Positions 1 to 64,000 of a stretch of 64,000 bases of DNA are shown here, one piece after another. Position numbers and translations under genes: made by a program. Numbering within the stretch: the first letter of the stretch is position 1; the number at the start of each line of letters is the position of its first letter. Under the pieces are notes generated by a model that had not been told where the DNA came from, ran no database searches, and worked only from the letters and a program-made list of their open reading frames with translations. This DNA is from an uncultured Verrucomicrobiae bacterium (GTDB taxonomy: Bacteria > Verrucomicrobiota > Verrucomicrobiia > Limisphaerales > Palsa-1400). Location: the NCBI GenBank assembly GCA_963702845.1, contig OY969763.1:3232001-3296000 (forward strand), written 5' to 3'.

Positions 1-348
1 GGACGCGTGAGTGACGCTGTTGATCGGGAACGGCGTGTGATTGTTGGCGACGCCGTTGAGATGGTTGTAGCGTCCGGTGAGGAACGCGGCACGGCTGGGC
101 GCACACAGCGAACTGGTGACAAAGGCGTTGCGAAAGCGCACTCCCTCCGCCGCAAGTCGGTCCATATTGGGCGTCTTAAACCATGGAAAGCGCCCATGCT
201 CACCTTGTTCGCGTTGCACAACGCTCATCGCATCGTAACGCTGGTCATCAGTGTAAATGAACAGGAAATTAGGCCGCGCATCGGCGGCGGGAGCGGCCTG
301 AAGCATCGGCGCAAGCAGTGAGCAAAGGAGCAGAATAGTTATTCTCAT
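1..348 (-). CDS. Sulfatase (formylglycine-dependent, S1 family), 5' part; runs off the window edge
   Basis: Manual minus-strand translation from ATG at 348: MRITILLLCSLLAPMLQAAPAADARPNFLFIYTDDQRYD...KTPNMDRLAAEGVRFRNAFVTSSLCAPSRAAFLTGRY. Signal peptide, PN-hydrophobic-DD motif and CxPxR...TGR sulfatase signature. Absent from the ORF track. Confidence 0.95.
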   Translation of the reverse strand, partial: MRITILLLCSLLAPMLQAAPAADARPNFLFIYTDDQRYDAMSVVQREQGEHGRFPWFKTPNMDRLAAEGVRFRNAFVTSSLCAPSRAAFLTGRYNHLNGVANNHTPFPINSVTHAS

Positions 349-432
349 TACGTTGTCGGTTAACGATACAAAGATGGACATGGAGACGGTGTTGGACGGG
401 CAAAGGTAACTGACTGCGTCGAATAGCTGCTT

Positions 433-578
433 GCCATTCGGATCTCTCGATCTTTTTTTACATTGGTGAGAGAAGGTTTATGCGATGCGTGAAAACGCGC
501 CGCCATATCGACTCGTAAACTCAAAGAATCCTAAGAATCCGTTAGCGAACTGTTGTCGTTCGCTTACATATGTGCCGG
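433..578 (+). repeat. Dispersed element, module A copy 1 (multi-hairpin segment)
   Basis: gccattcgg...ggtgagagaaggtttatgcgatgcgtgaaaacgcgccgccatat...aaactcaaagaatcctaagaatccgttagcgaactgttgtcgttcgc...gtgccgg aligns by eye with 23185-23495 and 28360-28502. Confidence 0.9.
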
Positions 579-808
579 TCGTGTTGACCGACCACGCGAT
601 AAAAACGCGTGCCGGGACTTGGATCACAAGTTGACGTCCCTCATAGCAGGAATTTGCTGTTTGTCCGCTAGCGTGAGCAGAAAATTCGCCTCCAAATGCG
701 GAAAAGCGTAGAAAAAATTAAAACGAACGTTTACACTCGCGCCCATGCCCAGTCCTGCACCGATTGCGAGCGGTTGTTATCTTGCATTAGCTATGCCCTG
801 ACCTCTCC

Positions 809-3800
809 ATGACGGGTTCCAACCAAAACCCATTTCAATCGCCCGTTCCAGGCCCTCGCAGGAAAGTCCGGCCCGGGTTATTTTTCATACTCACCATCGT
901 CGGGTTGGCGTTGCTTATTGCTGGGGGCGGCTGGCTTTACTATGGGCATCAAAGCGACAAGGCGCGACGGATGGCTCACGAGGTGGTCTCGATGGTTTCG
1001 GCGATGCGAGCGTCTGACCTGTCGCATTGGTATGGGGAACGCGTCGGGGACATGGAAGTCGCGCGCATGGGCCTGGATCCACAACTGGTCCTGACCAAGA
1101 CTCCCCGCAGCAAGCCGGAGAACGTTGCCCTGCGGTTGGAGAATTTTCGGCGGGTTTACGATTACGCGGCCGTGATTCTCGTCGATACCAACAACGTGAT
1201 CCAGGCAATCGCGCCAACGAATTTTTCGCTAAACTGTTCTATTCTGGACCGCAGCGTGCAAGCGGCTTTGCAGAGCGATGGATTGGTGCGTTCGGACTTG
1301 CGTGATATTGAAAACGGAAAACCATCGCCGTTCTTTTGGTGGTCGCACCCGGTCTACGCGTTAATGAAAACAAACGGGACGCAGGTCGGCACGATTTCGC
1401 TGGTCATTGATCTGGAAAAGTTCGTGTTTCCGAGATTGTCGAGCTGGCCGGTGCCGACTCAAACGGGACGGTCGGTGCTGGTGTGGCGGACCAACGATCT
1501 CGTCGTATATCGTACGGCGACGGATTGCCAGACGGTCAAACAAACCAGCCGCCATGTCAGCCACGAACGCCCGACCTTAACGGAGTTGGCCACGCAGGGC
1601 GCGAGCGGAATCTTCGACGCGCAGGATGCTCACGGCGTGCCGGTCATCGTGGCACAAACGCCGGTGGAAGGAACGCCATGGATGATCCAAAGCAGGATCA
1701 ATGAAAGTGAAGCCCTGGGATTTTTGCGGCGCGAATCATGGCAAGTCACCTTCATCATCGGCCTGTTGCTGATTACGGTTGGGTTGGGTGCCAGCTCCTA
1801 TTGGCGGCGCCAGATGCTTGCTTCGACACGAGAAAGCGAAGAAAGAATGCGCGTGTTGATCGACGACGCGCCAGAAGGCGTCGCAATCTGTCGCGATGGC
1901 AAAACGCTCTACGCCAACGCAACGTTCTTGCAGATGTTCGGTTATGGCGACCTCAATGAAGTCGCCGGAAAAGCGGTGGCCGAATTTTGGTGGACCGGCG
2001 ATAAAGCGACCGTTGCGGAGCGGGTCAAGCAGAAGGAATTTGAATTCCTCGCGGAATTCGATTTCGTGGAGGAATACGAAGGCACGGCCCAGCAAAAAGA
2101 CGGAACCGAGTTTCCAATTCGTGTTACGAAGAAGGGCGTCATGTTACGCGACGGCCGCGCGGAACTGGCATTCGTCCGCGATATCACCGACCGCAAAGCG
2201 GCCGAGGAAGGCGTTCAGCGCTTGAACCGCCTGTATGCCGTCTTGAGCGGCATCAACAATTTGATCGTCCGTGAGCGAGACCTGGATGTGATCTTTCAGC
2301 GCGCCTGCGAATTGGCAGTGAACGTTGGCGAGTTTCGCATGGCTTGGGTGAGCAAGCTTGATGGCGAAACGCGCCAGATCACACCGGTCGCCTGCGCCGG
2401 CGTCGTTGAAGGCTATCTCGATCGGGTTGACATCCATATGGACGACGCCTTACGTCGATCCGGGCCGGTGGGCCAGGCGTTTGTCACGGGCGAACACCAG
2501 ATCATCAACGACATCGAAAACGATCCGCGCATGGCGCCGTGGCGTGCCGACGCGTTGAAACGCGGCTACGGCTCCTCCGGCGTTTTTCCGCTGAAGGTCG
2601 CCGGCAAGTTGGTCGCTGCGATCGCGCTCTATGGGCCGGAGAAAAACTGGTTCGACGCCGAAGAGTTGCGTTTGTTGGATGGTTTGGCGGGCGACATCAG
2701 CTTCGCCATAGAAGTCTATCAAAAGGAACAAGTCCGGGAATTGGCCGAAACGAATTTGCGCGCCAGCGAAGAGCGGTTCCGGCGCTTGATCGAGAATGCT
2801 TCCGACATTATCACGGTGCTGAACAAAGATGGCGTGCAGCAATTTGTTGGGCCGTCCGTTAAACGCGTGCTGGGATGGGAGCCGGAAGAACTCTTGAACC
2901 GCAACGTGCTCGAATTCATCGAACCGCAGGACTGCGAAAAGACTCTGAGCGCGTTGCAACAGGCGTTAAGCGATCCTTCTGCGACCGTGCGCGTGGAATG
3001 TCGGTTTCGGCATCGCGACGGTTCCTGGCGCACGATGGAAACGGTCGGGCGCAACATTCCAGGCCTCTCCGCCGATGGCTACATGGTCATCAATTCGCGC
3101 GACATCACCGAGAGCCGCAAACTCGAAGAACTCTTTCGACAGGCGCAAAAGATGGACGGCATCGGGCAACTGGCCGGCGGCGTGGCGCATGACTTCAACA
3201 ACATTCTCGCCGCGATGATGATGCAGACCGAGTTGCTGCAAAATTCAAAGGATCTGCGGCCGGAAGTTGTCGAGGGCCTCAATCAAATCAACAGCTTTTC
3301 GGAGCGCGCCGCCAACCTGACGCGACAGCTTCTGTTGTTCAGCCGCAGGCAGGTCTTGCAACCGCGCGACCTTGATTTGAACGGGCTGATTTCGAACATG
3401 ACCCGCATGTTGGAGAGGATCATTGGCGAACAATATTCACTGCGACTAAAATTATCCCCGCAACCGGTTGTGACCTGCGCCGACCCGGGAATGGTCGACC
3501 AGGTGCTGTTGAACCTCGTCAACAACGCGCGCGACGCCATGAGTGGCGGCGGAGAAATAGTCGTGGAGACCGGCGAAACAACCTTGAACGCGGCGCAGGC
3601 TAAATCGATACCCGACGCGGTCGAGGGCCGGTATGTTTACTTGAGCGTCACCGACCGTGGCACAGGCATTTCACCGCAAAACTTGAAACACGTTTTCGAA
3701 CCGTTCTTCACGACGAAAGCTCCCGGCAAAGGAACTGGCCTCGGTTTAGCCACGGTCTTTGGCATCGTGCAATCGCATCGCGGCTTCATCACCGTGAAAA

Positions 3801-4273
3801 GCGATGTCGGTCGCGGCACAACGTTCCAGATCAATTTGCCACTGGTTTTAACCAAGCCAGGCCCGAAAATCGACACATCACTTATCAACAAAACCAACGG
3901 CGGCACGGAAACCATTTTCGTCGTCGAAGACGAAGGAGCAGTGCGTGAACTGACGCGCACGATTTTGGAAGCGTCCGGCTACAAGGTGATCGAAGCCGTC
4001 AACGGCGTGGAAGCCCAGCGCATTTGGAGGGAGATCAAGGGAGAAGTTCATCTGCTCTTTACCGACATGGTGATGCCAGAGGGCGTGAGCGGTTGGGAGT
4101 TGGCGAACAAATTCCTGATGCAAAAACCCAATTTGAGAGTGGTTTTCGCCAGCGGTTACAGCGCTGAATACGCCAGCCGCGAGTTGAATTTGAAGAAGGG
4201 CCAGATATTCCTGCAAAAGCCATACTCCTCGAAACAAATCCTCAACGTCGTCCGGAAATGTTTGGAGACCTGA
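809..4273 (+). CDS. Membrane-bound hybrid sensor histidine kinase (periplasmic sensor, PAS-GAF-PAS, HisKA, HATPase, receiver)
   Basis: Two TM segments, PAS/GAF-like segments, H-box GVAHDFNNIL, N-box LNLVNNARDAM, FEPFFTTK and GTGLGL G-boxes, C-terminal receiver VVEDE...TDMVMP...SGY...KP. Confidence 0.95.
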   Translation: MTGSNQNPFQSPVPGPRRKVRPGLFFILTIVGLALLIAGGGWLYYGHQSDKARRMAHEVVSMVSAMRASDLSHWYGERVGDMEVARMGLDPQLVLTKTPRSKPENVALRLENFRRVYDYAAVILVDTNNVIQAIAPTNFSLNCSILDRSVQAALQSDGLVRSDLRDIENGKPSPFFWWSHPVYALMKTNGTQVGTISLVIDLEKFVFPRLSSWPVPTQTGRSVLVWRTNDLVVYRTATDCQTVKQTSRHVSHERPTLTELATQGASGIFDAQDAHGVPVIVAQTPVEGTPWMIQSRINESEALGFLRRESWQVTFIIGLLLITVGLGASSYWRRQMLASTRESEERMRVLIDDAPEGVAICRDGKTLYANATFLQMFGYGDLNEVAGKAVAEFWWTGDKATVAERVKQKEFEFLAEFDFVEEYEGTAQQKDGTEFPIRVTKKGVMLRDGRAELAFVRDITDRKAAEEGVQRLNRLYAVLSGINNLIVRERDLDVIFQRACELAVNVGEFRMAWVSKLDGETRQITPVACAGVVEGYLDRVDIHMDDALRRSGPVGQAFVTGEHQIINDIENDPRMAPWRADALKRGYGSSGVFPLKVAGKLVAAIALYGPEKNWFDAEELRLLDGLAGDISFAIEVYQKEQVRELAETNLRASEERFRRLIENASDIITVLNKDGVQQFVGPSVKRVLGWEPEELLNRNVLEFIEPQDCEKTLSALQQALSDPSATVRVECRFRHRDGSWRTMETVGRNIPGLSADGYMVINSRDITESRKLEELFRQAQKMDGIGQLAGGVAHDFNNILAAMMMQTELLQNSKDLRPEVVEGLNQINSFSERAANLTRQLLLFSRRQVLQPRDLDLNGLISNMTRMLERIIGEQYSLRLKLSPQPVVTCADPGMVDQVLLNLVNNARDAMSGGGEIVVETGETTLNAAQAKSIPDAVEGRYVYLSVTDRGTGISPQNLKHVFEPFFTTKAPGKGTGLGLATVFGIVQSHRGFITVKSDVGRGTTFQINLPLVLTKPGPKIDTSLINKTNGGTETIFVVEDEGAVRELTRTILEASGYKVIEAVNGVEAQRIWREIKGEVHLLFTDMVMPEGVSGWELANKFLMQKPNLRVVFASGYSAEYASRELNLKKGQIFLQKPYSSKQILNVVRKCLET

Positions 4274-4296
4274 GGTGTGATCCTAAAGAGTAACTA

Positions 4297-4336
4297 ATAG
4301 ATGGCATGAATGCTGGCTGGCGGCAACGAAGCTACG
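4297..4336 (+). repeat. Dispersed element, module C copy 1 (truncated)
   Basis: atagatggcatgaatgctggc..ggcaacgaag(---)ctacg matches the copies at 14109, 17122 and 17828; overlaps the kinase stop codon. Confidence 0.75.
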
Positions 4337-7040
4337 CTTTGTACATTCCCATTTTTTGCTTCCAGTAAAGGAGTTGTCTTGCCGCCTCGGCGTGATTTTG
4401 TTGCTGCGCTTTCTCCAGCGAGGTGAGTCCTTCAGCATGGCGCTGAAGCACAAGCGATGCTATCCCGTGGCGATACCACGCCTCGCCACTCTGCGGATTT
4501 AGCGCCAAAGCTCGGTTGAACAATTGCACCGCCTCATCAAACCGCTGGCCTTGCATTGCAGTCGAGCCACGTGACATTAAGTCTTCAACTGTAGAAGGTG
4601 ATCCGTCCTCGGATCTGAGGACATGCTTTCGCACGTCCGCTGACGTCCACGAGGCCTTGACTGTGACCATTTTCTCGGGAGGACGTTGCGGCTGACACGA
4701 ACGAATGCCTTGGTCCGCCTGCCCATGCCCGAGTTTCTTCGCCTGTTCAAAGCACGGCAAAGCCTCCGCCGGACGCTTCAATGTTTGCAACAGGAATACA
4801 CCTTTATTGAACCAGCCGTTGCGCGGATTGATTGGAATGTGCGCATCGCAAGCCGCAAGGGCTTCGTCATTACGTCCAAGTTTAGTAAATAGAACAATTT
4901 TGTTGGTCCACGCATCTTCAATGCCGGGGTGAATCGACAGTGCCATGTCAAAGCACAAAAGCGCCTCACCGTCTCGGCCAAGCTCGACCAGTATTGTGCC
5001 TTTTCTAGCCCAGCCAAGAGCATAACGAGGATTCAAAGATACTGCGCGTTCTGAAGCCGCCAGTGCTTCTTCGCATCGCCCCAATGCGTGAAGCGCCTCT
5101 CCTTTACTGGACCAAAGCTGTTCGGAACGGTCGTTGATGCGCAAACCAGTCTCGAAAGATGTCAATGCACCTTCGGGTCGAGCCGACGCCTTCAGTGCCG
5201 TGCCATGTAAACCCCAAACGTCCCAGCGTTGTTGATTCAGCTCAAGGGTCCGCTCGAACCATGCTCCAGCCTCTTCCCACCTTCCGCTCTGGGCCGCTTC
5301 GACACCTCGATTAAAAAATTCCTCAATGGTACCCTCAACTTTTTCAGGCAGAAGACCGTCATCATCGATCGACGGGTTGATGGTCACGGCTAATCCGGGG
5401 TTCGCATTTTCCGATGGGTTGGGATAAAAAGTTTTGCCCGGTTGCAAATTCGCCTCATAGCTCAGACGATTTATAACATCAAACCCATTGCCGCTCGCCC
5501 TGTCATGACAAGCAATGAGTTGAACGCCCAGGGCGAATTCGCTGTTCGTAGGATTGAGCCGCAGAGCGTATTCGAAATGGGCCAACGCATCGTTCCTTCG
5601 ACCCAAGGCAGCCAGTCTCCAGCCTTTCCCTACAAGCGCCGCGCGATGCCGCGGACTGAGCTTTAACGCCTGTTCATAACACTCCAATGCTTCCTGCTGG
5701 CGATTAACGTAAGCTAGCATGCATCCCTTGTTCACCCAGGCATTAACATTTGCCGGATTGAGATTTAGCGTGGTATTGAAACACTCGAGCGCTTTCTCGC
5801 GCTCATTATACCGCACAAGGGCATGTCCCTTTTTAAGCCAGACGTAGTCGTTCGAAACCGTCATGCCCAACGCCTTGTCAAAAAGAGGCATCACCTCAGC
5901 CATCGGTATCCTGAGCTGAACGAGATTCGCCGCGCGGTCCGCCAGCGCCATAGGATCGGGTGGTGACGTCAATTCTGGCAACGCCCCCTCTCGCCCCGTT
6001 AGTTCAAGGTAAAGGTCACAAAGTCGCTCTCGCAGGATGCCGAAGTTTCCAATGCGGTCCTTCGCTCGTTTAGCTAGACAACCGGCGACAATGCCGTTCA
6101 ACTTTTTTACAACATCCGCAGAAACATTGGCGTGAGTTTGTAATGGTGGCGGCGGTTTCGTTGCGTGCAGTTTGAAATACTCCTCCGGCCTTGAACCGAC
6201 AAATGGCAAACGTCCGCACACCATTTGAAACAACATCACGCCAAAAGAGTAAACGTCCGCCGTTACATCCACATGTTTGGCATCTATGAATTGCTCGGGT
6301 GCCATATACGGCGTCGTCCCGGCGGCAGTCCCTGTGCGGCTCAGACTTGCGTGTAAGTTTTGTTCTCGCGCAACGACGCGCTCCTCAGAACTGCCAGACT
6401 CCTTGCCGTCAGAATTGACATTCGGTCGAAACACAGAATCATCGAACGCCTTGGCTAATCCGAAATCAGTCACCTTTAACACACCCTCCTTTGTGACAAG
6501 GCAATTCCCCGGCTTAATATCGCGATGTGCCACGATCCCTTTGGCCAGGATATGTTGCATACCATCGCAAAACTGGATCGCGAGTTGAAGCACTCGCGCC
6601 AGATCGTGAATTAGAGCCGGCGTCCCGATCCATTTCCCGAGGTCACCGCCTTCTATAAATTCCAAAAAGAGAAATGGCAGATAAAGGCCACCGAGGGTTT
6701 TACCCGCCCTCGGATGAGCGGGGCCGAATCGGTGAATGACGCCGACATTTGAAACAAAGAGTGCTTGGACAACATTGGGATGCGGATCGAGTTTCACCCA
6801 GGTGAGCGCCTCCTTTTCAAATTTAGCTTGGACATCGGCCGTTCGGGAGTCCCACATCTCCCACTGAAATCCCTTCATCGCCAGCCGCCGCTGCAATTGG
6901 TGATCGAAAACAATGTAAACGCGCCCCATGCCGCCCTGTAACACATCTAGGACTTCCCAACGCCCCTGCTCATGACCTTCGTCAATACGCGTTCCTTTTA
7001 TCCAGTCGTTCCAACATCGCGTGATTTTCATGGTGAACAA
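4332..7040 (-). CDS. Hanks-type Ser/Thr protein kinase with C-terminal TPR repeats
   Basis: GGMGRVY, AMK, HRDIKPGN, TDFGLAK, GTTPYMAPE and DVYSFG motifs, followed by many 34-aa TPRs (AWVNKG...EALECYEQALKLSP). The start may be the ATG at 7031. Confidence 0.95.
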   Translation of the reverse strand: MFTMKITRCWNDWIKGTRIDEGHEQGRWEVLDVLQGGMGRVYIVFDHQLQRRLAMKGFQWEMWDSRTADVQAKFEKEALTWVKLDPHPNVVQALFVSNVGVIHRFGPAHPRAGKTLGGLYLPFLFLEFIEGGDLGKWIGTPALIHDLARVLQLAIQFCDGMQHILAKGIVAHRDIKPGNCLVTKEGVLKVTDFGLAKAFDDSVFRPNVNSDGKESGSSEERVVAREQNLHASLSRTGTAAGTTPYMAPEQFIDAKHVDVTADVYSFGVMLFQMVCGRLPFVGSRPEEYFKLHATKPPPPLQTHANVSADVVKKLNGIVAGCLAKRAKDRIGNFGILRERLCDLYLELTGREGALPELTSPPDPMALADRAANLVQLRIPMAEVMPLFDKALGMTVSNDYVWLKKGHALVRYNEREKALECFNTTLNLNPANVNAWVNKGCMLAYVNRQQEALECYEQALKLSPRHRAALVGKGWRLAALGRRNDALAHFEYALRLNPTNSEFALGVQLIACHDRASGNGFDVINRLSYEANLQPGKTFYPNPSENANPGLAVTINPSIDDDGLLPEKVEGTIEEFFNRGVEAAQSGRWEEAGAWFERTLELNQQRWDVWGLHGTALKASARPEGALTSFETGLRINDRSEQLWSSKGEALHALGRCEEALAASERAVSLNPRYALGWARKGTILVELGRDGEALLCFDMALSIHPGIEDAWTNKIVLFTKLGRNDEALAACDAHIPINPRNGWFNKGVFLLQTLKRPAEALPCFEQAKKLGHGQADQGIRSCQPQRPPEKMVTVKASWTSADVRKHVLRSEDGSPSTVEDLMSRGSTAMQGQRFDEAVQLFNRALALNPQSGEAWYRHGIASLVLQRHAEGLTSLEKAQQQNHAEAARQLLYWKQKMGMYKA

Positions 7041-7167
7041 TTCCAGTTAGTTGACCGCGTCTTTTATAAAAACAGCACTTTGTTTTTTGTCCGATGGTGC
7101 GGCAGAACTCATTCAGCCCGACCGGCCCTGAAGCTGAATGTTTTTAGCCAACTGCAGAATATTCCGG

Positions 7168-7893
7168 CTATTGCTGTTCTTTGTTTACGATATTGACCAT
7201 TTGGAACCCGGTCCGTCCGCCGGCTCGCAAGTGAGCGATGCATTGCAATTCGTGCAGCGCATTTTGGTCCCGCGGGTCGATTTCAAGGCACTTCTTGTAA
7301 AGATGCTCGGCGTCGTCGATCTTGCCGAGTTCCACCAATACGAATGCCTGGCCTCTCAAAGCGCGCCGCCTGGCGATATTACCATTGCGGTCATCTTCGG
7401 GCGTATTGCTCAGCGCTCGAGCGAAACACTCAAGGGCTTTGTCCCAAACGCGTGTGCTTTGGTAACTGTAACCAAGTTCGCATAAGAAATCGGTATTCAT
7501 CGGTGAAAGCGTCACCGCCTTACTCATATGTTCAATTGCCTGATTGAGGTCTCGTTGTTCGACAGCGATGAAACCCTTGAGGAAGTAGGCGTGGGCGTAG
7601 CCGAAGGAGACCACAATTGCAGTCACCTTATCTTTGACGGCCAAACCTAGACAGCAAAGCGTGTCCATGGGCCCGTTGGCACAGTAAACTCGCTCTGTTC
7701 TGCTTCCGTATTGTTGTTCGAACTCACGAATTACCGGATTGATGAAGTTATCGAGAACGGCCTGAAAGTTGCCTTCGTGCACCATCTGCCAGATCTGCTC
7801 GTGGCACGCGCTGTATCGATCGAGATGAGGGGATTCAGACGGTGAGGCAGGCGTCTCATTATCGTTTCGACCGGAAGGGTTCGATAAACTCAT
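7168..7893 (-). CDS. TPR-repeat protein
   Basis: AYFLKGFIAVE...AIEHMSKAVTLSP, ELGYSY...KALECFARAL and GQAFVLVELGKIDDAEHLYKKCLEIDP repeats. Confidence 0.85.
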   Translation of the reverse strand: MSLSNPSGRNDNETPASPSESPHLDRYSACHEQIWQMVHEGNFQAVLDNFINPVIREFEQQYGSRTERVYCANGPMDTLCCLGLAVKDKVTAIVVSFGYAHAYFLKGFIAVEQRDLNQAIEHMSKAVTLSPMNTDFLCELGYSYQSTRVWDKALECFARALSNTPEDDRNGNIARRRALRGQAFVLVELGKIDDAEHLYKKCLEIDPRDQNALHELQCIAHLRAGGRTGFQMVNIVNKEQQ

Positions 7894-8048
7894 ATACTTC
7901 CTTTTGCTAGATCAAACATCGAGGTCATATGGTTTTGGCGTGTCCGCCCGGAGCACTCACTGCCAACCGCGAAAAGAGGTAATCCGTCAAATGCACAGAC
8001 CGCCATGTTGTCAGCATACTCTTTTCCACAATAGGAACATTTTTTCAT
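7890..8048 (-). CDS. Small zinc-ribbon protein (52 aa)
   Basis: ATG at 8048 gives MKKCSYCGKEYADNMAVCAFDGLPL (CxxC-x10-CxxD). The stop overlaps the TPR start (ATGA). Same N-terminal motif as the ORF at 30060. Confidence 0.55.
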   Translation of the reverse strand: MKKCSYCGKEYADNMAVCAFDGLPLFAVGSECSGRTRQNHMTSMFDLAKGSI

Positions 8049-8175
8049 TTCGTTGCCGAGGTGTTCAACCATGTTGGGGACGTTGGGTTTGGCTTCTTGT
8101 TTTCCATATCTGATTGGCTTAGTCAACTCAGCATTCTGCTCTGCCCTCGCACAAAATCGATTTTCCGCCATTGTC

Positions 8176-8269
8176 GGGAATTCGCGCGGCACATTCTTGC
8201 GATTTCTTTCCCGGCCTCATATCTTAATCAACTCTGCAGTGCAGGGTTCGATCGACCGGCCCAACTCAT
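8176..8269 (+). repeat. Dispersed element, module B copy (promoter-like sequence plus hairpin)
   Basis: TTGCGA-17 nt-TATCTT at 8197-8225, then aatcaactctgcagtgcagggttcgatcgaccggcccaactcat, matching 18405-18436, 23116-23162 and 28292-28337. Confidence 0.85.
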
Positions 8270-8595
8270 GGCATATCTAAGTGCCGTTCAGGTCTGACAC
8301 CTGCCTTTAATTTTGCATCAACCACGCAAAATGACCGTGCCGGTTGGGCTGACCTGGAAGCTGTTGCCGTCGGTAAGATCGAAGAGGCGTCCGTCTGCAA
8401 AAGCAGTCAGTATTAAGCACTCCCCGACAACTCATTACGAAGGAATTTTGACAATCACTGCTTGACATAGCTCATGCCTATCAGTAAAACGCCGTTACTC
8501 AAAAATTCACCCGTAAACAAATACCGCAGACGATATTTTTGATTTCAAATTAAATCAGGTGATTAGCTCGGTGCCACATCCATCACAAACGCTCC

Positions 8596-11500
8596 ATGAA
8601 ATCTAACTTCTTTGCGAAAGCACTTACTCTACTCGCCGGCATTTCGCTCGTGCTTGCCGCACGAGCAGACATCACCACCGGCCTGATTGGCTATTGGAGC
8701 CTGAGTGACGGCCCCGGCGCGTCGACCGTCACTGATCTCACCGGCAACGGCAATAACGGTACATTAACGAATTTTACCGATGGCACGTATAACAACATGT
8801 GGACGAGTTCCAGCGACACGAATGATGGCTGGCCGTTTGCCATGCTCTTCAATCAAAGCGGTGAAGGCGCCAACACCTATATCAACGTCCCCGATTCCTC
8901 CGTTTTGAATACGCCCAGCGCCAACCGAACATGGACTTTGTCGGCCTGGGTCAAATGTAGCGAAGCCGGCACGGCCGAACCAAGATACGCGGGCATCATC
9001 GCCAAAGGCAACCAGGGTGCCGAAGCTTATGCGCTTTACATGAACGACACTGCCGGAACCGGAAAGTTCTCGGGCATTTTTCACAATGCATCTCTCGGCA
9101 GTGCCGAGGTCGCCACTTCGACCACAGTTGCGCAGAACGGCGTCTGGTATCATGTGGCTGTCACTGTTTTGGAACCAAAGAGCAGCAGCGCGAACGCCGA
9201 AGCGATTTTGTATGTCAATGGCGTGGCCGAAAGCGGGGCTAACGCCAACACTTATACCACTGTCTATAGCACCAACCTGCCGGTGACCATCGGCTGTCGT
9301 CGTCTCAGCAGTGGAGACATCGGCGCGGCGTTTGCGGGCACCATCGATGACGTGCGCATTTATTCGCGGGCGCTCTCCGCCAACGACATCGCTCAATTGT
9401 ACGCCAACAAAGCTTTCGCCCCCAACAATAGTGGGATCGGCTACTGGAACGGATCGGCGGGAAACGGCGGAAATGCCACGCTGGACACCGCATCGCTCAA
9501 TTTCTGCACGAACATTTATTCTGCGCCGGTGGGAACGGCTGCCAGCCTGGGCAATGTATTGACACTGGACAACGGCAGCGCATTGCCGCCGAGTGTTACT
9601 TTTGCCAGCACTTACTATAGCAACTCACTGCCGATTGCTGTTGCCGCGACAAATCTGACGATCGCCCCGGGCGGCCTGGCGGTAGCCACAGCCAATGCTC
9701 CTGGAACGATCAATTTCGCCAATAATTTAGCCACAACTTTTATTCTCAACAGCAGCGACAGCATTGGTATCAAGGACGGTGCCAACCCGACCTCATTGGT
9801 CCAATCTGGTAACGGCACGGCTATTCTGACAGGGGTGAACACATTCAGCGGCGGCGTCACGATCAACTGGGGCACAGTGCAAGTGGGTAACGGCGGCACG
9901 ATCACCGGACAGGAACTGGGAACGGGCAGTGTGACGGACAATAGCACTCTGGCGTTCAGCGGGAATAACAGCGCGATCTTTAACTCTGCCATAAGCGGCA
10001 CCGGCGTGGTGATTCAGAAAGGCTCCGGCACGACTACTTTGACTGGTGCCAATACTTACACCGGCGGCACGACAATCACCAGCGGCGCTCTAACTGTAAA
10101 CTCCCTCAGTGATTCGGGCAGTCCGGCTGGCACTGGTTCTGTTACACTCGGCGGAGGAACATTGAATTACACGGGAGCAAGTGATTCAACAGCGCGTCAA
10201 TTTACCGGCATCGCTGGCACCACCAATACGATTGACGTCACGTCAGGGGCCAACTTGGAAATAACCGGGCGCGTCACAGGCAGCGCCGCGTGGGTGGTGA
10301 ACAAGGTTGACAGCGGAACGCTGACCCTCAGCGGCAGCACCGACAATTCATTTCTCGGGATGAACGTCAACGGGGGCACGGTCATTTTGAACAAGAACAG
10401 CACCACCGCCATTCATGCAATCGGTAATCCCCTTACAGTAAACAGTGGTGGGACAGTGCAGTTGTCCGGCAGCTCTAATTATCAAATTGCCAACAATGCC
10501 AACTCGCCTGTGACGATCAACAGCGGCGGTGTTTTTGACGCGAACAGTCAGAGTCAAACGTTTAACAAATTGGCCCTCTCCGGAACCGGCAGTGGCAGCG
10601 GCGCGCTGATCAACAGCGCGGCCAGCACAACCTCCACCATGACGGCGTTAGTCGTCCTGGCTGGCGGTGCGACTATTGGTGGCGCGGGCAGCATCACGTT
10701 GCCAAGCGTGGTGAGCGGCACGGGCGGTTTGACCTACGCTGGAACGGGCACATTGACGTTAAGCGCAGCCAACACTTATTCCGGCGCGACGGTCGTCAGC
10801 TCGGGGTTACTTGATGGCATTTTCAATGGCGCAATTCCCGGAAACGTCGCTGTCACTGGCACGGGCACATTGTCGCTCGATACTGCTGCTATATTGTCCC
10901 CGACCGCCATCCTTACGCTGCCTGCCTCGCCTGGCACCGGCATTGTGAATCTTAACTTCTCCGGAACTCAAACCATCAGCGCTCTGTTTATCGGTACAAC
11001 TTCAATGCCCGGTGGCACCTACGGCGCGCCCGGTTCAGGTGCGACACACGAGAACGCCGCGTTTCAAAACGTCGGTATTTTGTATGTTGCGCAAACCTTC
11101 TGGGATGCAAATCACACCGATGCCGGTTCGCAAAGCAGCGCGAACGGCGGCGGCAGTGGAAATTGGAACAACGCCACCGCCAGCTGGTGGGTCAGCGGCA
11201 ACGCGGATACGATTTGGAGCCCAGGAAACGTCGCCTATTTTGCCGGAACGGCTGGCACGGTGACGCTGAATGATAACGTCACCGCCGCCGGACTGACAGT
11301 TACCGCGCCGAACTATAACCTTAATAATACCGACGGCACTTCCGCTCTTACCTTAAGTGGCACCGCGCCGACAGTTACGATTCCCCAGGGCACCACAACC
11401 ATTGGCTGTGCCATTGCCGGCTCAGGCACCGTGACTGTCAGCGGTCCCGGCACGCTGAATTTAAGCGGAGCAAACACCTATAGCGGCGGCACAACGATCG

Positions 11501-14049
11501 CAGGCGGGACCACGGTCAACGCCAACACGATCAGCGATTCGGGGAGCAGTTCTTTAGGCGTGGGCGGCGCGAACGTGATGTTGGGAACTGTAGGAGGCCA
11601 GGGCGCGAATCTTAATTTCACCGGAAGCTCTGGTCTCACCGCCAGCCAGGTCACACTCAATGGCACAAATAGCTCCGTCCTAAACGTCCCTTCAGGCAGC
11701 AGTCTCGAGTTGGACGGCCAGGTCAGAAGCGGAACAACTACCGCGGCTCCGCTGCTGACGTTGACTGGCGGCGGCACATTGACCCTCGGCGGCTCCGGCG
11801 ACAACGCCGCGTTAACCATGGCGATCCAAAAAGGCAACGTGATCATCACCAAGAACAGCGCTTCCACCGCGCATGGGTTGGGCGGCGGCTCCAGCTCCAT
11901 CGGCACCGGCACCGTCGGCAACAGCGCCATCCTCCAATTGAGCGGGTCGGGCGGCTTCGACCTGTTCAACACCTGCGTCCTGACGGTCAACAGCCCGGAC
12001 GGCATGCTCGACTTGAACGGACAGAACGACAGCATGAGCACGCTCACCTTGTCCGGTTCCGGCCCAACTGGCGTCGGTGCCCTCATTAACAGTGCCGCTT
12101 CTACACTCAGCTTGCTGAACAACACCGGCAGCGGAATGGTGCTCGCTGGCCCGACGACTATTGGCGGTGTCGGCGACATTGGTCTCCAGGGCAAAGTTAC
12201 CGGCAGCGGCCCGTTGACCTATATTGGCTCGGGCACATTGAGTTTGAGCAACGCGAACACTTTCAGTGCTGGAACCGTAGTCAGCGCGGGCAGCACCGTC
12301 GCATTCGCAAACAACGCCGGCGCAGCGGGCAGCGGAGCAGTCACCGTCAACGCCAACGGCACATTGGTCGTGGCCCTGGTTGGCAACAACGTCATTTTCC
12401 CCAACACGATCACAGGCACTGGAACAGTGAACCTGCAGGAAACATCGGCCAACAACCTGCAATTGGGCGGTTCGATGTCCACCTTTACCGGCGTGCTCAA
12501 TTGTCCGACCAGTCCCGGCGGCGCGGCCAAGGCGCAGATCCTCACGACGGCTGTCAATATCAACAGCGCGGCTACCATCAATGTCGCTGCTGGCGGGACA
12601 TTTTACGTCGCCAATAGCGGGGTCACTATCGCTTGCACCGTCAATCTGTACGGGACTGGCAACAGTGAGACTTACGGTGCATTACGAATCGAAAATGGCG
12701 CGTTGATCAGCGGGCCGGTGACATTGTTCGGCAACACGACGATGGGCAACGGTGCAGCCGGACCTGCCAAATTGGCAACGATCAGCGGAGCGATTCACGA
12801 ATCCGGCGGTTCTTACGGCATCACGTTTACATCGGAACCGGGCACGATCGTGCTTTCGGGTGTAAATACTTATAGCGGTCCGACGACGATCAATAAAGGC
12901 GTGCTGATCATCAGCGGAGCCGGCCAATTGGGGAGTGGCAATTATGCGGGCGATATTCTTAATAACGCCAGCAACCTTACTTACGCGAGCACCGCGCCGC
13001 AGACTTTATCAGGCGTCATCTCCGGCAGTGGCATGTTGATCGAAGGTGGTCCTGGCACGCTGACATTGACTGGCGCCAACGCTTACACTGGCGACACATG
13101 GGTGACAAACGGCAGCACGCTGGTCGTGGCCGGTTCGGGTTCTTTGGGCGCAGCCAATGCGAACAATTATGCAGGCAATATATTAGACAACGGCACTTTC
13201 ACTGACGCCAGCTCGACTGCACAGACGTTATCCGGGACTATTTCCGGGACCGGCGGAGTGACCGCAACCGGCTCAAGCATCCTCACATTGGCCGGAGCTA
13301 ATTCGTATACGGGCAATACCCTTATCACCAACGGCGCTACCCTCGTCTTGACCGGCTCGATCGACACAACGCCATCTATTGCGATCGCGGCTGGCTCAAC
13401 CCTTGATGCTTCTGCCATCGACCCGTATACGATGAACGCCAATACGACTTTGCAAGCCAGCGGCACCGGAACCGCTGTCACTGCGGCGATGATCAAAGGC
13501 GGTTCGAGTGTCACGCTTGGGTCAATGGCATTGAACTTCAAACCGCAAAGTTTTTCGGGCGACGCTTCCCATCCGGCGCTATACGTCTCTGCCGGATCGT
13601 TGACCCTCAACGGACCTGGACTCACCGTCAACAATGCGACCGGAACACCTCTGGGCGTGGGGACATATAGTATAATTCAAGCAAGCGGTTCGCTAACCCT
13701 CGCGAACAACAGCGTCACGGTTACCGGCGCGGGCCTGGCCGCTGGCACGACAGCCTCGCTTTCTATGGGCGGTGTCAATCTGAACCTGGTCGTCACATCG
13801 GGTGGAGCAATTCCTCAACCGAAGATCACCAATATTACGTACTTGAACGGCAACGTGATGTTCGGCGGCACCAATGGTCCGAAAAACGGCACTTACTATG
13901 TACTGGCCTCCACCAACGTTGGGCTGTCTCTGACGAACTGGACATCCATCGCTACAAATAACTTTGACTCCGCAGGAGCCTTCGCAGTCACTAACACTCC
14001 GCAAGGCACAGCTCAGAGATTCTACCTCATCGATATCCGCACTCCGTAA
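8596..14049 (+). CDS. Secreted LamG/concanavalin-like domain protein with autotransporter-associated beta-strand repeats and a C-terminal 'RFY' domain
   Basis: Signal peptide; LamG (WTLSAWVK, WYHVAVT, GTIDDVRIYSRALS); many GxGTLTLSGANTYxGxTxI repeats; no beta-barrel; tail YYVLASTN...NW...QRFYLI. Confidence 0.9.
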   Translation: MKSNFFAKALTLLAGISLVLAARADITTGLIGYWSLSDGPGASTVTDLTGNGNNGTLTNFTDGTYNNMWTSSSDTNDGWPFAMLFNQSGEGANTYINVPDSSVLNTPSANRTWTLSAWVKCSEAGTAEPRYAGIIAKGNQGAEAYALYMNDTAGTGKFSGIFHNASLGSAEVATSTTVAQNGVWYHVAVTVLEPKSSSANAEAILYVNGVAESGANANTYTTVYSTNLPVTIGCRRLSSGDIGAAFAGTIDDVRIYSRALSANDIAQLYANKAFAPNNSGIGYWNGSAGNGGNATLDTASLNFCTNIYSAPVGTAASLGNVLTLDNGSALPPSVTFASTYYSNSLPIAVAATNLTIAPGGLAVATANAPGTINFANNLATTFILNSSDSIGIKDGANPTSLVQSGNGTAILTGVNTFSGGVTINWGTVQVGNGGTITGQELGTGSVTDNSTLAFSGNNSAIFNSAISGTGVVIQKGSGTTTLTGANTYTGGTTITSGALTVNSLSDSGSPAGTGSVTLGGGTLNYTGASDSTARQFTGIAGTTNTIDVTSGANLEITGRVTGSAAWVVNKVDSGTLTLSGSTDNSFLGMNVNGGTVILNKNSTTAIHAIGNPLTVNSGGTVQLSGSSNYQIANNANSPVTINSGGVFDANSQSQTFNKLALSGTGSGSGALINSAASTTSTMTALVVLAGGATIGGAGSITLPSVVSGTGGLTYAGTGTLTLSAANTYSGATVVSSGLLDGIFNGAIPGNVAVTGTGTLSLDTAAILSPTAILTLPASPGTGIVNLNFSGTQTISALFIGTTSMPGGTYGAPGSGATHENAAFQNVGILYVAQTFWDANHTDAGSQSSANGGGSGNWNNATASWWVSGNADTIWSPGNVAYFAGTAGTVTLNDNVTAAGLTVTAPNYNLNNTDGTSALTLSGTAPTVTIPQGTTTIGCAIAGSGTVTVSGPGTLNLSGANTYSGGTTIAGGTTVNANTISDSGSSSLGVGGANVMLGTVGGQGANLNFTGSSGLTASQVTLNGTNSSVLNVPSGSSLELDGQVRSGTTTAAPLLTLTGGGTLTLGGSGDNAALTMAIQKGNVIITKNSASTAHGLGGGSSSIGTGTVGNSAILQLSGSGGFDLFNTCVLTVNSPDGMLDLNGQNDSMSTLTLSGSGPTGVGALINSAASTLSLLNNTGSGMVLAGPTTIGGVGDIGLQGKVTGSGPLTYIGSGTLSLSNANTFSAGTVVSAGSTVAFANNAGAAGSGAVTVNANGTLVVALVGNNVIFPNTITGTGTVNLQETSANNLQLGGSMSTFTGVLNCPTSPGGAAKAQILTTAVNINSAATINVAAGGTFYVANSGVTIACTVNLYGTGNSETYGALRIENGALISGPVTLFGNTTMGNGAAGPAKLATISGAIHESGGSYGITFTSEPGTIVLSGVNTYSGPTTINKGVLIISGAGQLGSGNYAGDILNNASNLTYASTAPQTLSGVISGSGMLIEGGPGTLTLTGANAYTGDTWVTNGSTLVVAGSGSLGAANANNYAGNILDNGTFTDASSTAQTLSGTISGTGGVTATGSSILTLAGANSYTGNTLITNGATLVLTGSIDTTPSIAIAAGSTLDASAIDPYTMNANTTLQASGTGTAVTAAMIKGGSSVTLGSMALNFKPQSFSGDASHPALYVSAGSLTLNGPGLTVNNATGTPLGVGTYSIIQASGSLTLANNSVTVTGAGLAAGTTASLSMGGVNLNLVVTSGGAIPQPKITNITYLNGNVMFGGTNGPKNGTYYVLASTNVGLSLTNWTSIATNNFDSAGAFAVTNTPQGTAQRFYLIDIRTP

Positions 14050-14108
14050 GGACCTGACGAAGAGGAATGATATCAGCATTTGTGGCGGTTCCGCGTGGCT
14101 GCGGCCGG

Positions 14109-14182
14109 AAAAATGATAGATGGGATGAATGCTGGCGGGTGTGCAACGAAGTTGCTACGTCCACCAGCATATGAATAACTAC
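14109..14182 (+). repeat. Dispersed element, module C copy 2
   Basis: aaaatgatagatgggatgaatgctggcgggtgtgcaacGAAgttgctacgtccaccagcatATGaataac: imperfect hairpin ending directly before an ATG. Confidence 0.9.
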
Positions 14183-14255
14183 AAGGTCCTAACACTTTGC
14201 TTTTTCTACGCTGGCGCGGTGACACCGGCTACCGCTCGCAATTGACATCCAGCGA

Positions 14256-14861
14256 ATGAACGCAAAGATGCGACGTATGAATTGGGAAGAAACTTACCAA
14301 AAAGGCGAAGCGTTCTGGAACAAGGGTGAGCCGTCGCCGCCGATGAAACAATATCTCGATCGGCACGCCGTGCGCGGTCGCGCACTCGTGCCGGGCTGCG
14401 GCCACGGTCATGAGGTGGCCCTGGCGGTGGAGCATGGGTTGGATGCGACTGGGCTGGACATTGCGCCGGCCGGGGTGGCAGAGGCGCGCGCGCTGTATCC
14501 TCAGTTGGCCGAGCGCTTCGTGGTCGGGGATTTGTTTAACCCGCCGGAGGAAATGCGCGGCGCGTTTGATGTAGTGCTGGAGCACACCTGTTTGAGCGGG
14601 CTGCATCCGACGCTGCGCGCCGACTACCGGCGGGGCATTGACCTGACGCTGCGACGCGGGGGGTTGCTCATCGGGGTGTGGTTCATCAATCCGGATCTCG
14701 ATCCTGGAGAAGAGGGGCCTCCCTTCCCTTTCAGCGTGGCTGACCTGACAGCGCTCTTTGCAAAGGGCTACGAACTCGTGGATGATTACGTGCCGGATCT
14801 GTCCTTTGACACGCGCGTGGGCCGGGAGCGGATGCGCGTGCTGCGCCGCGTGGCATGTTGA
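14256..14861 (+). CDS. Thiopurine/halide S-methyltransferase-like class I SAM methyltransferase
   Basis: W...Y...W.KGEPSP N-terminus, motif I ALVPGCGHGHE, GLDIA, FDVVLEHTC and GPPF, as in the TPMT family. The start may be 14277. Confidence 0.9.
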   Translation: MNAKMRRMNWEETYQKGEAFWNKGEPSPPMKQYLDRHAVRGRALVPGCGHGHEVALAVEHGLDATGLDIAPAGVAEARALYPQLAERFVVGDLFNPPEEMRGAFDVVLEHTCLSGLHPTLRADYRRGIDLTLRRGGLLIGVWFINPDLDPGEEGPPFPFSVADLTALFAKGYELVDDYVPDLSFDTRVGRERMRVLRRVAC

Positions 14862-15163
14862 GGCGACACAAGTGTCGATTCTCACTATTTACACAACTCC
14901 GTTTTGGTGGTTTCTGGGCAAGTCGATTTGACACGTAAGTCCGACCGCAGGGAGTTCATTTGACAACATCAGGCGAGTCAGTTTGTTTACCACATAAAAC
15001 CGGTAACGTGAGATAGGGCACTTCTGTAAGGCCGCCACTGCTGGAGGCTCTACCCCTGTTTTAGGGAATTTTCCTGATGACTATTTCGCGTATTGCGTTC
15101 CGAAGCCATTATCGAGGGATGCACCACTCGCGTATCGGCGCTCTTCCGCTTGAGGTTCAGCTT

Positions 15164-16855
15164 CTACGCCATCCGTTGCAGTTCCTGCTGCGCGTGTGCC
15201 ACCACCCGCTCCAGGCACCCGTCTTCAAATGGCGAAACCAGCCCCACCGACTGCACTAACTCACCAAACGCCAGTTCCCCTCCGCGGCGGCAAAGCTCGA
15301 AAAACTTCTCCATCGCTGCCCGCCGATCTCGCGCCGCCAGCTCCCAAAGCTGCAGCGCCACCGTCAGCGCCAGTGCATAGTCAATGTAATAAAACGGATA
15401 CCGATAGATGTGCAGCTGGCCCTGCCAGAATCGGCCGCTCGCCGGATGGGCCAGGTCGCCATACGTCCGCCACGGCAAATACGTCCGCTCCAACTCCTGC
15501 CACATCGCCGCCCGCTCATCCGGCGTCGCCGTCGGGTTCGCATAAATCGAATGCTGAAAGTGATCGACCGCCGCTCCGTATGGCAAGAAAAGCAGCCGGT
15601 CCAGCAGATGTTGCTGCCGGTATCGCTCCGTATCCTCCCCGAAGAACAATTCCATCTGCGGCCACGTCAAAAACTCCAGCGCGGTCGCATGAATCTCGCA
15701 CGTCTCTATCGTCGGATAAATATTTTCCCACAGCGGCTGTTCGAGTCCCAAATAACCTTGAAACGCATGCCCCATCTCGTGCGTAAACAACAGCGCGTCG
15801 ATCTTCGTGCCCGTACAGCTGCCGAAGATGAACGGCAGCCCAAAGCCCGGCACCACCTCACAGAATCCGCCCCCACCTTTCCCTTCGCGCGATTCGAAGT
15901 CGATGGTGTTTCTCGCACGCATTTTCGCAAAGAACGATTCCAACCGTGGATCCACCCGGGCAAACATTTCACTCGCCCGCTCCGCCATCCACTCATGACC
16001 GCCCAGCGGCCGTGGACACCCCGTCGAATCCTGCACCGATTCGTCCCACCACATCAGCTGCTCGATGCCCAGCCTTTCCGCCTGTCGCGCGCGAATATTA
16101 ACCGCCAACGGCACGACCAGGTCGCGCACCTGAACACGAAATCGCTCCACGTCCGCCTGCGCGTAACCGACGCGCTGCATCCGCTCGTAGCCAACGCTGA
16201 CAAAATTGTCCCGGCCGAGCTTTTCCGCCATTGCCTGTCGTCGCGTCACGAGGCCGTCGAAAATCGAATCGAGCTGCGCTTGATGCGTAGCAAACCAGCC
16301 CCATCGCAACTGGCCCGCCTCGTGGCGCACCTGGCGATCCTGGTGATCATTGAGAGCCTTCATATCCTCGAGCGTTTGTGTCTTGCCCTGAAATTCAAAC
16401 TTCGCCGACGCCAACAGCTCCGTGTAACTCGCCTCCAGCTTCGCTTGCTCGACGAGGTCCCCCTCAATCGCCGGATCAAAGGACGCGATGTCACATCGCC
16501 AAAGTTCAAATGCATGCGCCCCAAAATGCTCTACCAGTGCCTCCCGATGCGGGCTCGCCACCAGCTTTCGCTTCATCCCCACCGCCAAATTCGTCAGCTT
16601 CGGCTCCAGCTCATCGCGCATCTCACGCGCCCGCTTGTAATCCTCATTCCGCGTATCCTGCTGGAAGCGGATATAAGCCAATACACTCCAACTCCCCAAC
16701 CGACGCCGCAACGCATCCCATTGCTCGACGGCCGCAATCGCCCCACAAGCGGACGCAGTAGCGTCCAGCGCCGCCCCAATCCGCGCATACTCCGCAGCCA
16801 CCTCCTCATAAACCGGTGCCGGCAATTCGTACTCCTTGAAGTCTGTGTTGCTCAT
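15164..16855 (-). CDS. M3 family oligoendopeptidase
   Basis: HEMGH zinc motif, GKGGGGFC, E-IH third-ligand region, VDHFQH and HIYRYPFYYIDYALA. Confidence 0.95.
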   Translation of the reverse strand: MSNTDFKEYELPAPVYEEVAAEYARIGAALDATASACGAIAAVEQWDALRRRLGSWSVLAYIRFQQDTRNEDYKRAREMRDELEPKLTNLAVGMKRKLVASPHREALVEHFGAHAFELWRCDIASFDPAIEGDLVEQAKLEASYTELLASAKFEFQGKTQTLEDMKALNDHQDRQVRHEAGQLRWGWFATHQAQLDSIFDGLVTRRQAMAEKLGRDNFVSVGYERMQRVGYAQADVERFRVQVRDLVVPLAVNIRARQAERLGIEQLMWWDESVQDSTGCPRPLGGHEWMAERASEMFARVDPRLESFFAKMRARNTIDFESREGKGGGGFCEVVPGFGLPFIFGSCTGTKIDALLFTHEMGHAFQGYLGLEQPLWENIYPTIETCEIHATALEFLTWPQMELFFGEDTERYRQQHLLDRLLFLPYGAAVDHFQHSIYANPTATPDERAAMWQELERTYLPWRTYGDLAHPASGRFWQGQLHIYRYPFYYIDYALALTVALQLWELAARDRRAAMEKFFELCRRGGELAFGELVQSVGLVSPFEDGCLERVVAHAQQELQRMA

Positions 16856-17121
16856 GTTCGTGGATACGGTTAATCGGCACCGGGACGACCCCGAAATTAC
16901 GCCTCAGTTAGCAAGTTCATCAGCTAGCACAGCTCAATTCTCCATCGCGCCGGCCTACAAAAAGCAGATTCACTTCATTTCGCTCATCGTAGGATGAGGG
17001 TTTTACCGAGCAATTTCCCCAGCCCTGTCAATCATAAGAAATTGCTTTTTGTACGCTGGCGCGTCAATGGGTTTTTAGGCCCAGTTCGGGTCGGAGTAGG
17101 ATGTGAGGCTATCGTTCGGGC

Positions 17122-17221
17122 AAAAATGATAGCTGGCATGAATGCTGGCGGGCGTGCAACAAAGTTACTGCGTCCACCAGCATATGAATAACCATCAGGA
17201 AAGTTCTAGCTCTCAAGTTTG
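17122..17221 (+). repeat. Dispersed element, module C copy 3 (empty site for the MITE at 17914)
   Basis: aaaaatgatagctggcatgaatgctggcgggcgtgcaacaaagttactgcgtccaccagcatATGaataaccatcaggaaagttcTAgctctcaagtttg. Confidence 0.9.
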
Positions 17222-17271
17222 CGGGGAGCAATTCGCATGCGTATCGTCCAACCCTGAAAGTAAAACGACAA

Positions 17272-17715
17272 CTACCCGCCCAGCAGAGTCGCCAACGCCG
17301 TCTGGCCTATACAGGTGTTTTTTGGTGATTTCTCGAGATGATCGAGGGCCTTCTTAAGCACTTCCGCCGAGAATGGCTTCGTCAAAATAGTGCCGTCCAC
17401 GTATTTGATGAATGCGTCAATCTTGGGGTTGTCGCGATGGCCGCTCATGAACAGGAATCGCCTGCATAACGCCGGCCGAACGCGAAACACCGCCAGATAG
17501 AACAAGTCTCCGGCGAAATTCGGCATCACCATGTCGCAAAGAATGAAGGTAAAATCGCGTGCAACGATCCTCTTAAGGGCTTGAGCGCCGTCCGGTTCAA
17601 ACTCCACTTCGAAGCCCCAATTCACCAGATGCTCGCGTATCAACGCAGCCAGCGGCAAATCATCATCCACAATGAGAACACTGCGCGCCGCACCGCCGTT
17701 TGCCGGAGAACTCAT
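17272..17715 (-). CDS. Single-domain response regulator (CheY-like receiver)
   Basis: VLIVDDD, ILCDMVMP (phosphoacceptor Asp), FMSG and TKPF. Confidence 0.9.
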   Translation of the reverse strand: MSSPANGGAARSVLIVDDDLPLAALIREHLVNWGFEVEFEPDGAQALKRIVARDFTFILCDMVMPNFAGDLFYLAVFRVRPALCRRFLFMSGHRDNPKIDAFIKYVDGTILTKPFSAEVLKKALDHLEKSPKNTCIGQTALATLLGG

Positions 17716-17827
17716 AATAGGACGATTAAACTGGTTGTCTTGGCGGGCGGCAAGAAAAACGTAGGGAGAACACTGACATTCACTGTGAATTATTAGTCTA
17801 AGCGTTGCAGCTGCAGTCCAAAAAAAT

Positions 17828-18436
17828 AAATGATAGACGGCATGAATGCCGGCGGGGGTGCAACGAACTTGCTCCGTCCATCAACATATGAACCTACCAC
17901 CAGGAAAGTTCTAGAGTGATTGCCAAAAGTAATTTCGGGAAAGGTGAAGCGGGGAACCCGGCAGTGCTAGGCGCGAGTAGCATCCGCGAAGCGGTGCAGC
18001 GACTATACAGTTCTGACTGCGCGCATGTCCTCATGGACCTGTAAGGAACGAGCAACAACGCAATGCCGGGTTCCCCGCTTCAGCCGTAGGCCGGGGGGCT
18101 TTTGTCTTTTGGCTTCCTTGTCGGTCTCGGCAAGATCCACCAGGGATATTGACTTCGATCTCCGCCTCGCCAAAAACCAAAATCCCTCCCGCCATTCCGG
18201 AAATTAAATTTGGCAATCGCTCTAACTCTCAAGTTTGAGCAAGTCGCAAGCAAGCTTTCAACCCAACCCAACACACCAGCAGATCAAGCTCGCCTCCACC
18301 AGTTACGTCTAGCACTGAGCGGGCAGCGACAGAATTGTGGGCGAATACGCGGAAATTGTGCAGCTACGTCTTGAAATTCTTTCTGAAAGATCCGAATCTC
18401 TTCCTGTCAATCAACTCTGCAGTGCAGGGTTCGGTT
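17828..18436 (+). repeat. Dispersed element, modules C and B in tandem, interrupted by a MITE
   Basis: Module C at 17828-17913 resumes at 18223 (taactctcaagtttg). Module B at 18293-18436 is closely similar to 23003-23147. Confidence 0.85.
17914..18222. mobile_element. 309-bp MITE with ~28-bp imperfect TIRs and a TA target duplication
   Basis: Left end gagtgattgccaaaagtaatttcgggaa versus reverse complement of the right end gagcgattgccaaatttaatttccggaa (4 mismatches). TA at 17912-17913 and 18223-18224. Empty site visible at 17201-17221. Internal 22-bp inverted repeat at 17945-17966/18061-18082. Confidence 0.9.
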
Positions 18437-18608
18437 TATCAAGCATACCCCACCCCTCAGTCGATAAGGGCGAAACGTTTCCCACCGAGAAGGCACTGCA
18501 TAAGCGCTGCCCGATTGGAAAGCGATTCGCCTCGGCAGATAGAAATCACTTGTAAAACATTCCTCTCTTGTAAAGTATTCACCCACCCCAGATATCGGGA
18601 AAACCATT

Positions 18609-21600
18609 ATGCACAATTGTCTCCGCAGTCGAACTGCCTTTGCATCTATCTTGTTATTGGCCTGGTGTGCTCTCGGGTCAAATTTACGCGGCGATTGCCC
18701 TTATATTGCGCTCACGCCATCCATTTTGGCGGATCAAACCAACGGCGTTCCGGTAGACATCACGTTTTCGGCCAGCAGTCCGACGTCTCAGCTTACGACG
18801 AGTCTGTCGGCAGCCCATTACCAGCATCAGGCCACGCTGCTTAATGATGGTAGAGTCCTGGTCGTTGGTGGCTTGGACGAGAACGCTAACGTCACCGCTG
18901 ATGCTGAGATTTATGATCCGACGACGGCGCTCTGGTCGACCGTGCCCCTGAGCCCCGCTGCTTATGAAAATGTGCAGGCGCTGCTGCCAAACGGGAAAGT
19001 GCTGGTGGCGGGCGGATACGATAACGATTTTAATGATGTATTAAGCGCTTATCTTTTCGACCCGACAAATAATACATGGTCCACGACAACGCCTCTGCCA
19101 TCAGGGCATCTTGGACCAGCTATAGTTCTGAAGGATGGGAGGGTCCTGGCCGTCGGAAATGATACGCTGCTCTACGATCCGGTTGCGCAAACCTGGACAC
19201 CATCGGGCTCACTCAATGAGCCGCGAGAAGATTTCACTTTCACCGCGACCTTGCTGGCTGATGGCAGGGTACTCGTCGTAGGCGGCCAAGGTGACATAGA
19301 CAATGTTTACGACTCCGAGATATACGATCCCTCCACTGGCACATGGATGGTGAGTGGCACGACCCACTACGGTTTTTACGATGCGACTGCGACGCTCTTG
19401 CCGAACGGTAAGGTGCTCGCTATCGGCGGCCTCAGCGACGCACCTCAAGCTGAAGTGTATGATCCGGCGACCGGACAATGGACCGTAGTGTCCGCTCCTG
19501 CGACAACCCGCTACGGTCATACGGCGACACTTTTATCGAATGGCCGAGTTATGATCCAGGGCGGAGTTAGTCGCGACGGCGAACTCCTCCAAACTGCCGA
19601 ACTATACGATTATGCGACGGACACCTGGTCGACGGCGGTACCAATGCAGGCGCATCACTTGGTAGGAAGCGCCACGTTACTTGGCGACGGCACAGTCCTT
19701 GTTGTCGGCGGCAGAGCGGATGACGATTATGTCGGCACGACGGCCGCCGAGATTTTCCATCCGAATATTCCGGTAACGGGAGCGACGTTCGCCGTGACGA
19801 GCGGAACATTGCCGAGCGGTTTGTCACTTGCGGCGAACGGTTTGCTAACGGGCACGCCAAATGAGTCCGGGACCAGCGCCTTTACGATCGCCGCAACAGA
19901 TACGAATGGGTGCATGGGTTCTCAGGATTATTCGGTTTCCATGACATGCTCGACGATTACGCTGACTCCCGCCTCACTTCCTGATGGACAGGCTGGGACT
20001 GTTTACCATCAGTCAATGTTAGGTTTCGGTGGAACGGCTCCTTACTCTTTTGCAGTGACGAGCGGCTCGCTGCCAAATGGCCTAAGCCTCGACTCCGGCA
20101 CAGGGGCCGTTTCCGGCACTCCAACTGCGACGGGCAGCGACACATTCACAATCACAGCGACGGATACCAACGGCTGTACCGGGAGCAGCAATTACACAGT
20201 CAATGTGGTTTGTCCGACCATTACGCTCGGAGGCTTGCCAAATCTCTTTACGACCCTGCACAGCTTCACGGCACTACGAGGTCTTGTGGGCACGAACAGC
20301 GACGGAGAGTATCCGAACGGATTGATTTTATCGGGCAACACCCTGTATGGGACGGCGCGAGTAGGCGGCAGTTCGGACAATGGCACGGTGTTCGCCGTCA
20401 ACACCGATGGCACGGGTTTTACGACCCTGCACAGTTTCACTGGCGGCAGCGACGGAGCTTTTCTGGTAACCGGCTTGATTTTATCGGGCAACACATTGTA
20501 TGGGACGACAGGGGATGGCGGCAGTTCGGGCGCTGGAACGGTGTTCGCCGTCAACACCGATGGCACGGGTTTTACGACCCTGCACAGCTTCACGGCACTA
20601 GGAGTTTTTACGGACACGAACAGCGACGGAGCTTATCCGAAGCGGCTTGATTTTATCGGGCAACACCCTGTATGGGACGGCGAACGTTGGCGGCAGTTCG
20701 GGCGGTGGCACGGTGTTCGCCGTCAACACCGATGGCACGGGTTTTACGACACTTCATAGTTTCACTCGCGGCAGCGACGGAGCTTATCCGAAGCGGCTTG
20801 ATTTTATCGGGCAACACCCTGTATGGGACGGCACCGCAGGGCGGCAGTTCCGACCAGTGGCACGGTGTTCGCCGTCAACACCGATGGCACCGGTTTTACG
20901 ACCCTGCACAGTTTCACAGGCACCATTAGGTCCGTTACTGGATTTGATACCAACAGCGACGGAGCTGGTCCGCAAGGCGGCTTGATTTTATCGGGCAACA
21001 CCCTGTATGGGACGGCGACCGTAGGCGGCAGTTCGGGCGCTGGAACGGTGTTCGCCGTCAACACCGATGGCACGGGTTTTACGACCCTGCATAGTTTCAC
21101 TGCAGCGACGGAGCTTATCCGACGTGCCGGCTTGATTTTATCGGGCAACACCCTGTATGGGACGGCGAACGGTGGCGACAGTTCGGGCGGTGGCACGGTG
21201 TTCGCCGTCAACACCGATGGCACGGGTTTTACGACCCTGCACAATTTCACTTTCGGCAGTGACGGAGAGTAATCCGAATGCCGGCTTGATTTTATCGGGC
21301 AACACCCTGTACGGGACGGCGACCGGAGGCGGCAGTTCGGGCGGTGGCACGGTGTTCAGTTTGGGTCCGAATTGCAATCTTGGAGTCAGCTACAACACAA
21401 TGATTGCGGCCAGTGGTGGCGTGCCGCCTTACGCCTATGCCATGACCAGCGGTTCATTGCCGAGCGGCTTGTCCCTAGGCACGAATGGTTCTCTGACCGG
21501 CATCCCGCTTGCCGTGGGCACGAGCACGTTCACTGTAACGGCAACGGAAACGAACGGCTGCACCGGCAGCACCGATTACACCGTGGCCGTTTTGCCCAGC

Positions 21601-22959
21601 GGCTCGCTCCTGGATACAACCAAGCCGACAATTAGTATCACTTCGCCCGCGAACAAAGGCGCATTCAGCTCGCCCTTGATCCAAATCTTGGGATCGGCGC
21701 ACGATTCACTGGGAACGGTAAAAAGCGGAGTTGTGCTGGTACGGTATTCGTTGAATGGCGGATCACAACAACTGGCGGGAACAATAAACAAATTCACCAA
21801 TTGGATGGAGAGCGTCACTTTGCAGCCAGGTTGGAACTCGTTTGTCGCGCAGGCACTGGACTTCCGCGGCAATGGGTCGCTCCTGGCCAGCAACATTTAT
21901 TTCTATGGCGCGACGGCAAATGCAGTCGGTAAATACAACGGTTTATTCTATGAAACCAATGGGTCTGGTGCGCCAGTCATCACCGAGCTAAGCGCGGGTG
22001 CTGTTCTGAACGTGAACGTCACAATCAGTCGCACCTATAGCGGCAGAATTTATCTGGCTGGGACGAATTATGCATTGGCAGGAAGTTTTGATCTCGCCGG
22101 AAACAGCGCCGCGACCGTCAGCCGGGCGCATTCAGGCAAGCCGGATTTGGCCGTGAACCTGCACGTTGATTGGACCGGCGCGACCAAGCAGATGACGGGG
22201 ACCGTTTCATGCCTGGCCGAAGGATGGTCCTCATCCTTGCTCGCCGATCTCGCCGTTTATAGCAGGGCGAATCCGTATCCTTCACCGGCTCGTTACACCA
22301 TGGCCATTCCACCTGCGACCAACGCGCCGACGGATTCACCCGGCGGCTACGGTTATGGGCTGGTTACGAATACGCCAGCTGGAATGATCTCGCTGACGGG
22401 CGCACTGGCGGATTCCACGCCGCTTTTGCAATCGGTGCCGATTGCACAGGGCGGTCGTTGGCCGTTGTATGTGAATTTATATAAAGGTCAGGGATTGCTG
22501 GAAGGTTGGCTGGATTTTAGCAGCGGTGTGCCTGCTGGTGAGGTGACTTGGATTAAACCAGCAAATCCTGCTGGAGTAAAACTGACGACTTACTTGGGCG
22601 GTTTCACCAACATGGTGACTGTCTTTGGATCTGTCTACGCACCAGTTGCACCTGCGATTACACCTGCCCACGGCCTGTTAGAGATTACTGATGGCTCGGG
22701 ATTGAGTTTGCCGCTCACGATCAATGCCGAGGTCAATAATAATAACACGATCGTATCATTGCCGGGCGCGACGAACACGTTGACCGGTTCGATTGCAGCC
22801 CCGACCGGATTGCTCAAGGTTAGTTTTCACCGGGTCGGCAAGGCTACAAAAAACGCCGTAGGTGTGGTGTTGCAGAGCAGTAATGCTGCATACGGGGCGT
22901 TTATCGGCAACAACGATGGAACGGGTAAGACCAACACGGGGGCAATTTATCTGCATTGA
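18609..22959 (+). pseudogene. Secreted Kelch-repeat, putative-Ig, GloVer tandem-repeat protein with a GxYNGLF-type C-terminal domain; frameshifted in the repeat tract (~1450 aa if restored)
   Basis: Signal peptide, Kelch repeats (ATLLxxGxVLVVGG), He_PIG-like Ig (SGSLPSGLSL...GTPT) and seven GLILSGNTLYGT...GTVFAVNTDGTGFTTLHSF repeats spread over ORFs 18609-20759, 20647-20985, 20672-20929, 20823-21272 and 21157-22959. May be an assembly artefact. Confidence 0.8.
20247..21360 (+). repeat. Seven ~150-185-nt intragenic GloVer-type tandem repeats
   Basis: Near-invariant blocks ttgattttatcgggcaacaccctgtatgggacg and acggtgttcgccgtcaacaccgatggcacgggttttacgaccctgca, separated by variable codons and linkers. 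Confidence 0.9.
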
Positions 22960-23002
22960 GACACAACTTGGGAGCGGAAGTGGCTGCCAAAAATAACCAT
23001 AT

Positions 23003-23495
23003 CCTTCACGAGTTAAGTCTAGCCCCGGGCGAGTAGTGACAGAATTGTGGGTGAATCCGCGGAAATTGTGCAGCTACGTCTTGAAATTTTTTCTGAAATA
23101 TCCGAATCTCTTCCTGTCAACCGAACCCTGCGGTGCAGGGTTCGGTTGACCGGCCAACTCATTCCGGTGGAATGCAGCGCCACCGCCATTCGGGCCTTTC
23201 TCGGTGAGAGAGGGTTTATGCGATGCGTGAAAACGCGCCGCTCATATAACTCTTGAGCGTATAAAAAAATTCTGTGGCTGTTCGGAGCGAGGATTTTTGG
23301 AATTTGGCGAGGCTTTGACGAAGGATCATACCCGCAGCGGTCTGTGACTGAGTCGAAACGAAGCCAAAACTCAAAAAGACCGCTCTCCCCTCTGTTCAGC
23401 CGAATGGACACAGCATTTTTTTATACGCTCTGAAACTCAAAGAACCCTAAGAATCCGTCAGTGAACGGTTGACATTCGCCGACACAACATTCCGG
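23003..23495 (+). repeat. Dispersed element, modules B and A in tandem, interrupted by a MITE
   Basis: Module B matches 18293-18436. Perfect 16-bp stem gtcaaccgaaccctgc-ggt-gcagggttcggttgac at 23116-23150. Module A matches 433-578 and 28360-28502. Confidence 0.9.
23255..23430. mobile_element. 176-bp MITE with 22-bp TIRs
   Basis: gagcgtataaaaaaattctgtg (23255-23276) and cacagcatttttttatacgctc (23409-23430), 21/22 complementary. Absent from the other A copies. Flanks are TT/TG, so there is no intact TSD. Confidence 0.88.
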
Positions 23496-23880
23496 TTTGG
23501 CACTTGCAGATATTTCGTCGCGATTGCTCTTGTCATAGAAAATGTCAAACATAAGATTCATTCATCCTAACTCTACTGCACATCGGAGCGGACTTGTATG
23601 CGTTCAACGCATCGGCACGGTAATAGGCATAGACAAAAGAATTAATCAATCGGAAGACATGGACGGGAATCAAATCCTTGGCCCTTCACATTATGAAAAC
23701 CATCACACTCCTCGCTTTAACGTTTCTGAGCGTCTGCTGTATTAACGCTTCCAGAACCATCTTCGCGGGCCGGGGTAACTATGGAAGCACCGGCAGCGCG
23801 GCGCGGTTCTAATTACCCGAGAACGTTACCACTGCCTCTACCGGACAATCCTCACCGTCGATATTCCTCCAAAAAAAGCT

Positions 23881-26800
23881 ATGAAAATCCAATCCATGTC
23901 TTCCTGTAAAATGTTCTTGGCCATACTGGCTCTAGCCATGCTCATCGGGATGCCGATGGCCGCCCGGGCGACCGTCACCATCAGCACCCAGCCGGTCAGC
24001 CTGGCGCTGACCCTCGGGGACCAGGCCGTCTTCAACGTCACCGCCTCCGGCGCCGGGACGCTTGCCTACCAGTGGAAAAAGAACGGGAACTCCATCGGCG
24101 GCGCCACCCTCGCGTATCTTCTGATCAACCCCGTGGCCTTCAGCGATGCGGGAAATTACACCGTGGACGTGACCGACACCGGCGGCACCGTGACCAGTAG
24201 CGCGGCTGGGCTGGGGGTCAATTCACCCAAGAGCGGCAGTCTGGATTTCTCCTTTGCCGGCGGCTCTGTTGTGGACGGCACGATCCAATCCGTGGCGGTG
24301 CAGAGCGATGGCAAGGTGCTCATCGGGGGAGGGTTCAGCACCGTCAACGGGACGTCGCGCAACTTCATCGCGCGTCTGAACAGTGACGGCACGTTGGACA
24401 CCGGATTTGGCAACGGCCTGGCCGGGGCCGACAGCACGGTCAATTCCGTGGCGGTGCAGAGCGATGGCAAGGTGCTCATCGGGGGAGCTTTCACCACCGT
24501 CAACGGGACGGCGCGCAACGGTATCGCGCGTTTGAACAGCGACGGCACGTTGGACACCGGATTTGGCAACGGCCTGGCCGGGGCCATCGCGGTCGTATCC
24601 GTGGCGGTGCAGAGCGATGGCAAGGTGCTCATCGGGGGAGGGTTCACCACCGTCAACGGGACGGCGCGCGGCAGTATCGCGCGTCTGAACAGCGACGGCA
24701 CTTTGGACACCACCTTTGGCAACGGCTTGGTCGGGGCCAACAACACGGTCAGATCCGTGGCGGTGCAGAGTGATGGCAAGGTGCTCATCGGAGGAGATTT
24801 CACCCTGGTCAACGGGACGGCGAGCGGGAGAATAGCGCGTCTGAACAGCGACGGCACTTTGGACACCACCTTTGGCAACGGCCTGGCCGGGGCCAACAAC
24901 ATGGTCTTTTCCGTGGCGGTGCAGAGTGATGGCAAGGTGCTCATCGGGGGAATTTTCCTCACCGTCAACGGGACGGTGCGAGCATACCTCGCCCGCCTCT
25001 ATAATGACTCCAGCGCAGATGCGGACCTCTCCGCTTTGACCCTTGGCTCGGGCTCGTTGTCGCCCACCTTTGCCTCGGGCACCATCACCTATTCCAACGC
25101 CATCGCTCTCAGCGCGAACAGCTTGACAGTCACACCCACCAGCAGCGCTGCAAGTGCCGTCATCCGCGTCCGCGTTAACGGAGGTGGCTACGCGACCGTG
25201 GCCTCGGCTACACCGAGCAGTGCCCTGCCGCTCAACGTCGGCCCCAACATCATCGAAGTGCAAGTCACTTCCGCTGGTTCCACTGTAGTCAAAACCTACA
25301 GCGTCACCGTGAATGCCGTTGATACTAACGCCCCGGTCATCACCCTCAGCGGCAACGCCTCAGTCACAGCGGAATGCCACACCTCCTATATCGATCTTGG
25401 CGCAACGGCTACCGACGACTTTGCCGGCAGTGTAGCCGTGACACCCGGCGGGAGCGTCGATATCAACAGCGTGGGCGACTATACTCTCAGCTATGTCGCT
25501 ACCGACCCAAGCGGCAATTCCGCCACCAACACCCGCGCCGTGCATGTGGTAGACACGACCGCGCCAAACATAACCGTCACCGGCAACGATCCGCTGATTG
25601 TCGAATGCCACGGCACGTTCTCCGATCCCGGTGCCACCGCGTCTGACACCTGCGCGGGCAACTTGACCGGCAGCATCAGCACCAGCGGTTCCGTCAATGC
25701 CAACGCGGTCGGTTCTTATACACTGACCTACAGCGTGTCGGATGGTTTCAACAGCACCTCTGCCACTCGCATTGTGACTGTGGGCGACTCGATTGCTCCG
25801 AGCGTTACCCTGAACGGTGCACCTGATGTCACCGTGGAATGTCATGGCGTCTACACCGAACTCGGTGCGACGGCCAGCGATTCCTGCGACGCCAGCGTTA
25901 CAACGGCCACCATCACCGGTGGATCGGTCAATGCGAACCTCGCTGGTGATTACACCTTGACCTATTCTGCGACCGATTCCGCGGGCAACAACAGCAGCTC
26001 GACCCGCGTGGTGACGGTGAGTGACGCTACGCCGCCGACGGTGGTGGCAAACGCGACCAATGTCATCGTTGAATGTCACGGGACGTTTACCGACGCCGGT
26101 GCAACGGTGGGAGATACCTGCGATTCTAATCCAGTGGTCGTAACCAATAACCCGGTCAACGACGATACAGTCGGTGTCTACACGGTCACTTACACCGCCA
26201 CCGACGCGGGCGGCAACAGCGCTTCGGCCACGACGCTAGTCACCGTCAGCGACACCCAGGCGCCAATCATTAGTGTTCTTCCTGGGGCCGTGACCACCGA
26301 ATGTCACGGCAGCTACACTGATCCCGGAGCGACGGCAAACGACGCATGCGAAGGCTCGGTCTCGGTCAATACCAGTGGCACGGTGGATGTGAATACGGTG
26401 GGTGATTACACCCTGACCTACAGCGCGACGGACAGCGCCAGCAACGCCTCAATCTCCTATCGCACTGTAACAGTCGCCGATACAACGGCTCCCCTTGTTA
26501 CCCTGAATGGTGGCGATTCTACCATTTGCCAGCTCAGTTCTTACTCGGAAGCCGGCGCGACGGCGAACGACAGTTGCGAAGGCAACCTAAGCGTGACGGT
26601 GACGGGTTCAGTCGATCCGGGCACCGTTGGTGCCTACACCTTGACCTACACCGCAACGGATTCGAGCAACAACTCAGGTTCACAAATCCGCGTCGTGAAC
26701 GTCATCGCTTGCACGCCGGTCATCAGCGTCCAACCGCAATCACAAAACCTCATCGCCAGCCAGACCCTGACCTTGAGTGTCACTGCTTCAGGCACGGGCA

Positions 26801-28095
26801 TCACCTATCAATGGAAGAAAGACGGTTCACCGATTGCCAACGCCACCGATTCGTCCTATTCCAAGGTGAACATCACCACGTCTGATGCTGGCTTTTACAG
26901 CGTCGATGTCACCGTCGGCGGTACCACTCCCAGCGATCCGGCGATGATCACCGTCAGCAATCTCGGCATCATCACTCAACCGCTCTCACAAAACGGCGTG
27001 GTCGGCACTACCAACACTTTCACGGTCGTTGCCGCAGGGACGCCGACGCTTCGCTATCAATGGCTGAAAAACGGCGTGAAGATTCCCAAAGCCACAAATT
27101 CCACGTGTGCCATCAAGGTCGCTGCGACCAGCGGAGCAATTTATTCGTGTGTGGTCAGCAATGGACCGGTTTCAACGGTGACCAGTTCTGGCGCCGCTCT
27201 CGCCATTTATGCGAAGACCACCATCACCAACCCGGCGAACAACAAGAACAAGACGCCAGGCAACAACGTGACCTTCAAAGCCGTTGGCCACGGGACCGGC
27301 ACGCTCAGCTACCAATGGGAATTCAATCCAGGCACGGGATTCGCAGGTCTGTCCGACAGCGCCCGCATCATCGGCTCCACTTCAAGTAACCTGACGATCA
27401 TCAACATTCAGTCAGGGGATATCGGAACCTACCGTTGCACTGCGGCTAATGTCGCCTCTTCCGCCACGTCGGACGGTATCGCGCATGGTATCTTGAGCGA
27501 GATTCCAGACGCCACCGCACCGGTCGTGACGATCCTGGCCCCGCTGAACAAGGCCAAAATGACTAATGGATTGGCTGTGACCGGCCAGACGAACGTCGCG
27601 CCCGAGGTTGATATCTCCGGCAAAGCGGTTGACAACGGATTGATCACCGACGTCACCCTGACACGAACAGTGCCGTTGAGTGCTGGCACGGCTGCCGTCA
27701 TGACTCACTCGAAACCCGGCAAAGTCACCTGGACCAACCATGTGACACTGGTGGATGGCACCAACACCTTTGTCGCCATGGCGACCGACTCAGCCGGCCT
27801 CATCGGGACCAGTGTCGCCCGGACCTACTACTTGCTCACACCGGCGACTCTTGCCGTCAACATCACCGGCAACGCCGGCAAGAGCAAAGTAGTTGGAAAA
27901 GCCTCAGCCTTTGGCACCCCGACCAACGGTGTGTCGTTGGACATCGGCATCGGCTACACGATCACAGCACAGCCGGCGGCGGGCAAAGTGTTCCTCAACT
28001 GGACCGACGCCTTCGACAATATTCTCACGACGAGCAAGACAAACAACTTCATCATGAGCAGTGGTTTGATGTTGAAAGCGAACTTCGCTCCGTAA
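23881..28095 (+). CDS. Secreted Ig-domain protein with delta-60 repeats, a cadherin-like beta-sandwich and DUF5011-like repeats
   Basis: Signal peptide; Ig (YQWKKNG...DAGNYTV); SVAVQSDGKVLIGGxF...IARLNSDGTLD repeats; LSPTFASGTITY domain; ECH...DPGATAxD.C...GxYTLTY repeats. Confidence 0.9.
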   Translation: MKIQSMSSCKMFLAILALAMLIGMPMAARATVTISTQPVSLALTLGDQAVFNVTASGAGTLAYQWKKNGNSIGGATLAYLLINPVAFSDAGNYTVDVTDTGGTVTSSAAGLGVNSPKSGSLDFSFAGGSVVDGTIQSVAVQSDGKVLIGGGFSTVNGTSRNFIARLNSDGTLDTGFGNGLAGADSTVNSVAVQSDGKVLIGGAFTTVNGTARNGIARLNSDGTLDTGFGNGLAGAIAVVSVAVQSDGKVLIGGGFTTVNGTARGSIARLNSDGTLDTTFGNGLVGANNTVRSVAVQSDGKVLIGGDFTLVNGTASGRIARLNSDGTLDTTFGNGLAGANNMVFSVAVQSDGKVLIGGIFLTVNGTVRAYLARLYNDSSADADLSALTLGSGSLSPTFASGTITYSNAIALSANSLTVTPTSSAASAVIRVRVNGGGYATVASATPSSALPLNVGPNIIEVQVTSAGSTVVKTYSVTVNAVDTNAPVITLSGNASVTAECHTSYIDLGATATDDFAGSVAVTPGGSVDINSVGDYTLSYVATDPSGNSATNTRAVHVVDTTAPNITVTGNDPLIVECHGTFSDPGATASDTCAGNLTGSISTSGSVNANAVGSYTLTYSVSDGFNSTSATRIVTVGDSIAPSVTLNGAPDVTVECHGVYTELGATASDSCDASVTTATITGGSVNANLAGDYTLTYSATDSAGNNSSSTRVVTVSDATPPTVVANATNVIVECHGTFTDAGATVGDTCDSNPVVVTNNPVNDDTVGVYTVTYTATDAGGNSASATTLVTVSDTQAPIISVLPGAVTTECHGSYTDPGATANDACEGSVSVNTSGTVDVNTVGDYTLTYSATDSASNASISYRTVTVADTTAPLVTLNGGDSTICQLSSYSEAGATANDSCEGNLSVTVTGSVDPGTVGAYTLTYTATDSSNNSGSQIRVVNVIACTPVISVQPQSQNLIASQTLTLSVTASGTGITYQWKKDGSPIANATDSSYSKVNITTSDAGFYSVDVTVGGTTPSDPAMITVSNLGIITQPLSQNGVVGTTNTFTVVAAGTPTLRYQWLKNGVKIPKATNSTCAIKVAATSGAIYSCVVSNGPVSTVTSSGAALAIYAKTTITNPANNKNKTPGNNVTFKAVGHGTGTLSYQWEFNPGTGFAGLSDSARIIGSTSSNLTIINIQSGDIGTYRCTAANVASSATSDGIAHGILSEIPDATAPVVTILAPLNKAKMTNGLAVTGQTNVAPEVDISGKAVDNGLITDVTLTRTVPLSAGTAAVMTHSKPGKVTWTNHVTLVDGTNTFVAMATDSAGLIGTSVARTYYLLTPATLAVNITGNAGKSKVVGKASAFGTPTNGVSLDIGIGYTITAQPAAGKVFLNWTDAFDNILTTSKTNNFIMSSGLMLKANFAP
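24289..25000 (+). repeat. Five intragenic delta-60-type repeats, 153-156-nt period
   Basis: tccgtggcggtgcagag(c/t)gatggcaaggtgctcatcgg starts at 24289, 24445, 24598, 24754 and 24910. Confidence 0.9.
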
Positions 28096-28115
28096 GCAGG
28101 CGGAAGAATATTTAA

Positions 28116-28149
28116 AGCGCCCTCGATGCAAATCGGGGGCGCTCTTTTT
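28116..28149 (+). terminator. Intrinsic terminator
   Basis: agcgccctcgat-gcaa-atcgggggcgct followed by ctttttg, 20 nt after the stop at 28095. Confidence 0.8.
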
Positions 28150-28226
28150 GTTGGTAACCCCATGTGCAGTGCCAAGGTGCAAGCAGTAGTAACGACCTGC
28201 TCGGAATTACTTCGACTTCTTACGAC

Positions 28227-28502
28227 CGAATACGCCGCAATTCTCAAACATTTTCTTGCATTGTTTTTTAAGATTTATTAAATATTTTCCTGTCAATCAA
28301 CCCTGCGGTGCAGGGTTTGTGCGACCGGCCAACTCATTCCGGTGGAATGCAGCGCCCCCGCCACTCGGGCCTTTCTCGGTGAGAGAGGGTTTAAGCGAAT
28401 GCGTGAAAACGCGTCCGCCATATAACTCTAGAACTCTAAAACTCAAAGAATCCTAAGAATCCGTCAACGAACTGTTGTCGTTCGCTGACACCAACGTGCC
28501 GG
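28227..28502 (+). repeat. Dispersed element, modules B and A without a MITE, 30 nt upstream of the HTH gene
   Basis: cgaatacgc...TTGCAT...cctgtcaatcaaccctgcggtgcagggtt...cattccggtggaatg...cctttctcggtgagagagg...gcgtgaaaacgc...ctcaaagaatcctaagaatccgtca...gtgccgg. Confidence 0.9.
28292..28502 (+). ncRNA. Candidate structured RNA or 5' leader (~210 nt), family unknown
   Basis: Five consecutive hairpins: three with c-GGT-g loops and one with a GAAA tetraloop. Several stem mismatches are G-U pairs on the + strand. A promoter-like sequence lies upstream. Transcription has not been shown. Confidence 0.4.
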
Positions 28503-28532
28503 CGTTTGTACCGGCTTTGAAAGATTGCAGCT

Positions 28533-28943
28533 ATGCACACACCAGAGACCGTCCGTCGTTTTGTCGAACTCCGCGCCCGCGGTTGGACCTATGCGCGCCT
28601 GGAGACCGAACTCAATGTCACCAAACCCACCCTCATCGACTGGAGCCGCAAGCACCAGTTCGAGATCCAAAACCTTCACGCTATCGAGCTCGAAGCGATG
28701 CGCGCAAAGTGGCTCGCCTCGACATCGGAACATGTCGATGCCGTGGGCGAACAGTTGCGCCGTGTCGAAACCGAGCTCGCCACCCGCAATCTCACAGAAC
28801 TAACCACGCCTCAACTCATGAGCGCTGCCCGCAACCTGCGTCGCCAGATCGAGCAAGCCACCGGCCCGCTCCAGTTCAGCGTTCCCGTAAACGAAATTCC
28901 TTCCGCCGAATTCCATGAACAGGTCCAGGATTGGAAAGCCTGA
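28533..28943 (+). CDS. Small N-terminal helix-turn-helix protein with a helical C-terminus
   Basis: FVELRARGWTYARLETELNVTKPTLIDWSRK fits an HTH (helix, turn LNV, recognition helix ending in W), followed by coiled-coil-like helices. Confidence 0.8.
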   Translation: MHTPETVRRFVELRARGWTYARLETELNVTKPTLIDWSRKHQFEIQNLHAIELEAMRAKWLASTSEHVDAVGEQLRRVETELATRNLTELTTPQLMSAARNLRRQIEQATGPLQFSVPVNEIPSAEFHEQVQDWKA

Positions 28944-28959
28944 ACCACCAAATCGGTTG

Positions 28960-29126
28960 CCGGTAAAGAAAAGGTAAAGAAATGGTAAAGTTTTTATCGG
29001 TCGGGCGTGCGTGCGAACCGGACGTTCCGGACGCGCGCGCCGCTCTTCGGAGGTCAGGTGAGTAAACGTAAGTTGCGCTGTCGGACGTTCCGACCGGTAA
29101 AGAAAAAGTAAACAAATGGTAAAGTT
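28960..29126 (+). repeat. Two 33-bp direct repeats of 11-bp-periodic (G/A)GTAAA flanking two related palindromes
   Basis: 28960-28992 ccggtaaagaaaaggtaaagaaatggtaaagtt and 29094-29126 ccggtaaagaaaaagtaaacaaatggtaaagtt (31/33 identical). Palindromes ccgga-cgt-tccgg at 29018-29030 and gtcgga-cgt-tccgac at 29080-29094. Confidence 0.9.
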
Positions 29127-29943
29127 CCAGCCCATGCTCCGACGTCGACGCGATGCATCTCGCTCCGTTGTGCGACGGCACGTTCATTACCACATGCGTC
29201 GTCTCAACCGCCCGTGCCTTCGGAATCTGCCCGGCTACCGGCGCGGTCCCGACGACTTATCTAAAGCCATCACTGCCATGAACCGCGCCATCCGCGCCCA
29301 TCGCCGACTAGCCAAGCTGGCTCCTGAAATCTTCGACTCTACCGAAGTGAACCGCCTCGCTCACCGCCGCAGGCAAGACGCCGAATGGCAAGCCGTTTGG
29401 GAACCCGCACTGATCGAAGTCTACGGACCGTCTCCTCCCGAAGAGTCCCATCGTGACCCTTTAGCAGACCAACCACAGTTACCACGATGTGCTCGCACCC
29501 GACGTGTCATTGAGCGCGAATACGCCGAATGGAAATTCTGGATGGAAGCCAGCCACATCGCCCAAAAACGCTACCAACAACGTCGGCCTCATGCGCTGCC
29601 GTCACTCTGCCAACTGGCCCGACTCCTTGATGCCGCGATGACTCTCGGCCGTCTCGCCTGCGGATCGTTCAATCCCGCTTCAGAACCGCCCGCCCACGCG
29701 CAAGCGTTGACAGATCTCAAACGCGCCTACGGCCCCGAAGCTTTAGCCGCAAGAGAGGCCGAAGCTTTGGAGAGACAGAAGGCTGCGCCGCCCCCGCAAC
29801 CGCCTCCAGTTCCACCCCCACCTTACGCCGATACAAAAAGAGACATCATCCAGGTTCCTTTGCCACCACGCCCCCTTCCGCGAAATCGGGCCGACGAACA
29901 CCCGGTTGCGCGCCTGTTTAACGACCTGTTCGGAGTGCAATAA
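29116..29943 (+). CDS. Hypothetical Arg-rich, helical protein with a Pro-rich C-terminus
   Basis: 275-aa ORF starting inside the second direct repeat. Weak internal echo (LIEVYGP / LKRAYGP). No recognised family. Confidence 0.55.
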   Translation: MVKFQPMLRRRRDASRSVVRRHVHYHMRRLNRPCLRNLPGYRRGPDDLSKAITAMNRAIRAHRRLAKLAPEIFDSTEVNRLAHRRRQDAEWQAVWEPALIEVYGPSPPEESHRDPLADQPQLPRCARTRRVIEREYAEWKFWMEASHIAQKRYQQRRPHALPSLCQLARLLDAAMTLGRLACGSFNPASEPPAHAQALTDLKRAYGPEALAAREAEALERQKAAPPPQPPPVPPPPYADTKRDIIQVPLPPRPLPRNRADEHPVARLFNDLFGVQ

Positions 29944-30059
29944 CAAATTCACGTGGTCCAGTCAGGAATGCCTCCTTCCGTCTGTGTCCATCTGCGGTGA
30001 CTCAATCAGATTGACTAACCCCCTGTGCATATTAATCTCCGCTCAATTCTCCAGAACGA

Positions 30060-30749
30060 TTGAAACAGTGCCCCTATTGCGGAAAAGAATATCCTGACGA
30101 GATCAGGGACTGTCCGATTGATGAAACGCGGCTCGTTGTCGCAAAGGAAAATCCGCGCGTCGAAACAGTCCAGACAGTCCTGACATACGATTCTCCTCCG
30201 TCGACGCCAAACAGCCGTCGTTATGATTACAACGGCAGAATGTATTTTCGCCGCAAGACCGCAGTGGGTTTGGGTGTCGTTGGATTGCTAAACTTATACT
30301 TCGCTGCCACGAACGACCGTGGCTTGATCATCAAAAATTTCGGCGCGCAATTCGACAAAGACGGAGCCACTGTTTTTTACCTGTTTGTAGGACTCGCATG
30401 CAGTCTGCCCGCGGTGCACTTTGCACTTGCCTGGTGGCGCAACAAACGTCATCCGCAATCCATAACGATGGATGAAGAAGCGATTTGGATTTCTGCCAAT
30501 CCAACCGGTTACCATAAGATAAATCTCTCGGACATTATCTCGCTGACGGACAAATTGAGCCCTCACGAGCATCGAAGTCATCGCGAAGCTCTCCATGGTG
30601 ACGCTATCAAACCTCGAGGCCTGGTCATTTGCACAGTGCATGGCGAATTTAGAATCGTTTACCTTGGCCTCTCGCCAACGGATTACGAAGAGATAAAAAC
30701 GCGACTCGAGCTCCACTTCGGAACCACCATCGCTAAAGTAATGGCATAG
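30060..30749 (+). CDS. Zinc-ribbon membrane protein (two TM segments)
   Basis: TTG start; MKQCPYCGKEYPDEIRDCPIDE; hydrophobic segments AVGLGVVGLLNLYFAA and VFYLFVGLACSLPAVHFALAWW. Confidence 0.75.
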   Translation: MKQCPYCGKEYPDEIRDCPIDETRLVVAKENPRVETVQTVLTYDSPPSTPNSRRYDYNGRMYFRRKTAVGLGVVGLLNLYFAATNDRGLIIKNFGAQFDKDGATVFYLFVGLACSLPAVHFALAWWRNKRHPQSITMDEEAIWISANPTGYHKINLSDIISLTDKLSPHEHRSHREALHGDAIKPRGLVICTVHGEFRIVYLGLSPTDYEEIKTRLELHFGTTIAKVMA

Positions 30750-30986
30750 GATTTAAGTCATCGCGAAGCCGCTCCGAAATCGCGTTTGTTATGCTCGTGC
30801 CGTTTTTCGTTGTCAGCCGCCATCAAACGTATAGGATACAGATAACCAGCACAGAAAAAGCGTCTGACCGACTAACAACTTCGATGCCGCGTTTGCAAGA
30901 ATTTCGGGAAACCATGGTGAAACTCTATACTGACTCGCTCAGCGCCTGCCCTTTTGTCCCAACTAAGTAATCCGAACCAAGACACC

Positions 30987-33900
30987 ATGAAAACCTCATC
31001 CCACTCGCTCTGGGCGACGTGTATTCGCCTCACCCTCGTGTTCGTCACCGCACTGCTCGCCCTTTCGGCACATGCGACGGGGTCGTCAACCGTCGTCATC
31101 AGCCAGGTATATGGCGGTGGTGGTAACAGTGGCGCGACATACCAAAATGACTTTGTTGAACTGTTCAACAAAAGCGGAACGGCCGTAAGCCTGAACGGCT
31201 GGTCGATTCAATACGCTTCAGCAGCTGGCACCTTCGGAGCTAATGACTTGAATCTGCCAAACGTCAGCATTCAGCCCGGACAATATTATTTGATTCAGCT
31301 AGCCAGTGGCGGCGCCGTCGGCTTGGTGTTGCCGACGCCCGATGCGACCGGTACGATAAATATGTCTGGAACAGCGGGCAAGGTAGCTTTGGCGAATACG
31401 ACGACCGGGTTGGGCACGGTAACCCTGCCCGACGCACGAATCGTTGACTTGATTGGCTATGGATCCACGGCTAGCGTCAGTGAAGGCGGCACAAAAGCAC
31501 CCGCTCCGTCGAACACGACTTCGGACCAGCGCGGCAGTAGCGGTTGCTCTGATACAGACAATAACGCTAACGATTTTACCACTGGCACCCCGGCACCACG
31601 CAACTCTGCCACAGCCACGCATTCATGTGGAGCAGGAGCTCCCACCCAAGTACGCATTGAAACAGCGAACGACGGAACCGGCGCTGCCGTTGGCACAATC
31701 AATGTCGCAGCAGGCGCATCTCTTACTGTTTATGCAGTCGCGCGTGACGCGTCGTTAAACTTCATCAGTGCAACTAACGGCACCTGGTCGTTCGCCAGCA
31801 AAACTGGCGGTGTAGTTGACGGCGACCTCGTTGCCGCTGGAGGTGGATTCAGCGCCACATTGACAGGCCACGTTACCGGCACGGCAGTCATCGACGTCGC
31901 AACTGCAGGACTCACAAGTGTCGACTCAGGGACGATTACCGTCACCAATGGCACCCCAACTCAACTGAGCATCGAAACTCAAGCAAACGGCAACGGCAGC
32001 GTCATCGGTAGCCAAACGTTGCCCACCGGCAACAGTCTCGTCGCGCGCTCAATCCGTCGCGATGCTTTTAATAATCTCGTCGATAACGTTGCTGCTGATT
32101 CATGGTCGTTGACCAGCATCGGGGGCGGCGTCGTCGCAGGTGATCTCGCGGTCGATGCGGGCAATAAATTTGCCATTCTCACCGGCAATGCCGCTGGTAA
32201 CGCCGTAATCACGGCGACCTCCGGTGCGCTCACCGGAAATTCCGGCACGATTACAGTCGCGGCCGTTGCGCCGACCATTACAGCGCCTCCGCCAAGTTAC
32301 ACGACGAACGCTGGAGTTAACGTGACATTCTTTGTCAGCGTTTCAGGTTCCACTCCCCTCACCTATCAATGGAAGAAAAACGGTAACGACATTTCTGGTA
32401 AGACCGACTCAACCCTGGTTCTTACCGGCGTCACCAAGCCGGATGAAGCAAGTTACAGCGTTGGCGTCACCAACGCTTTCGGCGGAGCTGTCAGCTCAGT
32501 CGGCACGCTGACGCTCAACGTCAATGCATTCACGTTGCTGACATACAATGTGAACGGAAATTTTGCGTCGCACTGGACCATTGACGATCCCAAGGTGCGG
32601 GCGTTGACAAACCAGTTGACGTATCTGCAGCCCGACATCATTACGTTCAACGAAATACCGAACGGCTCCAATGCGACTCTGAACGCCATCATCGCAGCCT
32701 GCCTGCCCGGATATATTTCGACACAAACCAGCGCGGCAACCGATGGCGGGATTCGCAGCGCTGTTGTCAGCCGCTGGCCGATCATTTCGTCCAACAGCTT
32801 TTTCCATAACCTCGACCTGACACCGTGGGGCGCGGCGGGCCAGACCTATACTCGCGACCTTTATATCGCCAAGATCCAGGTCCCTGGCATGAGTAAGCCG
32901 CTGAACGTGGCGACGTCACACCTCAAATCCAATGATTCTGGCAATCCCGCGGCCCAGAATGCTTGCATGAGGCGCGCCGCGGAAGCGAATGTCGTCTCGA
33001 ACTTCTTCTTTAATTTCAAACAGACCAATACCGACTACTACGTCATGACAGGTGATTGGAACCAGAGCATTAATGATCTAACGACCTGTGACCCGACCAA
33101 CAAGCCTGCGGAATCGATCACGGCGAGTAATTTCACCGGGCTGTTCCTGACGACGCCGAGGGATCCGAATGCCCCCGGTGACACGACGAATTATCTCACT
33201 CACTCCATTGCAGTGGGTCAACAATTTAACGATCGCTATGACTACATCGCGCCGTGCGGAACTCTTTTTACGAACATCAGTACGAGCAAAGTTTTCCGTA
33301 CCAGCACCCTGCCCTCGCTCACTGGCACTGGATTGAATGCCAACGATGACTCCACCACCTCCGACCACCTGCCGGTGCTGATGTCGTTTAACAATCCAGA
33401 AACATCGTCACCATCGTTTGCCCTTCAACCAGCCAACACGACCGCGAATGCAACTACTACTGCGACGTTGTCCGCTGTCGTCGGCGGCGCAACACCGTTG
33501 ACCTATCAGTGGTATAAAGGGAATACGATTCTCAACAACGGCACTGCCACATCGGGCGCAACGATCTCAGGTTCCACGACGGCCAATTTGACACTCGGCG
33601 GAACGGGAGTTCTCTCGACGGACGCTGGAAGCTACAGCCTCGTCGTTACCAATGCGCTCGGCGCCGCGACCAGCGCCACCGCCATCCTCACCATCCTGGA
33701 TCCCGCGATTCTGACCAACCCAGCCCATCAAACGAATAGCGCTGGTGCCACAGTTACATTTACTGCGACAGCTGGAGGCACAGCGCCCGTCACATTCCAG
33801 TGGCAACACGCTGGCACGAACGTTGTCAGTGGCGGAACCTACAGCGGCGTAACCTCAACCACATTGAGCATCGCCGGCATCGTCTCAACCGATGCAGGTA

Positions 33901-36900
33901 GCTACAATTTTATCGCCAATAACAGCTTCGGCTCGGTGACCAGTTCCTTCGCGCGTTTAGTCGTAACGGCGCCTGCAACCGTCACTTCTCCACCCTCCAG
34001 CACAACAGTCAATGCCGGTGTAACGCTTCTATTGAGCGCAACAGCCAGTGGCTCACCTACTCCCAGTACGCATTGGGAACGTAACGGTGTTACGATTACA
34101 AACTGCACCGCGTGTTCCGCGGGCAACTTTGGAATCTCTGGCGCAACGGGTGGTAATTTGCGCATCACCAACGTGATTGCAGGCGACGCCGGCAGTTACA
34201 CGTTCGTTGCCAGCAACTCAACCGCCAACGTGACTTCGACCGTTGCGATCGTCGTGGTCAACGACCCATTCATCACTCTGCAACCTGTCGACACTGGAGC
34301 AGCCATCGGCGGCAGCGCCATTCTCAAAGTGCTTGGCTCAGGCACTGCGCCGATTACGTATCAATGGAAGAAAAATGGAAACAACCTGACGGACGGCGCG
34401 AAGTACACGGGATCTACCAGCACCAATTTAACGATCGGTAATATCGCCGTAAGCGATGCGGCTGCATATAGCGCCATAGTCACCGGTGCCGGAGGCACAT
34501 TAACCAGCAGCTCGGCACAATTGGTGGTAACTGGCTCCAATGGTGAAATTTTACTAACCACCAATATTTACAACCAGAATTTTGACAGCATCGGTACTGC
34601 TGCCCCGGCAACACTGCCTCCCGGCTGGGTCATGTCGCCGCAAAGCGGTGGAGCGACTCCCACGTTCGCGGCAGGCACAAATACCGTCACGCAACAAGCG
34701 AGTTCGGGTGCTCCTACGACCGGCGCCCGATACAATTGGGGTGATGGCAACACGCCCACCGACCGCGCAATCGGCTTCATGACCTCCAGCAGCGGCTACA
34801 CCTCACCAAACAGTATTATGTTTGGTTTCGTCAACTCCACCGGCAGCAATATTTCTTCGCTGACCCTGACGTTTAATTATGAGCGCTACCGCAGCAACTC
34901 GGCCGCGGCCGCAATCACGTTCAGCACCTCGGGCGACGGCACATCCTGGAACGCAAACTATCCCACAGGCAATTGCACCTACGACACCGGCACCAGCTCT
35001 TATATGTTCACCGCGGTTCAAGTCTCCAATTGTTCCGTGACGATGAGCGGAATGGATCTCCCGACCAACGGCACCGTCTATCTCCGTTGGAATTTCAACA
35101 CCACCGGCGCCAACTCCCAGGGCCTGGGATTGGATGATTTCACCTTGTCAGCAACCGTGACGGCGCCTCATGAAGTTCCCGCAACCATCACAAGTCAGCC
35201 TGTTGGCGGAACGGTATGGCAAGGAACGAACTTTACATTTGCAGTTGGAGCGCAGGGCTCAGCGCCTATCACGTATCAATGGTACAAGAACAACAGCTCC
35301 ATCTCTGGTAAAACCGATTCGTCGCTTCCTTTGACATCAGTGACGCCAGCCGACAACGGAACCTATAAATGTGTCGTTCACAACGGCGGCGGCGATACTA
35401 CCAGCTCGGATGCTGTATTGGTTGTGACACCTCCAGTTGCGGTAACGATCGCCCAATTACGCGCGCTGGTAGACGGCACCACTTGGACAAATGCGGACAC
35501 CACCACGATTTACCAAACAACAGGAACGGTCACGACGTTCACCAACTCTGTCACCGGCAACAATACAGCCTTCGCGATGGACGATGGCACCGGTGGTATT
35601 TGGGTGTTTTTGGGAGGCGCTGCTGTTACAATCAACGCCGGCGATTCCGTGAAGGTCACCGCGCCATTGGCAAGCTTCCAGGGACGCCTTGAACTCTCAG
35701 TGGCGGCAGGAAACCCGACCGAAGGCTATTCGGTTCTGACTTCCGGCAATGTGCTCCCGTCCGTCTCTAAAGTTTCATGGACGACGTTAACGAACTTCAC
35801 CGCCAACGATCCGTTGGAAGGCAAACGTGTGGCCATTGGTTTGGTCGATATGGATACGCGCACCAACACATTTGCGACAAATTCACTCCTGACCGTCACC
35901 AATCATGACGATCCCAGCCAGACGTTCCTGGTCCGTATCGATGCTCATTGCGCCGACTTCCAGGGCCAGCCCAAGCCGCAATATTGCTACATCGTCGGCA
36001 CAATGGATCAGGCTACTACCAATGTGCCTCCGACAAACAACTATCGCATCGTCCCGACCCGCTTCGAGGACATCGTTTATTACCCTCCAATCGTCACGGC
36101 ACAACCCGCGAACACGACTGTTAATTACGGGGGCACCGCTGTAATCAGCGCTTCACTCATTGGTGGTCACTTGCAATATTCCTGGACCAAAAACGGCAAC
36201 AGCATAAGTGATGGCGGGAACGTCTCCGGCTCAACGACTGCAAGTTTAACGATTTCACCGGCGTCCTCAGCCGATGTCGGAACGTATCGGCTGACCTACG
36301 TGTTCGGCGCCGATATCTCCGGCGGCCTCTCCGCATTTGTCAACTCCTCAACCGCGACCCTCACTGTAAACGATCCGATAATTACATCGCAGCCCGCCAA
36401 CGCGACTGTCGAGTGCGGCTCCAGCGCAGTGCTGAGTGTTGCCGCTTCCGGGACACCTGCCCTGACCTACCAATGGTACACACCCGACGCTAATGGCACG
36501 GCTGTTCCCGGTGGACAAAGCTCCAGTTTGACGGTGAACAACGTTCACGGCTCCACCGCCTACGTAGTAGTCGTCGGCAATGGATTGGCCGGCACGGTCA
36601 CCAGCAGCAGTGCCAGCGTTACTGCTAACGATACGATTGCTCCGTCCATCACGGTGAACAGCGGCCCGAGCACAGTCTGTGTCGCCAGCGTGTATTCAGA
36701 TCCGGGAGCAACGGCCAGTGATGTTTGCGATGGCACTGTCATCGCTGGCACCTCGGGCTCCGTTAACACGAGCATCGTGGGCGCTTACACGCTCACGTAT
36801 ACAGCCGCTGATTCAAGCCTGAACGCTACGTCTGCCACCCGCGTCGTGTCCGTCGTTAATTGCGCTGATCCAGCAATCACCGTCCAACCGGTCAACGTGA

Positions 36901-38087
36901 TCGCCACCACCAAGAGCAACGTGACCTTCAGCATCACTGCTGCTGGAACAGGCCCCTTGGTCTATCAGTGGTACTTCGTTAAGAACGGCACCACGACACC
37001 CAAGAAGATGGTCAAGAGCGCGATCATCCCGGCTGTGACCAACGCCACGCTTAGCATCAACAACGTAGCTAACGCGGCCAATGGCGGCTCCTATTACTGC
37101 ACCGTGACCAACTCGCTCCATTCAGGCGCAACCAGCACCAGCGCGACTCTGACGGTCTACGACGCGCCTTTGGTGAAAATTGCTCCGCCCAGCAAGACGT
37201 TGCTGGCTGGTTTCAACTACACCATGGTAGCCAAAGTGACCAAGGGCGCGCTCAATCAGACCCTGAGCTATCAATGGAACAAGAACGGCAATGCCATCAG
37301 TGGCGCAACCACCTCGACCTACTCGCTGGTGGATGTTCAAACCGCTAACACAGCGGTCTACTCCTGTGTGGTGAGCAACAACTCACCGACAGGCGGTTCG
37401 GCCAGTCTCTCCCTGACGGTGACTCAAGACACTGAGGTTCCCAAAGTGGTGCTCTTGTTGAAGCCAACGGACATGGCAGCCAAACACGCGTTGACCACTA
37501 ACGACGTCCCCGTTGATCCGACCGGAACCAATCACGCGCCTGATGTCGACTTCCTCGGCAAGGCAGTGGATAAAGGTTTGATTGTGTCCGCCTGGGTCAG
37601 CAACGCCGTCAATCAGGCGGTGTTCCCTGCGACATTCGTGAAGAAGGTGACCGACCTGACGGCAACGAACACCGCGGCCGGCAAGCCAGCATTCTTCCTC
37701 TCACACGTGAGCATGGTAGATGGAACCAACATCTTCTGGGGTCTGGCAACGGACTCTGATGGCAACACGAGCACCACCACGAAAGGCACGCACATGTTCT
37801 TCATTGCCAATCCGCAAGCGCTGACCCTGGCGACCAGCGGAACTGGCCGTATCACCTCAGTGACCGACGCGACCTCGAAGAACTGGGGCAACCCGACCAA
37901 CACAGCGGTGCTGGCGGTGGGCCATAATTACACGATAAAGGCCACGCCAATCGGTCACCTCGTTACCTTCCAGAAATGGACCGTGACAGACAGCACTGGC
38001 CCATTGGCTGATCAGACGGCCAATCCGTTGACCTTCACCATGTCCCTTGGACGGACCAATACGGCTGTGTTCTCCAACCACCCGTAA
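30987..38087 (+). CDS. Giant secreted protein with a lamin-tail domain, an EEP endonuclease/exonuclease/phosphatase domain, an OB-fold-like domain and Ig repeats (putative extracellular nuclease)
   Basis: Signal peptide from the ATG at 30987. LTD VVISQVYGGGGNSGATYQNDFVELFN. EEP motifs TYNV, FNE, SHLKS, GDWN, RYDYI and SDHLPV. TIAQLR...GTVT...DGTGGI...GDSVKVT OB-like segment. Many YQWxKNG Ig domains. Confidence 0.9.
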   Translation: MKTSSHSLWATCIRLTLVFVTALLALSAHATGSSTVVISQVYGGGGNSGATYQNDFVELFNKSGTAVSLNGWSIQYASAAGTFGANDLNLPNVSIQPGQYYLIQLASGGAVGLVLPTPDATGTINMSGTAGKVALANTTTGLGTVTLPDARIVDLIGYGSTASVSEGGTKAPAPSNTTSDQRGSSGCSDTDNNANDFTTGTPAPRNSATATHSCGAGAPTQVRIETANDGTGAAVGTINVAAGASLTVYAVARDASLNFISATNGTWSFASKTGGVVDGDLVAAGGGFSATLTGHVTGTAVIDVATAGLTSVDSGTITVTNGTPTQLSIETQANGNGSVIGSQTLPTGNSLVARSIRRDAFNNLVDNVAADSWSLTSIGGGVVAGDLAVDAGNKFAILTGNAAGNAVITATSGALTGNSGTITVAAVAPTITAPPPSYTTNAGVNVTFFVSVSGSTPLTYQWKKNGNDISGKTDSTLVLTGVTKPDEASYSVGVTNAFGGAVSSVGTLTLNVNAFTLLTYNVNGNFASHWTIDDPKVRALTNQLTYLQPDIITFNEIPNGSNATLNAIIAACLPGYISTQTSAATDGGIRSAVVSRWPIISSNSFFHNLDLTPWGAAGQTYTRDLYIAKIQVPGMSKPLNVATSHLKSNDSGNPAAQNACMRRAAEANVVSNFFFNFKQTNTDYYVMTGDWNQSINDLTTCDPTNKPAESITASNFTGLFLTTPRDPNAPGDTTNYLTHSIAVGQQFNDRYDYIAPCGTLFTNISTSKVFRTSTLPSLTGTGLNANDDSTTSDHLPVLMSFNNPETSSPSFALQPANTTANATTTATLSAVVGGATPLTYQWYKGNTILNNGTATSGATISGSTTANLTLGGTGVLSTDAGSYSLVVTNALGAATSATAILTILDPAILTNPAHQTNSAGATVTFTATAGGTAPVTFQWQHAGTNVVSGGTYSGVTSTTLSIAGIVSTDAGSYNFIANNSFGSVTSSFARLVVTAPATVTSPPSSTTVNAGVTLLLSATASGSPTPSTHWERNGVTITNCTACSAGNFGISGATGGNLRITNVIAGDAGSYTFVASNSTANVTSTVAIVVVNDPFITLQPVDTGAAIGGSAILKVLGSGTAPITYQWKKNGNNLTDGAKYTGSTSTNLTIGNIAVSDAAAYSAIVTGAGGTLTSSSAQLVVTGSNGEILLTTNIYNQNFDSIGTAAPATLPPGWVMSPQSGGATPTFAAGTNTVTQQASSGAPTTGARYNWGDGNTPTDRAIGFMTSSSGYTSPNSIMFGFVNSTGSNISSLTLTFNYERYRSNSAAAAITFSTSGDGTSWNANYPTGNCTYDTGTSSYMFTAVQVSNCSVTMSGMDLPTNGTVYLRWNFNTTGANSQGLGLDDFTLSATVTAPHEVPATITSQPVGGTVWQGTNFTFAVGAQGSAPITYQWYKNNSSISGKTDSSLPLTSVTPADNGTYKCVVHNGGGDTTSSDAVLVVTPPVAVTIAQLRALVDGTTWTNADTTTIYQTTGTVTTFTNSVTGNNTAFAMDDGTGGIWVFLGGAAVTINAGDSVKVTAPLASFQGRLELSVAAGNPTEGYSVLTSGNVLPSVSKVSWTTLTNFTANDPLEGKRVAIGLVDMDTRTNTFATNSLLTVTNHDDPSQTFLVRIDAHCADFQGQPKPQYCYIVGTMDQATTNVPPTNNYRIVPTRFEDIVYYPPIVTAQPANTTVNYGGTAVISASLIGGHLQYSWTKNGNSISDGGNVSGSTTASLTISPASSADVGTYRLTYVFGADISGGLSAFVNSSTATLTVNDPIITSQPANATVECGSSAVLSVAASGTPALTYQWYTPDANGTAVPGGQSSSLTVNNVHGSTAYVVVVGNGLAGTVTSSSASVTANDTIAPSITVNSGPSTVCVASVYSDPGATASDVCDGTVIAGTSGSVNTSIVGAYTLTYTAADSSLNATSATRVVSVVNCADPAITVQPVNVIATTKSNVTFSITAAGTGPLVYQWYFVKNGTTTPKKMVKSAIIPAVTNATLSINNVANAANGGSYYCTVTNSLHSGATSTSATLTVYDAPLVKIAPPSKTLLAGFNYTMVAKVTKGALNQTLSYQWNKNGNAISGATTSTYSLVDVQTANTAVYSCVVSNNSPTGGSASLSLTVTQDTEVPKVVLLLKPTDMAAKHALTTNDVPVDPTGTNHAPDVDFLGKAVDKGLIVSAWVSNAVNQAVFPATFVKKVTDLTATNTAAGKPAFFLSHVSMVDGTNIFWGLATDSDGNTSTTTKGTHMFFIANPQALTLATSGTGRITSVTDATSKNWGNPTNTAVLAVGHNYTIKATPIGHLVTFQKWTVTDSTGPLADQTANPLTFTMSLGRTNTAVFSNHP

Positions 38088-38103
38088 TTAGGAATTAATT
38101 CAC

Positions 38104-38134
38104 AAGGCGTCCCGCAAAAGCGGGACGCCTTTTT
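38104..38134 (+). terminator. Intrinsic terminator
   Basis: aaggcgtcccgc-aaaa-gcgggacgcctt followed by ttt, right after the stop at 38087. Confidence 0.85.
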
Positions 38135-38384
38135 CAATGTTTTGAATACGCAGTTTAGACACAACGAACACTTTCCAAACCTCAACCTGCGAGCAACTTG
38201 GATGTAGCACCAGTTACTACACAGGCATCATATTTTTTCTTATTGACTGGTAATGACAAAAGTCATTGAATGACCCATATCCATCCGCAGTGCCCTGTAG
38301 ATAATTTGTAGTAATCGCAGCCGATTAAAAAAAGCCGCATCTCGACAGCACAATTCTGATACAAAAACCCTCACTTCGACCCGT

Positions 38385-41300
38385 ATGAAAAAGACCTCCC
38401 TGGCTCTGTTCGCTATTGCCATATTATTAACTCCATCGCGCATTTTTGCTGGCGCGATCACATGGAATGGCTCGGCAGGCGACAGCAAATTCACCACCCC
38501 AGGTAACTGGATCGGCAGCGTCCTACCCGGCACCGCTGATGACGCTTATTTCACAAACAACGTTACTGCGCCTTCGACCGTTGAAGTCAATGCGGCCATC
38601 ACCGTGGGTGGCTTGGAATTCATTCGCGGCTTCAACACTGCGAACACCATGACGTTAGGCAATGGGACGGCTTCCCCTGTCACTATGACTTTCAGCAGCG
38701 GCACTGCCTTTCCCTTGCTCGTCGATCAAGGCTCGAGCGGCAGCGTGATCACGTTCCAGCCAACCGTAAACTCCGGTACCGCCAATTTGAGTCTCTCGGC
38801 AGCATCGGGTGGTTCTTTCAACGTTATCAACGCGGGGGCGGGCCTCGTAATCAATAGCCCAATTACCGGCTTAACCACGGCTTCGCTTACAAAGAATGGC
38901 TCGGGCATGTTGCAGTTAGGCGGATCCGTTGCCAATACCCAGGGCAACATGATCGTGCAGGCCGGAACCTTGAAATTGGATTTGTCGGGCGGAGTCAATA
39001 AGTTAAACCCGGCGCAAGTATTGCAACTTGCGGGTGGAACGGTTGATTTATCGGGCGGCACCTTTACGCAAAATTTGGGTTCCTTTGCATTCGGATCGGC
39101 AACGAACAATCGCTCTGGAGCAGGCTTTCTGACCCGCAGCAGCGGCACCAGCACCATTAATTTAAAAGCCATGTCGCGCAATGCCTCCGGATATCTGGAC
39201 ATTGCAACAGCGGGCATTGCCACGACAACCACCAGCGACGTTAATGGAATTTTGTTCGGAGGATCGGTCACATTAGGTGGGACTGACTGGGCGCATAGCG
39301 CGACAGCAACAGGAGGTGTTGACACGGGAATTACGGCCTACACTGGCTATACAGATGTTGGATTTGGCGGAACTATTGCCAACGCATCAACCAGCAATGT
39401 GAGATTGACCGGCGGTGCCAGTGGTAACATTGCGCTCGGCGCCGCAACAACGTTAATCAACACCTTGAAACAAGACCAAACCACGGCGACCACGATCGAT
39501 ACCGCCGGCAACACTTTACGCTTGGGCACCATTGGCGGCGTATTCATGCCCCCGACTGCCGGGCCTCTCACGATTGGCACAAGCGTCGGGTCTGGATTCA
39601 TATCAGGCAATGCTGCTGCAAACGTAGGTGCAGAATTGCAGTGGATCAATAATTCGGCAAACGACCTCACCGTCAATGCTAAGATCACGAACAACGGCAC
39701 GGGAATCATCACCAACATTGTCACCGGCACCGGACCCGGCATCGTCATCTTTGCCGCTACTGGCAGCGGCCTGTCTAATGCGTATTCGGGCCCAACCGTA
39801 ATCAGTGGCACGACTCTTTCGATCAGCGCAGATTCTTGCCTGGGCACCCCGCCAATCGCAGCAGTGGTGGAAAACGTAGTTCTGAATGGCGGGACCCTGC
39901 GACACACGAGCACGACGCCAGGCGGAGCATTTTTGACCGCGACCCGTGGGATTCGTATCGGACCGAAAGGCGGCACAATCGATATCCCATCATCAAGCGC
40001 GATCCTGCTGTATACGAGCGGTCAGATCACAGCGCTTTCGTCGACGGAATACGCAACACTTACGAAATCGGGCGCCGGCACATTGCGTGTAACTACCCCT
40101 ACCGCGCTTACATTTGCCAAACTGAAGGTGACTGGCGGGTTGTATCAGGGCGCAACAGACGGCACTTTTTGTACAGCTCCATCAACGCCGTTGGGTTTCG
40201 CCTCCGACATCATCACACTTGATGGCGGTGGTATCAGCGCAAACGCAGGATTCACTCTCGCTTCTCAAAAAGGCATCACTCTTGGCTCCAGTGGCGGTCG
40301 CATCGATACTTCCTCCTCACTAACCTATGCCGGTGTGATTTCCGGTTCGGGTGCTTTGACCAAAACTGGCACAAACAATAGTTCCACACTGACATTGTCC
40401 GGTGCCAGCACCTACACAGGTGGAACCACTCTCCAGCAAGGTGTTATTCTTGCCGGCGGAAACAACATTTTGGGCACGGGGGCGATCACTTTGAGCGGCA
40501 GCGGCGAGCCTGCAGGATTGAACATTCGTATGGGATCGAGCGCTTCAACGGCTCGCTCATTTACAAACGCGGTCGTTCAGGCGTCCGACGCCTCGTTCGG
40601 TGACAGTGTGAATACTGGCGCGCTAACATTCAGCGGCTCCTGGACGCTGAGCGGTGGTTCCCGAACCATCGACTCGTTGACCAACACGGTGACCATCAGT
40701 GGTGCGATTGGTGACGGCGGCAACGGTTACGCGGTCACGAAAACCGGTACCGGAACGTTGGCGCTTACGGGCGCGAACACTTACGGCGGCGATACGACCA
40801 ATCTGACCGGCACTCTTTCCATCAATGCCACTGGCACCTTCGGCAACGGAGTTGGCACGCTGCGCCTGTCTGGCGGCACGGTTCAATTGACAGCAACTCG
40901 CGCCCTGGCGGCGAACATCCTCAATCCCGTGGTAATGTCAGCAGATACAACATTGCGCGGTGATGGCAGCTTCCTTTTCCGAAGTGGCGGAACGTGGTCG
41001 GCCACTGGCGGCACACTCACTCTCACCAACGGTGGCACGAGCGGCGCAACGACGTTCGACCTCGTCACATCTAATGCATTTACCTTTGCACAACCGATCG
41101 TCGTTGGTCCTGCGGGAGAAACAAACGGCGTCCAACTGACGATGTTCAACGACAATGTTGTTGGTGACCAGGTCTACAATGGCGTCATCAGCGGCACCGG
41201 CTCCGTCCGTCGCTCTGTTACCTCCGGCACCGGCGGCAATGCGATCCTCAATGCAAACAACCTTTATACCGGCGTAACGACCGTTTCGAGCGGCACGTTG

Positions 41301-44300
41301 ACTGTGAACGGCAGCATCGCCACCAGTTCAGGTGTGACGGTGAGCGCCAATGGCACCCTGTCAGGCATTGGAACGACGCCCGCAGTCACACTAAGCGGAA
41401 CGCTTTCGCCTGGGCCGGGCACCAGCTCTTTGAGCACCGGCAGCGAAACCTGGAACGGCGGTTCAACAAACAATTGGGAAATCAACGACTTTGCCGGCAC
41501 CGAAGGAAATTCTTCGGCTGGTTGGGACGTGATCAATATCGCCGGCGGCTTGACCATCAACGCAACAGCAGCGAACAGAATGACGATCAAGGTCGTCTCT
41601 TTGAATGGCGGCGTTGCAGGTAATGCCGCGAACTTCAACAATACGAGCACCTATACGAAGACGCTCGTTCACACGACGACGGGCATCACCGGCTTTGATT
41701 CGCGTAAGTTCATCGTCGACACGTCGAGCTTCTCTAACTCACAAGGAAGCGGCGGATTCCGCATTGCAGTCATCGGCAACGACCTCGTATTGCAATTTGG
41801 CGATCCTGCCATCTTGACCGACCCCGCTGATGTTATTATCGCGCACGCTGGCACGACGAACTTCAGTGTGAGCGCTGCTAGCGCCGCGCCGACGTATCAA
41901 TGGCGTCAAGGTGGCGTAAACCTCAGCAATGGCCCGCATTTCAACGGCACTTCGACTGCCACCCTGACAATCACTGGCGTGCAGGACGGCGACGACATCG
42001 GTGGATTCGACTGTGTCGTCACTGGCGCAAGCGGCAGCCAGACCAGCGCATCGGCTTCGTTGACCATTGTTGACCCGCCGGTTGTCACCGCCAACCCAGC
42101 CGGTTTATCAATCGGCGTCGGCACTAACGCTACGTTCACGGTTTCGTATACAGGAACTTCAAACAACGTCACACCCATGACATTCCGTTGGAAGACCAAC
42201 GGCGTAAACCTGGTCGAAAGCGCGCATTTTGTCGGCACCGCTTCACCAACACTCACGGTTGTGGCAGCGGTCACTGGCGATGCGGCAAGCTATAGCGTCT
42301 CGCTGACAAACGCCAACGGTACCGCCTCAAGTGGAAGCGGCATCCTTGTGGTCGATACCGCCCCGGTGATCACAACGCAGCCGTTTGATACAGCGGTCGC
42401 GTTCGGGGACGTGACGAACTTTACGGTTGTCGCTACTGGACCACACCTGACTTACCAGTGGCAAACCAACGGTGTGCCCATCAGCGATGACGCCCATTAT
42501 ATCGGCACAACCAGTGCAGTGTTGACGATCACTAATGCCGTGAAAGCGAACGAAGCGACGAATTGGTTCTACCGTTGCGTCATTGCTAACGCCGCCACCA
42601 ACGTCATCAGCACTGAAGTAAAACTCGTTGTCGCTACGTCCCCTGTCATTACATCACAACCGCACAACAGCACCTTCATAGCAGGAAATACCAACACGCT
42701 GTTTGTCGTCGCAACCGGTCCGCAGCTAAATTACTTCTGGCGCTTGAACGGCAGCCCATTGACCGACGGCGTCGGGCACGTTTTGGCTGGCGCTAACTCC
42801 GCGGTTCTAACCCTTGGCCCAATTAGCCAGGCTGACGCTGGCTCCTACAGCGTTGTTATCACCAACTTCGACGGCACGATCACCAGTTCGGACGCAGCCG
42901 TCACTGTCATCGATCCAATTGTCATCACTGGCCAACCCACAAGCGTCACCATCAATTCCGGACAGAACGCCGCTTTGACAGTGACTGCCAGCGGCACATC
43001 ACCTTCATATCAATGGAAGCGTGGAGGCGTGAATTTGAGCAACGGCGGCCACGTGACCGGTGCAACAACGGCAGCATTGTCGTTCACCGGCGCTACCCAA
43101 ACGCCCGATATGGCGAGCTATAGTTGCATTGTCAGCAATTTTGCAGGAGCGGTCACCAGCGGCGCTGCGACGTTAACCGTCAACGAAGCGCCGGCAATCA
43201 CGACCCAACCCACCTCGCAAACTGCAGCGCAGACAGGATCGAGCGCAACCTTCAGCGTCGTAGCAACAGGTTATCCATTGAACTATCAGTGGTATTTCAA
43301 CAATAGCACCATCCCGAATGCAACTAACTCCAGCTACAATATCGCGAGTGTAGCCACGACGAACATTGGTTACTACTACGTCATTATTAGTAATCCGTCA
43401 GGCTCAGTGCAAAGCTCGACCGTGCAATTGAGGATCGGCAATCAATTCTTCAGTGATGCATTGGACGCGGACACGTCGGCTAATTGGCATACCAATACTT
43501 CGTCCGCGGATAATCGAGTGACATGGGCATACGATTATTTGGCTACAGCAGGAATCCCACAATGCCCCGGATCCTCGACGACCAAAGCTTTGAAGCTGGA
43601 AGCAAACTTGACCCTTGCGGCAATCGCTGCTGTGAGCCTTTCACCCAACAGCCAGAATTTTACGGGTGACTACCAATTGCGGTTCAACTTGTGGATGAAT
43701 TTCCTTGGGCCCGCTCCGGCAGGCGGCACTGGCGGTACCGAATCATTTTCTGCGGGTATTGCCACGTCCGGCGACAGGGTAATGTGGGCTCAGTCGGGCA
43801 ACACAGCAAACGGCGTTTGGGTTTCCTCGACCGGCGACGGCAACATCGGAACTGGCGCAAACACTTATTACGACTATGGCATATATACAAATGCCTCCGC
43901 CGGCGCAGCGTCAACCCTGGTTGCAGCGGCAACTGGTATTTATGCAGGCGGAACGTCGGTTACAACAGCTAATGACAACGCAAGTGCTGTTTACACGAAC
44001 AACTTTGGCAATTCTACTATTCCAGCGGCGCAAACCGCTCTTTTTGCTACGCAAACTGGCGCCTGCAACGCAGGCGCACTGGCATTCCAATGGCACGAAG
44101 TCATCCTGAATAAGTCAGGAAACGTCGTCAGTTGGTTAATTGATGGGATCAAAATCGCTTCCGTGACCAATGCTGTCATTCCTGCATCGGGAACAAACAT
44201 CAGCATCGGCTACCTGGATCCGTTCGCAAGCGTTTGCGCTGATCCCAACGTGGAATTCGGGTTATTTTCGAACTTGAAGGTTGAGAGCTTCTCTGGCGCA

Positions 44301-46856
44301 GGTGTCGCACCTTCCATCACCTCGCAGCCGCAAAACACAACCGTTAACGCCGGCTCTGCTGCGGTATTGAATGTGACCGCCAGTAGTCCGACGACCTTGC
44401 GTTATCAGTGGCAGAAAAACAATGTGAACTTGTCCAACGGCGGCAACATTTCCGGAGCAACAACTGCCCATCTGACGATCTCGGGCGCTCTCGCCACCGA
44501 CGCCGGCAATTATCATGTGCTGGTCTTCAACGACACGGCCCCGACGACCAGCGCTGACGTGGCGTTGACCGTCAACGATCCGGCCATCAATGTGCAACCT
44601 GCAAGCACGACAGTTGCACTCAGCGCTCCAGCGGTCTTAAACGTTGGTGCGGCAGGCACTGGCACGCTTACCTACCAGTGGCGTAAAGCCACGGTCAACC
44701 TTTCGAATGGCGCAAATATTTCTGGCGCGAATTCTTCGGCCCTGACAATTGTAAGCACCGGTTTCTCCGACGCCGATAGTTATGACGTCATCGTTACCGG
44801 AAGCCTTACCTCAGTGACGAGTTCGACGGCGACAATTACGGTTCAAGACCCTGGAATCGTCATGCAACCGGTTAGCCTCACGCGCAATGCCGGGCAAGAT
44901 GCGGTGTTCAGCGTCGCGGCCAGCGGCACCGGCGCGTTGACTTATTCATGGCGCGATTCTGTTGATGCCCCCATCAGCAACGGTGGACAATTTTCCGGCG
45001 CTGACACATCGTCGCTGACTATTCACGCTGTTTCCCAGGGTAACGTAGGCAGTTACCACGTGGTCGTCACAGGCACCGGCGGCAACGTAACCAGTTCCTC
45101 GGCATCACTCACCGTCATTGATCCGCCGGTGATCGGCACACAGCCTGCGAGCGTAACAAAGAATGCCGGCGTCACCGCAACATTTACTGTGTCTGCCACG
45201 GGAACAGCTCCGTTTACTTATCAATGGCGCAAGAACGGCAGCAACCTCAGCAATGGCGGAAAAGTCTCTGGAGCAACCAACACAACGCTCTCCATCACCA
45301 ACGTCCTTGGTGCCGACCGGGGAAGTTATTCAATCGTGATCAGCAATCCGGCCGGCTCAGCCACAAGCTCGGATGCAATCCTGAGCGTGGTTGATCCGCT
45401 AATCACCGCTCAGCCGAATACCCGAACGAACAACCTTGGCGACAACGCCACCTTCTCTGTCACTGCGACGGGAACAACCGCCCTTTCGTATCAATGGAAG
45501 TTCAATGGAACCGATATCTCCGGCGCGACTGCATCCAGTTATGCCCGCTCGAGCATCACAGCGACTGACGCCGGAACCTACTCCGTTGTCGTTTCCAACT
45601 CCGTCGGCACCGCAACGAGCACCGATGCGCTCCTCGTCATTCCTTATCTGGCAGCGAGCAAAGTCGCGCAGTGGAACTTCAACAGCATCACCCCTGATGC
45701 CAACACCATCACGGGTAATCTGAACCCTTCGACCGGCAGCGGAACGTTGACGTCGCTCAACGGTGTCTCTCTCGGGTTTTCGACAGGGTCACCATCCGAC
45801 CCCGCTGGTGGCACTGATAATTCAACCCTCAGCACAACGAATTACTCGCCGCAAGGCACGAGCAACAAGACCGCTGGCGTTCAGTTTACTGTCAGCACCG
45901 TTGGATGGTCGAACATCTCCGTGTCGTGGGAAGGTCTGAACAACGGCGGCGCCAGCAAATACACTCGCTTCCAATATACAAGTAATGGTGTTGACTGGAC
46001 CGACTCAAATGTCATCACAAAAACCAACAACCTGTTTGTGTATGAAACAGTCAACTTGGCCCCGCTCACGGAGTTGAACAACAATGCGAACGTCGGCTTC
46101 CGTCTCGTCTCGGAATTCGAAAGCACCGCGATCGGAAACGCGAATGCCAACTATGTTCCCACGTCGAACGCCACTTACACCAATTCAGGCACGCAGAGTG
46201 TGATGCGGTTTGAACTTTTCACTGTCATGGCCAGTGTGGCTCCGACGATTACAAGCAATCCGACCAGCGTAACCAAAGAGTTTGGCGACACGGCGAACTT
46301 CAGTGTCAGTGCGTCCGGCGGTACCTTGAGTTATCAATGGACCAAAAACGGAACCCCGTTAACCGATGTTGGCAACATTAGTGGAGCAATCACCAGCACG
46401 CTCACTGTCAGCAGCGTGGCAGGCGCTGATGACGGCTCTTACGCCTGCGTCGTCAGCAATTCCGCCGGATCAACCACCAGCGACAGTGCAACTCTCGTCG
46501 TGCACGATCCTGCGATCACTGCGCAACCGGCCGACACGACTGTCGAGTGCGGTTCCAGCGCAGTGCTGAATGTTTCCGCTTCTGGGACACCAGCCCTGAC
46601 CTACCAATGGTACACACCTGACGCTAACGGCACGCCCGTTCCTGGCGGACAAAGCTCCAGTTTGACGGTGAACAACGTTCACGGGTCCACGGCATACGTA
46701 GTAGTCGTCGGCAATGGATTGGCCAGCACGGTCACCAGCAGCAGCGCCACCGTTACTGCTAGCGATACAATCGCTCCATCCATCACGGTTAACAGCGGCC
46801 CGAGCACAGTCTGTCTCAGCAGCTTGTATTCGGAATCCGGGAGCAACGGCCAGTGA
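38385..46856 (+). CDS. Giant secreted beta-strand-repeat/Ig-repeat protein, N-terminal part (gene continues to 48462 after a +1 frameshift; 3358 aa if restored)
   Basis: Signal peptide MKKTSLALFAIAILL; LTKTGTGTLALTGANTYGG-type repeats; more than 10 Ig domains (P.I..QP...YQW...DAG.Y); two lectin-like beta-sandwich inserts. Confidence 0.88.
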   Translation: MKKTSLALFAIAILLTPSRIFAGAITWNGSAGDSKFTTPGNWIGSVLPGTADDAYFTNNVTAPSTVEVNAAITVGGLEFIRGFNTANTMTLGNGTASPVTMTFSSGTAFPLLVDQGSSGSVITFQPTVNSGTANLSLSAASGGSFNVINAGAGLVINSPITGLTTASLTKNGSGMLQLGGSVANTQGNMIVQAGTLKLDLSGGVNKLNPAQVLQLAGGTVDLSGGTFTQNLGSFAFGSATNNRSGAGFLTRSSGTSTINLKAMSRNASGYLDIATAGIATTTTSDVNGILFGGSVTLGGTDWAHSATATGGVDTGITAYTGYTDVGFGGTIANASTSNVRLTGGASGNIALGAATTLINTLKQDQTTATTIDTAGNTLRLGTIGGVFMPPTAGPLTIGTSVGSGFISGNAAANVGAELQWINNSANDLTVNAKITNNGTGIITNIVTGTGPGIVIFAATGSGLSNAYSGPTVISGTTLSISADSCLGTPPIAAVVENVVLNGGTLRHTSTTPGGAFLTATRGIRIGPKGGTIDIPSSSAILLYTSGQITALSSTEYATLTKSGAGTLRVTTPTALTFAKLKVTGGLYQGATDGTFCTAPSTPLGFASDIITLDGGGISANAGFTLASQKGITLGSSGGRIDTSSSLTYAGVISGSGALTKTGTNNSSTLTLSGASTYTGGTTLQQGVILAGGNNILGTGAITLSGSGEPAGLNIRMGSSASTARSFTNAVVQASDASFGDSVNTGALTFSGSWTLSGGSRTIDSLTNTVTISGAIGDGGNGYAVTKTGTGTLALTGANTYGGDTTNLTGTLSINATGTFGNGVGTLRLSGGTVQLTATRALAANILNPVVMSADTTLRGDGSFLFRSGGTWSATGGTLTLTNGGTSGATTFDLVTSNAFTFAQPIVVGPAGETNGVQLTMFNDNVVGDQVYNGVISGTGSVRRSVTSGTGGNAILNANNLYTGVTTVSSGTLTVNGSIATSSGVTVSANGTLSGIGTTPAVTLSGTLSPGPGTSSLSTGSETWNGGSTNNWEINDFAGTEGNSSAGWDVINIAGGLTINATAANRMTIKVVSLNGGVAGNAANFNNTSTYTKTLVHTTTGITGFDSRKFIVDTSSFSNSQGSGGFRIAVIGNDLVLQFGDPAILTDPADVIIAHAGTTNFSVSAASAAPTYQWRQGGVNLSNGPHFNGTSTATLTITGVQDGDDIGGFDCVVTGASGSQTSASASLTIVDPPVVTANPAGLSIGVGTNATFTVSYTGTSNNVTPMTFRWKTNGVNLVESAHFVGTASPTLTVVAAVTGDAASYSVSLTNANGTASSGSGILVVDTAPVITTQPFDTAVAFGDVTNFTVVATGPHLTYQWQTNGVPISDDAHYIGTTSAVLTITNAVKANEATNWFYRCVIANAATNVISTEVKLVVATSPVITSQPHNSTFIAGNTNTLFVVATGPQLNYFWRLNGSPLTDGVGHVLAGANSAVLTLGPISQADAGSYSVVITNFDGTITSSDAAVTVIDPIVITGQPTSVTINSGQNAALTVTASGTSPSYQWKRGGVNLSNGGHVTGATTAALSFTGATQTPDMASYSCIVSNFAGAVTSGAATLTVNEAPAITTQPTSQTAAQTGSSATFSVVATGYPLNYQWYFNNSTIPNATNSSYNIASVATTNIGYYYVIISNPSGSVQSSTVQLRIGNQFFSDALDADTSANWHTNTSSADNRVTWAYDYLATAGIPQCPGSSTTKALKLEANLTLAAIAAVSLSPNSQNFTGDYQLRFNLWMNFLGPAPAGGTGGTESFSAGIATSGDRVMWAQSGNTANGVWVSSTGDGNIGTGANTYYDYGIYTNASAGAASTLVAAATGIYAGGTSVTTANDNASAVYTNNFGNSTIPAAQTALFATQTGACNAGALAFQWHEVILNKSGNVVSWLIDGIKIASVTNAVIPASGTNISIGYLDPFASVCADPNVEFGLFSNLKVESFSGAGVAPSITSQPQNTTVNAGSAAVLNVTASSPTTLRYQWQKNNVNLSNGGNISGATTAHLTISGALATDAGNYHVLVFNDTAPTTSADVALTVNDPAINVQPASTTVALSAPAVLNVGAAGTGTLTYQWRKATVNLSNGANISGANSSALTIVSTGFSDADSYDVIVTGSLTSVTSSTATITVQDPGIVMQPVSLTRNAGQDAVFSVAASGTGALTYSWRDSVDAPISNGGQFSGADTSSLTIHAVSQGNVGSYHVVVTGTGGNVTSSSASLTVIDPPVIGTQPASVTKNAGVTATFTVSATGTAPFTYQWRKNGSNLSNGGKVSGATNTTLSITNVLGADRGSYSIVISNPAGSATSSDAILSVVDPLITAQPNTRTNNLGDNATFSVTATGTTALSYQWKFNGTDISGATASSYARSSITATDAGTYSVVVSNSVGTATSTDALLVIPYLAASKVAQWNFNSITPDANTITGNLNPSTGSGTLTSLNGVSLGFSTGSPSDPAGGTDNSTLSTTNYSPQGTSNKTAGVQFTVSTVGWSNISVSWEGLNNGGASKYTRFQYTSNGVDWTDSNVITKTNNLFVYETVNLAPLTELNNNANVGFRLVSEFESTAIGNANANYVPTSNATYTNSGTQSVMRFELFTVMASVAPTITSNPTSVTKEFGDTANFSVSASGGTLSYQWTKNGTPLTDVGNISGAITSTLTVSSVAGADDGSYACVVSNSAGSTTSDSATLVVHDPAITAQPADTTVECGSSAVLNVSASGTPALTYQWYTPDANGTPVPGGQSSSLTVNNVHGSTAYVVVVGNGLASTVTSSSATVTASDTIAPSITVNSGPSTVCLSSLYSESGSNGQ

Positions 46857-48462
46857 CGTCTGCGATGGCACTGTGGCCGTCAGCACCTCGGGCTCCGTTA
46901 ACACGAGCATCGTCGGCGCTTACACGCTCACGTATACCGCAGCTGATTCAAGCCTGAACGGTACGTCTGCCACCCGCGTCGTGAGCGTTGTCTCTTGCGT
47001 TGCGACCATCACGGTCCAACCACAATCGCAAACAGTCCCTGCCAGTGGCACACTTAACCTGAGTGTCGTTGCAACCGGTGTTGGCATTACTTACCAATGG
47101 AACTTTGACGGCACCCCGATTCTGAATGCGACGAATTCGACATTCACTAAGACAAACATGACTCCAACCGATGCTGGTCCTTACACTGTTGATGTAACCA
47201 GCGGCAGCACGATCTCGAGTGATTCCGCGGTTATCACTGTCAGTGATCCAGGAATCAGCGTCCAGCCGGTCAACGTGATCGCCACCACCAAGAGCAACAT
47301 TACCTTCAGCATTACTGCTGGCGGCACTGGCCCGTTGAAGTATCAGTGGTATTTCATCAAACACGGGACGACGACGGTCAAGAAGTTGGCCCACAGCGCC
47401 GTTTACCCGGCCGTAACCAACGCCACCCTCTCGGTCGTGAAGGTCAGTGGTACAGCTGATGCGGGCAGTTACTACTGCCTCGTGACCAACAGCATTGGCA
47501 GCGTGACCAGCACCAGCGCGACTTTGACGGTCTACGACGCGCCGTTGGTGAAAATTGCTCCACCCAGCAAGACGTTGCTGGCTGGTTTCAACTACACCAT
47601 GGTAGCCAAAGTGACCAAGGGTGCGCTCAATCAGACCCTGAGCTATCAATGGAACAAAAACGGCAATGCCATCGGTGGCGCAACCACCTCGACCTACTCG
47701 CTGGTGGATGTTCAAACCCCTAACACAGCGGTCTACTCCTGCGTGGTGAGCAACAACTCGCCGACAGGTGGCACAGCCAGTTTCTCCCTGACGGTGACTC
47801 AAGACACTGAAGTTCCCAAAGTGGTGCTCTTGTTGAAACCGACGGACATGGCAGCCAAACACGCGTTGACCACCAACGACGTTCCTGTTGATCCGACCGG
47901 AACCAATCACGCGCCTAATGTCGACTTCCTCGGCAAGGCAGTGGATAAAGGATTGATCGTGTCGGCCTGGGTCAGCAACGCCGTCAATCAGGCGGTGTTC
48001 CCGGCGACATTCGTGAAGAAGGTGACCGACCTGACGGGGACGAACACTTCGGCAGGCAAGCCGGCGTTCTTCCTCTCGCACGTGAGCATGGTAGATGGAA
48101 CCAACATCTTCTGGGGCCTGGCGACGGACTCGGACGGCAACACGACCACGACCACGAAAGGCACGCACATGTTCTTCATTGCCAATCCGCAAGCGCTGAC
48201 CTTGGCGACCAGCGGGACGGGCCGGATCACCTCGGTGACCGACGCGACCTCAAAGAACTGGGGCAACCCGACCAATACAGCGGTGCTGGCGGTCGGCCAC
48301 AATTACACAATAAAGGCCACGCCAATCGGCAGAGGCATAACCTTCCAGAAATGGACCGTGTCAGACAGCACTGGCCCATTGGCTGATCAACTGGCCAATC
48401 CATTGACCTTCACCATGTCACTTGGACGAACCAATACGGCTGTGTTCTCCAACCACCCGTAA
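46836..48462 (+). CDS. C-terminal continuation of the 38385 protein (DUF5011-like repeat, Ig domains, conserved tail)
   Basis: The frame of ORF 46714-48462 from PGATASDVCDG onward is near-identical to the tail of the 30987 protein. One extra base at ~46834 (tcggaatccggga versus tcagatccggga at ~36696). Confidence 0.85.
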
Positions 48463-48477
48463 TTAGAAATTGATTCA

Positions 48478-48512
48478 CACAAGGCGTTCCGTTTCGACGG
48501 GACGCCTTTGTG
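48478..48512. terminator. Likely bidirectional terminator between convergent genes
   Basis: cacaaggcgttccgt-ttcg-acgggacgcctttgtg; homologous to the 38104 terminator. Confidence 0.7.
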
Positions 48513-49538
48513 TTATAGCGGCCAATTGGGTTGGATATCAGCGTCCAATTCTGACGTGTGATTCGCGAGCAACTTGCGCTCGGCAAGAATCCCAATCATC
48601 GCCGCATTGTCCGTGGAAAATTTCTTTTCGACTAATCGCAACCGAATGCCGCGCTTCTCGCACGCACGGGCGAGTTCGCGTCGCAACGCCGAGTTGCACG
48701 CCACCCCGCCCGACGCCGTCACGCACTTCACGTTGAGCCGCTCTGCCGCGCGCATCGTTTTTGCGACGAGCACTTCCACAATCGCCGCCTGCACGCTCGC
48801 GCAGAGATCAGGAAGCCGCGAACTGTCGGCCAAGAGTTGCGGATTTTTCTGGAGAAAGTAGCGGACGGAAGTCTTCAGCCCGGCAAAACTAAAATCATCA
48901 GTCGGATCGTGAATCATCGGTCGCGGAAAATCGAACGCCCGCGCGTTTCCGTGAACGGCGAGTTTGTCGATCTCCGGACCCGCCGGATACGGCAATCCCA
49001 GCAACTTGCCGGCCTTATCGAAACATTCGCCCGCGGCATCGTCGATGGTGGAACCAACAACGCGATGCTTCAGCTCGCTCTCAACATGAACCAGTAATGT
49101 GTGGCCGCCAGAGACGATGAGGGAGACGTTCATTTCGAACGCCCCAATGTCGACCCGGGCGCCAGATTCGGTCGCTACAATCCAGGGAGAGAAAAGATGC
49201 GCTTCGTGATGATGAATTCCGATGAATGGTTTACGCAGAGCGAAGGCCATCGCCTGCGCTCCTTTCAGCCCAACCAACAACGCCGCTGGCAATCCAGGCC
49301 CTTGCGTGGCCGCGATAGCGTCGAGTTGTTCAGGTGTGATTGCTGCGTGCTTCAACGCTTCACGGCTGACCGGCAGAAAATTGCGCAAGTGCTCGCGTGT
49401 GGCCAGTTCCGGGACAACGCCGCCGTATTCAGCGTGTAACGCGACCTGGGAAGAAACGACGTTCGACACAATGACACCGTCGCGAATCACCGCGACGCTG
49501 GTCTCGTCGCAGGAAGTTTCGAAGGCAAGCAGCGTCAT
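48513..49538 (-). CDS. tsaD: tRNA N6-adenosine threonylcarbamoyltransferase TsaD
   Basis: ETSCDETS, GGVVPELATREH, HHHEAH, LIVSGGHT, DDAAGECFDK, FSFAGLKT, GGVACN and TDNAAMI. Confidence 0.98.
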   Translation of the reverse strand: MTLLAFETSCDETSVAVIRDGVIVSNVVSSQVALHAEYGGVVPELATREHLRNFLPVSREALKHAAITPEQLDAIAATQGPGLPAALLVGLKGAQAMAFALRKPFIGIHHHEAHLFSPWIVATESGARVDIGAFEMNVSLIVSGGHTLLVHVESELKHRVVGSTIDDAAGECFDKAGKLLGLPYPAGPEIDKLAVHGNARAFDFPRPMIHDPTDDFSFAGLKTSVRYFLQKNPQLLADSSRLPDLCASVQAAIVEVLVAKTMRAAERLNVKCVTASGGVACNSALRRELARACEKRGIRLRLVEKKFSTDNAAMIGILAERKLLANHTSELDADIQPNWPL

Positions 49539-49624
49539 TGAGAACGGTTAACAGAGCGCCACTCGTTAGCAAGTGGTTTTGCAAAAGTGCTGGCTGCACT
49601 GTCAATGCAGCGAGAAATTCGAAA

Positions 49625-50944
49625 CTACTTCGAAGCAACCTTGGACGGTTCCGGATTGCGTTGCGCGTAGAGGAGCACTCCCTTCAGCACATCAATGGCG
49701 CGTTCCATCTGAGTATCGTGCGCGCTCCTGACGCGTTCACGGTCCTTATCATCAAGCGTGTTCATGGCGCCGGGAGTGCGTTTGTAATACAGGTCACGAT
49801 CCTCGTCGTCGGTCATGGGCACGATAATGTCAGGCGTGATGCCGTGTTCGTGAATGACTTTATGGCTGGGCGTATAATATTTCGCCGTGGTCAGGCGCAG
49901 GGCAGAACCGTCCGGCAATGGCAGGATGCTTTGGACGGAGCCTTTGCCAAAGGTTTGTTCACCGACAACGATCGCGTGCGTCACCGGTTGCAGATCTTGC
50001 AAACAACCGGCAACGATCTCAGAAGCGCTGGCACTGCCGATGTTCACGAGCACAACCATCGGCAACTCATAGCGATGTCCATGACCGCTTGAGCGGTATT
50101 CCGATTTCTGTGCGGAATTGCGACCCTCGGTGGAGACGATCAGTTTGTCACGAGGAACGAATTTTTCACACACGGCTGCGGCTTGATCGAGCAGTCCGCC
50201 TGGGTTTCCACGCAGGTCCAGGATTAAAGCTTTCATGCCGTTGCTCTGCAGTTTTCCGAGCGCTTTCTCCAATTCGTCGGAAGTTTTCTCGCCGAATTGT
50301 GTGATGCGAACATAGCCAATTTTATTTTCGTCGACCGGGAACTGGCGCTTGCCGCTGATATCTTTGACGGTGTCGACTTTGATATTGGCGCGCGTCAGTT
50401 TGTAATCCTTAACCTGCCCTGTGGATGGACGTTCCATCGTGAGCGTGACGTCGGTCCCGGCTTCGCCACGGAGATATTTAACCGCTTCTTCCAAACCGAA
50501 CTTTTCTGTGCTCTTGCCGTCGATCTTCAAAATTCGATCCAACGGAAGAATGCCGGCGCGATAGCCCGGAGTATCTTCCATCGGCGCAACAACGGTCAGG
50601 AATTTATCTTTGCTGAGTTGAACAACAATACCGACTCCGCCGAATTCGCCCTGGGTGTCCTTCTTGAGTTCATCGAATTTCGACGGATCCATGAATTCGC
50701 TGTGAGGATCGAGCGTATTCAACATGCCTTTGAGAGCCCCGTGAATGAGTTCCTGATAGCTAAGCTTCTCGCCATCGACGTATTCAGAACGGACCTTCTC
50801 AAGCACGTCGGCGAGAAGTTTGTAGTTCTCGTATGGATCGTCCTTTTGCGACGCGTGCGCGGAATAGAAATAAATCTGAGCGCCGAAGAAAAGATTCAGC
50901 CCCAAAGTAAGCAGTAGTACTGTGTGTAAAAGTCTGCGATTCAT
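49625..50944 (-). CDS. S41 family carboxy-terminal processing protease (CtpA-like) with a PDZ domain
   Basis: LDPHS, FGGVGI (PDZ), ILDLRGNPGGLL, SASASEI, TFGKGSVQ, LTTAKYYTP and GITPD. Likely start is the ATG at 50944 (MNRRLL plus a TM anchor). Confidence 0.95.
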   Translation of the reverse strand: MNRRLLHTVLLLTLGLNLFFGAQIYFYSAHASQKDDPYENYKLLADVLEKVRSEYVDGEKLSYQELIHGALKGMLNTLDPHSEFMDPSKFDELKKDTQGEFGGVGIVVQLSKDKFLTVVAPMEDTPGYRAGILPLDRILKIDGKSTEKFGLEEAVKYLRGEAGTDVTLTMERPSTGQVKDYKLTRANIKVDTVKDISGKRQFPVDENKIGYVRITQFGEKTSDELEKALGKLQSNGMKALILDLRGNPGGLLDQAAAVCEKFVPRDKLIVSTEGRNSAQKSEYRSSGHGHRYELPMVVLVNIGSASASEIVAGCLQDLQPVTHAIVVGEQTFGKGSVQSILPLPDGSALRLTTAKYYTPSHKVIHEHGITPDIIVPMTDDEDRDLYYKRTPGAMNTLDDKDRERVRSAHDTQMERAIDVLKGVLLYAQRNPEPSKVASK

Positions 50945-51127
50945 AACTCGGCTCGTGCCACAACGATACGATGCGTGAGCAACCATTGCAAGGCGGGGAA
51001 CGCTGAATGCGAACGTAGTCGAAAGCGCGAGTGCCACATCGAAGCGAACCGCAAAACCAACACCACCCCAGCCCGCACCTGTGCAATTTATGCTTTCAGG
51101 CGCAGGTTATTTCCGTAATCTCGCCCC

Positions 51128-52153
51128 ATGCAGAAGTTGAAAGTTGCGGTGGTTGGTGTGGGTTCACTCGGGAAAGAACATGCCCGGATCTACGCGGAAC
51201 TCGCAGCCGCTGGAAAAGTTGAATTCACGGGAATTTACGACACCTCGAACGCATCGGTTGACCGCGTGAACGAAAAGATGAAGGTGCGTCGGTTTGGAAC
51301 GATCGAGGAGTTATGCGCGGCGAGCGACGCCATCAGTGTGGTCACGCCGACATTTACGCACTTCGAAATCGCCAGCAAACTTTTGAAAGCCGGGCGCCAC
51401 GTGTTGGTTGAAAAACCAATGACCGACAACGCTGCGCAAGCAACGGAATTGGTGCATCTGGCCCAGGAACACCAATGTGTGCTGCAGGTCGGCCACGTTG
51501 AGCGCTTTAATCCGGTGCTCGGTTACCTCGAAAAGATCGCGACCGACCCACGGTTCATCGAGACGCATCGGTTGTCGCCCTACCCCGCGCGCAGCACGGA
51601 TGTTGGCGTGGTGCTTGATCTGATGATCCATGATTTGGACGTCGTGCTCGCGTTTGTGAAGTCGCCGGTGACCAGCGTTGATGCGGTTGGAATTTCGGTG
51701 CTGAGCAAATCGGAAGACATTGCCAATGCCCGTATAAAATTTGCCAACGGATGTCTCGCCAATTTGACCGCGAGCCGGGTCAGCCCTGAACGGATGCGCA
51801 AGATTCGCGTCTTCAGCGGCGGAGAAATCAATAGCTACGTTTCGCTGGATTATCGCGCGCAGGAAGGGTTCATCTATCGCATCGCGAGGGACGGCGAGGA
51901 AGAATCGTCGTTCCTGAAAAAACTGCTACGCGCAAAGGATTCAACAATCGTCAGCCAGTTCGCCGGACGCAAAATCGTGCGCGAACCGGTGCCGATTGAA
52001 AAGGACGAACCACTGAAATTGGAGCTGCAGCATTTTGTGGAATGCGCGAAAGCGCGCAGCACGCCGCGAGTAAGCGGAGAAACGGCAAGAGAATCTCTGG
52101 ACCTGGCATTCGAAATTACGCGACAAATTCAAAAAGCAAATTTGGCGGCATAA
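51128..52153 (+). CDS. Gfo/Idh/MocA oxidoreductase, GnnA-like UDP-GlcNAc 3-dehydrogenase candidate
   Basis: VVGVGSLG, HVLVEKP, VGHVERFNP and DVGVVLDLMIHDLD; first gene of the operon containing lpxB. Confidence 0.88.
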   Translation: MQKLKVAVVGVGSLGKEHARIYAELAAAGKVEFTGIYDTSNASVDRVNEKMKVRRFGTIEELCAASDAISVVTPTFTHFEIASKLLKAGRHVLVEKPMTDNAAQATELVHLAQEHQCVLQVGHVERFNPVLGYLEKIATDPRFIETHRLSPYPARSTDVGVVLDLMIHDLDVVLAFVKSPVTSVDAVGISVLSKSEDIANARIKFANGCLANLTASRVSPERMRKIRVFSGGEINSYVSLDYRAQEGFIYRIARDGEEESSFLKKLLRAKDSTIVSQFAGRKIVREPVPIEKDEPLKLELQHFVECAKARSTPRVSGETARESLDLAFEITRQIQKANLAA

Positions 52154-52531
52154 ATGGGCAGCATCATCCTCATTTTACCAATCTTCACGTTCAGCGTCTG
52201 GTTATTGGCCACGACGGGCTGTCGCGTTTTTAAGGAGACACTGGCGAGCGGCCGGTGGACACGTTTGATTATCGTCGTCGTGATTGGGATAGTTCTCGGC
52301 TGGCTGTTCACGTTCCGCGTGCAATACAAAATGGGGGCGACCCTTCGGCTGCATTCATTTCCCGTCCCGTCAGTGTTTACGTATTTACAGGATTCGAGGT
52401 GGGTTAATTCGCCACTGCCGCGTCCAATGCAATTAGCGGTTTACTTCGTGGATTTTGCGTTTGGCATTGCGCTCGCGTTCTTCCCGTTCAAACTCGGCGA
52501 GTTTTTCCGGCAAGTGAAAGCAGAGGTATGA
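52154..52531 (+). CDS. Hypothetical membrane protein (three TM segments)
   Basis: Three hydrophobic segments; abuts the upstream stop (TAAATG) and overlaps the lpxB start (ATGA). Confidence 0.75.
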   Translation: MGSIILILPIFTFSVWLLATTGCRVFKETLASGRWTRLIIVVVIGIVLGWLFTFRVQYKMGATLRLHSFPVPSVFTYLQDSRWVNSPLPRPMQLAVYFVDFAFGIALAFFPFKLGEFFRQVKAEV

Positions 52532-53706
52532 AGACCAAACGCATCATGTTTATCGCGGGTGACCCGAGCGGCGATGCGCTGGCCGCAGACCTTGTTCGCG
52601 CACTCGGCAAAAAGTTGTCGCCGGTGCTCTGTTCGTTTTTCGGCGCCGGCGGACCAAAGATGGCCGAAGCCGGAGTGGAACTTGTGTTCGATCTCACCTC
52701 CGATTCTGTGATCGGCATCAGCGACGTTTTCAAAAAGCTGCCAGAATTTCGTCGACGGTTCTGTCACCTGGTAAATCTAGCCGTTGAACGACAGCCGGAT
52801 CTGATCGTGCTGGTCGATTTCTCTGGATTCAACCGGCGGTTCGCGAAAGCAATCCGCGAGCGGCAACCGAAAAACGGAGATTGGAAGCCGCGCATTGTAC
52901 AATACGTGTCGCCGCAAGTGTGGGCTTCGCGCTCAGGGCGTGCGCGATCGTTGGTGCGTGATGTCGACTTATTGCTCTGCCTGTTTCCGTTTGAAAAGCC
53001 TTGGTATGCGGAACGATTCCCGGCGTTGAAAGTCGAGTTTGTTGGGTCGCCAATATTCGATCGTTACGCCAATTACCAATTTCACCCCGAGAAATATCCC
53101 GTGCCATCGTGGGCCAGCGCGGACCCAAATCTGCCGTTAGTCGTATTGCTACCCGGAAGCCGAAAGGGTGAATTGAAGCGGCACCTGCCAGTCATGTTCG
53201 CCGCGTTGCACCAAATTCAACGGCAAGTGCCGGTGCGGTATCGGATAGTTTTACCCGAGACTCTGGACATCACCGGAATGTTCCCGGATCTGCCTCGCAA
53301 TTTATTCATCCAACACGGCGGACTGGCTGAGGCATTGCGCGAAGCGACGGTTGCAATTTCAAAAACGGGAACGGTGATGATGGAATGCGCCTACTTTGGG
53401 GTGCCTACCGTTGCGATTTACAAAACTTCGTGGCTGACGGCCCTTATCGCGCGTTGCCTCATCCAGGTGAAGTTTTTGGCAATGCCAAATCTGCTGGCGA
53501 ACGAAGCGGTGTTCCCCGAATTGCTCCAGCAGGACGCCACCGCAAACCGTATCGCAACTGAAGCGTTGGAGTTATTGCGCAACGAGACGAAGCGGACACA
53601 AGTGAAGACCAAATTGAAACACGTCTTTTCGCAATTAGGCGGCGTTGGCGCGACAGAACGAGCGGCGACTGCGATCTTGAAATTGGTGAACGAAAGCCGG
53701 TCCTAA
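52528..53706 (+). CDS. lpxB: Lipid-A-disaccharide synthase
   Basis: IAGDPSGD, LVDFSGFN, YVSPQVWASR, LFPFE, LLPGSRKGE, AMPNLL and PELLQ. Confidence 0.97.
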   Translation: MKTKRIMFIAGDPSGDALAADLVRALGKKLSPVLCSFFGAGGPKMAEAGVELVFDLTSDSVIGISDVFKKLPEFRRRFCHLVNLAVERQPDLIVLVDFSGFNRRFAKAIRERQPKNGDWKPRIVQYVSPQVWASRSGRARSLVRDVDLLLCLFPFEKPWYAERFPALKVEFVGSPIFDRYANYQFHPEKYPVPSWASADPNLPLVVLLPGSRKGELKRHLPVMFAALHQIQRQVPVRYRIVLPETLDITGMFPDLPRNLFIQHGGLAEALREATVAISKTGTVMMECAYFGVPTVAIYKTSWLTALIARCLIQVKFLAMPNLLANEAVFPELLQQDATANRIATEALELLRNETKRTQVKTKLKHVFSQLGGVGATERAATAILKLVNESRS

Positions 53707-53728
53707 GACCTGCGCCGTTGAACCATCA

Positions 53729-56700
53729 TTAAGGCGCAACGACGCGATAAAAACGAAATGCCGTACTCTTCGGGGCGCTTTCGGTCGCACCGGGGCCGAA
53801 GTCGACCCACTGCATTTGAGTCCCGTTACCCTTGAGCGGCAGCGGCGAAGTGAACCAATTCTTCAGATCTAATGTGTATTGAACGTAGTACGTCTTGTTG
53901 GAGTTTGACACAAAGTTCACAAGCGTCGAGCCGTCGGTTTGAAACTTGAACCGCGTTACTTTCACCAGATTAGTCGAATTGACTGTGAAGGTCGGGCCGG
54001 CCGTAAGACTGGCGGAAGTTGTAAACGTCACAACCGGTTGGCTGCTCGCGACGTAAAGAATGGTCGCGTAATTCGCTATGCTACTAACTGGCCCAACCGT
54101 GTTGTTGAAAGTAATAAAGGGTTGGCCCAACGCATTTGTGCCGGTCACTCCCTGCACAGAAACTCCACTCGAGATGCTCGTGAACGTGACGGTTACCGAC
54201 TGCACTGTGCTGATCGTTGGATTGGTCACGCTCAATTTTTGCCCCCATGAGAACAAGCTCGGGCTGAACACAATTGGGCCACCGGACACCATCACCGGAT
54301 TTCCCAGTTGGATGTTGATGGGCGCCGAGACATTCGTCGCGCCGTAATTGTCCGTTGCGATTGCATAGAGGACAGAATTGGTCGACGGCGCGTTTGTCCA
54401 TGTGAATGAATACAAATCATCATCTTCTGGCACGCCCTGCCCAATGACGTTCGTTCCATTCAGGAATGTGACGTTGGTCACGAAGCCATCGACGTCATAC
54501 GCGTCGGCGGTGATAGTCACCGGCGAAGGATACAGGAACAGAGACGTATTCGTGGGCGTGATGATACTGACGGACGGCGGGTTGTTAACCGTGATGAAGA
54601 ACGTTTGTGTTGGTGACGTGTCAACACCGCCATTGGCAGTTCCGCCATTATCGTGAAGCGCAACGGAGACAGTCGCGACACCGTATTTGTTCGCGGTAGG
54701 AGCAAAACTCAAAGTGCCATTGGTGCTGATCGCCGGCGACGAACTGAAGATTGAATTCTTTGTATTGCTGACAATAAAGTCCAATGCCTGCCACGATTCA
54801 TGCGCGGGACCCGCCAAAAGATTGCTTGCCCAGTTCAAACGCGTTTGCGCACCGGCGTAATTGTTGACGATCTGGTCCGCCCCTTTTGTAAATGACGGTG
54901 GGTGATTCACAGGGACAATGGTGATGACAAAAATCTGCGCCACAGATGTGTCGACGCCGCCATTGTCCGTGCCACCATTGTCGTGCAGCACGACAGTAAT
55001 ATTAGCGCTACCGATCGTCAGCGGTATTGGCGTAAACGTTACCGTTCCGTTGGTCGCAATCGACGGCTGGATCGTGAACAGGTTCGAATTGTCATTGGAT
55101 ACGATAAAATTGAGCAACTGATTTGATTCATTGGCCGGCCCGGGCTTGATATTGGTTGCCCAGTGCGTGGTCGTGCTCGTAATTGAATCCTCCAGGACGG
55201 AAATGTCGGCACCTTTTGTAAAGGACGGCTGTTGATTAACGAATCCGACGTCAATCGTAACCTTTACGGCATCGCTCGGCGTGCCGGTGTTGCTCGCCTT
55301 ATAGGTGAAGCTGTCGGGGCCGAAATAATTAGTATTGGGAGTGTATTGGAAGCTGCCGTTGGCATTCAGAGTTAACGAACCATTCGTCGGCCCGCTCACA
55401 ATAACCGTTTGCAGCGGTAGATTGTTTGGATCCGTGTCATTGCCCAACACGCCCGGCACGCTAACGTTCAGCACTTTGTTTTCCAGGACGCTGTATGAAT
55501 CAGGATTGGCCGTCGGCTTGGCGAGCAATGGATTAAACGTGATGGTCTGCGAGCACGTGGAGCGATTACCACAGTCGTCGGTCGCTGCGTATGTCCGAGT
55601 AATGGTGACCGCATAGCCATTGGTGGAATTAGAATCCGCCACGAAAGATTTTTGCGGCACACTGCAATTGTCTGCAGCTGTCACGCGACTTGGGTCCGGC
55701 ACCGGAATATCGCTCGGCAACGACACTGTCACTGCGGCCGGGCACGACATCGTCGGGGCCTGCGTATCATTTACCACGATCGTTTGGTTTTTCGACGTGG
55801 CGTTACCACACGCATCCGTCGCTCGATATGTGCGTGTAATTGTGAAATGGTTTATGCAGTTACTGGACGTAATCACATCGGCGTCGTGCGTGATCACCAC
55901 TGGCAATCCACCGCAGTTGTCCTGGGCAGTGACCAAACTGTCGTTTGCACCCGGAACCGATACCGAGCAAGCAAAAGTCGCGTCGGCGGGGAATGCAGTA
56001 ATTGTCGGCGGCGTTATCGCGTTCACCGTAATCGTTTGGGTCTTGCTTGATGAATTGCCGCAGGCATCAGTGGCAATATAGGTGCGGGAAATATTGAACC
56101 GATTCACGCAGTTGCTCGATGTGACTACGTCTGGCGTATGCGTGATTATGACTCCGGAATTCCCTCCGCACGCGTTGGTGGCGCTCACATTACTGTCGTT
56201 GGGAGCCGGCACAGCGCTGGCGCACGAATAGGTTGCATCGGACGGGAATGTCGTTATCAAAGGCGGGGTGGTCCCGTTGACGGTGATGGTTTGAGTTTTG
56301 CTGGAACTATTCCCACAAGCGTCGGTCGCCAAATAAGTTCGCGCAATTGTGAATCGATTCACGCAGTTGCTGGAGACAATGCTGTCGTTATTGTGCGTAA
56401 CAATAATTCCTGAGTTGCCACCACAAGCATTTGTTGCCACGACTAAACTATTATCAGCAACCGGAACAGCCCCTGCGCACGAATACGTCGCATCTGCGGG
56501 GAAACTTGTGATCGTTGGCGGCGTTGTTCCATTAACCAAAATCGTTTGGCTCTTGCTGGAAGAGTTGCCACATGCATCAGTTGCAATGTACGTGCGGATT
56601 ATCGTGAAACGATTCACGCAGTTGCTGGACGTTGTCACATCTGCAGCGTGACTGATGACCAAGCCAGCATTTCCGCCACAGGCATTTGTCCCACCAACAG

Positions 56701-59700
56701 AACCATTATCCGCAGCCGGGACCAAACCAGCGCAGGAAACTGTGACGTCGGCAGGAAAACTAGTGATCGTCGGAGCGGTTGTGCCGTTGACGGTGATTTT
56801 TTGCGATTTGCTCGACGAATTGCCACACGCATCAGTCGCGACGTAAGTGCGTGTGATCGCGAAGCGGTTTACGCAATTGCTGGAGCCAACCGAGTCAGCC
56901 AAATGACTAATCACGACGCCGGAACTACCACCGCAGCCGTTCGTCGCCGCAACCAGGGTATCGTCCGCTACTGGTACTGAACCCGCACAAGAGTAGGTCG
57001 CATCAACCGGGAAGCCGGTGATCGTTGGCGGCGTTGTTCCAGTAACCAAAATCGTTTGCCTCTTGCTGGAAGAGTTGCCACAAGCGTCAGTCGCAATGTA
57101 TGTGCGGCTTATCGTGAAACGATTCACGCAATTGCTTGCTGACAGGGAGTCAGAAAGATGTGAGATCACTACGCCTGCCCCACTCCCGCAACCGTCCGTT
57201 GCACTAACCAACCGATCGTCCGCTGAAGGCACGGTGTTGGCGCACGAATAAGTCGCGTCAGTTGGGAGCGTTACGATCGTAGGCGGCGTCACTTGATTAA
57301 CCGTAATCGTTTGGGTCTTGCTCGATGAATTGCCGCAGGCATCAGTGGCAATATATGTGCGAGAAATATTGAACCGATTCACGCAGTTGCTCGAGGTGAC
57401 TACGTCCGGCGTATGAGTGATTACGACTCCAGAATTACCTCCGCACGCGTTGGTCGCGCCCACAAGACTGTTATTTGGAGCCGGCACAGCGCTGGCGCAC
57501 AAAAAGGTTGCATCAGATGGGAATGCTGTGATCAAAGGCGCGGTTGTCCCGTTGACGGTGATGGTTTGAGTTTTGCTAGAACTATTCCCACAAGCGTCGG
57601 TCGCTAAATAAGTTCGCGCAATTGTGAAACGATTCACACAGTTGCTGGAGCCAATCGAGTCAGCCAAGTGACTAATCACGACACCCGAACTACCACCGCA
57701 ACCGTTCGTCGCCGCGACCAGGGTATCGTCTGGCACTGGAACTGAACCCGCACAAGTGTAGGTCGCATCAACCGGGAAGCCGGTGATCGTTGGCGGCGTT
57801 GTACCGGTAACCAGAATTGTTTGGCTCTTGCTGGAAGAATTGCCGCAAGCGTCCGTCGCAACGTATGTGCGGCTTACCGTGAAACGGTTAACGCAGTTGC
57901 TTACTGACACCGAGTCAGAAAAATGTGAGATCACAATGCCCGTACCACTCCCGCAACCATCAATTGCACTAACCAACCGATCGTCCGCTGAAGGTACCGT
58001 ATTGGCGCATGAATATGTCGCGTCATTTGGGAACGTTACGATTGTCGGCGGCGTCACTTGGCTGACCGTGATGGTTTGAGTTCTGCTGCTGGAGTTTCCG
58101 CACGCGTCAGTCGCAACGTACGTTCGCGCAAGAGTGAAACGGTTGGCACATGCGCCTGGCGTGATGACGTCGGCGGTATGCGTAATAACCGCGCTGGAAT
58201 TTGCCCCGCAATTGTCGATGGCGCTGACGAGCGTGTCAACGGCGGCAGGTACCGCACTGGCGCATGAATAAGTGGCATCTTCAGGAAATGTCGTGATGAC
58301 CGGAGCAATCGTGGCATTAACCGTAATCGTTTGATTTTTTGAAGTGACGGTGCCGCAGGCGTCGGTGGCGTGATATGTGCGCGCAATCGTAAAGCGGTTC
58401 ACGCAATTGCTGGACGTAATCACGTCGGCGTCATGAGTGATTGTCACAACACCGGCACCGCCGCAATTATCAACGGCACTGACCAACGTGTCATTAGCCG
58501 CCGGAACAGCGCCCGCGCAAGCATAGGTGACATCGCCCGGGAAGCCAGTGATCGTTGGGGCTGTCGTTCCGTTGACGACGATGGTTTGAACCTTGCTCGA
58601 AGAATTGCCGCATGCGTCAGTTGCGATATAGCTGCGCGAAATCGTGAAACGACTGACACAATTGCTCGACGTAATGACATCGCCACCGTGGCTGATGACG
58701 ATGCCGCCGGTTCCACCACAACCATCGATCGCAGTCACGAGAGAATCATTTGCGGCAGGAACTGCTCCGGCACACGAATAAGTCGCGTCGACGGGGAAGC
58801 CGCTGATTGTCGGCGGTGTCGTCGCATTGACGGTGATTGTTTGGTTCCTGGTTGTGACGTTGCCGCACGCATCCGTGGCGCGGTAGGTGCGCGTAATCGT
58901 AAAACGACTGACGCAATTGCTGGAACCGATCACATCGGCATCGTGCGTGATTGTTACGGTAGAGGAAGCACCGCAATTGTCATTTGCAGTCACCAGCGAG
59001 TCGTTCGGCGCAGAAACACCAGTTGCGCATAGAACTGTGGCATCCGCCGGGAAAGCAGTGATAGTTGGCGCAATGGTGCCGTTGACCGTAATCGTTTGGC
59101 TCTTGCTGGACGCGTTGCCACAGGCGTCGGTTGCAATGTACGCACGGGTAATCGTGAATCGATTCACGCAATTGCTGGACGTGATCGCATCCGTATTGTG
59201 CGTAACGACCACACCCGCGCTGCCGCCGCAGCCGTCAATCGCACTTACCTGAGAATCATCGGCCGCAGGAACAGCGCTCGCACACGAATACGTCGCGTCA
59301 GCCGGCAAAGTCGTGATGGTTGGAGGTGTTGTTTGGTTGACGGTGATTGTTTGAGTTATGCTGCTGGAATTGCCGCAAGCATCCGTTGCGATGTAGGTGC
59401 GCGCGATGCCAAAACGATTCGCGCAGATGCCCGGCGTAATGACGTCAGCATTATGCGTAACGACCGTGCTGGAATTCCCGCCGCAATTATCGACGGCAGT
59501 GACCAGACTGTCGTTTGCCACGGGGACTGCGCTGGCGCAGGAATACGTTGCGTCATTTGGAGAACCGGTGATCACTGGTGGCGTCGTCGCGTTGACAGTT
59601 ATCGTCTGGTTTTTCGTGCTGACGTTCCCGCATGAATCGGTTGCGCGATAGGTGCGGACAATGGTGAAACGATTCACGCAATTACTCGAGGTAATCACAT

Positions 59701-62700
59701 CCGCATCATGAGTGATGTTTACCGTTGGGCTTCCGGTGCAATTATCCGAGGCAATGATCAAACTGTCATCTGCTGCTGGAACTGCCGCCGCACAGACATA
59801 CGTCACATCAATCGGAAAACCGGTAATAACTGGAGCATTCGTCGCATTGATTGTAATCGTCTGGCTCTTACTGGACGAATTGCCGCATGCATCAGTCGAA
59901 ACGTAGGTGCGAGTGATGGTAAAGCGATTCACGCAATTGCTGGACCCGACGGTGTCAGCAAGATGACTAATTACCAGGCCGGCACTGCCGCCGCACCCAT
60001 CGATGGCTGTTACCAAGCTATCATTGGCGGCAGGCACAGCATCGGAACAGGCGTAAGTCGCATCTGGCGGAACTGCCGTAATCGTTGGTGGCGTCGTTGC
60101 GTTTACAGTAATTATCTGGGTTTTGCTGGCGATGTTCCCACACGCATCAGTCGCGCGATAGGTACGAGAAATAGTGAAACGACCGACGCAATTGCTCGAG
60201 CTGATGGCGTCAGGATCGTGACTAATGCGCACCGGTTCCGATGTGCCACAATTATCAATCGCAGCAGCGACTGAGTCATCCGCTACAGGCACAGCGCTCG
60301 CACACGAATAAGTCGCATCCACAGGAAAAATCGTAATAGCGGGCGCGACGGTGCCATTCACAACAACTATCTGTGTTTTGCTCGAGGAATTTCCGCAAGT
60401 GTCTGTGGCTACGTACGTGCGGCTGATCGTAAAGCGACTTGGGCAATTGCTGGAAGTGATGACGTCGGGACCATGGCTAATCGTCACTGAACTTGAGCCG
60501 CAGCCGTCGGTGGCGGTCACTTGCGAATCGTCTGGAATAAGCACTGCGCTAGCACAGGAGAACGTCGCATCGGCCGGGAACGCAACGATTGTCGGCGCTT
60601 TGTTTTGATTCACCGTAATCGCCTGGCTCCTGGACGTCACGTTACCGCAGGCGTCTGTCGCTCGGTAGGTCCGTGTGATAACAAATCGGCTGACGCAGTT
60701 GCTTGATGCGACCACGTCTGCATCGTGCGAAATCGTAACGGTCGCGCTCCCGCCACAATTATCAGTGGCGGTAACGAGGGAATTGTCCGGCGCGGGAACC
60801 GCGCTGGAGCAAGATACTGTCAAATCAAACGGGAACGTAACAACCGTCGGAGGTGTCGTTCCGTTTACCGTGATCATCTGAGTCTTGCTGGAAGAATTTC
60901 CGCATGCGTCCGTGGCAATATATTTGCGACTGAGTGTCAGACGATTCACACAATTACTGGAGGTCGCAACATCCGTGGCGTGAGTGATGACGAGTCCTGC
61001 ACTGCCGCCGCACGCATTTGCCGCCGTCACGAGCGTGTCATCGGCGGCGGGCACGGCGGCAGCGCAGGAAAAAGTCGCATCGGGAGGAAAGGCCGTAATC
61101 GTCGGAGGCGTGGTGCTATTGACCGTGATCATTTGTATTCGGCTGGTGGAATTGCCGCACGCATCGGACACCACATACGTTCGAGAAATAGTGAAGCGAT
61201 CGACGCAGTTGCTCGATGTGACGCTGTCGGTGTTGTGAGTCACCGTTATAGCGCTGCAATTATCGCTCGCCGTCACTAAAGAATCGTTTGGCGCAGGAAC
61301 TTGTCCGGCGCAGGAATAGGTTGCGTCGGCGGGAAAGGCGCTAATAACCGGCGATGTTGTGTCGACCACGGTAAATCTCTGAACAACGTTCGTCACGTCT
61401 CCGCAGCCGGTCGTCAGCTTGTACGTTCGTGTGACGACAAGCGGGCTCGCCGCACAACCCGTACCGCCGTTCGATGAATCACCCGGAAAAGATAGCGCCG
61501 TCGGCTGTCCGCAATATGGACCGCCATCTATGCCCCCTTGTGAAAGGAACTGCGTCAGATTCGTTGCCGCTGCCGGGATCGACGCCGCGCAAGAAAGACT
61601 GGCGTCAGCAGGCGCGGCGAAGTGGAAAACATTGATGGTTACTTTAACCGGCGGGGAAGAGTTCGTAGCGTTGCTGGCAAAGTAGTAAAAATAGACGGTA
61701 CCTGAAAAATTTGCGGGTGGCATGTATGTGAACGAACCATTCGTGTTCAATGTGAGCGTGCCAGAGGTGACGTTCGTCGACAGAACCGCTTTCAATGTGC
61801 CGTTGCCAGGATCGGAGTCGTTCGTCAAAACGCCCGGCGCAGATACTGTTAAGGTTTGGTTTTGATTAACGCTATAGGAATCCGGTACGGCATTTGGGGG
61901 CAACGCAGCCGAGACAGTGCTCGTCACGATCGAGACGTTGTCGGCCATATTGGCGTCGTTTTGGGTGCATAGGATTTGCGCGTCGTTTTGTAGAACAGTT
62001 CCATTCGAAGCGTTTGTCGCAATCGTGACCTGGTACGTCAGCGTACCCGAATCGCCAGGTTGCAAATCGGGAATGTCCCACCAGAGTTCGTTGCCAAGCG
62101 ACTGGAGGAACTGCACTCCTGGGCTTCCACTCCAGGTATTGGCCCAGGTCATACCGGTTGGAAGTGTATCGTGAATCTCAACGCCGAGGGCCGCATTTGC
62201 CGCGGTGAACTTATTTGAAAATGTCACGGAATAAGTAACCGTCTGCCCTGGTGTGACGATGGCTGTACCCGTTTTGATGATGACAAGGTCAGGTGTGCCC
62301 GATACAGGCACCGGCTTCGCAAGCTGAAGCTGAGGATTATACATGTGCAGGGAAGCGCCTCCAAACAGATGTGCGCCGGCAGCCATGCGCGCCTGATAAT
62401 AAATGTATCCGGTCTGACTGTTCGTTACGTTGGCGTTAATGGTGTAGAACCAGTCCTGCAACGTACTCGACGCTGTCAAAACCGGCGTAGACATTACAAC
62501 GTTTGATGACGGAACGAAATTGAACAGGTTTTGAATACCTGGTTTCCCATTAGCGTTATTGTCGAAAAAGACAACGACTTGATTGCTCCCGGGATTGTTG
62601 AGAACCACGCGACAAGGAATAAACTCTAGTTCAAACCAGCCATTGAGCGGCCCACCATTGTAATTGGTGCTGCCTTTGTTGACGCCCTGCAAATCAATCG

Positions 62701-62782
62701 CGGCGCCGAAGCTGCCGAGTGCCAGCAGCATCGTAACCGCAACTGCAAGCAGTTGCGCTATATGTTTACACAGTCGTCTCAT
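53729..62782 (-). CDS. 3017-aa secreted protein with DUF11, Ig-like/tandem-95 domains, ~24 four-Cys HYR-like repeats and a C-terminal 'RFY' domain
   Basis: Signal peptide; DLVIIKTG...PGQTVTYSV...DTLP (DUF11); DSYSV...PGVL.ND.D...NGSF.Y.P (two copies); 85-aa repeats; tail TYYVQYTLDLKNW...FRFYRVVAP. Confidence 0.92.
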   Translation of the reverse strand: MRRLCKHIAQLLAVAVTMLLALGSFGAAIDLQGVNKGSTNYNGGPLNGWFELEFIPCRVVLNNPGSNQVVVFFDNNANGKPGIQNLFNFVPSSNVVMSTPVLTASSTLQDWFYTINANVTNSQTGYIYYQARMAAGAHLFGGASLHMYNPQLQLAKPVPVSGTPDLVIIKTGTAIVTPGQTVTYSVTFSNKFTAANAALGVEIHDTLPTGMTWANTWSGSPGVQFLQSLGNELWWDIPDLQPGDSGTLTYQVTIATNASNGTVLQNDAQILCTQNDANMADNVSIVTSTVSAALPPNAVPDSYSVNQNQTLTVSAPGVLTNDSDPGNGTLKAVLSTNVTSGTLTLNTNGSFTYMPPANFSGTVYFYYFASNATNSSPPVKVTINVFHFAAPADASLSCAASIPAAATNLTQFLSQGGIDGGPYCGQPTALSFPGDSSNGGTGCAASPLVVTRTYKLTTGCGDVTNVVQRFTVVDTTSPVISAFPADATYSCAGQVPAPNDSLVTASDNCSAITVTHNTDSVTSSNCVDRFTISRTYVVSDACGNSTSRIQMITVNSTTPPTITAFPPDATFSCAAAVPAADDTLVTAANACGGSAGLVITHATDVATSSNCVNRLTLSRKYIATDACGNSSSKTQMITVNGTTPPTVVTFPFDLTVSCSSAVPAPDNSLVTATDNCGGSATVTISHDADVVASSNCVSRFVITRTYRATDACGNVTSRSQAITVNQNKAPTIVAFPADATFSCASAVLIPDDSQVTATDGCGSSSVTISHGPDVITSSNCPSRFTISRTYVATDTCGNSSSKTQIVVVNGTVAPAITIFPVDATYSCASAVPVADDSVAAAIDNCGTSEPVRISHDPDAISSSNCVGRFTISRTYRATDACGNIASKTQIITVNATTPPTITAVPPDATYACSDAVPAANDSLVTAIDGCGGSAGLVISHLADTVGSSNCVNRFTITRTYVSTDACGNSSSKSQTITINATNAPVITGFPIDVTYVCAAAVPAADDSLIIASDNCTGSPTVNITHDADVITSSNCVNRFTIVRTYRATDSCGNVSTKNQTITVNATTPPVITGSPNDATYSCASAVPVANDSLVTAVDNCGGNSSTVVTHNADVITPGICANRFGIARTYIATDACGNSSSITQTITVNQTTPPTITTLPADATYSCASAVPAADDSQVSAIDGCGGSAGVVVTHNTDAITSSNCVNRFTITRAYIATDACGNASSKSQTITVNGTIAPTITAFPADATVLCATGVSAPNDSLVTANDNCGASSTVTITHDADVIGSSNCVSRFTITRTYRATDACGNVTTRNQTITVNATTPPTISGFPVDATYSCAGAVPAANDSLVTAIDGCGGTGGIVISHGGDVITSSNCVSRFTISRSYIATDACGNSSSKVQTIVVNGTTAPTITGFPGDVTYACAGAVPAANDTLVSAVDNCGGAGVVTITHDADVITSSNCVNRFTIARTYHATDACGTVTSKNQTITVNATIAPVITTFPEDATYSCASAVPAAVDTLVSAIDNCGANSSAVITHTADVITPGACANRFTLARTYVATDACGNSSSRTQTITVSQVTPPTIVTFPNDATYSCANTVPSADDRLVSAIDGCGSGTGIVISHFSDSVSVSNCVNRFTVSRTYVATDACGNSSSKSQTILVTGTTPPTITGFPVDATYTCAGSVPVPDDTLVAATNGCGGSSGVVISHLADSIGSSNCVNRFTIARTYLATDACGNSSSKTQTITVNGTTAPLITAFPSDATFLCASAVPAPNNSLVGATNACGGNSGVVITHTPDVVTSSNCVNRFNISRTYIATDACGNSSSKTQTITVNQVTPPTIVTLPTDATYSCANTVPSADDRLVSATDGCGSGAGVVISHLSDSLSASNCVNRFTISRTYIATDACGNSSSKRQTILVTGTTPPTITGFPVDATYSCAGSVPVADDTLVAATNGCGGSSGVVISHLADSVGSSNCVNRFAITRTYVATDACGNSSSKSQKITVNGTTAPTITSFPADVTVSCAGLVPAADNGSVGGTNACGGNAGLVISHAADVTTSSNCVNRFTIIRTYIATDACGNSSSKSQTILVNGTTPPTITSFPADATYSCAGAVPVADNSLVVATNACGGNSGIIVTHNNDSIVSSNCVNRFTIARTYLATDACGNSSSKTQTITVNGTTPPLITTFPSDATYSCASAVPAPNDSNVSATNACGGNSGVIITHTPDVVTSSNCVNRFNISRTYIATDACGNSSSKTQTITVNAITPPTITAFPADATFACSVSVPGANDSLVTAQDNCGGLPVVITHDADVITSSNCINHFTITRTYRATDACGNATSKNQTIVVNDTQAPTMSCPAAVTVSLPSDIPVPDPSRVTAADNCSVPQKSFVADSNSTNGYAVTITRTYAATDDCGNRSTCSQTITFNPLLAKPTANPDSYSVLENKVLNVSVPGVLGNDTDPNNLPLQTVIVSGPTNGSLTLNANGSFQYTPNTNYFGPDSFTYKASNTGTPSDAVKVTIDVGFVNQQPSFTKGADISVLEDSITSTTTHWATNIKPGPANESNQLLNFIVSNDNSNLFTIQPSIATNGTVTFTPIPLTIGSANITVVLHDNGGTDNGGVDTSVAQIFVITIVPVNHPPSFTKGADQIVNNYAGAQTRLNWASNLLAGPAHESWQALDFIVSNTKNSIFSSSPAISTNGTLSFAPTANKYGVATVSVALHDNGGTANGGVDTSPTQTFFITVNNPPSVSIITPTNTSLFLYPSPVTITADAYDVDGFVTNVTFLNGTNVIGQGVPEDDDLYSFTWTNAPSTNSVLYAIATDNYGATNVSAPINIQLGNPVMVSGGPIVFSPSLFSWGQKLSVTNPTISTVQSVTVTFTSISSGVSVQGVTGTNALGQPFITFNNTVGPVSSIANYATILYVASSQPVVTFTTSASLTAGPTFTVNSTNLVKVTRFKFQTDGSTLVNFVSNSNKTYYVQYTLDLKNWFTSPLPLKGNGTQMQWVDFGPGATESAPKSTAFRFYRVVAP
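55535..61625 (-). repeat. ~24 intragenic 255-nt tandem repeats
   Basis: Unit P.I..FP.DATYSCA.AVP..DD..V.A.D.CG....ISH..D...SSNCVNRFTI.RTY.ATDACGNSSSK.QTITV; count made manually. Confidence 0.9.
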
Positions 62783-63073
62783 AGACCCTTCTCAAATCCG
62801 AAACAATGGGTATGGAGCAATTCAGGGGCCTATTTGACAGACCAACCCCCAGCCTCATGAAATCATTCGTAACCAACTGTAAGCGGCAGTGTTAAACAAT
62901 AAAAATCCAACCTCATTTTTGAGAAATCTGCTGCGGGTTTCTCATTATTTGTTTCTGAATAGTCCAATCTCCGTGTCCGCCCCGATTGACTTTCCCCTTT
63001 TTCAGTCGTTCCTTAAGACAAGGAGTTGCTTCTGGGCGCTCGGGAAGGGATGAACCAGGGCATAGGAAAATTT

Positions 63074-63847
63074 ATGAAAATACTCACGCCAGTTCTAGTT
63101 GGCTTGGCTGCGGCAACGCTTTCTCTCAACGCACAAACCCAACAAACCGTAACAACGCCTCACGCGACGGCAACAACACCATCAGCAACGACGCCCTCGG
63201 CAACAGCCACGACACCCTCATCAGCGGTGCCAGCTCCGACGGCCACGGTGAGCGCGCCTTCGGCAGCAGTCACAATGCCCTCCGCAGGAGTCACGACAGG
63301 TTCCGCGGCGGTAACAGCGCCTCCGGCAACGTTTACGACACCTTCGACAGTCGCGACTTTCCCGCCTGTCGCTCCAAACGCGACAGTCGTGCCTTCAACT
63401 GCACCGTCACAACAAACGGTAATAGCGCCGCCAGCCAATCCCCCCCCCGGTAGCGCGATTGCAGGTTACATTGCGCAAGAGGACGCGTGGATCCAAGCGC
63501 CCCCTGCCCTTGGCGGTGCGCAAATGATGATCTTGCAGGGTGATATCACAAAACCGGGGCCATTTACAATTCGGCTACGGATACCGGCTGGTTACAAGGT
63601 GCCGTTGCATTGGAACGATAACGAAGTAAATATCACCGTCCTTTCCGGACTATTACACATTGGCATCGCACCGAATTTCGACGAAACCAGAAGCAAGGAA
63701 ATCGGAACCCTGAGTTTTGCCACCCTTCCTCCAAGAATGAAACACACGGAGTGGGTCGATACCGAGACGATCGTGCAACTGCACGGAATCGGCCCTTGGA
63801 TTATGCACGAGGTATATCCTCGGACAACGGCGCAAGTCGGCGAGTAG
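63074..63847 (+). CDS. Secreted cupin-domain protein with a Thr/Ala/Pro/Ser-rich N-terminal linker
   Basis: aggaaaa precedes the ATG at 63074; signal peptide; TTPSAT-type repeats; cupin GPFTIRLRIPAGYKVPLHW...E...VLSG...H...VQLHGIGPW. Confidence 0.85.
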   Translation: MKILTPVLVGLAAATLSLNAQTQQTVTTPHATATTPSATTPSATATTPSSAVPAPTATVSAPSAAVTMPSAGVTTGSAAVTAPPATFTTPSTVATFPPVAPNATVVPSTAPSQQTVIAPPANPPPGSAIAGYIAQEDAWIQAPPALGGAQMMILQGDITKPGPFTIRLRIPAGYKVPLHWNDNEVNITVLSGLLHIGIAPNFDETRSKEIGTLSFATLPPRMKHTEWVDTETIVQLHGIGPWIMHEVYPRTTAQVGE

Positions 63848-64000
63848 TCAGTCTGGAATTTCCCGGGGAATTGCCTGGCAGACTTTTTCGAAGCCGGGAA
63901 AGTTCCACTTGTTCGGAAAATCTTTGCACTGCTGTGGCTTCACCGGCTGCACGGTGCAATCAATCCCATCCAAAAAAATGCATTCGTGATTCGGTTTTTC

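Follow-up and report, generated by a model that had tools for sequence, protein, structure and literature searches.

A structured leader RNA with repeated GGN triloops, and a predicted translational switch, ahead of an accessory HTH and terminase-related gene pair in Verrucomicrobia

Introduction

Upstream of a short helix-turn-helix (HTH) gene in an uncultured Verrucomicrobiae bacterium lies a promoter-like pattern followed by a series of hairpins, several of which display the same GGT loop. The question raised by this locus is whether the region is an RNA and, if so, what that RNA does for the genes behind it. We analysed the locus within a window of 64,000 nucleotides (contig OY969763.1, positions 3,232,001 to 3,296,000); coordinates refer to the window unless a genome position is given.

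Here we describe a structured and apparently undescribed leader, which heads an accessory pair of genes, one for an HTH protein (ORF1) and one for a protein related to phage terminase small subunits (TerS; ORF2), in one order of Verrucomicrobia; the mRNA of the two genes probably starts with it. The reading that we favour, with a probability of about 0.58, is that the leader is a translational switch: a multimeric protein docked on repeated C-GGN-G loops would shut one of the hairpins, P4, and thereby turn translation ON. The pairing of P4 with the Shine-Dalgarno (SD) region and the second gene are absent from the preliminary description of this DNA; added here are the predicted translational switch and, in the window copy, an SD deletion.

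Results and Discussion

Layout of the leader in the window

The leader occupies 28292-28532 of the plus strand, from GTCAA to the ATG at 28533, and is thus 241 nt long rather than the previously estimated 210 or so. It is preceded by a sigma70-type promoter pattern (28256..28285, +), with -35 TTGCAT at 28256-28261, an 18-nt spacer and -10 AAATAT at 28280-28285. GTCAA starts at the seventh base past AAATAT, as had been noticed, and the hexamer pairs with 17-nt spacers reported at 8197-8225 and 23081-23109 are there as well; the transcript 5' end is predicted near 28292. The pattern is weak in this copy, in which a strict consensus scan detected no promoter, while homologues mostly have a near-consensus -35 TTGACA. 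Scored as TTG[AC]nn-16..18-nAnnnT-5..8-GTCAA, it is carried by 25 of 36 homologues and, among the 13 genome copies whose 5' end is intact, by 11; the genome background is 39 of 5750 GTCAA sites, the leader copies being counted among the 39. A terminator-like hairpin of the upstream Ig-domain gene (28116..28143, +), which is a consensus match of a kind that shuffled sequences yield in equal numbers, would insulate the leader promoter from that gene.

The plus-strand features that follow begin with P1 (28292..28325), a GUCAA...GAC helix around the first C-GGU-G triloop hairpin (28301-28315), drawn from alignment and covariation. Next come a conserved CGGC and P2 (28326..28356), here in a short form with the second GGU triloop (28335-28349); at this site long homologues have a three-way junction carrying two GGN hairpins. 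The 3' G residues of the P3 hairpin (CCCG/CGGG, 28357..28369) start the anti-SD strand (28367..28377), which consists of the 3' end of P3 and the 5' strand of P4 and resembles the host 16S tail. P4 itself (28370..28388), the third GGU triloop hairpin, is the predicted ON-state helix, exclusive with anti-SD:SD pairing. Beyond the variable hairpin P5 (28395..28418) lie AACUC repeats (28424..28444), the predicted OFF-state partner of the P4 loop and 3' strand, replaced by AACC in homologues whose P4 carries G at the corresponding place. Two more variable hairpins, P6 (28463-28489) and P7 (28498-28515), together spanning 28463..28515, would bring the anti-SD near the SD, of which a residual SD-like GAAAGA is found in 28519..28532, with a 15-nt segment missing at about 28529/28530. 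The hairpins quoted in the preliminary description, at 28301, 28335, 28370, 28401 and 28463/28480, are all present.

A conserved RNA structure on the plus strand

The 136-aa ORF1 protein, used as query, led to 30 loci in genomes, 25 of them titled Verrucomicrobiota; with the best 80 of 138 metagenome loci this makes 110 HTH loci, mostly from Verrucomicrobiota. Five loci (L001, L011, L021, L027, L028) are titled Bifidobacteriaceae or Thermoleophilia yet carry the Verrucomicrobia-type unit, probably through binning or titling errors. The alignment consists of 38 leaders, of which 36 are non-redundant and were picked by motif from the 110 loci, the others being L018 and the window copy. It backs eight helices: 96.6% of 2040 cells are paired, compared with 40-48% in slid controls, and double changes occur at 29 of 56 base pairs, a level reached in 0 of 500 shuffles. 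RNAalifold arrives at these helices as well, differing only in where the short CGGC helix is registered. No double changes were seen in the short helix closing P2, which is hence the least certain.

The region 28288-28532 taken alone folds better on the minus strand (z = -5.1, versus -2.4 on the plus), and the assignment of the leader strand therefore rests on the homologues and not on the 28-kb copy. Among the leader pairs G-U outnumbers A-C by 357 to 19, which settles the RNA strand as plus; the leader core is more stable on the plus strand in 38 of 38 leaders, with median z of -3.0 versus -1.7 on the minus. Of the 110 HTH loci, 66 match a covariance model; 37 of these were used in its training, several are near-duplicates, and every match is on the plus strand upstream of the HTH gene. 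The suspicion that a structured plus-strand RNA leads into the HTH gene is borne out by this distribution, by the covariation and by the G-U excess. As established by comparison of the homologues, a conserved, covarying plus-strand structure holds a fixed place between the promoter pattern and ORF1.

When the RNA rather than the protein was the starting point, the model matched 9 places, which fall in 6 of the 150 further genomes of the order that were searched, with the HTH gene behind 5 and absent behind 4; in 150 other genomes of the phylum, with 20 candidates scored per genome, it found 0. A motif search identified 9 places in 7 of 401 genomes, several of them the same DNA as earlier loci, with an HTH gene after 8 and a stub after 1. 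In viral contigs the window-type motif had 0 matches and the long-type motif 10, none matching the covariance model. Rfam 15 has no match at gathering score in the window, and E-value scans of 10 loci and of window positions 28000-30000 gave nothing credible over the leader RNA, so that no Rfam family matches the leader. The titles and abstract openings covered by a literature search do not describe it, while supplements of motif surveys could list it. A likeness of the minus strand to SRP helix 8 was considered and rejected (no Rfam match, wrong strand). Downstream of one unit, at L035:1680-1725 (-), there is a match to the Acido-Lenti-1 RNA above gathering score.

Loops and junctions are conserved across leaders while stems drift. 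With few exceptions, P1b, P2a, P2b and P4 have a GGU or GGG loop on a closing C-G pair; there are four such C-GGN-G hairpins in long forms, and three in the window type and other short forms. Deviations are single loops, for example GCT in P2 of the intact copy at 2.55 Mb, and CGC and CTG in homologues. The junctions CCGGCAAARAC and GUGGCUGCUUCC are invariant or nearly so, and this constancy favours a riboswitch in which the same expression platform is governed by a 5' aptamer domain that binds a small molecule or an ion, with the two junctions as the pocket and the GGN loops as tertiary contacts. Translational riboswitches combine an aptamer with an SD-sequestering element, a layout that the leader fits. 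However, the short form (window, L127-L135) has a different junction, GGN arms number from three to four, and either can be dispensed with (L042, L067, L076), and a single gene family is found behind the leader, with no metabolic genes; we consider an aptamer unlikely.

The gene pair and the accessory unit

ORF1 (28533..28943, +) encodes a 136-aa protein with an HTH and long helices, from a large unnamed family (2049 clusters at 50% identity). ORF2 (29116..29943, +) encodes a helical protein of 275 aa with an Arg-rich N-terminus (13 of the first 44 residues). GGTAAA-type repeats at 28962..29123 (+), in two sets of three with an 11-bp period (28962/28973/28984 and 29096/29107/29118), are candidate DNA binding sites; the last overlaps the start of ORF2, and phased 11-bp repeats of this type follow ORF1 in 87 of 97 loci versus 0 of 55 control windows. 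An ORF1 paralogue of 33% identity is present in five copies (G000:C1:812791, 877386, 1163814, 1556891, 2104811), which have the same arrays without ORF2; in four of them the upstream region is different.

Within the genome, the C-terminal part of ORF2 has matches in genes that PHROGs assign to terminase small subunits. Five such TerS genes directly precede TerL, three identified as TerL by the scan and two read as such from like sequence. Aligned with the TerS of the resident primase-TerS-TerL elements, ORF2 gives 95.8% in hhalign (E = 7e-9, 79 columns), and by these sequence comparisons the TerS oligomerisation region has a homologue in the C-terminal part of ORF2. A direct PHROG scan of 36 ORF2 members was blank; the ORF2 model has no N-terminal HTH, and there is no neighbouring TerL gene at the loci. 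A terminase origin is supported for ORF2 only. The likeness of ORF1 to TerS is weak (hhalign 15.9%; top PDB row Sf6 TerS, E = 0.84) and may be generic; a TerS PHROG is found in 15 of 57 family members and HTH_23 in 45 of 57. Structure comparisons gave no match for ORF1 at E ≤ 0.001 in PDB or BFVD, and for ORF2 none in BFVD, a blank in the ESM Atlas, and otherwise generic helical bundles only (best Z 8.3, rmsd 4.0, 79 aligned); the PDB sequence search was uninformative. Related phage-like elements, at least five in number, lie at 2.25, 4.83, 4.30, 1.71 and 0.13 Mb of G000 (L161, L162, L164, L165 and L166, respectively); in these, replication genes lead directly into TerS and TerL. A TerS-like gene also stands by itself at 5.40 Mb (L163), and 3.86 Mb has a fragment of ORF2.

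The window copy and the copy at 2.55 Mb share 1.7 kb at 87.6% identity, from the -10 region to the ORF2 stop, and these two full units have no terminal repeats and no target-site duplication. ORF2 recurs in 77 of the 110 loci, many of which end early, and no third gene is found in more than 4; integrase, primase and attachment sites do not recur across the 110 loci. The unit is accessory, since ORF1 is patchy: within the family 3 of 30 other genomes have it, and at the level of the order 18 of 150. Viral contigs contain no relative of ORF1 or ORF2, and named phages no match to ORF1.

These data bear on the two kinds of mobile element that the preliminary description brought up. The first is a guide or bridge RNA (IscB omegaRNA/HEARO, or IS110 bridge RNA), suggested by the resemblance of the GTCAA opening to omegaRNA ends and consistent with a dispersed, patchy unit. 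Against it, besides the lack of an Rfam match, the leader adjoins a 136-aa HTH protein and a helical ORF2 rather than a nuclease gene, and no nuclease or recombinase gene recurs in the 110 loci. A genome-wide search for RRXRR was blank, and so was its control. The 4 IS110 recombinase matches in the genome lie away from the leader copies. Instead of a variable 5' guide the RNA begins with an invariant GUC 5-8 nt past the -10 hexamer, and instead of variable internal loops that might match insertion sites there are conserved loops on varying stems, the opposite of a guide. This explanation is largely refuted, and we give it next to no weight. The second is an element acting only as DNA (an IS end, REP-like sequences or single-strand hairpins), which would account for the many partial copies in one genome and for the well-folding minus strand of the 28-kb copy; it is very improbable in view of the G-U excess, a promoter conserved at a fixed distance, the multibranched fold, the SD pairing described below, and the absence of terminal repeats or duplication from the full units.

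Copies of the leader in the genome

The genome (6.03 Mb, one contig) contains 17 full or partial leader copies at E < 1e-5, of which 13 are clustered at 3.12-3.26 Mb; a clustering at the origin or terminus was rejected, as the skew extremes are near 4.7 and 2.15 Mb. The 5' end is kept in 13 of the 17, and an intact HTH gene lies behind 3 and behind none of the other 14; partial copies stop at scattered points and some have altered loops. Genome-wide there are 7 places where three C-GGN-G stem-loops fall within 160 nt, each of them a copy of the leader element; the 15 other loop classes have 0 such clusters.

The window has a second near-complete leader copy (23081..23506, +), with no SD or HTH gene behind it, broken by a 176-nt insert with terminal inverted repeats (23255-23430). 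These repeats are 31 nt long, and a second copy of the insert, 95% identical, is found at G000:C1:3128015-3128190; it is absent from the rest of the genome, sits at an identical linker point in both leader copies, begins with GAG and finishes with CTC, adjoining AACTC. The repeated GGT loops reported for several copies are a property of the 28-kb copy but not of those at 18371..18435 (+) and 8197..8269 (+), which retain only the promoter and the first hairpin with an AGT loop, the latter without GTCAA. A decayed 3' fragment, from the P4 3' strand to P6, lies at 465..578 (+). Four leader fragments precede large genes (8596, 18609, 23881, 809) in the same orientation and 200-770 nt away; these encode secreted repeat proteins and one hybrid kinase, and the fragments may act as promoters for such cargo genes.

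Other arrangements were observed around the copies. Deletion derivatives in two genomes (G000:C1:319049-319700 and 3125636-3124830; L158:1397-1760) retain promoter, RNA, SD and the first few ORF1 codons, and then jump to the GGTAAA repeat region. A ACTACTCGCCC-type repeat with an 11-bp period is found in either orientation upstream of the promoter in several lineages (L002:3581-3690, L001, L042, L105, G000:C1:2550829-2550860, and, in reverse form, window 23029-23039). A separate intergenic repeat family has three copies of 76-88% identity in the window (14109-14186, 17122-17199, 17826-17903), and more elsewhere in the genome.

Predicted anti-SD:SD pairing and two-state fold

The anti-SD strand reads GG(U/G)CCUUYYC, close to the host 16S tail CUCCUUUCU, and complements the SD region before ORF1. 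In 60 leaders the duplex of each anti-SD with its own SD has a mean energy of -13.4 kcal/mol versus -11.9 ± 0.26 for permuted partners. A CCUU:AAGG anchor is present in 44 of these leaders, and the 16 without it, the window copy included, were dropped; Watson-Crick pairs at the four variable positions number 88 versus an expected 71.8 ± 3.7 (33 haplotypes). At position 3, U is opposite A in 25 of 25 scored rows (2 unscored), while G (30 rows) is opposite C in 7, U in 6, A in 14 and G in 1 (2 unscored): G alone has pyrimidine partners (13 of 30). On the tree the G-C state is scattered over about five places, one of them nested among U-A neighbours. In a second OFF helix, between the P4 loop and 3' strand and the linker, the pairing types are G with AACC and A with AACU (G:C 37, A:U 11, mismatched 6, unscored 6; n = 60), with compensatory linker states in about three tree places; a cruder duplex test is weak here (own -13.9, permuted -13.5, p = 0.04; shuffled -14.4). 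Because the rows are related and the compensatory states fall in only about five (SD) and about three (linker) places of a poorly resolved tree, the pairing P values overstate the case. Part of the complementarity could also be incidental, as any SD-like purine run pairs with the pyrimidine-rich P4 strand. Short-form leaders at L133, L135 and L137 (G125) are followed by a AGAAAGGC segment complementary to the anti-SD, and then by a reading frame that does not match ORF1.

Ensemble folding predicts P4 in 44 of 44 nascent transcripts ending just after P4, in 26 of 44 transcripts ending before the SD, and in 7 of 44 full-length leaders, versus 29 of 44 when the SD is shuffled; in a slightly different set, whose no-RNA control included three RNA-bearing loci and many loci without SD, it is predicted in 5 of 45 full-length leaders. 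The predicted OFF fold opens P3 too. Taken with the partial covariation, these models suggest that P4 and the anti-SD:SD duplex are mutually exclusive folds and that the default would be OFF. Transcription attenuation was considered and rejected, since there is no U-run after P4, and so was a leader peptide starting at the conserved GUG-GCU-GCU, which shows no third-position variation and whose start is lost in L035.

The order in which the helices are predicted to appear would also suit a kinetic timer without ligand, in which P4 forms first, ribosomes load briefly, and the RNA then refolds to the SD-sequestered state; the Levivirus maturation leader provides a precedent (PMC4615214). Such a timer offers no account of why the P4 loop recurs in P1b, P2a and P2b, nor of the invariant upstream junction, and we find it quite unlikely.

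On the tree of the HTH protein the leader was gained or lost 13 times, at least 8 of them forced by supported branches, and 25 of 92 proteins with enough upstream DNA have the genes without the RNA; the gains and losses indicate a swappable control module rather than an obligatory cofactor. At 2.10 Mb of the genome the leader is grafted onto the 33%-identical ORF1 paralogue, where a 10-bp anti-SD pairing is formed with a different upstream segment. The repeated gain and loss, together with this graft, argue for a cis-acting control module. The opposing possibility is that the RNA works in trans, either as scaffold or partner of an ORF1/ORF2 ribonucleoprotein, much as a packaging RNA does, or as a sponge; pairing with the SD would then be incidental and the promoter-bearing fragments extra sources. 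In its favour are the 5' ends kept in most genome copies, 14 of which have no intact HTH gene behind them, the four of nine model matches in other genomes that likewise have none, and the Arg-rich end of ORF2. It is nevertheless rather unlikely, given the persistence of the genes without the RNA through at least 8 independent changes, the lack of a terminator between the leader RNA and ORF1, the scattered end points and altered loops of the fragments, and the SD covariation.

The window copy lacks the 15 nt that hold an AGAAAGG SD in its nearest relatives, and in ensemble folding it retains P4 at 0.90. We thus predict that it is a relaxed variant of the switch, tending ON through the loss of the SD segment.

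Proposed mechanism and candidate ligands

The translational switch would work in four steps. Transcription of the sigma70 type would start from about 28292, as the conserved promoter pattern suggests. P1, P2 with its arms, P3 and P4, whose structure is backed by covariation, are predicted to fold while the RNA emerges. With no ligand, the AACC/AACUC linker would take up the P4 loop and 3' strand, leaving the anti-SD strand free to capture the SD (OFF); for both events there is partial covariation. With ligand, the stable upstream GGN hairpins would dock an oligomeric protein, which would clamp the GGN loop of P4 and set translation ON.

That the identical loops bind one protein, as had been proposed, is plausible. 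Since the genome has no other GGN clusters and no CsrA was found in it (the assembly is 89.8% complete, and the control for this search was detected in 3 of 14), the ligand is most likely specific to the element rather than a host-wide regulator. Arginine-rich motifs can bind RNA, and candidates include the Arg-rich end of ORF2, ORF1 (with either of which the loop would be one of positive feedback), or a related protein of a phage-like element, such as TerS. A bolder version, which we hold to be doubtful, is that the leader senses through its GGN hairpins the TerS ring of a phage that infects or is induced, or the unit's own TerS-like ring, and turns ON a split, TerS-mimicking pair that joins and poisons or redirects the packaging motor; the unit would then be an RNA-gated module for anti-packaging or hitch-hiking, without an integrase of its own.

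Few new classes of cis-regulatory RNA let a two-state mechanism be seen. The design of this one, with identical docking hairpins of which one doubles as the switch helix, lends itself to testing, and nature supplies the material: dozens of variants, a graft onto another gene and an SD deletion. If the ligand is a protein oligomer, the leader would be an activating, protein-sensing one; if it is a phage terminase, RNA regulation would be linked to packaging interference. The leader also opens a way into two large protein families, as yet unnamed, of a bacterial order that has been little studied.

Comparison with known systems

Several hairpins showing one G-rich loop are also characteristic of the CsrB/RsmZ RNAs and of CsrA-bound leaders, but the loops are here mostly GGU/GGG triloops, not GGA, and the genome search found no CsrA. 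With translational riboswitches and protein-bound leaders, such as those of ribosomal proteins, the RNA shares a conserved 5' domain, an SD-sequestering platform and association with one gene family; it differs from them in having no Rfam match, and in being by prediction OFF by default and activated on binding. Most autoregulatory leaders repress. The homology of the ORF2 C-terminal part to TerS, and the HTH and long helices of ORF1, recall the TerS packaging modules of phage satellites (SaPI TerS, PICI Rpp), from which the unit is set apart by the absence of recurring integrase, primase and attachment sites and by the weak likeness of ORF1 to TerS (15.9%). We know of no RNA switch for such modules, and the titles and abstract openings searched for one mention none.

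Like IscB omegaRNA/HEARO (PMC13565253) and IS110 bridge RNA (PMC11208160), this is a structured non-coding RNA in a dispersed element, with a protein gene downstream or next to it; unlike them, it has no IscB, TnpB or DEDD recombinase gene, no guide segment, and no target- or donor-binding loops. The mRNA of the type I toxin aapA3 of H. pylori is an accessory-gene mRNA held off by SD-sequestering folds, with metastable intermediates (PMC6733600), and in this it resembles the predicted OFF state, whereas here HTH and TerS-related genes lie downstream and no small toxin ORF or antisense RNA was identified.

A further parallel is the 5' UTR of the Levivirus (MS2) maturation gene (PMC4615214), a multi-hairpin leader in which an upstream strand pairs over a long distance with the SD, a transient alternative fold permits translation, and the long-distance helix covaries. 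Unlike that leader, the one described here is encoded in chromosomal DNA, has its own promoter pattern and an unrelated sequence, and repeats one GGN triloop three or four times, with an additional conserved domain upstream.
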